From: Carcharhinus longimanus
Lineage: Eukaryota
Length of the DNA: 58,025 bases
Direction: 5' to 3'
Assembly (NCBI GenBank): GCA_030264375.1
Contig: JASCQW010000061.1
Coordinates: 123,105,175 to 123,163,199, forward strand
The notes under the pieces: model-generated
The model's input: only the letters and a program-made list of their open reading frames with translations
Told to the model about the DNA's origin: nothing
Database searches by the model: none
Part shown: one piece after another, positions 1 to 58,025 of the stretch
How the letters are laid out: every line of letters begins with the position of its first letter
How positions within the stretch are numbered: the stretch's first letter is position 1
Program-made: the position numbers and the translations under genes

Positions 1-196
1 CTGTGCTTGCTTTCTCATCTTTCTTTGACAATCCTGGGTCTCTGTCCACATCCTTCCAAGCTTCACTGAAACCAGCAAGAACTCTATCATATGTGGTGCC
101 AGCGCAATGTCTTATGGAACTGGTGGAGATGGCACTGCCTGTGGCAGGGGACAACCTGAGCACATTCACATTAACTGTCTGCATCCTTGGGTGATA
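1..196 (-). CDS. Candidate internal coding exon of an unidentified host gene (runs to the window edge)
   Basis: Minus strand reads attatacttttcag|TATCACCCA, a pyrimidine-rich acceptor. Only one frame is open: YHPRMQTVNVNVLRLSPATGSAISTSSIRHCAGTTYDRVLAGFSEAWKDVDRDPGLSKKDEKAST. The other two frames stop within 10 codons. It does not resemble the adjacent Gypsy pol. No donor is visible inside the window. Confidence 0.55.
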
Positions 197-1211
197 CTGA
201 AAAGTATAATTATACATAGCCAAAACTAATGAAACTTTTTGACTGCCTATATGACTACAAGCTTTCCTTCTTGATTTTGGGATTCTGTCTTCCCACATCA
301 GACAAATCCTTGAGGCAAAAGTAATTAGTCTTTCTGCTCCATCAGGTATTCTATGGGACAAAACTACTCCCATTCCACAGAGAGAGATATCACACATCAC
401 CAATAAAGGTTTAGTTGGATCAGTAATGATGAGGACTGCAGAACCTCTTCGATTTTTGTGAATGCATCTATCTCCCCACCTCCATCTTTATTTCTTTAAC
501 AATTGGTGGAATGCAGCTAAGATTGTGGATAATTTTTGTCGGAACTGACCATAATAGTTGACCATTCTGAGAAATGATTTTAATTTAGAGATGTTCATTG
601 GCTATGGAGCCTCTTTTATTGATTTTAATTTTATCTGCCAAGGGAATCAAACCTTTTGCATCTGCCCTAAAACCCATATCATTAACTTCACCTGATTGGA
701 AAGTAAATTTCTCCTATTTCTACCTAACTCCTGCTTCTTTAATCACTCCAAAATTTCTTCCAAAATTGCCCTGTGCTCTTCAGGTGTGGATCCGGAGATA
801 AACCACTCCATTCGGGGTGCCCCTGTCAAAGACTTTGCACTGTTTGGTGGGAAATGGCACAGGCTGATGAGACTCCAAAAGGCAGGTGTGTGTATTGGTA
901 TAAACCCTCACGAGTGTTACTCGTAACCAACCTCTGTGAGTCATCATCCAATCCCAATTGCTGGTCAGCATGACTGAAGCCTGATTTGGTGTATTTTAAA
1001 CTTCCAGGTAGTTTGGCAAAGGGGGCTTCAATTTTCGGATTGGGATATCTGTCTGTTTGAGCTTCTCTATTAATTATCAATTTATAATCCCTGCAAATTC
1101 TTACAATCTGATACGGTTTTAGGATAGGGGCTATGGGTGTGGCCCATTCTGAAAATTGAACAAATTTAATGATACTTAAATCTTTGCATCTCTTATGCAC
1201 TTCACCATAAG

Positions 1212-1470
1212 GGTGATGGTGGGAGATATAGGGGCGATGTCCGAGTAGACTCTTCACTCAGAGAGTGGTTGGGGTGTGGAATGCACTGCCTGCTGTGATA
1301 GTGGAGTCGGACACTTTAGGAACTTTCAAGTGGTTATTGGATAGGCACATGGTGCACACCAGAATGATAGGGAGTGGGATAGCTTGATTTTGGGATTGGA
1401 CATAGCTCGGCACAACATTGAGGACCAAAGGGCCTGTACTGTGCTATAATGTTCTTTGTTTCTATGTTTT
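1212..1470 (+). mobile_element. CR1/HER1-type LINE 3' end nested in the Gypsy pol
   Basis: ttcactcagagagtggttggggtgtggaatgcactgcct (FTQRVVGVWNALP), then the tail ggaccaaagggcctgtactgtgctataatgttctttgtttctatg. The Gypsy frame continues on both sides. Confidence 0.88.
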
Positions 1471-1863
1471 TATGCCAAGCTTAAGGCAAAATTTAGGCAT
1501 TGCCTCTGAATACAGATATATTTTATCATTAGCTCCCCTTCAACGTCCTAATTTTGTTTTGACAGCCCTTTCACTCTTGAAAGCTGCCATCTCACAGATT
1601 TAATATCTCTAACTAATTTAGTTTAATCTGTTTAAGCGAATCCCACTCTATCAAATAAGGTCAATGTCCCTTATTTATGAAGATAGGAAACTGTACCATC
1701 TGATCCTTGCAGGACACTGTGACTATTGCTGCCCCTAAAATCCACAGTGTCTCTCTGGCTTTGGTGGATAACATAGCTCCAAATATGTTCAACCTCAATG
1801 GTCTAAGGACTTTTTGAAGGTTAATAAAATACTTGCTTGCCTATGGCTCTATCCACAGACCAT

Positions 1864-1991
1864 GGCTGGAATTTTACTGGCACGCCAACCCCGATTCCGG
1901 GGGGATGGGCTCAAGACAGAGAACGGCATTCACTGCTGGCCTTGAGTGGGATCGTGCGAAACTTGGGCTGACGTGCCAGTAATATTCTGCC
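1864..1991. mobile_element. Harbinger-type MITE with 3-bp TSD (CAT), nested in the Gypsy protease region
   Basis: TIRs ggctggaattttactggcacg / cgtgccagtaatattctgccc, with cat on both sides. Confidence 0.8.
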
Positions 1992-3105
1992 CCATGGGTT
2001 AACTTCCATTTTCAGAGGGCAGCCATGTAAAGCTAACTCCACAGGGGGCACCTGACTCATTCAGACCTGGTTTCGGGTGAACAATCGGGCTCCTCATCCA
2101 GTTAAACTAATAGTTGTGGGATTTTTGTCCATGCTGTCCTGACAGCTTTACTCTTCTCCATGATTGTAAATGACTCTCTTTGTAGCACTTCAGCACACCT
2201 AACTTTCACATTGGCAGGTTTCTGAGGAGAGTTCTCCCCCACACCGATAACATGTTTCTGCCTTTGGTGCTCTCTCTCTTTGATTGGACTCTTCAGTATC
2301 TGCAGTCAGGTTGCCCTTCACACCAGCCAACTCCCGCCACAAGCAACTGACTTTGTTTGTCACTCCTTGCAATTTGTCAGGTGGTGTTGTGTACAAATTG
2401 GCTGTTTTATTCCCAAGCATTGGGTAGGAAAACCTTCAAGTCTCGTGGGGCAGCCTATTCAACAGTTTAAAGCTGACATTCTGTTGGTACACCTTGCAAT
2501 TTGCACATACCCTGCTCTGCACATTCAGTCACCTGGGCCAGCGACACAGCATTCTCTGGAGAGATTTTGGCCTCTGCCAATAACTTTGTTTTTATAAGCA
2601 GACTGTTTCTAACACAGACCAAACAGTCCTTCACCATTCTCTGAAAACTGGGCTGAATTTGTAGCTCTGTTAATCCTCCGCAGCTGGCCATGAAACCCCT
2701 GGCTGTCGGGCTGCTGGGTGAAATTTGTATTTAATTGAGGGGTGGAGATTGAAATGATTCTTAACAACTCTCAACTATCTGGTCAAATGATTGGGTGTTT
2801 AGAGCATCAGGCAATGTTAAATTTCTGATTAAACTGTTTAAGTCTGTCAGCCACAGGCTGTGAACATTCTGCCTTTAGTTATTTTCTCATTTGCTGCAAA
2901 GAAGTGAGGGAGTCTTTCAATAGACTGGCCCCAGTGCTCTGCTTTGGGATCAAAATGTNNNNNNNNNNTCTAATTTCTCGATCAAAGGCATCTTAACACT
3001 GCACCTGTACCTTGCTTTTTCTTATCTTTGACATTCTAGACTCTTCTCCTTCTAGCTGTGCACTGCAATCCCAAACAAATTTGGAAAGATTTTCCTCGTC
3101 CCCAA

Positions 3106-3354
3106 TGCAATAAATCGAGGACAGCCCGAAGAGGCTTCATAAAGAAAGGGTTTTATTATCAACATAATGATTAACGATATATACAGACAGAGTCTGACAG
3201 AATAACTATGTGATTGTACACTCCCCAGATCCAGCTGCTGATCTTTCCAGACCTGGGATATGAGCCCTTGCACTCAATTGACGAAACTTCTCGCTTCGAC
3301 AGGCCACATGGTCTGGCGTAACCACATGGGCCTTAAAGAGGCCACGCTACCACA
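3106..3354 (-). repeat. 5' LTR of the Gypsy element, with primer-binding site at 3094-3104
   Basis: Minus strand starts TGTGGTAGCG, ends TTTATTGCA (TG...CA) and contains AATAAA (~3152-3157). One base later comes TGGGGACGAGG, a one-mismatch version of the TGGCGACGAGG PBS typical of this Gypsy group, directly upstream of gag. Confidence 0.8.
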
Positions 3355-3639
3355 CCCATCAACAAAACCTGATCCAATTACCCCACTGACCAAATCCGAC
3401 TAAACATCTGACCACCTGACTACCCCCCGAGACCCCTGTAAACTAACCTCAAACACCTGATGACCCTCCCAACCCAACCTAACTATCCCCCAATCCCTCT
3501 ACCAATACACAAACCTTATCCACCTCATACCTCAGATCACCTTCCCACCTCTGCAGCTGTACACTGAACCCCTCCTCCACCTCGCCACTTAACAACTCAC
3601 CCACTTACGCATCTTACTCACACCCACTTACCTTTTGGA

Positions 3640-3901
3640 TGAGTATCGACCTATTCTGTTAAAGGGATGTAAAGATTTTATAGCGAGATTTGAAGACAAA
3701 CAGGAGAGTTTCCCCATTATCCTGTTCAATTTCATCCATCAAGAATATCATTAAAAGGATCATTTTTGCTCGTCAGATATTCTACACAAATTGGCTGATC
3801 TATTTCCACACATTGGGTAAGAAAACCTTCAAGTCTCTTTGGACAGCATGTTCAACGGTTCAAAGTTGATGTAATATTGGTAACCATTAAGCATGAGCAA
3901 G
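3640..3901 (+). repeat. Deu-domain SINE (SacSINE1/AmnSINE-like) fragment plus unique flank; inverted copy of 4540-4808
   Basis: gggatgtaaagat..atttgaagac..caggagagtttcccc..cacaaattggctg..tttcc..acatt matches the Deu domain. The whole segment is reverse-complementary to 4540-4808. Confidence 0.7.
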
Positions 3902-4539
3902 NNNNNNNNNNNNNNNNNNNNNNNNNNNNNNNNNNNNNNNNNNNNNNNNNNNNNNNNNNNNNNNNNNNNNNNNNNNNNNNNNNNNNNNNNNNNNNNNNNN
4001 NNNNNNNNNNNNNNNNNNNNNNNNNNNNNNNNNNNNNNNNNNNNNNNNNNNNNNNNNNNNNNNNNNNNNNNNNNNNNNNNNNNNNNNNNNNNNNNNNNNN
4101 NNNNNNNNNNNNNNNNNNNNNNNNNNNNNNNNNNNNNNNNNNNNNNNNNNNNNNNNNNNNNNNNNNNNNNNNNNNNNNNNNNNNNNNNNNNNNNNNNNNN
4201 NNNNNNNNNNNNNNNNNNNCCACTTACACCTTAACCAAGTGCCCACTTGTCCATGTGCCCACTCTACCACCAAGTCATTTACCAACTCACTAATTCACTC
4301 ATCCATTCACTAACTTTCAGACAGAACCTTTACCAATACAGCGGCTGGGCCATAGGGAGGTCTTTCTTCAATCTGATGGAGTTCCCTGATTGGGATTGCA
4401 GTGTGCATATCCTTGACAGCCAGATTGGAAAGATGCAGGAAGAAATGAGCAGCAGCATCAGGTCAGGGGAATTTCTGAGCAATCTGACTGTCATTGCCGC
4501 TGCTCAGAAGAGCCAGGCTGATGTTTGTGAGTGAATTGA

Positions 4540-4835
4540 ATCTTGCTCATGCTTCACGGTTACCAAACGGATGTCAGCTTTGAACTGTTGAATAGGCTGC
4601 CCCAAGGGACTTAAAGGTTTTCCGACCCAATGCTTGGAAATAAAGCAGCCAATTTGTACAGAACACCACCTGACAAGCAGAAATGATCTGTTCAATGATA
4701 TTGCTTGATGGATGAAATTAAGTGGGATGACAGGGAAACTCTCCTGCTTGTCTTCAAATAGCGTGATGGAATCTTTACATCCCTTTCAGGGAGTAGATAG
4801 ATACTCATCCAAAAGATAGTGGCCTCACAATTGAA
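4540..4835 (-). mobile_element. Deu-domain SINE fragment plus unique flank
   Basis: gcagccaatttgtacag..gggaaactctcctgcttgtcttcaaatagc..atctttacatcc..ctcatccaaaaga is the reverse complement of the Deu domain. Confidence 0.72.
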
Positions 4836-5194
4836 TAGTGTATATCAACTGTTTTTTCAGATGATAAATTGACGGAGATATGTTTCAATGAGGTTTGTTG
4901 AACCAAAAGCAGGATTTGCACTAAACAGAAATTGCCACTGGTGATGTCGTAAAAACCACAACTCAAATTCCAGTACAATTTTATTGGTGATGGAATTGAA
5001 AGGGGTTCTGTTAAACAACATATTATCAGTAACCAGGTGTGGAAGCTGACTGAAATGAGGTATCTCATAGACAGCATTCCCAAAGTTTCAATGATTCTTT
5101 ATCAAAGTAATTTCATACCTTTTACTGATAAAGAAGTGGTGCTGACAACAATATGAAAATTGGCACATTAACAGCTATTAATTCAGCGTTAATT

Positions 5195-5295
5195 CATCTG
5201 AAGAAGACAAGGACTCAAAATGTTACCACTGATTTCTCTCTGCCAGACCTGCTGCATTTTTCTGTTTTTGTTTCAGATTGCAGCATCTTGTGTGT
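5195..5295 (+). mobile_element. Degenerate Penelope-like 3' terminal repeat
   Basis: ctgaagaag..gactcaaaatgtt (decayed CTGANGA..GAAACGT hammerhead-like), then ctgccagacctgctg..ttttctgtttttgtttcagatt..cagcatc. Similar decayed copies at ~20325-20430(-), ~39925-40015(+) and ~56590-56690(-). Confidence 0.5.
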
Positions 5296-8200
5296 ATTTT
5301 ATATTAATTCACTTGTATGTTTTGAACAAATTACACAGCAGGTACTACCAATCCTCATTAACAGGATGCCCCATTGAAACAAGATATCCCACAACCAGTA
5401 AAAAAAACATGCAACACTATCATTGGTGCAAAATTTTTTATAAAACAATTAAGAGCGAACATTATCTCTTGAGTTGAGGCAGATGAGAAATTGTTTAGTC
5501 CTTCACATTGTATTTTTAACTCCAGGGTCTCACCTGCCCAGGCCCTGCTGATTTCCTGTCCAAAGTCACTCGGAGGTGGCAGTCAGTTCTGGGCAAGGCT
5601 TCAGGCAGTGGGCAGCAATCACTCAGGGCCTCAAAGAAATGTTTCATGGTATTCAGGTAGTTGAAAAGTGGGGAATGAGGTAAGGTATTCATTGTCAGGA
5701 GGGTTTCACTGCCAGGCCCAGAGAGAGAAGTTGGACAACGGGAGATGAAAGATTTCTTGTCGGACCTCATGGAAAACTTTTCTTCCTGTTGTCCCACATG
5801 GAAACGTTAAAATAAAACTTGAAATCACTTACTTAGTTTAAATCTCTTGAGATATCTCCTCAAGAACTACTCCATAGCCAAGTGTCAGGGAGCACAGTCT
5901 AGTCGCTCCACACTCCAAATGTTGACTCAGGGTCATTCCCAACGAGCTCACCCACACCCGCACCAGACCCGTTCCTTTAAAGGGGCTATGTCCCAACATA
6001 CATAACATTTACCTTTCTGTCGTCCAAGCCTGATCTGCATATTTAAAGAAAAATGCCACAGCCTTCTGCTGAGTGTCCCTTATATGTGCTCAGAGGAGCA
6101 GATGAAGAACCCGATATAAGGGAAGGTAGCAGCATTAGTGCATATTCTTGGTAAAATGTTAATTGCCTATTCTGTTTCCACTGTGTCAGCAGAATTAAAA
6201 TCAACCCTTTAGGGAACTGAAATAATCTCCAGTACAATTATTTTATTGATATTTATGGTTGCCTAATAAACAGCTTTGATTTAAAAGTCTCTTTGAAACT
6301 CATTTCAATCTCAGCCACACATTCAACAACAACTTGCATTTTTATGGCACCAGTAATGTCCTCTCTTGTCCTAAGGTGCCTCATAGGAGGATAAACAGAT
6401 GAAAAATTATCATTCATCTTCAGAGCACTGAACAGATTCTGCCCATTACTGGAGGATCAAGATATATTTGATCACAATGGCAGGTAGACAACAGGAAAAA
6501 TATTACAAATCTTTCAGTAATGCTGGAATTCTTGAAGATATTGATCACGCTGTTTATTCCAATCATTCTTTTGGACCTCTTTCACTTGTTTGAGAATTAT
6601 TTAATCTGCATTGAATTGAAACGGATAAGAAGCACAGTATGATACTAAATTAAATACTTCAAAGATTTCACACGGCCAAAACATCAAAATCTAAGCACTG
6701 ATAAATGACACAACAGAAAAGTAATTTCGAAAATTCAGCTCATAATGGCAATGTTGCCAAAGTCCATTAATAATACTAAGCCGTGCACTAGTGGAGCACA
6801 CATACTTAGAATAGTTATATTATAATTTTATTGCTCTCTCTGGGACCCTGTCAAAAGACCATTACTAATACTGGAATGAAGCCAGCAGTTTTCCTCATAA
6901 TCATTATTCAACTTGCTGTATTTATTGTTCTGTGGAAGATAGCGAGAATCATGTAACACATTTCAAAAAAGTTTCACCTTGTTGAGAAATTGTCAGTGGG
7001 TCTCCCGTATGTCCACATATCTTGATATTTTTCTTAATGCTTGATGAGTCCAGGTGTTTCTATTTAACAAATTCGCTGAGAGGAAAAAAATGTTAAGCAT
7101 GTGTGTTTTTTTTATTTTGTAACAGACATAATCCCCACAGCTGGTCTATAAAATCCGGCAGTTGTAGAAAATAAACACGAGATTGACAGAGCTTTGGCAA
7201 GGTAAGAACATAGATAACAAGCATCACTATTTGATGGTAGTAATTAAATATTTTGAAGGGCAAGGTCAGTTGTGGAAGGTATAACAAACTGGTGACCCTG
7301 AAGGTCAAAATGCAATGTAAAATTAAATTAAAGATTCTATAAAGAGCTAGGTTTTGACCTATTGCTTTATAGCAACTACAAAAACCTGAACTGCATTATT
7401 ACCTCGTAACACANNNNNNNNNNNNNNNNNNNNNNNNNNNNNNNNNNNNNNNNNNNNNNNNNNNNNNNNNNNNNNNNNNNNNNNNNNNNNNNNNNNNNNN
7501 NNNNNNNNNNNNNATTATTACCTCGTAACACAGTCAGCTGTTCATCTAAATATTGGATACTTCGATGCACTCCTATTATAATAAATGAACAGATCATGGC
7601 TCCTTATCCTGCACAATAAGTGCAGGAGGCTAACAAGATTTTGCACAGCTTGTAAAGATGCAATCATGGACCGTTACTGAATAATTTATCGCAGCCATGC
7701 CCTTAAGGGTTTCCATGCATTATTATATCTGTTAGCAGTGTGTGTTTTGTGATAGCATTTCATATTTTCCATGAGTGGTTATTTGAGACACTCTGGGTTT
7801 GTATTTTAAATAGGCAGGCTGGGGTGGGTGGGGTGTGCACTGCTGGCATACTCCACCCCGTGTCTCCCCACACCCATTCCATGCCCGTTCCACCTCCCTG
7901 CCAAAGAAGGATATGTTGGTTCCAAGCCAACTGACTCGAAATAGGGTTATTCTGCCACAGTAACATGCAGCAGTTGGTCATAACCAGCTGAGGGGAGGAT
8001 TTCTACTCCTCAGTGGAAATCCTATCCTCGCGACTCTTCGCCAATTCAATTGGCCGGCAGTTCTTGCCATCTGATCAGTGCTGGAAATCAGTAGTGTACG
8101 TTGCTGGGACTGCCAGAGTCCCACAAAGAGGGTTAATGGCATCTGGACCCAGGTAAATCGTGGGCTTTGAGGGTGGGCAGGAACTAGCAACCCAGGTGAG

Positions 8201-10354
8201 TGGAGGGTCGGTGGAGTAAGGGTCAGGTTTCAGACGCTTGGCCAGGAGGCACAAAGTGGGGGTACAATCATCTGAGGTTGCACAGGGCACCCTTCAAATT
8301 ATTCCTTCCTACCTTTTCACCAACTTTGGTGAGGAAAAAGACCTCGACATTCTCACCCGCCTTTCACTTTCCGGCTTAATATGGCTGGAGGTAGGAAAGC
8401 TGTGGGCCTCCCAACATATTTCACTTGTCCACACGTCAAGAGTAGCTGGGGCTTGAGGGGAAGGGGGAGGGCCAGGCGGGTGGCAATAAAATATGTTAAA
8501 TTGTGGCAGCCAACTTGTATAAATGTAGGGGCAGAATTTTACTGTATCTGATGGGCGGTAAAGCTGGTGGGAAGGGGCGGGGGTGGGCATAAAATTCCCT
8601 GGGTGTGTTTTACTGGCCTACACGTACTTCCTTCTCAGCTGACTTCTCCATCAATATCCCCAGCCGCCCTCTCTGTGCCCACCTTCGGGGCCTCACCGCT
8701 CCTCCCTACCATATGACTCCCTGCATTTGAATGGATTCTGGGAATTAAAATCTGGAGATCGCTGTACTCCCAACCCTAGCCCCTCTGCGACTGGCACTGC
8801 TGAGGCCACATAGCTGCCAGACAATCAGATGGACTAGAATCTCTCTGAGACCAATCTTCTGCCCAAGTAAGGGATGTTAAATGTCTGTGGGGCTGCTGTG
8901 ATTGGCAGGGACATGTTACCCACTAATTCTTTCCACTATAGAGAGGAAACTCTGCCATCCAAAAACCCTGTTCTCAGTGTCTATCTGGGATGTGGCAAAA
9001 GATGTTTCCTATAATGGATGAGATTTTCTGGCCCCGCTCACTCCTGAGGCAGTCTGATCCAGCTGGAACTCACTTGACCTTTGGCTGACAGATTCTGCCG
9101 CTGCGGGACTGGAAAACCCCAGCCAATGCATTTCACAATAGGCGAGCTATATTTGGAAAAAATGCTTCTTCTTGATGAAAGAGAGCAAATTTACCATGTA
9201 TTTTTAAAGCCTTGTTTACCATGTTGATGCCAGTCAAGGAAGATTCTGTTGAAATATTTAGCAAGTTGTCACATTATGTTGAGTTCATGTGACGTTGGTT
9301 TTATTATAGTGGATTATAAATGCCCCAAGCATACTTCACCAGATGCCAATAGATAGCTGCACTGACTTTTGTATTTGATTGTTTTTCATGTGCTGAATTT
9401 TATTTTCATCATTTGTATGAAGGACCTGTGGTCTATTTGTTCCCTCTTGGTTCCTACATTCCTGACTGCATTGTTAAATCTGTTTAATATTCTCATCAGA
9501 ATTATAACTGAAATCTGTTCAAATTCTATCGTAATGTACTTGTTGTCTTCCCAGAATATGCAGATCTCAAACTAACTTGGATAAACCTTGTCTGCAAAAG
9601 TGTACGTATTGGGTGTGTCAATATCTTGGTACATGTTAATGTACTAATGTTTCCAAGGAGATGCTAACAAAATTGAAGATTTGAATGCTTGGCTAGTTGA
9701 ATGTGATCAGGACGGTGCCAGTTGTAAACAGAAAGGGATATTTGATACGACCCAGCAGGCATCTTAAAATGGAGACCACTTCTTGTTAAACTGTGTCCCC
9801 TAGTTCTCGTCTCCCCCACAAGAGGAGCCATCCTCCCAGTGTAGGGATGGACAGCTTACATATCTGGCACCACACTGACTCTGAAATTCATACAATGCAA
9901 CACTGAAATTCATACAACGCGTTGCTCATTTGTGTGGTTAGCGGAGTGTCTTTTTGGCTTGCAGGCAGGATCCTGTTAACAGAGAACACCACTCATGATG
10001 TTACTGCCTAGTAGCAGCACAAAGTGGCTGGCTTCACCTGTTGCTCAAATATTTGAGATAGCTTACACTTCCAAGGCAATTTTCACCTTCAGTTTGCTTC
10101 ATCTTCATGAAGACTTGCAAAGCCATGTGCATGTTTGACATTGTCAGCTTATTTACTAGTATCCTGCTTAAGGAGGCCGCAGATATTTACACTGAGTCAC
10201 GATATTACACTGATTTAGATGTGCCACTATTTTTTTGAATCTGGACTCTTGAACTTGTGAATTTACCAACTTGTGCAGTTCACTTCAGCTTTAATGACAC
10301 CATGTATGCCCAAATAGATGGTGTTGCCACCCTGATTAGATCATTGCCCACTGT

Positions 10355-10705
10355 GTAGGAATATAGGACCTCAGAGCAGGAGTAGGCTATTTAGCCCATC
10401 GAGCCTGCTCTGTCATTTGATATGATCATGGCTGATCTGGTGATGGTCTCAACTTAATTTTCCTCTCTGTACTCCATAAGCCTTGGCTCCCATGTCTATC
10501 AGAAATCTGTCTAACTAAACCTTGAATGAATTCAACGACCCAGTTTCAACTGCTTTCTGGAGAAGAGGATCCATAGCAAAAGTTCTCCTCTTCTCTATCT
10601 TAGGATGGAGACCTCTTATTCTTAAACTGTGTTCCCTGGTTCTAATTTCTCCCATAAGAGGAACCAGCCTCTCAAGATCCACCCTGCCAAGACCCTCATG
10701 ATACA
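10355..10705 (-). mobile_element. CR1-type LINE 3' fragment
   Basis: HEGLGRVDLERLVPLMGEIRTREHSLRIRG..QKAVETGSLNSFK, and tail gagcaggagtaggctatttagcccatcgagcctgctc..gatcatggctgatc. Confidence 0.88.
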
Positions 10706-11261
10706 ATCAAGAATCTCTACACCATTCGGAATAAACAGTTTGCTTGACTAGAATAAGCCAACCAACCACCTTAAACATTGATTCCCTCCAGCTCAAGCAC
10801 AGTGTCTGCCATCTGCAACTTGTACAGCACCAATCTTCCAATCTCCACTACNNNNNNNNNNNNNNNNNNNNNNNNNACAAGGGCAACAGCTATACGGTAA
10901 AGCAGAGAGGAAATACAGCTCAGCTCGATTGCAAGAAGTAAATAATAAATGTTTCAGTAAAAAAAACACAACAACAAAGATCAATTTCTTACTTGTCATC
11001 CTTCAGATTGATTGGAAACCAATTTGCTGCCCAAGTGCATTCCTTACCACATCAATCAAGGAAATATTTCTAACCCTCCCAATGAGAAAATGGTTCATAT
11101 TAAAAAAACTGTCAGACAAAAGGAATGAAAATTAAAGGCTGAGTTTTCTGCACCCTCTGGCTGGCTTGGAGGTGATGAGGCTGGGCAAATAGGGGGGAAA
11201 CTGTGTAAGGAAGACTCTTGAATATATCCACAATGCATCCCAGAGATGGCCTGGGAAGCCT

Positions 11262-11574
11262 GGTTGGCACGGGAGCACAATATTAGCACTGCTGCCTCAC
11301 AGCACCACGGATCTGGCTTTGATCCTCAGTTTAGGTCACTGTCTGTGTGGAGTTTGCACCTTCTCTCCATGTCTGCATGGGTTTTCTCCGGGTGCTCCGG
11401 TTTCCTCCCACAGCCCAAAGATGTATGGGTTAGATGGATTGGCCAGGATAAATTATCTATTAGTGTTAGGGGGTTAGCAGGGTAAATACGTAGTGTTGCA
11501 GGGATGGGGCATGGATGGGATCATTATCAGTGCAGGCTTGGTGGGTCGAATGGTGCACTGTAGGGATTCTGTGA
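11262..11574 (+). mobile_element. HE1-type V-SINE (HER1/CR1-type tail)
   Basis: tRNA-like head ttagcactgctgcctcacag, V-domain tgtgtggagtttgcac..ttcctcccacag, tail gcactgtagggattctgtga. Confidence 0.92.
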
Positions 11575-12053
11575 AGCAGATTGATTGTCCCCTACATTGA
11601 GACATACAGGCAAGTTCAATTCTCAAGGCTTCATTGCAGTATCTTGGAGCATTTTGTTGACAGTCACACGTGTTGAGGCTGTAAGGTCTATGGTAGCTTC
11701 CGCCCTGCAACAGGCAGGCTGGGCCATCACAGCCGGGGGTTCCACGCTCAAAGAGAGAGCTGCTCATAGGAAAGCTTGCGCCCTTGGTCTGAACATTTTC
11801 ACTGAAGAGATATGGTCTTCCACTCCTAAAGGTTTTCACACTTAGCCTTTGCAAAACCTTCAGTTAAATGTATGCCTCTGAAAGCACCTCCATTTGAGAG
11901 TCGTCTACCTGTTTCAGCAGCACCCACCTTTCTTGAAGGGTCTGTGATTGGGCTTCATCATAAAAGGGGCCAACACACTTCTTCTAAGGACAATGTATGT
12001 GGAAGTGGCCAGTTAGGAGGCTGCCTCTGGGAAGATAGTCTGGTCATTCTTCT

Positions 12054-12352
12054 GGGGTAGCACAGTAGATAGCACTGCTGCCTCACAGTGCCAGGGACCC
12101 AGGTTTGATTCCTGGCTTGGGTGACCGTGCGGAGGTTGCATGTTCTCCTCATGTCTGCGTGGGTTTCCTTTGGGTGCTCCAGTTTCCTCCCACAGTCTGT
12201 AAGATATGCTGGTTCGGTGAATTGGCCATGCTAAATTCTTCCTCAGTGTACCCAAACAGGTAGCAGAGTGTGGCAGCTAGAGAATTTTACAGTAACTTCA
12301 TGCCGGTGTTAATGTAAGCCTACTTGTTACATTAATAAATTAACTAAAACTA
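12054..12352 (+). mobile_element. HE1-type V-SINE (alternative tail B)
   Basis: Same head and V-domain; tail ttttacagtaacttcat..gtgttaatgtaagcctacttgttacattaataaa. Confidence 0.92.
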
Positions 12353-12699
12353 GGTTCAGGTTCAGGTATCCTATTTTAACCCAAAGTTGGGGTCCTGAAA
12401 CAAATGAGAAAATTATGTGGACAATTATTGCATTTTCCTAAAATGTTTACAATTTTGGATAAAAACCTTTCAAGGATAATGTGGTGAGGCTGAGAAACTT
12501 AGAAATATTTACGATAAATTTATTTTGGACTTTCAGATTTGTCATTTTATATTTATCAATGTGCATTGACCATCTCAGGGGCTGACTACCTGACTGTAAA
12601 CATCAGTTTATGAACTTGGCAAATAAATTAAGCTTTTCTTAGTTAACACTTGCGTGAAGCAAATTTCAGAAGTGTTTTTGTTTCTCTCAACATTCAGTG

Positions 12700-13420
12700 G
12701 CACATGTTTCTGATGCGGGTCCCATTCACCAGTTGTAGATTCTGTGGGAAATCCATTTCACATTCATGGGGGAAGCCTGACTGATTTAAATGTCTCTCGG
12801 AGACTCCACTGGCCAGCGCGGGGCCTCTCCTTTCATTCCGAACGCTATTTGTAGAAATTCTGCCTGTCAAGAGCTGCCAGTCAGCCAATCAGCTGGTCAC
12901 AAAAGATCTTCACCAAAGGTCGCCATGGAATCCAGGCAGGATGGGGGACGTGGGAGAAGGTCACAAGAGATGGCGGGTGGGAGAGGGGCAAGGGACAGGT
13001 GGCTTTCAGTCCCTTCACCTCCTTCCTGGTGCAGAACCTTTCAGTCAGGCTCTGGGTGCCCCTGCAAGCTCACTGGAAAACCCAGTGGGATTTGTTGGGC
13101 AGCCTTTTGGAGGCATTGGAAAGCCATGTAACTCCCATTAAACCCTTGAGCTAATAACACTGGGCTCAGAGAGGATTGTTGTCATCTGGCTTATTAATGA
13201 ACCTCAATGAAAATCTGCTGTGAGCAGACGAGTTTCCCACATGGACCCTTCCGTTTCAGCCTTCATTGCGGAAGGCTTTCCCATTACCTGAGAAATGGAA
13301 GCACAGCCTGTCCTGTGATGAAATGGCCACCGTGTTGACCACCCTGACTGGCTGGATTCACTTCTACCCAATGAATCAGTCAGCATGAGTCAATCCATTC
13401 AGATCCTAGATATTCTCCTC
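12700..13420. mobile_element. Degenerate Harbinger-like non-autonomous element
   Basis: GC-richer block sharing subterminal motifs (gcgggtcccatt, tggccaccgtg, ttcccattacc) with other TIR-bounded elements here. Termini are not cleanly resolved. Similar blocks at ~5500-6190, ~7780-8990, ~28280-29160 and ~34365-34640. Confidence 0.4.
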
Positions 13421-13879
13421 ACAGCCCTGCATCAGTCCTCTCCTCGCTGTTCTTTATATTCTGAACCATTTTCCAACCTCATGCTCCTCCTTTTCTTTCT
13501 TTGGGAATTACAATGAACTGCAAATCCGCTCCCTTAGAGACATCCTATTTATTCTCGGGCTTGGTGGATTGACAGCTGTGTCATGGATGACCTCCCTCTG
13601 TCATTTTGTATCACGACAGCCACACTTTCCTCAGAGATTCTGCATTTCTTGACTTTTAATCAATGATTGTTACTGTCCATTAATGACTTGCTGCTGTATC
13701 TTAAACAGCAAGTGAAAAGCCCATTGAGACACAGAATGCTTCAAGCAGCGGGCAAAGATTACCGGTGGTTATTTCTGTAAACTTATCTCATTTAGCTTTG
13801 TGTATGATCATCTAAAATGTTCACCGGTAACTTCCAACCTTGCCCACAGCTGGGATTCTCAAGTTTGCGGTGAATGGAT

Positions 13880-14225
13880 CACAGAAATCATAGTATTGTA
13901 GAATCCAGACAGTGCAGAAAAGGCCATTTGGCCCAGTGAGTCTACACCGACACTCTGAGAGAGGGTATCTTACCCAGCGTTCAGCGTTCACCCCCACCCC
14001 CCCGCCACCTGTCGCCGCCCCCGCTCTATCCTGTAGCCCCTCACATTTACCATGGCTAATCCACCTAGCCTACATGTCTTTGGAGTGTGGGAGGAATCCA
14101 GAGCGCCTGGAGGAAATCCACACAGACATAGGGAAAACCTGCAAAGTCCACACAGACAGTCACCCAAGGCTGGAATCAAACCCGAGTCCCTGGCACTGTG
14201 AGGCAGCAGTGGTAACCACTGTGGC
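13880..14225 (-). mobile_element. HE1-type V-SINE (HER1/CR1-type tail)
   Basis: Reverse-complement head (ccctggcactgtgaggcagcagtggtaaccact), V-domain, and tail tagaatccagacagtgcagaaaaggcc. Confidence 0.92.
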
Positions 14226-14267
14226 TGAAAAACAAATTCTCCATTCCAACTGGCAGCGAGGGTGGGG

Positions 14268-14525
14268 CAACCATTCAACATAGTCATGGCTGATCTCACC
14301 TCGGCCACATCTCCACATTCCTGCCACACCCCATAATCCTTGATCCAACTACAATTTAAAAATCTATCTTCAAATTTGTTTAATGTTCCAAAGTCCACTG
14401 CACTTTGCAGTAGAGAATTCAACAAATTCACACCCATTTGAGTAATTCCTCCTAATTTCTGTTTTAAATCTGCCACACTTTAAAATTATGGCCTCTTATT
14501 TCTAGAATGTCCAGCAAAGGCAAAC
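14268..14525 (-). mobile_element. CR1-type LINE 3' fragment
   Basis: NLLNSLLQSAVDFGTLNKFEDRFL..IKDYG; tail ccattcaacatagtcatggctgatctc. Confidence 0.82.
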
Positions 14526-14526
14526 A

Positions 14527-15195
14527 TTGTAGTGAACATGTCGGATTGTCTTAGCCTCCTCAGAATGTAGAGGGGTTTGTGGGCTTTCTTAACTATAGCC
14601 TTGGTGTGGAGGGACCAGAACAAGTTGTTGGTGATCTGGACACCTAAAAACTTGAAGCTATTGACCATTTCCATTTCATTTCTATTGATGGAGACAGAGT
14701 AATGTTCTCCACGATGCTTTTTGAAGTTGATGACTATCTCCTTCATTTTAGTGATATTGAGGGAGAGATTATTGTTGTTGCACCAATTCACCAGATTCTC
14801 TACCTCTTTCCTCTATTCCATCTTATCATTATTGTGGTGTCACCAACAAACTTGAAAATCGAATTAGAGGGGAAATTTTGCTAAGGGGCTGAGGACACAG
14901 CCTCATGGGGCACCGGTGTTGAGGATAATTGTGGAGGAGGTGTTGTTGCCTGTCCTTACAGATTGTGATCTGTGGATTAGGAAGTCTAGGACCTAGATGC
15001 AGAGGGAAGAGACAAGGCCCGGGCTACGGAGTTTGAGGATGCATTTTGTAGGAATAATGGTGTCGAAGGCCGAGCTGTTATCAATAAGTAGGCGTTTGAA
15101 ACAAGTGTCCTTGCTACCAGGTGTTCCAGGATTGAGTGTAGGGCCAGGGAGATGGCATTTGCTGTGGACCTGTTGTGGTGATAGACAAACTATAG
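14527..15195 (-). mobile_element. Rex1/Babar-like LINE reverse transcriptase fragment
   Basis: NWCNNNNLSLNITKMKEIVINFKK..VNSFKFLGVQITNNLFWSLHTKAIVKKAH..LYILRRLR; upstream STIILNTGAP*GCVLSP and LDFLIHRSQSVR. Confidence 0.88.
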
Positions 15196-16670
15196 CGCAT
15201 GGATATCCTGCCCCAAATACCCGAAGATCTGAAGGTTGAGAATCAGCTGTTCAATGACTTGAAAACCCATGGCAGAAACTTAAGTGGAGATCATTCTTGA
15301 ATCAAGAAAAAGCTGATGACAACAGAAAACATACAGGAATTTGCAGCTATAACTGTATCTCAAGTGCTTTGAAAAGCCTTTATTTCATCATGATGTGTGT
15401 CTTCTAAACCTTCTTTTCAAGAGCCTTCGTGCATCCAGCAGTTACTGCAAAAACTAACAATGGAAACAGTAACTGGTTTGATTTCCAGCTGTCCTGCTTG
15501 CTAATTATTCTTTTAATTGCTCCTCAACTAATTTGACAGCAACCATTAGTGTTTGTGATTAAGTTACAGTGCAAAATCAAGCAAGCATTAACTATGCCCA
15601 AGGTTGATTTCCTGCCCAGATTTCAATTTTCCTGCAGCAATATTTCAGCCTAAGTGCTAAAATGCGATGGAAAATCTAACAATTGCTATTGAATAAGAGA
15701 TCACTTCTATTAAGTGGATGTAATTCTGGCTCGTATAATTTGCAGTTACTCTTTTATATACTCAGAAAGTCTATTGATTACATAACCACATAATTATCAA
15801 CTGCGACGTTTGTTTTAACTGTGTAGAACTAACGATAGCCCTGAACTGACTGACTGCTGATGTCAGTCAATGATGCTTAAAGCGATCAATCTTTGTCTGA
15901 TATTTTAGCAGAGGAATTAATTCACTTCAGATAAGTGGGCTATTGATGCATTAAAACAGTGAACAATGGGATGACCATGAATGTATCAAAAGTTCTTCTA
16001 AAGATATAGCAAAACAGTCATTTCTAACTTTGAAATATTGTCTTGGGTGAGTGATTCTGTTAGGATTACTATCTATTGTAGCACAGTTTGCCCAAACTTG
16101 GTCAAATCAATGTGAAAGATGAAGGAATTTCATGCAGAAATTATGTTCTGAGCATGAGTTTGAAATGTAGTGTGTCAAAACTTGGCAACACTCACAAAAT
16201 TGGCCAAACTCCCAGATCAAATTATTCACCGTTATGAGTTTTTGCCCATTGCAGTCATTTGTGGGCTTTTTGAGAAGGCTTCTAAAATTATGCTTCTTTG
16301 ATGCATTAGGTTGTTAATGGCCCTGTTTATTAGAGATATGGAGGCTATTTTATCCATTGTAACCATGCTGGCTCACCGTAGCTCAATCCAGTTTATTTGC
16401 ACTCTCTCATTCGATGCTGGTTATCCTGTAGGTTTATTTCCTTCAAATGTCCATCCAACTTCCTTTTGAAAACCTTGGGCAGAATTCTCTGATGGCCCTT
16501 TCAGTGAGTTCAGTGGTGGACAGGGAATAATTTAGCAAGAGCCCAAAAATAATTTTTATGTCAGCCTGAATTTCCTGCAGGATCTTCTGTTGGTATCTGT
16601 GCCAGGAAACCCATCACAGGCCAGCGTGAAACTGATTTTCGTCCCTCTGATGGGATGCTGATGGATGCTT

Positions 16671-17009
16671 CACAGAATTGTAGAACCCTACAGTGTACAA
16701 AGAGGCCCTTCGGCCCATGAAGTCTGCACCAACCACAATCCCACCAGGCCCTACACCCATATATATTTTACCCGCGAATCCCTCGAACCTAAGCATCTCA
16801 GGACACTAAGGGGCAATTTCTTAGCATGGCCAATCAACCTAACCTGCACATCTTTGGACTGAGGGAGGAAACTGGAGCACCTGGAGGAAACCCACGCAGA
16901 CACGAGGAGAATGTGCAAACTCCACACAGACAGTGTCCCGAGCCGAGAATCAAACCCAGGTCCCTGGAGCTGTGAAGCAGCAGTGCTAACCACTGTGCTA
17001 CCGTGCCGC
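16671..17009 (-). mobile_element. HE1-type V-SINE (HER1/CR1-type tail), well preserved
   Basis: Full head ..gcagcagtgctaaccactgtgctaccgtgccgc, V-domain with CpGs retained, tail tagaaccctacagtgtacaaagaggcccttcggccc. Confidence 0.95.
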
Positions 17010-17059
17010 TTGATCAGAATCTTCCACCTGTGCCCGATTCCCTGTGACATCAGTGGGAA

Positions 17060-17191
17060 GTCTGACAACACCAGGTTTTAGTCCAACCGATTTATTCGAT
17101 AGTAAACTCACAAGCTTTCAAGGGGACTGAAACCTGGTGTTGTCAGACTTTTTACTGTGTTTACCCCCGTCCAACGCCGGCACATCCACAT
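17060..17191 (+). mobile_element. Penelope-like mini-insertion with inverted 5' terminus and exact 12-bp TSD
   Basis: catcagtgggaa at 17048-17059 and 17192-17203. Inverted arms 17058-17084 / 17124-17150. The 3' end ..tccaacgccggcacatccacatc is shared with 36135-36914. Confidence 0.88.
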
Positions 17192-18697
17192 CATCAGTGG
17201 GAAAACAGGCCGGTTTAGAACACATTTGGAACAACATGGTGTACGGAAGTCTGGACTCACCTGAACAATGCCTGGGGTTGTCTCTGGAGTTCGGGATGGA
17301 GACTGCCAGTAACCCTGGGTCGGGGAAGCATTTACATGCAGATGTTCCAGATCACAATGTCATCCAACAGGTCTATCTTCCGGCTCCAGAATGTTTCCAG
17401 ATATCCATCATCTTTTTCAGGAGGTCCATCTTGTTTTTTCAATGGGTGGGTCAGTAATGTTGGGCACCTTTTCAATATGGAGCTCAAATATGTTGGCAGG
17501 ATCCCCAACATGTCCATCCTGCCACGGAATACAGCAGTAAACCCCTGAATGCATAATTAATGAGGTCAGGAATGGGTGATACGGCATGATTTCATATCGA
17601 CCTTGGAGTCGGAAACACTCACCATTCTCAATCCCACTCTAGGATTTAATCTCAGATTGGAGAATTCCACCCACTGATTTTTTTCCACATCCACCAGGGT
17701 GGAACCCATTATTGTCATGGGTAATGTGTTCCAGTGTCATTACCACTCGTTGCATAAAAATGTTCTTCCTCACATTCCTTCTTTACCTCTTACCCATCAA
17801 ATCCCAGCTGCTTCTCTTTTGTTTTAAGAAGAACAGAAAACATTTTTAAAACATGTAATTGTGAAACTGATTGTTGTACACAAATGTAACTTATAAATGG
17901 TCCTATACAGTTTTTCAAAAAAAAAAATCAGTTAATAATGATCCAGTTCCCAGCAGTGAACAAGAAACTGATTAAAAAGGCACAGGTTAGGAATACAGTT
18001 CCACATCGCTACTGGAACCAGCAACACAGAAGCTGCAGAATATCTGCATGTGCAGTCCTTCCTTCATCACTTGTGTGATACCTCAAACTGCGAATATAGG
18101 CTGCCATGGACATGCTGTTGCTGCTTTGAATGTGGGCCCACTCACCAAATATGCCAAAAAGCCATTCTTGTGATCTGATGTATGTTCTTGAAACTTGGAT
18201 CACACGGGTCAGCTGAAGGCATGTGCCATCTGCTGACACAGCACCATGCACTCAGCTGCACAGGGGAACCCCAGCCCTCCCTCCCACTCCTCTTATATAA
18301 ATTCAGGTATCATCCTGAATGGAAGGTGATTCTACTAACTTATGTAATTGTAAAGTTTATGGAAGTGCAGTGTTTTTAGAGGTGTTGTGAATTTCCAGAT
18401 TTGCACAGGGAGGGCAGAGAATTTGGTGATATATTTTCACAAAGGCTGCAGTGGACATGGGGGCAATGATGGGAATATGAACACTGTGTGAGGGCAGCAG
18501 GTTTACGCTGCATGGAGCCACTACCATTCCCATGAGGCATGTAATGTGTTGGAGGACAGATTGCTGGAGCTTGGAGAGCCTGTATGGCAATGAGTATGAA
18601 TCTCATTACCTCTGTCTGAACTTGCACTGTAGCACTCAGACCCTGGGAGGTTTCTACCTGTGGTCACAGTGGAAGCTGCAGCTGCAGCTGTCAAACT

Positions 18698-19332
18698 TTT
18701 TGATTTGATTGAATATTGTCATTTAAGTTTAAAGTTAAATGTTTATTTATTACTGTCACAAGTAGGCTTACATTAACACTGTAACGAAGTTACTATGAAA
18801 ATCCCATAGTTAGCACACTCTGGTGTTGGTTCTTGAACACTGAGGGAGAATTTAACATGGCCAACGCACCCTAACCAGCACGTCTTTCGGACTGTGGAAG
18901 AAACTGCAGCACCCAAAGGTAACCCACAGACACGGGGGGACACCACACAGACAGTGACCCAAACCGGGAATCAAACCCGGGTCGGTGGTGCAGTAAGGCA
19001 TCAGTGCTAACCAATGTGCCACTGTGCACCCTCCATCCTGCCTCTATGTATTGCTATACAGCAAAAAGTTTTGTTATTGCATACGATATAGACAAAGCAT
19101 ACCTTTCATGTTGAGGTATGTGGAGTCCTTGATTATGCTGGCTACTTTTCCAAGGTAGTGGGAAATGTAGATAGAGTCAACGGATGGGAGGCTGGTTTGC
19201 TTGATGGACTGGGCTAACTTCACAACCCTTTGTAGTTTCTTGTGATCTTGGTCAGATCAAGAGGTATACCAAGCTGTGATGCATCCAGAAAGGATACTTC
19301 CTATGGTGCACTTGTAAAAATTGCTGAGAGTC
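18698..19332 (-). mobile_element. Rex1-like LINE 3' fragment, interrupted by the HE1 at 18724-19031
   Basis: 19115-19330 is the reverse complement of the sequence at 30520-30720 (ccagcataatcaaggac, cctcccatcc.ttgactct). Terminal (tttga)n repeat plus attgtca at 18698-18721. Confidence 0.78.
18724..19031 (-). mobile_element. HE1-type V-SINE (alternative tail B) inserted in a Rex1-like 3' tail
   Basis: ttatttattactgtcacaagtaggcttacattaacactgtaacgaagttact (tail B, reversed), then V-domain and head. Confidence 0.9.
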
Positions 19333-19499
19333 ATAACACAGTCGAGACATTTCATGAAGGGTCAGTCAGTAAGTATAATTATGGTGTTAAACATTTCCAG
19401 GGTGGGCAACAAGTTCAGTGCAATGCCCTCTTCCATATTGGAGTTGAATTACTCCAGGCTACTTGATAGTAACAATGGGATGTTTGGCAGTTTGGTCAG

Positions 19500-19774
19500 T
19501 GAACCAAGCAGAGCTCACACAGGTCTAAAAGAGAATCTATTTGTCTAGAGCTAAAAGAAACAAAAATAATACAGTTACATTGCTCAATGTAGCCTATGGA
19601 CCACCAACTAGTGAGAAAGATGTAAAGATGCACAGCCTCAAGATAAAGGGAGGAGCGGTTTAGAACGGAGTTGAGGAGGAACTTCTTCACTCAAAGGTTA
19701 GTGAATCTCTGGAATTCTCTGCCCGTTGAAGTGGTGGAGGCTGCCTCGCTAAATATTTTTAAGACGCGGGTTGA
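19500..19774 (+). mobile_element. CR1-type LINE remnant: endonuclease piece joined to the ORF2 C-terminus
   Basis: ESICLEL..TVTLLNVAYGPPTSEKDV (APE domain), followed directly by HSLKIKG..RRNFFTQRLVNLWNSLPVEVVEAASLNIFK. Runs into a gap. Confidence 0.8.
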
Positions 19775-20539
19775 NNNNNNNNNNNNNNNNNNNNNNNNNN
19801 NNNNNNNNNNNNNNNNNNNNNNNNNNNNNNNNNNNNNNNNNNNNNNNNNNNNNNNNNNNNNNNNNNNNNNNNNNNNNNNNNNNNNNNNNNNNNNNNNNNN
19901 NNNNNNNNNNNNNNNNNNNNNNNNNNNNNNNNNNNNNNNNNNNNNNCATTCGGAAACACTGCCTGATCGTGCTGGTTCAAAGCTTTTACATTTGTTGATG
20001 TGCAAATGAGTTTGAGTCAAACCTTGAGCAAAAAGAGACACACTTTCAAAACTTTCGCAATTTTTATCCAGATCACCAACTACACCACAATCTGAATCTC
20101 TGAGCCAAGATCAAGAGACTGATGTTCTCAAAATTATTTTAAGTGAAACCAAATCAAATTTGAATGAATCCTTTATCTTTCCTCACTGGATTTAATCCTC
20201 AGACTTGTCACCACATTTCACTGTCATCACAGAATCAAATCAGTTCTCAAATAGTGTGAATAATACATTGGCATTGTTAAGACAAAGAGTGCCTATTCCT
20301 CCAAAGACAAAATATTACAAGTAATGAAAATCTGAAATACAAACGTAAAGTGCTGTGGCGATTCAACAATTCAGACAGCATTGGTTGAGAGGGAAACACA
20401 TTGCAGATATGTGACTTTTCATCACAACCGGAAGATGCTCCAGATGTAATAGGTTTAAAGCAAGCACAGAGTGTGTGCAGGACATGAGAACAAATGATAA
20501 GGTTGCTTGGCATATATGGATGGTAAGTCGAGCCCTGGG

Positions 20540-20900
20540 CAGAATTGGGACACAATTTTCAGAGGAGATGAGGCCAGCTGAAGATGTAACAGAATGAGTG
20601 GTGACATCCCTTGAGGTGACAGTGAGTGAGATCCTTGTGAACATGTGCTGGGCCGGTGAGTGTGTCATCATGGTGTGCCTCGATTGCCTCAGTAGTGAGC
20701 TGTCGCTGAATTTGGGTGCAGCATGTTTTCTGTCTCTGGCAGCTGCATCTTCACTGGAACTGTCCAAGGCTGCAGAGTGTAAATGTTGTGCAGGGGCACT
20801 ATTTGAATATTGCAGCTTGAGTTAAGAAGGTCAAGGTGGGGCTGATGCATCAGATGCCATGCTCCCCACGGGTGGAGCATCATTTTTTACGCCTGTTAAC
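20540..20900 (-). pseudogene. Possible Harbinger Myb/SANT ORF remnant
   Basis: Minus translation AAARDRKHAAPKFSDSSL resembles the (R/K)xRAPRFSD start of Harbinger Myb/SANT-like proteins. The rest is decayed. Confidence 0.4.
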
Positions 20901-20908
20901 ACACTTAG

Positions 20909-21036
20909 TGGGATGGATTTTCCTGTTCTGCCCACCATGGGGATTATAGCAGGTGAGGGTCTGATTATGGAAAGGTCTGTTGACTTTGGGCAGGATTTTC
21001 CAATTTCAGGGCAAGCGTAGCCGGGAAATCCCAACC
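20909..21036. mobile_element. Harbinger-type MITE
   Basis: gggatggattttcc ... gggaaatcccaacc imperfect TIRs. Related short elements at ~9017-9124, ~24670-24795, ~50033-50150 and ~56038-56145. Confidence 0.6.
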
Positions 21037-22364
21037 ATTATGTTCCATGGAAAATCTTGGTCAACTACTTCAAGGGAAGTAAATCTGCCATCCTTACCTG
21101 GTCTGGCCTACATGTGACTTGTGACCCACAGCTTGACTCTTCACTTCCCTCTGTAATGGCTGAGCAAGATAGAAAACCTCTGAATAGAATATATATTTTT
21201 AATTGAATTGTAAATTACAAGAATAAACATTCAGAATTTAAATGGATGCCTACATTTAGTTGAGTATGCAGAAAGAAATATTATCACAATGAAACAAGAG
21301 AAATAATCTTTGAACCATTGAACCCAATGAAATCCACTAAAGCTCACTGACCCCGGGCTATATTTGATTCAAAAGCAATTTTACAGAAACAATTTTCTCT
21401 CAGCACGATTTCACTCTTTCACATTCTATCTCTGTACCATAATCTTCCTCATCAGTTTCCAAATTTCTAGGTACATTGGCAACTTGCCCTCATTCGAAAA
21501 TTCCATTCTCTCCAGATTTCTGTTCTCAAATTCAACCAATGGGCAGACAGATACCATATCAGAAAATGAAATGTTTTTTTTGTCACTGACTGGACTAACT
21601 GTAGAGATTTCCCCTCAATAGACAGTGATCTCAATATCAACAATAATGACTAAACTACTCTCAAAATCAGACAATGCAAGACAATGCAGCAAATTTAGCT
21701 GCCCAGTGCATGTATTTTAATTTCCATTTTTTTATTGAAATAGTAAGACAATTTACAAGTTTGATTAATGCTGGAATGATTGTTCCTTGGTAGAGCTTGC
21801 GTGCAGAGCTGTTAAGATTCCAAACTGGATTGTGGATTGTTCACCTGAACCACCATTTTATGCCAAAACATAAGTTGATCGAATAAAACCAGCTCTATCT
21901 CTCACATAGACTGTGAGGATAGCAGTTATTTATTCTGCTATCCTCTTGTCTTCTCCTTCCATTCCCTGCTCCGAGATTTCTCTTTTTCTTTGCTCCGCTG
22001 ACCTGGCAGGAAGATTCAGGATTACGAGCAGGAAGGTTGATAAAGCAGGGTAAGTAGATCATGAGTGTAGAGGTGGGAGATGTGAGCTATGTCTACAATA
22101 CACTTCAGAGGGTCAGAAGTGAGGTCTGTAAATGGATTTCATGGGTGCAGAGGGATTCCTGATTTTATTTATGAAGGACTTGAATCTTAATCATCACATT
22201 TATTATTGCATAAATTTATGATTGTGCTTCACACCTCTTTATCTTTCAACTTTTAGGTCAATTAAACCATCAATTAATTGAAATAAAGAATTAACATTAA
22301 TGATTTGAAAGTCCTTGATAATGTTGGAAGGTTGTGTAATTCTGTGGGGTGGAAATACATGCAC

Positions 22365-22612
22365 AAAAAGGTCTGTACTCAGAGTTTAGAAGGCTGAGGG
22401 GGGATCTTATAGGGACATATAAGATANNNNNNNNNNNNNNNNNNNNNNNNNNNNNNNNNNNNNNNNNNNNNNNNNNNNNNNNNNNNNNNNNNNNNNNNNN
22501 NNNNNNNNNNNNNNNNNNNNNNNNNNTCAGCCATGATCTTATTGAATGGCGGGGCAGGCTCGAAGGGCTAGATGGCCGACTCCTGCTCCTATTTCTTATG
22601 TTTTTATGTTCA
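22365..22612 (+). mobile_element. CR1-type LINE 3' fragment spanning a gap
   Basis: GLYSEFRRLRGDLIGTYKI; tail tcagccatgatcttattgaatggcggggcaggctcgaagggc..ctcctgctcctatttcttatgtt. Confidence 0.88.
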
Positions 22613-23583
22613 AGAAGCAGAAAAAAAACCTGAATTAAATTGTAGGTATATTAACTGACCGCGAGCATTCGACTCTTGTGCTCTTAACAGGTTAGTGAAC
22701 AGACAGTTTAGTAAAAAGGGACGTATGGGAGCATGTTCCCAACTTTCAACTGTCAGGAAAATAGAAATCCCAAGGTGGCCTAAATCACAAGTATATGCAA
22801 ATTAGCTTGACAGGGAAAAAAGGGAATAAAAGTGGCAGTGGAAGCAGAGATCCCAAGACACTAACTAGTCAATAGGTTGTTTTAAGATGACAATGCAGAT
22901 ACTTTAATGATACTTTGTAGTCACAATAATAGCACTCACCTCATGATGTGAAAACACAAATTTAAAGAACAAAGAAAATAACCTGTGTTCTGATTGACTC
23001 GGGCACAAAGTATGTCAGTAGGGAAGACTACTAATTATAGTAGCCACTACACTACTGCATAGAACTTGAAAACATGGTTGGAAAGTTATTTTTAGATAAA
23101 AGTTATTTTGTACAATTTCAATACACTAGCAATTTTTTTATTATTTAACCATATCAATCTTAAGCTGCATTACTTCCTTTTCAATTATCATAAGCCTATA
23201 CATTTTCCTGCCAGTCTCACTCCAGCAATTTTGCAAGGTAACAAATGTGAAATAAGTGATTATTTATGTTTCAGTGAAGGTTAGTCAGAATATCATTAAA
23301 AAAGCCCCAGTAAGCGGATTTCTTATTCTACGCTGGGGTAAGCTATAAAATCTTTCATGCTCGTGACATATCTGGAATATATTAAGGGTATTAATGTATT
23401 TAAGTCAGGGAAACAATGAAATGTTGACTGTATTTAGTGCATTATAAGATATTTTGAGACAAGCATTCAGACAGTCATAACAAGTTATCCTTAGAAATAA
23501 GACAGTGCCAGTATTCTCTTCACAATGTTCTTAATACTTTGTGAGTATTTTGGAAATATTATACATAATTAATCTTCACTACC

Positions 23584-23908
23584 TATAAATCATACAACCC
23601 CACAGTGCAGAAAAAGGCCCTTCGGCCCATCGAGTCTGCACCGAACACAATCCCACCCAGGCCCTATCCCCATATCCCTACATATTATACCNNNNNNNNN
23701 NNNNNNNNNNNNNNNNNNNNNNNNNNNNNNNNNNNNNNNNNNNNNNNNTTTGGACTGTGGGAGGAAACCAGAGCACCCAGAGGAAACCCACGCAGACATG
23801 AGGAGAATGTGCAAACTCCACACAGACAGCGACCTGAGCCAGGAATTGAACCCAGGACCTTGGAGCTGTGAAGCAGCAGTGCTAACCACTGTGTTACCGT
23901 GCCACCCT
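23584..23908 (-). mobile_element. HE1-type V-SINE (HER1/CR1-type tail), spanning a gap
   Basis: Head ..gcagcagtgctaaccactgtgttaccgtgccaccc; tail acagtgcagaaaaaggcccttcggcccatcgagtctgc. Confidence 0.94.
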
Positions 23909-23939
23909 ACTTAAAAGGAAAGTAATTTTGTTCACTTTG

Positions 23940-24078
23940 GGGTGAATGGGATCAAAGGTTATGGGGACGAAGCAGGATTAGGCGATTGATGTTGGATGAT
24001 CAGCCATGATCATGATCAATGGTGGGGCAGGTTCGAGGGACTGAGTGGTCTCCTCCTATCTTCTATGTTTCTATGTTG
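23940..24078 (+). mobile_element. CR1-type LINE 3' tail
   Basis: gggatcaaaggttatgggga..gatcagccatgatc..ctcctcctatcttctatgtttctatg. Confidence 0.85.
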
Positions 24079-26144
24079 AAACATTGCATGAGGTCAGCAG
24101 TGAAGTTGAATAAGTCAAGAATTATAAATTTGTGAAGATGAACAAGATACTGAATGAAAAATGTGAAGTTTTCAAACTGGATAGTTTCAAGTATAGATTA
24201 ATTGGGTCTGAATTTCAACCTTTCAGTATTGTGGTGTATACTGTTCTTCTGTTTTTTCATTATCTAATAGATCTTAAATATTTCAAAATTCAATGATAAA
24301 TTAACAGCAATTAAATAACCAGACCCATTATCCAGCAGACCTGCAATGGATGTGATCATGAATCTGTTTTGTTGCATTCCTGCCTCCTGTTTCTCTTCAG
24401 GAATGTCGACCGAGTAACCTACTGTCATAACCCCTGCAGAAAACCATAGCTTCTAAAATAAAAGAGATTTGAATTCCTCGTGACTGACTTGAAGAAATCA
24501 CACAACATTCCAAGTTTTAAGACTTTTAATGTAACAAACAAAATCAAATCAGTATTGAATAAATGTTACCAAGTCGACCACTCTGTAAAGTTGTCTCTTA
24601 ATTGCTCCTTAACAGAACATATTCCAAGCCGTGTTTATACATTGGGATACACTCTCAGCAGGTTGATAGGATGGGATTTGCCACCCGGATTCACTGCTGG
24701 GATCATCTGGTCCCACCGAAAATCAATGTACTTTTGGTTCGCCTTCCCCATCCCCCAAGATGGGTCCCACCTTAGTGAGGACAGAAAGTCATGGCCATGG
24801 TCTTTACAGGAACTGGCCCAAAGTTATTCCCAGCTTTGAACAGGCTTATTTCTCCATATTTCGTTCACTCAGTCTTCTGAGGCTTCCTGAACCGATTTCC
24901 AGTCGTAAGACTCACGCTGGTGATTTTTTCTCTGGGCTATACCGGGGCAAAATTTTGAGTGCCCTTAAATTTTCATGGGTATTATCTCTCCGATCAGAGA
25001 AAACGTTCCCATCCATATTCTACTTCATGGCTAATGGAAAAAAAAACTTTTCTCCTCAATCTACAATGACTGACGTTTTCCTGTCCTTCACTCTCTCTCT
25101 CTCTCTCTCCAGCTTTTTTTAAAAAACAGACTGTCTGAGAGTTTTTAATTCTACCCATAACAAAACTAGTTGTCCTGCCCTTTGTTTTTAGGTGTTAAAC
25201 TTGGTACTTGGATTTCAATAGCATTTGATCAAAGTCCCATATTAACAAAGTCAGACAGACCTATCACTGGGCAGAACTGGTGGCAAGTCACATGTCCCTT
25301 TTCATTACCCCATTTTACCCTGAATTAAAGAGACAGTTCAAAACATAACCAACATATAGTTGTTGTAACTCAATAATATTAATGTTGAATGAATGGGCCG
25401 ATGCAGCTATAGAAATCACATGAAAACTGTGAAAATTTGTGCAATTTCTGTTTCATGTGACTGTACTGATAATATAGTTCAGTTCTTTGGAGCAATCCTA
25501 AAGTATTTGAGATTCCAGATCTGGTCTGCCTAAATTATCCCTCAAACATGAGTTAAATTATTGACAATCAATATCTCTAAATCAATGGGAAAATAAGTTA
25601 ACTAGTATAATGCAGATAGAAATTTATGCAAAGTTGTGGAATTTATAACATCTTTTCTTAGTACCTTCATTTTTTTGTACCTATGTATCCATTAATAATC
25701 TTCCTCTCCCACTGTCACAATCAATCGTGGTGAACAAACAGATTTTGTACGAGAATAAGACATTAAGGTATCAAAGCAAGCTACAGAGTGATGTTGGGCA
25801 CAGGTCCACAATTCTATAAAATTGACTCTGAATCTCAGCAGGGGAGTGTCCTAACTGGGTGTTCAATACCACTCAATACTTGTTGTGTCCAAGTATGCAT
25901 CATGAATTTGAAGTATTAACTTCAACCAGATGCCACTGTCTTCTCAGTATCTTTCAAGATAAGGGCCCATGAAATGAGACAAGGCATGTAAATGGTTGCC
26001 GGGATTGAGTTATTTAATTTTAACCAGCAAATTTACCATATGATTTGTCTTTATGATATATGACTGACAACTACTCCCAAAGAAAACACATTGTTACAAA
26101 TAGACACGATTTCATGTGTTTAGTTTTATTTGTCATTGAAATTT

Positions 26145-26930
26145 GAGGATCATTGACAAGGCCAACATTTGTTGCCCATCCCTAATTTCCATAGAGCAGC
26201 TGGAGGCGAGCCCTCTTTCTTGAACTGCTGCAGTCCATGAGATATCGGTACATCCATTGTGCTGTTAGGGAGGGTGACCCAGTGACAGTGAAGGAACAAT
26301 GATATAGTTCCAAGTCAGGATGGTGGTTGACTTGGATAGGAACTTGCAGTGTTGATGTTCCCATGTACTTGCTGCTCTTGTACTTTCAGGTGGTAGAAGT
26401 CATGAGTTTAGAAAGTGCTGTTCAAGGAACCTCGGTGAGCTGCTCTGCTGCACCTTATAGATGGTACACACCGCTGTCACTGTGCATTAGTGATGGAAAG
26501 TGTAACCGTTTAATTTGGGGGATGGCTTGCTGATCAATTGGGCTGCTTTGTCTTGGATGATGTCAAGTTTCTTGAGTGTTGTTGGAGCTGCACTCATTCA
26601 GGGAAGTAGATACTATTCCACTGCACTCCTGACTTGTGCTTTGTAGACGATAGATAGGCTCTGAGATGTCAAGGGGTGGTTGCACTCTCAGAATTATCAG
26701 TGTCTGACCTCCTCTTGGAGCCACAGAATTTACAGGGTTAGTTCAGTTCAGTTTCTGATCAGTGGTAACACCCACGATGTAGATGATGCATTAAAGGTAA
26801 TGTTATTGAATGTCAAGGGGTGATGGTTATATTCTGCCTTGTTGAAGCTGGCCATTACCTGGCACTTGTATGGTACAAACATCACTTGCCAATTATCATT
26901 CTACATGTTCCTGCATGCAGGCACAAACTA
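26145..26930 (-). mobile_element. CR1-clade LINE (second family), 3' region
   Basis: Reverse complement of 54560-55260 (cttgaactgctgcagtccat, ttccaagtcaggat, ttcttgagtgttgttggagctgcactc, ttgaatgtcaagggg). A further piece lies at 45270-45540(-). Confidence 0.8.
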
Positions 26931-27895
26931 CTTCAATATCATAATTGAATAATTACAATAAATCAACAGAAATCATGCCTCATTAAAGACTCAGATCATA
27001 ATACTGAACTTTGGACTGTGTGCTTTGTATAATCACAAGAGTATTACTGGGTGTATGCACAGTGGGTGAGATGGGACCAGAGTCTGAGGTGGCAGCAGAA
27101 CAGACATCCTTTTAATGCTCAGAGGAACTCGGCTGTTTCTCAGAGCTTTGCAAAGATAAATTTTCTGCTTATCTTACAAAGCCTCTGCCCCATGTCAGCC
27201 AATGAAAGGACCCACATTTACATATATTTTTATGACTTCCATCTGACTCTGGTTTCAAACAAGCAATAAATAGTTACAGGCAGGAAACAGTCTAAATATA
27301 CTGCCTGTATCATAACTAATGAACTCTCTGTTAAACACAATTCAGCTTTCAGTGCTGTTGCACTCCTGCACTTACAACAGTTCCTAATTAGCCAAAGATT
27401 AAAGCAGGTAACCTCCTATTTCTGCTAAAAACAAGGATTTTCATCTCTTCTCCAGGGTTTGAAATACTTAAATGAGCTTCCAATTAATTCCTGACTAATG
27501 TCTTGCACATGTAATGCTATATTTTCCCATCAGTGGAATTCAGGTATTATCACAAAATGCATTAATTAATTTAAGATGATGCCTTCTGTTGTGACTTTCA
27601 GTTTTGTTCTTTCAGTAAAGCCATTCTTCAAAAAAAATTGGAATGAGACCTGTAATTTCTTCAGACGGAATAGTACTGATGAATAGGAAATTGTCTTTTT
27701 TTTAAACCTTATCCTTCACCTACTATTGATTCACTGAACAACAATTCATTATGTCACATTGCAGTCAGAAGTAATACACTTTTTTCCCTTGAGTTATGTG
27801 TTTTAGTGTCAATCCACACCATTAGAGTGTTTGAAATGTTTTGTATTTCTATCTCCCACTTCATGCTGGTCAGTACAGCAGCAATATGTTGCTTT

Positions 27896-28204
27896 GGGTG
27901 GCATGGTTGCACAGTGGCTAGCACTGCTGCCCCCAAAGTGCCAGGGACCAGGGTTCGATTTGAGCCCGAGGTGACTCTCTATGTGGGGTTTGCATGTTTT
28001 CCTTGTGTTGACATGAGTTTCCCCAGGTGCTCTGATTTCCTTCCACAGTCCAATGTTCTGCAAGTTTGGTGAATTAACCATGGTAAACATTCCAGGTTAT
28101 AGTGATAGGGCCAAAGGGAGTACCTGGGTAAGATGCTCTTTCGGAAAGTTGGTACAGACTCTATGTGTTGAGTGGCCTCCTTCTGCATTGTAGGGATTCT
28201 ATTG
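27896..28204 (+). mobile_element. HE1-type V-SINE (HER1/CR1-type tail)
   Basis: gggtggcatggttgcacagtggctagcactgctgcc..; tail ggcctccttctgcattgtagggattctat. Confidence 0.9.
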
Positions 28205-30229
28205 AGAACTCTTCTCCTACACTCAACACTCCAAAAATGCTGTATAAAATAGACCCCTGTAGCCTCCAGAGAATGAACTGTGGACAGAAGTCAGGCAAAG
28301 ACATGTGCACCCCACACTACATAACCTCATTCTTGACTTATGCAATGGGAATCTTGTGCTTTCCTTCAACCACACCCTCGTTTCCTCCCACACCACTGTG
28401 GCCTCCTCATATTTCAACCTGCCATCTCAACCTGCTGTTGCTGCAATTTCCTTGAACATCGTACAATCACCCTAGACAACCATCACCCTCTGGCCTCTTC
28501 TGGTTGTCCTCAACCTGCCCATTATCACCCTTTACCTTCTATTCATTACCTTCACAATGCCTCAATCACCTTCAAATCCCCCCACCATTATCCTTGAACT
28601 CGTCCTGGTCACCCTCCAACCAACACCCTTGACTTGCCCTTGGTGACCCAAGACACTCCCTCTGTCAGCCCTGGCCTGCTATATATTATGTTTGATCCAA
28701 TTTGACCTCCCTCCATCCACTTTGACCTTCCCACTGTCATCCTTCCCTCTGTCAGCCGTGACCCTCTTTTATTTAAACCCTTCCCTGGATAGCCCCAACC
28801 TTCCATCCAAGAAGCATCTCAATTTTCTCTGCCCTATTTCAATGACCTTCTCTAAACATGAAAAATAATTCTTAAACGTACACTAAAACTAACCTCATCA
28901 GTTCTGTGCCAGCTTTCGCTGGTTGTGAAAGTGAAGGCCTGTGATTCCTGTTGCACTCAGACCTGATCCCAAAAGTAACATTTAATCTGAAAATCTTGTG
29001 TTTTAATTAGCACTTATGACTTGTTAATGCATTGCTATTAGGAACCTGCAGTTTGACATTGGGAATCCCAATTCCCCTTCCAAGCTGCTGTGACTTCATT
29101 TTGCTATTTTTTCCTTGCTGGTTAGGAAGCTGACATTTCAACTCCTGTTCAAGTGAGTTCCCCAGCCTACCTCTTTCCCTGCACCCCTGGGCACCATTGA
29201 TGCCATGGTCACTTTAATTGATACGAGCTTATATTTTAATTGTATTCAAATTCTTAAATTGCCGCAACTTGAACTCGTGCTTTTGAGATTATTATTGCAA
29301 GCCTCTGGAATGGTGACCCAGTGACATAAACACTATCCTGTCGTATCAGAAAGATGATGGTTGGAAATGGATTCTGAGAAGGGCCAAAAGGAAAGAGGAA
29401 GAGAAAAGGGTTAAGATGGTTAGATAGTAGCAGAGGGTAGGCATCATGATGCATGGGTATAGGAGTATCTGTAATTGTCATAAATTCTGTTCAAACGAAT
29501 CTCTGACCTTCGTTCAGTCAGTTCTGGAGGAGATATTGATCTGTGACATTTGCTACCCCAACTGATCTCCCCCAATTGTGCACTGTCTTGTCCTGCAGAA
29601 AGAGTGAGCAAGAAAGTGGAGGTGATGGTCGAGTTGTATTTGAGCTGGACTATTAATCCAGGTTGAAGGATGCAGTGGAGGAAAGGGGAACGCTGGACAA
29701 GGAGACAACCACGATTACCATGTGTTGCTGATGGAGACAGAGAAATGAAGAGTCCGCTCAGACCCCTTACTCTTATGAGATCATTGAAGGTCATAAATGA
29801 GCTTGAACAGTTAAATGATATATTCCTTTCTCATGGCCAGTAAAGGCATATCATATTAATAATTTCAAACCTGGACTGTGTTGCTGTGGAAGCCTCTGGA
29901 ATTTATTTTATATTTTACAACGGTCAGTGACAAAATGGCCAGGCTGGCAGCCAAAGGGTCAAGTGACCACTGCAGCCTCAGCACTAAATATCTCAAGCTT
30001 CCACAAAGGTCCTATTTGAGTCATCCAGGCTGAAGGACTGCCCCTTAAATCTGAATGTCCAGACACAGCTTCTTTTGGAATTCACACCTGCCATGGTTTG
30101 AAGTATACTCCAAACATAGAATTACTGGACCTCTGGAATTCCTTTCTCCAAGGTCAAAGTTACACACAAGAGAGCTGGCAAGATTAGCTGTCTGGAGGCT
30201 GTGTTTGAAAGATCACCATCTATCTCCTA

Positions 30230-31134
30230 TTTGGGAGTGCAGAAAAGAGATAGAGAATCTGGTGAACTGGTGTGACGACAATAATCTTTCTCTCAATGTC
30301 AACAAAATGAAGGAGATTATCATCAACTTCAGGAAGCGTAGTGGAAGATATACCCCTTTCTCCATCAATGGGGACAAAGTAGAAATGGTCAAGAGCTCTA
30401 AGTTTTTGGTGTCCAGATCAACAACTGTTCTGATCCCGCATGCCAACATCATAGTTTAAGAAAGCCCAACAATGCCTCTGCTTTCTCAGAAGATGAAGGA
30501 AATTTGGTACGTCCACTACAACTATCGGCAACTTTTACAGACGTATCACAGAAAGCATTCTTTCTGGTTGTATCGCAGCTCTGTCCAAGACTGCAAGAAA
30601 CTACAAATGGTCTGAAACAAAGCTCAGTCCATCACTCAAACGAGCCTCCCATCCATTGACTCTGTCTACACTTCCCACTGCCTCAGAAAAGCAGCCAGCA
30701 TAATTAAGGACCCCATGCANNNNNNNNNNNNNNNNNNNNNNNNNNNNNNNNNNNNNNNNNNNNNNNNNNNNNNNNNNNNNNNNNNNNNNNNNNNNNNNNN
30801 NNNNNNNNNNNNNNNNNNNAGCCTCCCATCCATTGACTCTGTCTACACTTCCCACTGCCTCAGAAAAGCAGCCAGCATAATTAAGGACCCCATGCATCTC
30901 TCTTCCACCTTCTTTCATCAGGAAAAAGATACAAAAGTCTGAAGCCACAAAACAACCAACTCAAGAATAGCTCCTGCCCTGCTGCCATCAGACTTTTGAA
31001 TGAACCTACCTTGCATTAAGTTGATCTTTGTCTACACCCTAGCTATGATTTTAACAGCGCACTCTCTCATTTCCCTCTCTATGAATGGCATCTTTAGTCT
31101 ATATACTGATTATTGTGAAAATAATAAATCAAAT
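30230..31134 (+). mobile_element. Rex1/Babar-like LINE, RT C-terminus to 3' end
   Basis: KEIENLVNWCDDNNLSLNVNKMKEIIINFRK..VEMVKSSKFL and SLPSIDSVYTSHCLRKAASIIKDP. Ends ttgtgaaaataataaatcaaat. Confidence 0.9.
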
Positions 31135-31280
31135 ATTATGTACAATGTCTTCAGAAGTGTAAACAACTTTGGTTAAACAATACTAGTATTGGTGATGTAA
31201 CTGAAACCAGCTGAAGATGAGATTCTCAAGTCTCCCAGCTGCATGCTTCCCGCAGATAGGATGTGGTACATTTTTTGCTT

Positions 31281-31423
31281 GGGGCGGGATTCTCTGGTCT
31301 TGCTGCTGTTATTGGGAATTCCCATTGATGTTACCCCATGCCAGTGGGAAACCTGCAGGCAGGGGCGCACTGCTGGTGGCACCAGAGAATCCTGCTGGCG
31401 TGAGCAGCCAGAGAATTCCGGCT
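31281..31423. mobile_element. Harbinger-type MITE
   Basis: ggggcgggattctctgg ... ccagagaattccggc TIRs; internal cccattga..tgccagtgggaaacc shared with 38615-38870. Confidence 0.7.
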
Positions 31424-33049
31424 TATGAGTTTTGGTCTAAGAGCCCAGAAAAGATGTGGTGAGTCTGAAGAGAAACACTGAGGACACAGCTGTTGCAGTC
31501 TGAGCTTTTTAAACATCTGGAGGCTGTCAAGTGTTTAATGTTAAACCCAGCCTGATTTTTAAGTCCACACGTCAAGAAATTGGACCTCTAGATACAAAAG
31601 TCTTAAGTGTCAACTTCATGATCTGCTGAACATTTATCTCCATGTGGCATCCTACAATAATCCTCATATCTGAACTCATCCAAGTGGCAATTCAAGAGTG
31701 GAAAAGACTTCCTTCTTCTTTGGACCTGCAAAACCCGTTTTCCTACAGCAGGCTAACTACTTGAACTATGAACTATTCATTTCTTTGCAACATGTCAGAG
31801 TGCTCTATTCACTCTTTTTTTATTTTCTCAGCTGTGTAGGTGCATGAGTGCTGGATGATTGATTGAAGTATTTAGACTTGGGGTGAGCGTCTGATTAAAT
31901 AATGGTTATTTTGAAACCCATGAATGTCTGATGCTATTTTCTCAAATGGAAACATTGCTAAAGGGGGCCTCTACCCACATGCATCTACCTTTCCAAAGCA
32001 ACCACACTGACCGCAGACTGCAAGAGAAGGGAATTGGAGCATTCAGTCAATTTCTCCCCCCCACTGTCCCCAACAGTTTGAGCAGAGTTTCAATAAACTG
32101 AATGCCTCTATATCCAAAGAAACTCATTTGTTTTCAATCAATGTGCTTCTGCCCTCTCTTCAACCTCAGTTTAATAATTAGTCATGGTTATGAACAACAT
32201 CATAAATTGCTCTCGAACAGAATCATTATTTTCCCATTTACTTCATGTTCCAATCGCACTTTTTTTTTCCATTCATTTAATTATATTAAAGTTACTCAAT
32301 GATTCTTGCTGACTATTTTCCAATGGACCCCTAGTAGTAGAATTTCTGTCTGTAAAATGTCACAATCAAAATTTAAAAAGCTAATACAGAATACCATTGG
32401 TGAATCTTTACCTGTGTGACTCCCAGATCGTGCTATCAGCTTGAAACTTTTCAGTTGTGTATACAATTTGCCTTATAGAATTAACTGGGATTAATAGTTG
32501 TCCCACTATTTTATTTTCGATTTAAAAAAAATCACAGCTTATGTTACTTACTACACATGACAGGGAAAGATGCATTTAACAAGGACTGACTCTCTCTTTG
32601 ATCTAGGTGATTGATGGGGGAAGTTGCTTTTGGACAGTAGTGGCTAAGTCATGGATTTCCCATAATGCATCCTTCACCAATCCTGCCTAATCCCCGTTAA
32701 TTCTACGAGACAAATTAGGTGCACAAATGACAAGGTTTGAGCTGATAACACTGTCTGTGAGACACATAAGAGGAGCTTTACCAATAATAATCCATAATTA
32801 CAAAGCCAAAGATCAATTATTCACAACTGCCTGACTTTTGGAACTGATGTGAAAGGGCAATATTGCAGGAGGTTTCTTTCACTGTGGACTTGTCTTTGAT
32901 TGATTCCTTCCATTTTTAATTTTAACCACTCTGTGGACCATCTTCACTATTAATCACCACGTTTAATTGAACCAGTAGATTGCTGGTGGAGATGACAGAT
33001 TAGGAAAGATGAATTTTGTTGGCAATTGTTTCTGTAATTTATTACATAT

Positions 33050-33720
33050 CTTTCAGGATGGGAAGGTGCAAAAATTAGATGTCTAATTTTAAACCTGCCC
33101 CTCTGTCAGAATGGGGAGGGTTTGCAGTTAAAATGGTGGGTAGAAGTTGTCTATTGTATTCCTGGTACATTCCTGCCCATTGATGTTTTAACTACGGAGT
33201 TGTTAGTTGCAGGAGAAGTACTTGTCTTGAGTAGGCAGAGTGTCTTTGAACTGTAGAGTTATTCTATGATTCTCTGATTCTATGCTCATTTCTGCTGAGC
33301 TTGTGTTCAGTGGATTGTTGGATCGTTTTGTTCTATTGTTCCAGATTCCAGATGCTTTGTTTACATGTTGTGCTGTACTCTGGTTATCATGGATTTATTA
33401 GTGCTTGTTTGTTCCAGCTGGATGAGCACGGTGGGATGAAGAGCNNNNNNNNNNNNNNTCGCTAAACTTGGGGTGATTCGAGGGTAGTAAAGGGTGAAGA
33501 GACACAGGGTGTACAGGCCATGAATCACTTTGTTGGATCTGTCTGAAGACAGATGTCTCAGGAGGCAGTAGGGAGGTTGTCTTAGATACCTGCAACCAAC
33601 TGTACCATGGTCTGTCACTTGCTCAACAAATGGGCCATGTTTTTCCAGTGGTTGTTGTAGTCAGTTCAATCATTAGTGTCTCTTTCACTGGCTCCATCCA
33701 GTCTGCTGCAGGGGACAGCT
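33050..33720 (+). pseudogene. Harbinger remnant including the transposase N-terminus
   Basis: HRVYRP*ITLLDLSEDRCLRR at ~33503-33566 matches the RVYR..FLDLSE.QC.RR start of HARBI1-like transposases. Confidence 0.6.
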
Positions 33721-33756
33721 CCTTGTCTGCAGAACACAGTTACATTACATTTTAGG

Positions 33757-34005
33757 AGAGGCAGTGGTGTCGTGGTTTGTTGCTGAACTAGTAATTAGGA
33801 AAGCCAGGATAATATTCTGGGGAGCTGGGTTCAAATCCCACCTTGGCAGATGGTGAAATTTGAATTCAATAAAATTCTGCAACTAAAAGTCTAAAGATGG
33901 CTATGATACCATTGTCAATTGTTGTAAAAATCCATCTGGTCCACTAATGACCTTTTGGGAAGGAAATCTGCTTTCCTTGTCTGGACTGGCTGACACGTGA
34001 CTCCA
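33757..34005 (+). mobile_element. tRNA-derived SINE of a different family (non-HE1)
   Basis: A/B-box-like ggtgtcgtggtt..gggttcaaatccc; body ggtgaaatttgaattcaataaa..ggaaggaaatctgc..cctt..ctgg.ctggc..gtgactcca. A second fragment lies at ~21062-21170. Confidence 0.75.
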
Positions 34006-34689
34006 NNNNNNNNNNNNNNNNNNNNNNNNNNNNNNNNNNNNNNNNNNNNNNNNNNNNNNNNNNNNNNNNNNNNNNNNNNNNNNNNNNNNNNNNNNNNNNN
34101 NNNNNNNNNNNNNNNNNNNNNNNNNNNNNNNNNNNNNNNNNNNNNNNNNNNNNNNNNNNNNNNNNNNNNNNNNNNNNNNNNNNNNNNNNNNNNNNNNNNN
34201 NNNNNNNNNNNNNNNNNNNNNNNNNNNNNNNNNNNNNNNNNNNNNNNNNNNNNNNNNNNNNNNNNNNNNNNNNNNNNNNNNNNNNNNNNNNNNNNNNNNN
34301 NNNNNNNNNNNNNNNNNNNNNNNNNNNNNNNNNNNNNNNNNNNNNNNNNNNNNNNNNNNNNNNTAACCAACATCTCTGGAGGGACAAACAGAGCTCGGAA
34401 GAATTGTATTGGTCCCCATGAGGTGGGATTAAGACCGCAGGCGGGTGATAAACTCACGAAAGTCGAGGTGAGTCAGCTCCCCAACCATGTCCCGCTGTTG
34501 GGGGAATTTTCCCGGCAGCTGGAATGGAATAGCTGCCTGCCGCAAGATGGCAGTCAGCCAATTTAGATACGCAAAGGTCTCATTAAGGGCTATTTTATCA
34601 ATGTTTTGCTGGTGGAGATTGAGGAAATTTTTCATTCAATGATCTGTTACAATCGAAATACGTTCTACACTGTAACAACTTACTGATTC

Positions 34690-34872
34690 TATAACATCTT
34701 CAAAGAATTATGAAAATTAGATATTCTCTGTCAATAGTGTCCTGGATTTCAGGGAATTGGGGATTACGGGAAGGTTGCAGCAAGGTAAGAGATGAAGGTA
34801 AAGATCACCCATAATTTTACTGAATGGTGAAGCAGGCACAGAAGGTTGAATAGCCGTTTTTCTTGTGTTTTA
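34690..34872 (+). mobile_element. CR1-type LINE 3' tail, old
   Basis: gggaattggggattacggg..agatcacccataattttactgaatggtgaagcaggc..ttcttgtgtt. Confidence 0.65.
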
Positions 34873-35699
34873 AGTATTTTTGCTTCTGACTCTGTTCTAT
34901 AAATTTTGTTTTACATTACAGTAAGCGCATAACTTATCATTTACTGTGGTACATGCTGCCTCAGTATAGAAACAAGATTAGCATTTCTATTTCTTCCTTG
35001 TTGCTATAGTAATGCAAATCTAAGCAAAAAGGTAAAGGATGCTGGGTAAAGGTGACCATCTAAGTGACCTTAAACCATTCCATAAATATCCTTCCCATCT
35101 CCTTTTTATCCCAAAATTGTCATATGAAGCGCTTCTCACTTTCTGCAGCTCTTGCCAGTGTACGTGCCAATGTCTGATGGACAATACTTAATGAGTCAGA
35201 GCCCATCCTCAATAAGGGAGCCACTTCTGGAGGACAGGCTACAGGACCATGAAGACTATCTCATTCTATATCCTACCTTTTCACTCTCTAACTGGTCCCT
35301 GTGAATGTCAGCTTCTCTCCCTCAAGCATCAGACCAGGGAGTTCCACATGAGCTGAAATAAATGTTACTGCTGGAAGTATTCAGCATGAGGGTGTGAAGG
35401 AAGAAAGGTCAAATGATATGCAAATAATGCAGGAATATTAGGTTAAAAGTTAGTTTGGATAAACTCACAGGAAAACACATTTTAACAGGAACCAAATCAA
35501 GCTTGCATAAACAGCAAGGTTAGTTCCCTTCTCAATGATGGGAAGTTGCTAATAAGATTTACATATACCTTAGGGTTCCTTGCTATGATACCAGAACATA
35601 AGCGACATACTACCTCTGATATGTAAAACCACAAACTAGTTAAGCTAGGCCCTTTTGTTTTTAAACAAGTGCAAAATTTGGACAAATAAACCATTTAAG

Positions 35700-37560
35700 A
35701 AATGGTGGTAGCAGCCTACCATCTCATAAGATGATGGTTTGCATTATCCTGGTCAACTCTGCATTAAGCATCACCTATATGGTGTCAGGTGCCCCACTCT
35801 GGCGTAACAATCTCTGCCACATTTGCTGTGGAGAAAGACAGTGACCTGGAAAGATGCAGTAATCACTGGCTCTGTTTTCTCTGAGTCCTCTCCTTGGTCA
35901 GCTGAGCTTTTTGTTTATGTTTGTCTCTTCCAATGCCCTTCCACTAAGCCTGTCTCTAGAAATTACAACTGTCAGTTATCTCCGAGTTGTGAGTGTCAAT
36001 GCCCATCACCTTCATTTCTTGTTTCAGGTGACCTTGTTACAGAAGTACGGATGTCAAAGAGGTTATGATCCAGGGACTCATCTACTTTACTGTCTTTGGA
36101 CCTAGACTGCCATCTATCTGTTGAATATGGCTAACAACACCAGGTTAAAGTCTAACAAGTTTACTCGGTAGCTTTTGGAACGCTGCCCCTTCATCATGTG
36201 AGTGGGAGTTTGNNNNNNNNNNNNNNNNNNNNNNNNNNNNNNNNNNNNNNNNNNNNNNNNNNNNNNNNNNNNNNNNNNNNNNNNNNNNNNNNNNNNNNNN
36301 NNNNNNNNNNNNCAGAGAAAGACGCCAAACTCAATTTGCAAAATAATGTTTGGAATACGAGTCTTTACAGGTAATCATTTCTTAAAGGTACAGGCAATGT
36401 GAGTGGAGAAAGGGTTAAACACAGGTTGAAGGGATGTGTATTGTCTCCAGACAGGACAGTCAGTGAGATTTTTCATGACACAGGACAGCGCAGAGTCGCT
36501 GAGCACAGACTGATAGCCAAGTTCCACACACATGAGGACGGCCTCAACCGGGACCTTGGGTTCATGTCACACTATCTGCAGCCTCCAAGCCTAGGCTTGC
36601 AAAACCTCACGAACTGTCCTGGCTGGAGACATTACGCATCTCTTTAACCTGTGCTTAACCCCCTCTCCATTCACATTGCCTGTAATTTTAAGATTTGATT
36701 ACCTGTAAAGACTCACATTGCAACCGCTATTTTTGTAAACTGTTTGTGTCTTTACATGCCCTGTTTGTGAACAAAACTCCTTCTCACCCGATGAAGGGGC
36801 AGTGCTTCGAAAGCTAGTGACTTGTGCTACCAAATAAACCTGTTGGGCTTTAACCTGGTGTTGTGAGACTTCTTACTGCGTTTACCCCAGTCCAACGCCA
36901 GCATCTCCACATCATGAACATGGCTAAGCCAGGGAAGATGTCATTGGTTTAGCAGTGAGTGTCTGTTGATGGAATTAGCACAATCCAGACTCATGAGTTG
37001 GTGACATTGTACTTCAAGAGATGCAAAGGATATGTCTGATACAGCAAAGGTGAAAATAGTTCAGCTTCTGTCTCTGGCCTAACATACATGTTTTCCAGGT
37101 CTCCCCACTGTGGAGGCACTGAGCAGGCAGGCTTCGTAGAGTTGCTGTTTATTATTTTCAGTCAGGTTGCTGTTTCTCCACACTTTCCTACTCAGTTTGA
37201 ACATAACAGCAGCAGCTTTTGAGGTGTGTGTGTTGATTTCAACAGCAGGTGACAGATTTCTGGTGACTGTGGAACCTAGATATGTGAAGCTATCAACAGT
37301 CTCAACTTTCACATTGTCAATGCTGATCGCTGGCAATATGGCAACATCCTGGACCACCAATCTAATAGTCAACTCAAACTCTTTGCAGATGTGAGAGGGT
37401 GTGTCCGTTTGCTGCTGAATGGAATGTTAGTGCAGCATCACCAATGCACAACAATACTCTGATGAGGAAGTTACACATTTTTTTCCTGGATTTCAGGCAA
37501 GGTGAGACTGAGTAACTTTTCGTCAGTTCTAGCATGTGCTAGAATTGTTCTCACACAAGT
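35700..37560 (-). mobile_element. RTE-clade LINE (RT C-terminus to 3' end), interrupted by a Penelope element
   Basis: PAISIDNVKVETVDSFTYLGSTVT..EINTHTSKAAAVMFKLSRKVW (37079-37372); KLNYFHLCCIRHILCIS (~37015-37070); EMKVMGIDTHN (~35990-36020); C-terminal zinc-finger remnant SKCGRDCYARVG (~35790-35828). Confidence 0.88.
36135..36914 (+). mobile_element. 5'-truncated Penelope-like element with inverted 5' pseudo-LTR and 13-bp TSD
   Basis: TSD tgaatatggctaa (36122-36134) / tgaacatggctaa (36915-36927). 36135-36473 is reverse-complementary to ~36600-36864. GIY-YIG C-terminal remnant QRRVAEHRLIAKFHTHEDGLNRDLGFMSHY. Mutated hammerhead CAC-CCGATGA-AGGGGCAGTGCTTC-GAAA-GCTA-GTG at ~36785-36819. Confidence 0.92.
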
Positions 37561-38614
37561 TGCAGCTCAATCTCTCCAAAGGCATCTACAACAGCAAACA
37601 AATCAATAAGCCAAAGAGACATTGTAAGCAAAGTCAAACAGACACTGACATAATGAAACCATGCAGATATTTGAACAAATGTTCAATTTTACCACCAGAT
37701 GACATTTTGCTGCATTTGTGATGCTACTTTACACAATGACACAACAAAATCATTTCAACTGATTTAAAAAAGTTCTCATACAACGCTTCTGTTGAAAGGA
37801 GCGTGAAGAAAATAGTTAGGGATTATTGGAGATGAACTGTTTGTGTACTTCGTATAGAGTTGACCTCTTTTCATATCATTTCTACAGTTGATATTTCTTT
37901 AACTTTTCACAATATTGCACTTGGCAGGTGGTGTTACTTTTTTAGGTGGCATTAATTTGCAGAGGAATTCATCACCACAGGATAATCCCTCTTAGTCACT
38001 TTATTTCACTGAAATATATTGTTACATAGCACAATGTTAGATTAGTAATTTGCTTACTTATTGTCTTCATTTTTTGAATTTTGCTTGATTGAATTGCTTG
38101 CCTTATTCTGTGTTATGGAGTGTTCCATCTAATATGATGCATGAAACTTTAACAAGATATGGGCAATATTCATGGAAAAATAATTAAATTGTGCTTGTAT
38201 CACTGTTGTCAGAAAACAACAACAAACTAATAATGATGTGAAAATTGTCCTTTTTTTTCTAAGACTCTGCAAGCATTCTTTCAAAGCCCAGAATAAATAC
38301 ATGCAAAAAAACTTATGAAATGTGTGAATGTAGAAATAAAAACTAAACAGTTCAAAAGCTAAGAATCTGAAATATAGAAAAGACATGCTAGAATATGTAA
38401 CATAAATGAGGACTCTTTCAAAATGAGTATACTATTATGCACATTCATAGCATCCTGATTTACAGCCAGGTTTATCAAGTTATAAGAGAAGAACATGCTT
38501 GAAGTGGACTGTATATAATGGCCAGCTAATCCCATACTGATTGTTGTACAACCCTGGAAAATTTAAAAATTACCACCACTGTTTAAAATAACTTATTGAA
38601 CAAAATATATAATA

Positions 38615-38870
38615 GACGGGATTTTCCATGCAACCCACTGCATGGCTCACAGCAATAGATGGCAACTCGCTAATGGCCAGCAGTGGAATCTTGTGGTCCT
38701 GACATTGTCAACAGGTATTCCCATTGAAAGCCTCTACACCGCTGCGAAGCCTGCAGTAGGGATGTGCCATTGGTGGGACTGGAAAATCTCACTGGCGTGA
38801 ATGACCAGAAAATCCTGCTTAATAAGTGGGATTTATAGCTTGCTCGCCCCGGCACCGGAACATTCCGCCC
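38615..38870. mobile_element. Harbinger-type MITE
   Basis: gacgggattttcc ... ggaacattccgccc TIRs; internal similarity to 31281-31423. Confidence 0.68.
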
Positions 38871-38980
38871 AAGATCAATGNNNNNNNNNNNNNNNNNNNN
38901 NNNNNNNNNNNNNNNNNNNNNNNNNNNNNNNNNNNNNNNNNNNNNNNNNNNNNNNNNNNNNNNNNNNNNNNNNNNNNNNN

Positions 38981-39148
38981 GGTGGAGGCAAATTCGATAG
39001 GGTCTTTTAAGAGACTTCTGGATGAGTACATGGGACTTAATAGAATTGAGGGTTATATGTAAGCCCAGTAGGTAGGGATATCATCGGTGCAACTTATGGG
39101 CCGAAGAGCCTATTTGTGCTGTAGTTTTTCTATGTTCTCTATGTTCTA
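38981..39148 (+). mobile_element. CR1/HER1-type LINE 3' end
   Basis: VEANSIGSFKRLLDEYM..IEGY; tail gggccgaagagcctatttgtgctgtagtttttctatgttctctatgttcta. Confidence 0.88.
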
Positions 39149-40562
39149 AAACTGTCATCAAATTCAATCTCTCCAATATAGTTGAGATGTTGAACAATGA
39201 ATGCAGTATACTAGGCCCAAGGAACACCAGTAAATGTCTGTCTCATGTGGAGAAGTTGAACTGGGAGATAATGCATCTCCTGCAATTCATGGGAAGAATC
39301 ATGGTCAGTAAAACAGATGTTAGGGCATTGGAAGAGTCAAGCAACAGGTCATCAAATATATGATCCCCTCTGAAAGCAAACATGGAAGGAGAGGGGATAT
39401 GAGGCAAGGTAGGTTGGTGATATATTGGTGGTGGCAGAAATGGCATGACAGATGATGTTCAAGTTGGTGAGATGGTAAGTGAGGACAACAACTTTCATGT
39501 TACACCTGTCAAACTGATGATCTGGGAGGATATAAGAGAAAAGGGCAGGAAATGGTTAGGACTGAAATCCTCTGTAGTGGAAGATCTGGAATGGAAGGAG
39601 ATGCCAGAGCATATGTGACAGAAAGAGAGAAAATGGAAGAAAGGAATGGAGTCACTAAGCGAAGTTGGATGTGAAGAAATATAATTGTTGTGGGAGTTGA
39701 TTCTTTGGGAGGGGACCTCTATTGATGTGTGAATTGCACCCTATAATCTCAGTCCGCATTTCCTCTGCAAGATTGTGTGGCTGTTTCCAGCTTTTCCTGT
39801 TTTCATCTCAGACCTATTTTACCACCAACTCCTTAAGTAATTCAAACTCTGTCATTTAAATGATTTTAATTTATTTTTCTCTGCATTTTATTCTTCATTC
39901 CCACTCCCTTTGTTTTTAATGCTGCTTACTGAAGGGTTTACATCTGAAACAATATTTTGTCTGTTCACTTTATAAATGCTGTCCTGACTGCCGAGTGTTT
40001 CCAGGATTCTCTGATATTGTTGACAATTTTCCTTTGCTGGAATCTTTGAGTTGAATCATAATATCGCCACTAGACCCTTCATTAGGAGAGATAATACCAG
40101 AAAGGTGTAAACCATTTTGACATTGCCTTTAGCCAGTAAACCACAAAACCTGAATGATAGAGAATAGACCACATAATATTTGTCAGAGCACTATGTCCTG
40201 CAGTGTTTACTAGACACAACCTGTCGTATATTATAGATGTCTTCAGCTGTTTATGTTCTTGGGAAATTTGCTGAGAAGTCAAAAATATATCTTACCTCAA
40301 GCTATTTGCCAAGTGAATGTGTACAGGAGGACCTAAAGTTGCACAATATACACAAGCAGATCACTTTGAACTTTCAGCCAGTAATTCTGTCCACAGTCAC
40401 CAAAATAGATTTTTTTTTGATGCAATAGCTATGTGAGTGACAAAGTCTAACCTCTGCTTCCAAGAGTCACATCTGACAGTAGAAGGACATTATGAAAGGT
40501 CTTTGGTTGTCCCAAAAAGCTTTAGGGCTTTGAAGGGATTGGTGCCTATACAGGTTAGGGCA

Positions 40563-41414
40563 GCCAGAGGCAGCCTACTGACAGGACCAAAACAACCAAA
40601 AGATGAAGGCCATTCCAGTCACATGAGCCATTTGTAGAATAAGAACAGCTAACCAGCTCTTGCAATACACATCTTCAGTTTCAGGAGAAGCACTAGGTGA
40701 AAGAAAATCATGTTGATTTATGTTCATCTTTAATTAGTGCTGACTAATTCAAAGTATAATGATTGGCACACTTATAGATAGGTCAATAGGCACTGCAACA
40801 TGCAATGGACTGGGTATTGTGTACAGTTGTAGATCGCCATGCCCTATAAACTTTGCACAAAACCATTTAAACTTGGACTTCGCTGAGAAGGCAGCTTTAA
40901 TGTCTTAAGAAATGCACAGAGGAGAGCGTCACAATAACTCGCACTCCATTACTCAGACTGCAGTCGAGGGTGGAAGAGCACATCTGACCATTGATGTCTC
41001 CTCTTCTGTGGAATAAGTCAAGCTTCATTTTATCCTCCATCACAAATAAAGCAACACTCCATCCCACATCAAATATACAACATAACAACACATCAGCTTG
41101 ATTTATCTATCCATAAGTGTGCCAATCATTACACTTCGATCAAATTAGTTAGCACTAATTAAAGGCACTCTTCACTCTGTGGCTCTAACCTCCATAAATA
41201 ACCTAAGATGACAGAAGCATGCTTTCTATTTTGTTATAATAAAGTTCAAGATGAACATAAATCAACCTGTTGTTCTTTCAACTAAGGCTTCTCCTGAACC
41301 TGAAGATGTGTATTGCGAGAGCTGATTAGTTGTTCTTACTCTACAAGTGGCTCATGTGGCTGGAGTGGCCTTCATTTCTTGGCTGTTTGGTCCTGTCAGT
41401 GAGCTGCCTCTGGC
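40563..41414. repeat. Long inverted repeat (arms ~40563-40790 and ~41101-41414) around a ~310-bp spacer
   Basis: gccagaggcagcctactgacaggacc../..ggtcctgtcagtgagctgcctctggc and aatgattggcacacttat/ataagtgtgccaatcatt. The right arm has ~85 extra bases. Confidence 0.9.
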
Positions 41415-42679
41415 ATCATCTTTGGAGCTTGTTCATAAACAGGTGGGTGCACCTTCCTACTAGCCACAAACATGGTATTCTCACAAGAAAAACTAGAACT
41501 ACCAGTGTTAAGTAAATTGGCTCTAGCCATATCCATTCCACCAAGAATATCTGTGTCCCTGTCAATCAGTGGGATAACTGGCTTAATGGCAGCCATCAGT
41601 AAATGAAATCACTGACAAATGGCAACATGCTTTGTGGCTGGTCTGGAATCTGCCACATACACTTGCTGTATTTGCTGTCCCTATTGGCACAATTGTGCAA
41701 TCTACATTTGTATGGAGGTGAAAACAGAACCTTCTATGGACATGCTCCCACCTTCTAAAGTTTCCAAAAATCTACTCATTGCAACTATGTTTTCAGCACT
41801 TCCACTAACTCCTCTTATACCCCTCCTGCTTGGTGGCTCCATTTTCTCGGTAAAGGAACTTATTGGTTTCCTTTTGTTACAGGAAAGGTATTATAAGTGT
41901 TTTTTTTCTAAAAAGATGACTGCAACACAGTTTGCAACACGTGTTTTTTCGGAACACTGGAATTAGAATTGCAATAGTTCTCTCCCATGGCTGCTGAGTA
42001 TCTGGACGATCACCAGTTAAGCAGTGTATAACTTCTCAGTGCATTTTCTCGGGAAGAAAAAAAATCACCAGCTTGTGCTTAATCTTATCCAGCTACCTCC
42101 TAATCGGCCCAGCTCAGATAATTTGATCCCAGATGTGCACTTCAGGGGCAGAGAGTTGCAATTTTCATCCTGCTTCGCTTCCTCATTCACAGTGAAGTAG
42201 CTTTTTGACTGCTCTTTCAGTTCTCTTTCTCAGGAGAATTCAAGCACAGTATTCTTAGGCCATCCTTTCACTGCAGTACTGAGACCCTATCCAGGGAAAT
42301 CGTATCCTTGCTTCTGGATCTATTGTATCTTTAAGGGATAATATTTTGTAGCTTTCATCATTCTCTTGACATTAAACTATCCACATTACAGTTATCTCTG
42401 TTGAGCCAAAAGAATAAAAAAAATCCAGTGTCAAACTGTTATAGATGATCCACTTCTGCTTTCCTCATTTAAAATGTGGGAAAGGAAATTGTAACTTTTT
42501 CACATATGCATTCCAATTCAATTACATGTTCTACAATGGTAAGAGCTGATAACATGGAACAAATCCTAAGATTTTCAGTTGTCTATATATCTAAGATATC
42601 ATACCAAGAACATAAAATAAGATTCCAACTGGTGTTCATCAGATAAGCTGCAGAGGGCAGCCAAAAGACAATGCTCTTA

Positions 42680-43065
42680 TTCTCCTGAGCCGAGAAGGTT
42701 GTGTTTAAACTCTGCTCCTTGACTTCATCACTATAATCTAGGTCAAAGGAGGGAGTGCTGCACTGCCAGAGGTGTAAACTTTCAGAGAAAATGTTGAACC
42801 GGGTCCCATCTTTCTTTTGTCTTGATGCAGAAAACTTCATGGTGTTATTTGAAGTAGAACAGAGAACATTCACCAATAGTAATACAAGAGAATAAATTAA
42901 CCAGATGTTTGTCTAATTTGCTATGTGTGAGACTTGTTTATAAAATTGTTTTTTGTGTTTGCCTATTTATCGACAGTGCCTAGCTTCAAAAATACTGAGA
43001 TGTTGTTAAGCAGTTTTTGATGTTATGTAAAAATCTCAGGGTGCTGTATAAATCTAAATTTTTTT
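42680..43065 (+). mobile_element. Old Deu-domain SINE (SacSINE1-like), near full length
   Basis: gagaaggttgtg..ataatctagg..gagggagtgctgcactgccagaggtg..atgttgaaccgg..ttatttgaagtagaacag, with tail gtgctgtataaat. Confidence 0.7.
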
Positions 43066-44914
43066 TTCCCTTTACTCCATTTATTTTGCCTTTCTCTTTG
43101 TTCTCCCTTTCATTGTTTTACCTTTTCTCATTCTCTTATTCTCCCTCTATTCACACCCTGCCAAGTCATACAATATGTGTTTCCTCTTCTTTCTTTAAAT
43201 AAATATTATACAGAATAAGAGACTACTACTTAGACAGAGAGATCCATTATTCCTAGCAGTGGTAAAAGCCTTCAAATGAAATCTAGAGCTGGTGGGGCAT
43301 ATTTTCTGAAACTGTATTAATAGGACAGAATTTTATCTGCCAGGAGTACAGACTAGAGAATCGTGTGCTGAGGTCAATGTGCCTGATTCGCAATGCTCAC
43401 AATGTTTAAGCCATTAATTTTAATGATCAGAAAACCAGTATGCCACAAATTGGGTGTGCTGAACTCCAAGCCCAGCCTTTCATTCTGTGTTCCTGTCAGT
43501 TCACACTCCACACCATGAATTAAGTCTCAGAAAATTTGCTTGAATAAGATTTTAGTGAAGGCGTTTCAATTTGGTCATGGATGTTCGGCTAGCCCTGGTT
43601 CCATGTCAAATTCATGCTTCTGACTCACTTGCCCCCAAGAGAAAGCAAAGAAAGAGCCAGGAATTAAGGGCAAATACGTATGGGAGGTTAAGAAAGATGA
43701 GGAGATCACACTATAGATCCATCCAATCTACGGCAATTACGTCCTTACCCGAATGCAAACAATACATTCTGCATCATTTGACTGACTTTTCTATCAGTTT
43801 TACAAAATATATACTCTAAATTCTACTCAGGAAGGAAATTAGTAGCACCTGCGTAAAAGAACTGTGATGAAAAGGAGCTGAATCAAATAAAAAATGCAGA
43901 ACAATATAAGCTCACAGGTAATCCATCCTTCCAGCCTGCTACAATCAAATCTAGTTTTCTTTAGCCTGAACTCCAGAATTTCTCACTTAAACACCTTTCT
44001 CCAGCACTTATGTCAATCTGACTTACTCAATGGAAAAAAACAACTGCTTGTAGCCTTTCCCATGAGGTCAAAGAGACCTAGAGGACAGAACTGACTCAGT
44101 TGCCATGGCAAATGTAATAAAACCTCTAGGCTTATCAGTAGGTTACAAGATCACTTTTTAGTTAAAGTGGTGATGTTGAGTTAACCCCTCATCTTCTGTA
44201 CTTAATTAACCTGATAAGATAATAACAAGCAAACAAGAATAAAGACAAATAAAGATTAAATAAAGAAAAATAAGTTTGTTGAACCGATTAATGACTCTTA
44301 TGTTGCTTATTAATTCTGGGTAGATTTAATGAACTTGTGTTTCCTCTACGGAATCTTCTGTTGATAATAGATGAAGAATTCTGCAGGGCACTGCTGCCCT
44401 CAGCTCTCAAACTCCGCTAAAAGCTCATAGCTCCACAAATTCACTAAGTCTCCTGTTTCATACCAATTAAAATTTTGAAATTGGTGTTGAAATTGAGACA
44501 AGATAGTTCTACTTTGCCAAATCTGGATCTTGTATTCCTGTTAGTGTTTGAAAATACTATATAGATAACCATAATTTATTCATGAAAATGGTGTTATTTA
44601 GCAATTATATGTAAAAAATGGCGAATTAGCCGATTGCCTTTTAGAGATGTGTAACTGAAAGAAGGATTTTTACAATTGCTGTAATGAATGTACAGATGAA
44701 GGATCCTTTTTGCAAAACTTTTGCAAAAACTGCATTAAATAGATAAAATATTAAATGTGTTCTTAATATGGCAAAAGGAGTTAGTGGTTCAGCAATCAGG
44801 TAGTATAACATTCAAACATTTATTGGTCTATTAGGTAAATGTGCTGCTGAATCTGATGCATTCAAGAGATCCCAGAGAGAATTGCAATACAGAATTGCTG
44901 GCAGGGGATGACAA

Positions 44915-45085
44915 ACCATAAGATATAGGAGCAAAATTAGGCCTTTAGGCCCACCGATTCTGCTCTGCCATTTGATCATGACTGATGTGTTTCACAACCT
45001 TATTTTCCCACCATTTTCCCATAACCTTTGATTCCCTTACCAATCAAGAACCTATCTATCTCTGTCTTAAATATACCCAATGACA
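44915..45085 (-). mobile_element. CR1-type LINE 3' tail
   Basis: ccataagatataggagcaaaattaggcc..gatcatgactgat..ccccataacctttgattccc (SLGIFKTEIDRFLIGKGIKGYG). Confidence 0.88.
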
Positions 45086-46948
45086 CAATGACTATCCCCA
45101 TATCTGAGAAAATGTGCACAGGAAGATGGTACTTCTTAAAACAGCTGTCTATGTGGGCCTTTTCACGGTCACCATGTGTCAGTTTTACAGACAGGGATAA
45201 CAGAGAAATGAAAGCACTTCTCTCTTCCTTTACTGTTCCTAAATAGGGTGTTTTTAATTTCACTCTTGGAATATGGTCATGGCTGGTGAGGCCAGCATTT
45301 ATTGTTCATCGCCAATTACCCTGAGAAGGTGGTAGTGGGTTTTCTTCTTAAACTACTGCAGTCCATGCAGTGTAGGTGTATCCACAGTGCTATTAATGGA
45401 GCTCTAGGGTTTTGACCCAGTGACGGTGAAAGAGCGGCGATAGATTTCCAAGTCAGAATGGTGAGTGGTTTGGAAGGGAACTTCCAGCTGATGATGCTCC
45501 CACATATCTGCTACCTTTGTCCTTCCAGATGGTAGTAGCATTGTGTTTTTCAGCCCATGCTCTCTGTCTTCTGGAATGGCGCTACGTGCTCAAATTCCAG
45601 AAAGAGTAGGAATACGCAATTCGCCCTTACAAGTTTCCAAGTTCTGATCTTCTAGTCCTCTCACCAGCAGAGTAGTGTGAAGTATGCCACAAGATCCCAG
45701 GAAACTCATTTTAATATTTTGCCATGTCATTAGCAAGAACCCTGTCTGGCACGTCCTGCCTCACCGGGTATTCAGTGGGTGCCAGTGTGATGTTATGCTG
45801 GCGCCATTTACAACATTACTGTGAACTTGGCACCTCCGAGCAGGAAATTAGAGATGACCAATCAAGCAGCCATCAATCTCCGGGGTGATCACTGCTCGGG
45901 GGCACCGGAGAGAAAGCAGGAGACACAGTTAAATGGAACTCAGGGCTCGGAGTGGGCATCCCAGAATCATCATATCAGGGGCTGGAGTCCAGGGGGTCAC
46001 TTACAAGCCTTATTGTTCCTTCATAGCAGGGTGTCCTTTGCTTTGAAGGAGTTGTGAAGGCTGGTATCTTGGCAGTGCTTCCCATGTCTCCATCCTGGGT
46101 TGCTGTCCATTTTGCAGCTGATGGAGTGCCCTTCTTTGCTGGGGGCTGGCCAATGGGAGGGCTTGAAAATAAGGGGTTCAGCACTGGGAGTGACTGTGAG
46201 TTACTCGGATGGGATCTTATGAGAGGATGCACTGTCAGAGCACAGTAAGAGAATCAGGCATGGGCTACATCCCTCCTCAGGCAGCCTGAAGGTCTTCGCC
46301 CTCAGGGGAGGATGACTGCAGTGTGATTGGAAGCCACACTTAGGCAGTAGTGTGGGGACAAAGGGGAGATGATGCCCAGAAGTCCAAAACCAATTGTCAG
46401 AGCGGCTTGTGTGTAACGGTAGATCTCAGTGGCTGCTCAGCTCTGAACCTCTTGTGACCTGGGAGAAACAGCGTGCCCTCTGGGAATGTGCTGGACATGG
46501 TAATTGCTGGCCTCACAAGATTCAGCTGTGCCTTGTCTGCCGCAAGAGGCAGAACTCCCTGGTGTCCCCTCACTAATGTTTATACCAATAAATGCTGTGC
46601 AGTTACAAAGCCCTGTCATTTAATGGAGGTTACCTTTTAACCCTTGTAAGTCCATGTCCCAGCCATTGAGCTGACATTCCCAGGAAGGCGGAAACATCAC
46701 ACAGGTAACACTGATATGCTTCCTCTGCAAGGTGTGACGGTGACATCTATCATTGTACACCCCAGTGGAGGGCATGACAGGGTGCACCGCAATGTGCCCC
46801 ATCAGGATGCAAACACTGGTCACATGCAGTCACTCAACTGCTCCTTAATGCAACGATGTGAAGATGCCGGCATTGGACTGGGGTAAACATAGTAAGAAGT
46901 CTCATAACACCAGGTTAGAGTCCAACAGGTTTATTTGGTAGTAAACAC

Positions 46949-46983
46949 CACTAGCTTTCGGAACGCTGTTCCTTCGTCAGGTG
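46949..46983 (-). ncRNA. Minimal type I hammerhead ribozyme motif, core intact
   Basis: CAC CUGACGA A GGAAC-AGC-GUUCC GAA AGCU A GUG: conserved CUGANGA/GAAA/UH, 5-bp stem II, 3-bp stem I and palindromic AGCU stem III, as known for Penelope hammerheads. Activity not shown. Confidence 0.85.
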
Positions 46984-47019
46984 AGTGGAAAGTGGAGAGT
47001 GTGATCAGAACTCTCCACT

Positions 47020-47054
47020 CACCTGACGAAGGAACACCATTCCGAAAGCTAGTG
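47020..47054 (+). ncRNA. Minimal type I hammerhead ribozyme motif, core intact
   Basis: CAC CUGACGA A GGAA-CACCA-UUCC GAA AGCU A GUG; predicted cleavage after A47051. Activity not shown. Confidence 0.82.
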
Positions 47055-47529
47055 GCATTTATTACCAAATAAACCTGTTGGACTCTAACCTGGTGTTATG
47101 AGACTTCTTACCCTAATGTGATACCAGGTTTCTTGGGGGGTTGCAGGGGGCTCAGGGAATGTGGGTGTTTGGTGCCACTGAAACTCTGGTGGGTCCACGC
47201 ATTGCACCCTGCTTTGACAGGGACCAATGTGGAGATGTGGCTATAGTGTCCGATTGGAGGGTATGAGGGAAGGCGTTGAGACACTATTCTTCATTGGGTG
47301 ATAGTCCTGGAGTTTGACAGAGGAGGGTCGGAACTCTCTCACAAACCCTTGTAGCTCATTATGGTTTTCTCTTCTTTACAGTGCATGTCTAGAGGATCAT
47401 GGAGTTGGCTATCCCACTTATTACCACAAAGCGCAGCAGAGACACCGACATACCATGGCACCTGGCCAGAACCAGTACCTCACAGAGGTGAGAGAAGCTG
47501 GGCCTATCACTGTTCCAAGAGCAGTGCCA

Positions 47530-48190
47530 CAGATGTGTGGGTACGGGGTGAGGTTATTCCCATGCCATTCATTGTACCTTCAAATGTACAAGATCAGTGC
47601 CATAGAAGCTACATCTATCCTGCGGGTTGGTAGACCATTTCTGCTAAATCCTGCAAGAGCTGTCACCACATGGAATGGGGGCACCCATTGCCTGTAGCCC
47701 TTGAGCACATAGCTGCTCTGAACTTCAATGTGAGTGGCTTATTCCAGGGCAGCATAGGCAACCTGTGTGGCATTTCCCCATCGGCCTCACAGATGGACAC
47801 AGATGCCCTTTATGCAAGGGTTTGCATGCATTTCAACTTGGACAAGGACCAGATGATCCAAGATGCCAGTCTCACATGCTTCACCTGCTTAGCAGGCATG
47901 CCCAGAGGCAAGGTTTGATTGACTGCACCCACGTTGCCCTTTGCGCTCTAGGCTGCCACACAGTATCATTCATAAACCATAAGGGATACACCCTGTCAGT
48001 ATGCGGTTGGCTGTGATGCGCTTCTTGCTGGTGTGTATCCATTTCCTGGGGAGCATCTATGACAGCTACATCTTGAGGCACTTGCAGTTCCTACCCACCT
48101 TTGAGGGAGAGCAGCAACTGGAGAGATGTCTCCTCAGAGACAAGGGGTACTCACTCAGGAGGTGGCTGATGATACCAATGCAGAGGTCAC
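47530..48190 (+). pseudogene. Decayed Harbinger (HARBI1-like, DDE_Tnp_4) transposase
   Basis: LPVALEHIAALNFNVSGLFQGSIGNLCGISPS; LAGMP..QGLIDCTHVAL (DCTH 47921-47932); FINHKGY; GSIYDSYIL (48049-48075); LLRDKGYSLRRWLMIP (DKGY 48139-48150). Frameshifted, and cut off by a CR1 tail at ~48200-48305. The element probably extends left to ~45540. Confidence 0.93.
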
Positions 48191-48779
48191 AAAAAGTGTG
48201 TATAAGAGGCATTGAAGTGTCTGATCAGCTATGATCATATTGAATAGTGGAGCAGGCTCGACGGCTTGAATGGCCTACTTCTGTTCCCAGTTCCTATTTC
48301 CTCCTAGCTGTCTCTGAACCCTTGGAAACAGCAACTCATGTTTCCCCTTATGACTATGATATCTAGTCTCTTGAATCACTTGATTGAATCAGTTCTGAAT
48401 TCTTTGTGGCTTTAGTGCTCTTTCTATAATGGGGTGTCCAAAAGTACTCAAACTAACTATTTATATAAATTCACAATTCCTTTCTCTTTCTTATACTTTG
48501 TGCCCCTTTTTTGAAAACCCATTATTCCATTGTTAACTTCAGCCGTTTACAGTGTTCCTCAGGAGCTTTTGCAGGTCATCTCCCACAGTAAAAGCGATGC
48601 TTGGGAGATTCTAGTGAAATAACTGGTAATGGGGTCTGTTTGTTTAGAATTTTCATGAACATATTTATTATACTGTTGAGTGAGTCTTAAGGTGTTCCAC
48701 TTCCCTTCTTCATGCAGCAACTCTAGGAAGTTTACAAATAGACTTTTGATAGTGCAGAACTTGTGTATTGCTGAAAAAA

Positions 48780-50030
48780 GACACATGTTGAAGTTTTTCA
48801 TCTTGCACTCATCAGGGCAATCACAAGAATACCAATGTTAGGGGAAACAACAACTTTATACTGTATGGGAAAAAGATGCTGATTGGTTGTCAAGTGACCC
48901 CTGATTTGTCAGAGTTTTGCCATGGAGAAAACACCGGTTAATGGTAACTAACACTTAATGGCCAAAAATTGTTTGAATAAGGCTATCACTTTCAATCCTA
49001 AAAAAGTGCCCAGTCTACCTCAGATTGCTCTGAAAGGGCATGGTATCTCAAAATTTGAGCAACAGATGGAGTTAGCTGTTTCACACTGCTCTCATGCAGT
49101 GGCAACACGAGTGGCATTCACCATTATAGGATGCTGCCATCAAGCCAAAAAGACTTTCTTCCTATCACACAAATTAGTACTGTGGTACATGAATTTCAGT
49201 ACCAGTACGATGCTAGATATGTACACCATACATCATAAAGACTGGCAAAACACATCAAACAGATACTCCTTCCACTGTTCACAATGAGCAGACCGATTCC
49301 CAACCAGCTTGTGCTTGCAAAACTCAAAAAAGTATTCAACATTTGACATGATTCTGTGACAAGAAAGCATTTTCTAAATAATCCTCAGTGTGCTAGAAAT
49401 TACACTGACAACAATTTAAGCTGCATTTTCATGTCTTGGAAGCAATATATATTAATACACAGGACCCACTCTTTGCAGACAGAAAGAACATATACACATA
49501 TTGCACCTATTTCAGTTAAACAAAATAAGTGATAGGTATTCGTTGGTTCATTCCTCAGGGCAATGCCATGGCCAAAGTCAAGCTGCCTGGCTTAAATTTC
49601 AAACCATGTTAACTGTCAGTCACTATTAACTGATGCATTGTCCAGTATAAAGTTATTGTTTCTCCTGCCATTGGTATTCTTGTGATTATCCTGATGGGAT
49701 GGCATGGTGGCACAGTGGTTAACACTACTGTCTCACAGTGCCAGGGACCTGCCCTGGGTTTGATTCCCTGCTTGGGTCACTATCTATGTGGAGTCTGCAC
49801 AATCTCTCCGTGTCTGCATGGGCTTTCTCCAGGTGCTCCAGTTTCCTCCCACAGTCGGGAAGACGTGCTGGTTAGCTGCATTGGCCATGCTAAATTCTCC
49901 CTCAGTGTACCCAAACAGATGCCAGGGTGTGGTGATTTTCACAGTAACTTCATTGCAGTGTTAGCGTAAGCCTACTTGTGACACTAATAAATAAGCTTAA
50001 ACTGAGCACAAGATGAAAAGCTTTGGTAAA
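48780..50030 (+). mobile_element. Second Penelope-like family: inverted 5' pseudo-LTR, GIY-YIG endonuclease remnant, 3' pseudo-LTR split by HE1
   Basis: ISKFEQQMELAVSHC..VATRVAFT, RMLPSSQKDFLP..STVVHEFQYQYDARYVHHTS*RLAKHIKQ (VVY..C..YVG.T..L..RI.QH pattern), HFLNNPQCARNY, VLEAIYINTQDP..LCRQKE. 48786-48865 is reverse-complementary to 49642-49696 plus 50003-50029. Hammerhead-like CTGATGA..GAAA in both termini. Confidence 0.88.
49697..50002 (+). mobile_element. HE1-type V-SINE (alternative tail B)
   Basis: Full head; tail ttttcacagtaacttcattgcagtgttagcgtaagcctacttgtgacactaataaataa. Confidence 0.93.
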
Positions 50031-50712
50031 AAGGGTGGTATTTTATGGCCTTGCTCAACCCGAAAATGGAAAATCCTGCCCGAGATCAATGGGCTTTCTC
50101 ATTGTCCACCCTTCGTCCACTCCAATTCCTGTGGCACTAGAATTCTGGTGGATGTCTTTGGAAGCATTTAAAGTTTAATTCTGTTTTTGTTAATGTGAAC
50201 ATTGTAGGGTATAAAGTTATTTCAACAATGGCAATAATAAATATACCATTCATATTTTGACATTTCTCACATTCAGGAATATATCTCGGAACGTGCGGAA
50301 TTGAAAGGAAAAAAGTGGATTCTGAGCAGTAGGGAGAATGCTTGCATTTCCCACATCCAATGTTAGACAGAAGGATATTCTGAAGGTTATTCTTACATTT
50401 ATAATGTTTGTGAAAGGTGGTATTTGAACAATACTTTTGGAAGATAGTAAAGCAGAGTTTACTGGCAAAAGAATGATGAGACCATTGGCATCCAGTTACA
50501 GCAATTTCAAGGTAGGGGCCGATGCATAGTTACACACAAATATCCAAACATTTCTGCCTGAGTTGCACTGTTCCAATTTTAACTTTGTAAAACTGCAGTC
50601 TGAAATTTCTGGGCTCTTCGGTGATGGATTGGGAGGCAGAGGGGTCTGACAAACTGGCAAGAGAAGGTATCAGGAGTTGAGCCTATTGTATTCATATTGC
50701 CATGCCACATCA

Positions 50713-51059
50713 GGCATGGCGGTTAGCACTGCTGCCTCACAGCACCAGGGACCCAGGTTCAATTCCGACCTTGGATGATTGTGTGGAGTTTGCACATTCT
50801 CCCGTGTCTGTGTGGGTTTCCTCAGAATGCGATGGTTTCCTCCCACAGTCCAAAGATGTGCCGGTTAGGTGGATCGCCTGTGCTAAATTGTCCCTTAGTG
50901 TCAAAGGTGCTTCGGTTAGAATAGTTAGCCATGGTAAATGTGTGGGATTATGGAGATAGGGCAGTGGTAAGGGCCTGGGTAAGATATTCTGTCAGAGAGT
51001 CATTGCCGACTCGATGGGCTAAATGGCCTCCTTCTGCACGCACTCAGGATTCTATGATT
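50713..51059 (+). mobile_element. HE1-type V-SINE (HER1/CR1-type tail)
   Basis: ggttagcactgctgcctcacagcaccagggacccaggttc..; tail atggcctccttctgcac..ggattctatgatt. Confidence 0.93.
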
Positions 51060-52531
51060 GCCAGTTTCGGGCACGTTATTGGGTAGCCACTTGTTCGATA
51101 GCTAATTGGGCAACTTAAGTTACTCGTTAAGAGATGCTTTCTTCCATTCCAAGGTGAAACCATTGTGTGAAATCTGACAGATCCCAATACTTCCCAGGTA
51201 TCTTGTAATTTCAAAGTCAGATAACCTTCGTTGAAACACTGAGTATCATTTCCAGATGGTCAACCTGTCGAGGCCAGAACATTAACTATTATAAGTGTGG
51301 AACTCTCTTCCTTCATGTGTTAATTATTGTTGGCAATTTTAAAAATGTCAGATTGTAAATTTATATATTTTTGCTTATCTTTTTCTCTTCTCTTGCCTAA
51401 TCCAATTCCCCTCTATTTTTTTTTCTGAACATTGAATTTATTCTTTTCAATTTACATTTCCCTGTCAGTCTTTGCACTATTAATTTCATTATCCTTCAAA
51501 CTGATTGTTTGGAGATGGATGCACAGGCCAGGTCTCAGATGTCCCCTCACTGCAGTGTTATTAAGTTGCACTGTCGAAAAAATGCCATGCAAAAATATTT
51601 TCAAATACTCAACACAAAAGAGCAAATATAATTCATGGCAGATGCTGTTAGCTGATCCTGTTACTGCAAAATCTGTTCATTGCATGTTTCAATTATTAGC
51701 ATAATACCTGGAAAACATGGACTGTACATCAAACCATTCTAATAACAATTCATTCTGTGCTGTACAGCATGTGTATCTCTGCTATTTTGTGCCCTTTTAT
51801 TCTGCCTTGCAATATATTGCACATGGATCTGTTCAAATGATCCTAATATTTCTGTAATATTGACTGACTTCATCCCTGCTCAGCTCACCTGTTGCTGAAA
51901 TCCACAGTGCTGTCTTTATTACCTCTCCATCCATCCATAATTACTTATAGTCCATGAGTGGCCACAGACACCTCTCTTTGTTCACTCCAGTTCTGCATAC
52001 TGCTGTCATTCCTCCCTCCACCCGGTTTCTGATGCTGTTTACCTATCCAATTCTTCTCCAACATGGTCTTCTCTTTTCTCATATTTCACCTTCTATCGTC
52101 GCCAACATTAGACTCTCAATCTGTCCTTTCCAGCGGTCATATTTTCTCAATTTCTGCTCTTCAATTCAGCTAAAAGCCCACAAGATGTAGGGACTCCAAT
52201 TTTCCTGCAGGAAAATTCTTTGGCTTATCTGGCTGATTCTAGAATATATTGCCAGATTCACATTTCAGAAATTGTAATTCTCTTCTCATCAGCCTTGCCC
52301 AGAGTACAGCTTGCACACTTATATCGCACAATCCCACACCAAGTTGCTTTTTACCAGTATAGGATGTTTCTAGACTTGAACACTACAATGATTTTTTGGC
52401 TGGTCCTCCCAGTTTTTACTTGAGTTCTTCTAACATCCTGTTGCCCGTTTTTTATATTGCACTAAATCCCCGTTATCCATCAGCTACATTCACTCTCAGA
52501 TAAGCAAAGCCTTAATCGTTAAATTCTCATC

Positions 52532-53140
52532 ATTAGAACATAGAACTTAGAGGCAGGAATAGGTCACTTGGCCCTTCAAACCTGCTCCACCATTCGATAG
52601 GATTATGGCTGGTCTGATTGTGGTCTGAACTCCACCCTCCTGATTGCCCCTCCAAACCCATGACCCACTTGTCTATCAAAAATCAATCTCGCTCTGCCTT
52701 AAATAAATTCAATGACCCAGTCTCAACTCCTTTTTATGGAAGAGAATTCAATTGATGAATGACACTCCTCATCTGTCATAGAAGGGAGATCTCTTAATCT
52801 TAAACTGTGTCCCCGAGTTCTACTCTCCCCCCAACAGGAAACATTTGCCCAGTATCCAATCTATCATGTTCTTGTTTTCAAATCCCTCTGTGCTCCCTAA
52901 CTCTATCACCATCTCCAGTCATAAATTAGATTAATTTAATGATTGAAATTTACGGCACAGAATAAGGCCATTCAGCCCATCATGTCTGTGTCAGCTGAAA
53001 ATGAGCGATCCAGCCTAATCCCACCTACAGCTTTATAGCTTATGGCATATCAGATGCACATCCAGATGTTTTTCAAATATGAAGAACGTTTCTGCCTCTA
53101 CCACAGTTTCAGGGAATGAATTCCACACCTCCATGCTTTG
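52532..53140 (-). mobile_element. Two CR1-type LINE 3' fragments (52532-52870 and ~52950-53140)
   Basis: tagaacatagaac..gcaggaataggtcacttggcccttcaaacctgctccaccattc..taaactgtgtcccc; second tail ggccattcagcccatcatgtctgtg..ctgcctctaccac..gaattcca. Confidence 0.8.
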
Positions 53141-53316
53141 AATGCATTGCCACACTCTTCAACAGATTGAATTTTGTTTGTCATTTTTTGGCCAATTTAA
53201 GAAGTCTATTGATATCTTCCTCATATTAACCAGTCAAGTTTTGTGGCATTGGGAAACTTCTTAACCACACCACTTACATTCGAACATAAAGCACTGATTA
53301 CAGGGTGTGTATATTG

Positions 53317-53575
53317 GCACTGCTGCTTCACAGTGCCAGGGACCTGGGTTCGATTCCCGACTTGGGTCACTGTCTGTGTGGAGTTTGCACCTTCTCCCCA
53401 TGTCTGCGTGGGTTTCCTCGAGTGCTTCGGTTTCCTCCCACAGTCTGAAAGACGTGCTGGTTAGGTGCATTGACCTGAATAGGCATCGGACTGTGGCGAC
53501 TGGGGGAATTTCACAGTAACTTCACTGCAGTGTTAATGTGAGCCCTACCTGTGACTGATAAATAAACTTTTTTTT
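53317..53575 (+). mobile_element. HE1-type V-SINE (alternative tail B, 5'-clipped)
   Basis: gcactgctgcttcacagtgccagggacctgggttcgattcc..; tail tttcacagtaacttcactgcagtgttaatgtgagccctacctgtgactgataaataaa. Confidence 0.92.
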
Positions 53576-53599
53576 ACATTGATATATACCATAAAAGTC

Positions 53600-54130
53600 A
53601 AGTGATCCACCACTGGAATCTCAATAGAAACAAACAGTCTTCCAGTCACACAACACCCAGTGACTCTTTGCTTCCGACTACTTAATCAGTTTTGGATCCA
53701 TTTTAGTGCCTTCCCTTGCATCCCACGAGCTTTTACTTTTCTGGTCAACCTACCATTGAGACTTTGTCAAATGTCTTAGAGAAGTCGATGCTGATTGCAT
53801 CATCTTTCATCAGTGTTACCTCCTCAAAAATTTCAGCAAAGTTAGTCAAACCAAACATTCCCTGAACAAATCCATGCTAGGCATCCTTGACGAATTTGTG
53901 ACATCTAAATGATGTTCTAGACTGTTATTCAGAGCTTTTTTCAGAGTTAATCACTCACCAATGAGATTAGGCTGACAGACCTGTAAACCTTCCTTTGTTT
54001 TAAAACAAAAGTATAACATTAACACTCGAACAATTCTCTGGTACCATGCCGAGAGCCTGATCGGACTGGATTACAATGGTCAAAGATTCTAACATTTGCT
54101 CTATTGCTTCTCATACCAGCCATAGATACA
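53600..54130 (-). mobile_element. CR1-type LINE RT fragment, old
   Basis: Minus DAISIDFSKTFDKV (DFSKAFDKV motif, ~53762-53803) and YRSVSLIS (YRPVSLTS motif, ~53962-53985). Confidence 0.75.
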
Positions 54131-54184
54131 TTTCTTCCAAACCAGCTAAAAGAACAAAGACTGCAGATGTACAGAACATAACCC

Positions 54185-55270
54185 CCGAACCACACACTAT
54201 CCTAATGGGGAACAATATTACTGTTCCTTCACTGTCACTGGGCCAAATTCCTAGAAATTATTTTCTGACAGCGCTGTGGGTGTGCCTGCACCATATGGAT
54301 TTTAGTGGTTCAAGTGGGCAGCTCACCACCATGTTCACAAGGGTAGTTATAGACCAAGCATTCAACAACTCCTTTGTTGATCTGTTTCCTATCCTTCCCT
54401 CCATCACAACGTTTGAAGTGGGGATGTTCACTGATGATTGTACAATGTTCAGCGCAGTCACGACTGTTCAGACATTGAAGCAGTACACACGTGTCCGTAT
54501 GCAGCAAGACCTGGGCAATATTTGAGCTTGAGCTGATAACTGATAAGTAACATTTATCTCATACAATGTCAGGCAATGATCATCTCCAGCAAGAGAGAAT
54601 CTAACCATCTCCCCTTGACATTCAATGGCATTATATCATTGCTGAATCCCCCACTATCAACATCCTGGGGTATCCATTACCAGAAACACAACTGGACCAG
54701 TGATGTAAATAATTTGGTTGCGAGAGTTGTTCAGAGGCTGGGAATTCTATGGCAAATACTGCAACTCACCTCCTAATCCCTCAAAAACCTGTTCGCCATC
54801 TATAAGACACAGTCAGAGTGTGATGGAATAATTCCACTTGCCGAGTGCAGCTGCACCAATACTCAAGAAACTCTACACCAAGCAGGACAAAGCAACCCAA
54901 CTTGATTAGTTTCCCATTCATCACCTTGAACATCCGTCTACCAAGGATGCACAGAGGCATCAGTATGTGGTATCGGCCAGCTTCACAACTCACCAAGGCT
55001 CCTTCGACAGCACCTTCCAAACCCATGACCTCCTCTACCTAGAAGGACAAGGGCTGCAGTTGCCCGGGGCCACCATCATCTGACTTGAGACAATACTGCC
55101 ATTTCCCTCCAAGCCATACACGATCCTGACTTGAAATAATATTGCCATTTCTTTGCTGTTACAGGGTCAAAATTCTGCAACTCCTTTCCCAACAGCACTT
55201 TGGATATACCATATGGACTAGGGTGGTTCAAGAAGACAGGCAACTTCTCGAGGGCAATTAGAGATTCGCA
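54185..55270 (+). mobile_element. CR1-clade LINE (second family), RT C-terminus to 3' tail
   Basis: EVGMFTDDCTMFS..MQQDLGNI*A*ADN (FADD motif); MIISSKRESNHLPLTFNG; tail ggttcaagaag..cttctcgagggcaattagaga. Confidence 0.85.
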
Positions 55271-55299
55271 TCCAGTGACTTGTACATTCAGCCAATGAA

Positions 55300-55755
55300 T
55301 ACATATAAAGTCTCAATTCCCACGCCCCAGGATTCTGAAAGCCTCCCGAGCCCCCCCTTCCTCGGGGGCCATTTCTCTAACCATCCATTTACCCTCTGAG
55401 ATCTCCGCACTCCTCTGATTCTGATCTCTTGCTCATTCCTTATTTTAATTGCTCTGCTATTGGCAGTCATACTTTCAGCGATTTAAGCCTTTAGCTTTGG
55501 AATTCCCTCAGAAAATCCTCTGCCTTTCCCTCCTCCCTTAAGAAGCTTCTGTGACCAGGCTTCTGTATATTTTTTATTCCTCGATGGAATGTGGGTGACG
55601 CTGGCAAGGCCAGTGTTTGTTGTCCATCTTTAATTGACTTTGGGAAGAAACTTATATATCTCAATGTCAAAATCTCTTTTATAATGCTTCTGTGAAGCAC
55701 CTTGGATGGTTTATATTAAAAGTGGCTGCAGAAATACAAGTTATTGTTGTTGTAA
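55300..55755 (+). mobile_element. L2-like LINE 3' end
   Basis: attggcagtcatactttcagc..tggaattccctc..cctcccttaaga..tgaccaggctt, with tail ctgtgaagcaccttgga..tacaagttattgttgttg. A reversed tail fragment lies at ~6322-6390. Confidence 0.7.
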
Positions 55756-56691
55756 AGGTATAACACATATCAAACATGTTGTAAGTGACTGAGACATCAC
55801 AGTTCATCTATTCTTAATTTCTCTCTCACCTAAGCGTTGGTATCATGCACTGGTGTTGCTGGAGCTGGTCGAGTTCAAAATGCGATATGAATGTTTTTCT
55901 TCTGACTTTCAGTTCAGACACATGTTTACTCCCCTACTTGAGGCCATGTTTTCAGCTACAAACCTAATGGCTCAGGTGTAAATAAAAACTTCTGTTTGTG
56001 ACTAGATAGAAGCAGTGATTCTCCAACTTCACCCGTAACTGGAATTCTCCAGTCCCGCTGCAGTGACTGGAGATTCGGCTGTGTGTCAAATTCTTCATCC
56101 TCGTTGGCAGCAGGACGGGGAAGGAATGAGATCAGAAAATCCCAGCTGGAAATGAAAATTGGGCAATTTCTGTTGCAAATGGACATGGGCAGAATATTCA
56201 AAAAAACTACCCTGAAATATTTTTGTTGTATTGATTGCTTTGAATGTTTTTCTATAATATTTTATACATGCAATATTCTAAAATTAAAAGCTATGAATAT
56301 AAGACATTCACTAATGAATCCAATAAAGATGCAGTGTGACTTTAGTAAATCAAAAGTTGCATTTTGTGACAGATACTAACAATTCATGCAAGTGTCTGGC
56401 AATACACACAACCTTTAAATCAAGGCATCAATGTTCAGATGCAATTTGATCAGCTGTCATGTGGCACTTGATCTTTTCCTTCCGATGGGACATTCTCCTC
56501 TTTTTCAAGCTATGTTGACCTCAGTGGGATTGGGGACCAAACCACTCGAGGAAGGTGTGCTTGTCATTTTGATACTATAATAATAGACTGGTTGCTGGAA
56601 ATCTGAAATAATCATCAGAAAATGCATGAAAAGCTCAGCAGGTCAGGCTGCATCTGTGCAGAGAAACAGAATTAATGTTTCAGAGCGAGTG

Positions 56692-57175
56692 ACATTTTAA
56701 GGGGTGCCTTGACAAATACATGAATAGGATGGGAATAGAGGGATATGGTCTCCGGAAGGGTAGGGGGTTTTAGTTCAGTCGGGGCAGCATGGTCGATGCA
56801 GGCTTGGAGGCCTGTTCCTGTGCTGTAACTTTCTTTGTTCTTTGACATTTCATTAGAACTGTAGAAAGGGAAGAGGGGCCAGGGGGAGAAACTCTGTGAT
56901 AGAGTTGGAGATTTTGCATCACGTAATCTGTTGTTATTGAATCCATCCATTGATTCTGTCTCGTCAATTGGCTCTGTCTCCACTTCCCACTGCCTCGGCA
57001 AAGCAGCCAGCATAATCAAGGATTCTGCTGACCTCTATAAGATCATCCCTCAGCCTTCTACACTCTAAAGAAAAAAGTCCCAGTCTATCCAGCCTCCCCT
57101 TATAACTCAAACCATCAAGTCCTGGTAGCATCGTATTAAATCTTATCTTTACTCTTTCTACTTTAATAACATTCT
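56692..57175. mobile_element. Cluster of LINE scraps: CR1/HER1 tail (+, 56692-56845), Rex1-like piece (+, 56940-57025), CR1 RT piece (-, 57030-57175)
   Basis: FKGCLDKYMNRMGIEGY plus ggcctgttcctgtgctgtaa; cacttcccactgcctcggcaaagcagccagcataatcaagga; acctctataagatcatccctcagccttctacactctaaagaaaa (reverse FSLECRRLRDDLIEV). Confidence 0.82.
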
Positions 57176-57869
57176 TGCATTCTTTCTAGCTTAATAATAA
57201 CTGTTCAATGAAAATTAATCTCACTAATAAGGAAATTCTTTGTTTATGAAACATCGCTTAGCACATTCACAGACTCCTATTTTTGATAGCTATGATTTCC
57301 TCCAAAAATGTGGACTGAGTGATAGTGTTACAGAGTGGGGTTAACCTGGTTTTGGCTGAGAGGAAGGTACTAAGTGGAAAGGGCAGCATTTCCAGACTGG
57401 CACTGGGTAGATGCTGCTGACTGTTGATTACTGCTGGAAGCAGATTGCATGTTCATCTCCTTACCGATAGAAGTGTGAAAACTTATAATGGAGGATTTGC
57501 ATTGAAAAGTAAAATCTTATTAATTTGTGTATGTAAATCAACTCATTAGCAATGCTGATGCCAATATGTTTCAGTTTAGAGATGCACACGGGGGAAATAT
57601 GCTCAAATTGATGACCCTTGAATGTGCAGTTCAGGATTCAGAACGAGTACAGGAATCCATTGCAGATAAATTTCACCCAGCTGCACTCACTCGCCTGCTG
57701 TAAGTTCAGCAGCAAATATCGGCAGACCCTGGGAAAATTGTTTTCTTGCTGAATTGAACATTTACCATTCAGCCGACTGCTCCTCCTGTCCCTCCGTAAA
57801 AATCAGGTGCTGCAATTTTGCGTCTGATCCCTCATGTCATGGTACCCCGTTTGGTACCCTGTTTGCAGT

Positions 57870-58025
57870 CATATAGAACCATAGAAAATTACACCTCAGA
57901 AACAGGCCTTTTGGGAATTCTGTACCTGTATTCCCAGATCCCTCTCCCGAGTCCTACCATTTAGCCTGTACATTCTACTTTGGTTTGTCCTTCCAAAGTG
58001 CAATACCTCACACTTGTCTGCGTTA
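57870..58025 (-). mobile_element. CR1-type LINE remnant (tail joined to RT region)
   Basis: tagaaccatagaaaattacacctcagaaacaggcc tail adjacent to reverse NADKCEVLHFGRTN. Confidence 0.8.

Follow-up and report, generated by a model that had tools for sequence, protein, structure and literature searches.

A hammerhead-bearing hairpin in Carcharhinus longimanus as a probable head-to-head insertion of two truncated Penelope-like element ends

Main finding

The hairpin at positions 46855-47111 of the window (the whole 58,025-nucleotide stretch of C. longimanus contig JASCQW010000061.1 that was analyzed here) is most probably, with a probability of roughly 0.85, a single dead insertion in which two 5'-truncated 3' ends of a Penelope-like element (PLE) lie head to head, likely made by priming from both ends of a DNA break. 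Its arms stop at two fixed 3' ends and are not nested in each other, a target duplication of its own flanks the insertion, whose junction is unique, and longer copies of the family carry a reverse transcriptase (RT) and a GIY-YIG endonuclease (EN). The hairpin is an ordinary member of an already described layout and not a new self-spreading element.

Structure of the hairpin locus

An inverted-repeat search returned 102-nt arms (46892-46993 and 47010-47111) that are 94% complementary and separated by a 16-nt spacer, in agreement with the near-perfect inverted arms of about 100 bp and short loop described in a first-pass annotation of the sequence. The fold has a z-score of -23.6, and 0 of 200 shuffles were equally stable. 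The hairpin is asymmetric, with a 37-nt tail (46855-46891) on the left arm only. Where the arms meet, the innermost ~10 nt of the left arm represent a short templated duplication, and the right arm includes upstream element sequence that is absent from the left. The features are as follows, with arm limits given relative to C3 of the hammerhead.

46500-48234 (limits approximate), plus strand: host, a decayed DNA transposon fragment of Harbinger/PIF type, uninterrupted at the empty site in its paralogues
46844-46853, plus strand: target-site duplication, left copy, about 10 bp, from an empty-site alignment of 11 paralogous host-repeat copies
46855-46999, minus strand: left arm, 5'-truncated 3' end of a Penelope-like element with tail, about -8 to +126
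46855-46891, minus strand: 37-nt "tail" between the two fixed family 3' ends (about +89 and about +126; bimodal 3' ends)
46949-46983, minus strand: minimal type I hammerhead core with a 5-bp stem II, the commonest family form
46984-47009, no strand: unique head-to-head junction and loop, single genome match at up to 2 mismatches
47000-47111, plus strand: right arm, 5'-truncated 3' end without tail, -23 to +89
47020-47054, plus strand: minimal type I hammerhead core, stem II of 4 bp after CpG decay
47112-47121, plus strand: target-site duplication, right copy, from the same alignment of 11 copies

Hammerhead cores

The presence of a complete minimal hammerhead on each strand (46949-46983, minus; 47020-47054, plus) was confirmed. 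In both, a stem I of 3-4 bp and CUGACGA are followed by a single bulged A, by stem II and then by GAAA, with the 4-nt palindrome AGCU ahead of the cut site, and both thus show the conserved core, bulged base and palindromic stem III of minimal type I hammerheads. They match the account of metazoan PLE hammerheads (min-HHRs) in the accessible part of PMC4209133, with which they share the bulged base between 9 and 10.1, G10.1-C11.1, the palindromic 15.2-16.2 and the short helix I. Dual min-HHRs on opposite strands are also reported there, with dispersed motifs ascribed to truncated PLEs; the published pairs lie 100-700 bp apart and have a stem II of 7-8 bp, whereas the window cores are ~40 nt apart with a stem II of 4-5 bp. 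An Rfam search of the window returned no hammerhead family at the gathering cut-off or at E<=10, and the matches at E<=10 were only to generic miRNA hairpins and other weak ones far below cut-off.

The retained CpGs pointed out in the first-pass annotation are present (2 of 4 and 3 of 4 in the two arms), but carry no weight as a sign of function, being close to the mean of 1.98 over 52 arms. The claim that stem II pairing survives sequence differences did not hold, as these differences are not compensatory: the plus-strand arm has lost the closing C-G pair through a CpG transition and carries one loop change. Across the family the closing pair is C-G in 61 arms and C-A in 14, the latter being the commonest defect at that position. 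The core was found in 101 parsed family arms. Stem II covariation (at pair 4, for example, G-C in 42 and A-T in 27) lies among family forms, and so testifies to selection that acted on earlier source elements and not on the window copy.

Family of origin and published relatives

A 19-mer from the arms has 33,911 exact matches in the 2.68-Gb genome, and the window itself carries three more loci of the same Penelope-like family. Upstream of the same 3' end, longer copies carry an RT, a C-x4-C-x2-C linker (seen in L054, L130 and L137-L139) and a GIY-YIG endonuclease. In L130 the RVT_1 match (E 2e-4) lies below the curated cut-off and the GIY-YIG match (E 7e-5) above it, and L054 and L038 connect the endonuclease and the RT thumb to the hammerhead end. 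A CX2-5CxxC linker between RT and EN is given in PMC8557442, in the part available, as a Neptune feature common to Nematis too. Judged from these domains, the family is an endonuclease-bearing (EN+) PLE, of Neptune type by its linker alone. The proposed Penelope origin and min-HHR identity are thus supported by the RT, the Cys linker and the upstream GIY-YIG together with the match to PMC4209133. No intact full-length element was recovered among the copies examined; a 1053-aa "frame" and similar long open frames were rejected as such an element, being N assembly gaps.

The layout of the hairpin also has published counterparts, and the suggestion that it could be a little-described system was not upheld, since min-HHR pairs on opposite strands have been published, and so have inverted truncated copies whose tail is one-sided. 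As set out in the accessible parts of PMC8557442 and PMC3846280, EN+ PLEs form inverted-pLTR insertions in which an inverted 5'-truncated copy is joined at its 5' end, with a one-sided tail of 30-40 bp, a target duplication of 8-10 bp and a hammerhead in the pLTR. Layout, tail, duplication and pLTR hammerhead are all common to the window, and the family as a whole shows RT followed by GIY-YIG, the pLTR hammerhead, the inverted truncated copy, the one-sided tail and a short, variable duplication. The window is an extreme case of these published insertions, with both copies cut to 110-135 nt, so that no open reading frame lies between them and the insertion is only a hairpin. A literature search that covered few subscription journals found no report on inverted Neptune-type Penelope insertions in sharks.

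Other family copies vary in scale. L137-L139 have the same inverted layout at 0.4-2 kb, around endonuclease sequence. A second, shorter head-to-head insertion of the family lies at 17047-17192 of the window, with a 12-bp target duplication and no full hammerhead in either arm, which indicates that arm lengths are arbitrary. Two further family arms (36136-36210 and 36766-36913) face outward across an assembly gap and are possibly one larger inverted insertion. L117 and L118 have in common an upstream sequence unlike the family 3' UTR, joined just before the hammerhead and ~93 nt upstream of the probe; a chimeric subfamily would explain this, or else a target that was used repeatedly.

Insertion site

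The insertion splits a repeat whose paralogues run uninterrupted over the site. This host repeat contains a DDE_Tnp_4 match at 47983-48231 (E 1.3e-05), and the Harbinger/PIF-type fragment (46500-48234) has at least 40 paralogues at 72-78% identity. The two copies of the ~10-bp target duplication (46844-46853 and 47112-47121) are identical at 7 of 10 positions, and two of the three mismatches are CA versus TG, the two outcomes of CpG decay. Target duplications scored >=8 in 13 of 24 hairpins versus 5 of 552 mismatched control pairs (24 of 27 hairpins entered the test; three were dropped for gaps or unclear ends), and the window's own duplication, so decayed that it scores just 5 when tested blind, is supported by the alignment of paralogues. 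The target duplication and the unique junction mark the hairpin as an independent insertion event. Farther along the window, two 54-nt inverted repeats (48810-48863 and 49643-49696) with 89% complementarity and a spacing of 779 nt may mark the termini of a non-autonomous DNA transposon.

Junctions and arm pairs across the genome

The first-pass annotation raised the possibility of a non-autonomous MITE-like or retrozyme-like hairpin, transcribed and re-inserted whole, and proposed a search for copies of the loop junction, with a unique junction counting against it. A junction 30-mer has 1 match in 2.68 Gb at <=2 mismatches. The 26 look-alike hairpins carry other junctions, and with the window included 27 of 27 junctions differ; these came from a whole-hairpin search in which 40 of 7,880 candidates were scored and 26 of the 39 other loci examined, a set biased to window-like copies.

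Two samples of arms were additionally drawn. The first 100 of the 33,911 19-mer matches, in order of position, gave 93 loci from one chromosome end, comprising 40 inverted, 32 solo, 17 at a gap and 4 long copies; 13 were window-like double-core hairpins. The first 100 of 604 matches of a 48-mer, likewise position-ordered, gave 97 loci. After both were remapped together and two duplicate loci dropped, inverted pairs made up 38 of 91 and 35 of 97 loci, or 73 of 188 overall. These 73 pairs have 71 distinct start pairs, and the two coincident pairs differ in junction sequence. Arm lengths form a continuum from the tail only up to kilobases. Of the 97 young copies L167-L263, 30 have an assembly gap directly at the 5' end, and the counts of inverted pairs are therefore probably too low.

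A MITE would be expected to show one internal junction and one duplication length in many copies, and the junction, duplication and start-pair counts reveal no such pattern. Non-LTR retrozymes, according to the available parts of PMC7229834 and bioRxiv 10.64898/2026.07.22.740005, are head-to-tail tandem units giving circular RNA. The hairpin resembles them in being small, non-coding, hammerhead-bearing and PLE-related, but it consists of a lone inverted pair whose junction is unique, and no tandem unit was found within 44-50 kb. The 13 of 93 loci with window-like hairpins speak for a mobile hairpin, as does the clustering of 5' ends near the hammerhead, which makes many copies look alike. Besides the unique junction, the disagreement of all 27 junctions and the continuous arm lengths, the hairpin's spread as a unit is opposed by target duplications that vary from ~9 to 14 bp, copies that are inverted and not tandem, cores that are degenerate and not canonical, and the lack of an A-to-G scar. 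This reading is largely refuted, and we regard it as the least probable of those considered.

Two 3' ends and the formation of the insertion

The 3' ends of the family are bimodal, near +89 and +126, and the same two ends accumulate in contigs of other organisms (949 contigs at 46855 and 894 at 46891 in run X11). The tail could be classified in 47 of the 73 pairs: one arm has it in 41, neither in 6 and both in 0, against expectations of 23.1, 14.9 and 8.9, respectively (p ~1e-7). This excess of one-sided tails indicates that the two arm-forming events were coupled. The 41 one-tail pairs comprise 19 that are non-nested, in which the tail-less arm extends farther at the 5' end, 10 nested pairs and 12 whose arms match in extent to within 7 nt; the non-nested share is inflated because the sampled arm had to contain the probe. 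The window hairpin is non-nested (-23 to +89 versus -8 to +126), and in such pairs neither arm can have been copied from the other.

Two non-CpG changes are common to both window arms, and the 31-mer that contains them has 11 genome matches, of which 2 are the window arms. A source subfamily with these changes was considered and rejected, as the 9 other matches span different family forms. L148, L151 and L153 have a visible inverted partner without the two changes, and L154 might be a sister copy. Over 26 hairpins (one having been dropped for N), arms share 18 non-CpG changes versus 4.3 by permutation and 16 CpG changes versus ~12; in the unbiased 73 pairs, non-CpG sharing is 68 versus 11.8, part of which is plain subfamily structure. 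The pattern agrees better with a shared template than with later gene conversion, which could account for part of the sharing.

A biochemical precedent comes from PAc, a Poseidon PLE of Anolis, for which PMC11167929 describes how both strands are cut and extended in vitro from a pair of neighboring internal RT start sites that bound the tail and lie ~110-150 nt from the hammerhead, with uncleaved RNA as the template. On the present reading, the window family would resemble PAc in the paired start sites around the tail, the cutting and extension of both strands and the uncleaved template. Against this stands the fact that the biochemistry is from another clade, the window family having the Cys linker; in the part of PMC11167929 drawn on, head-to-head insertions are not derived from two-ended priming.

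On this model, the element's enzyme would cut both strands ~10 bases apart, and a cDNA would be started from each DNA end of the staggered break. The two fixed 3' ends would correspond to two internal RT start sites, and both cDNAs, one per start site, would be copied from one RNA or one source copy, end just upstream of the hammerhead and be joined at these ends, a small templated duplication arising in the process. The presence of two hammerheads per hairpin follows from geometry, as the motif lies only ~90-126 nt from the RT start sites.

In the alternative put forward for head-to-head pLTR palindromes (PMC3846280), the second arm is a self-primed copy, made after folding back of the first cDNA or else of an antisense template; the element and its dead status would be the same. 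The rare variants common to both arms are compatible with this, as are the 22 of 41 pairs that are nested or equal. A fold-back copy must lie inside the first arm, yet each window arm has element sequence of its own, as in 19 of the 41 pairs, and folding back gives no reason for a tail-less arm to end at the fixed inner 3' end. We consider fold-back unlikely, if the strongest of the competing explanations.

Two-ended priming is familiar from L1 twin priming, in which two primers from one staggered break produce an inversion with a target duplication and microhomology joins, and in which the inverted part is upstream sequence. The window insertion would work alike, except that the fixed sites from which its two primers start both lie close to one and the same end, and a single region is therefore copied two times, unlike in L1. 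At L032 (~1820-1935, approximate), the inverted partner is upstream element sequence only, without a 3' end, a geometry like L1-type twin priming and unlike a duplicated end.

5' ends and the template RNA

Of the 5' ends that fall within -30 to +36, 17 of 64 in one sample and 11 of 60 in the other lie in a peak at -7 to -5. The peak sits 30 nt after a TATA-like element and at what we take to be an initiator-like site, which suggests run-off at the transcript start. Many cDNAs would then run off a transcript whose start lies ~6 nt upstream of the hammerhead core and 30 nt past the TATA-like element. PMC3846280 describes a comparable arrangement of TATA and Inr. Several points count against run-off: the window right arm reaches -23, alignment artefacts may lie behind some of the -7 calls, PMC2377424 describes a TATA-less promoter in D. 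virilis, and a cap-derived G before the peak showed no excess (10 of 28 versus 56 of 160, p 1.0).

At the ribozyme cut site there was no excess of 5' ends in either sample (2 of 64 and 3 of 60). Hammerhead-cut RNA was rejected as the template for this reason, and the absence of a peak is in line with uncleaved RNA in that role.

Folding, conservation and transcripts

Whichever direction the hairpin is transcribed in, the antisense arm is made first. The hairpin folds at -182 and -186 kcal/mol in the two directions versus -5.0 and -7.5 for the monomer hammerhead, and the core is predicted to be unpaired with a probability <0.001 in both transcripts. By these predictions the window copy, if transcribed, would form a long duplex without an active ribozyme; a lone min-HHR in any case needs a dimer to cleave (PMC4209133, available part). 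Of the earlier idea of a self-silencing ribozyme, the pairing of the core with its antisense arm stands, as a by-product only.

In a relative (organism E), contigs at single-copy depth span the junction, so the insertion predates the split. They differ from the window at 6 of 109 (cores) and 5 of 91 positions, and at 7 of 134 in the right flank, a divergence of ~5% in hairpin and flank alike. The hairpin shows no extra conservation over its flank in these three short contigs from one sample, with which weak selection is compatible. An A-to-G editing scar was seen neither in the window DNA (1 versus 1) nor as a clear case among 100 inverted loci (sums 143 versus 135). Two presumed-RNA runs cover family sequence and next to none of the flanks, which says nothing on the window locus.

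These observations bear on co-option of the PLE stump as a functional double-stranded RNA, whether small-RNA source, ADAR substrate or ribozyme switch. The duplex is very stable, the hairpin is kept in the relative, both cores are intact here and in only 8 of the 27 look-alike loci, and rotifer PLE copies give small RNAs (PMC3846280, in its accessible part). Set against this are a hairpin divergence equal to that of the flank, changes that are mostly CpG-type decay, a location inside a decayed DNA transposon and the likely existence of thousands of equivalents, and we consider co-option very improbable.

Significance

The locus itself matters little, being one among probably thousands of such hairpins in the genome, a figure that is a rough extrapolation from 13 of 93 sampled loci at one chromosome end to ~34,000 matches. 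As a class, the stumps offer countable evidence on the origin of PLE inverted pLTRs and one-sided tails. Their value lies in the mechanistic counts, tail pairing and non-nesting, which favor priming from both break ends over fold-back. We tentatively suggest, at somewhat less than even odds, that they are a genome-wide record of an undescribed PLE integration route in which a dimeric RT-EN, using the two RT start sites of one RNA, would prime both strands at a staggered break, with cDNA run-off. The two-ended model was found stated nowhere in a literature search from which subscription journals were mostly outside, and supplements could bear on the point. If true, one model would account for the one-sided tail, the inverted pLTR and the abundant hammerhead-centered hairpins, and would replace self-priming. 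Additionally, the stumps, if transcribed, could supply long double-stranded RNA in quantity, in the manner of inverted Alus.
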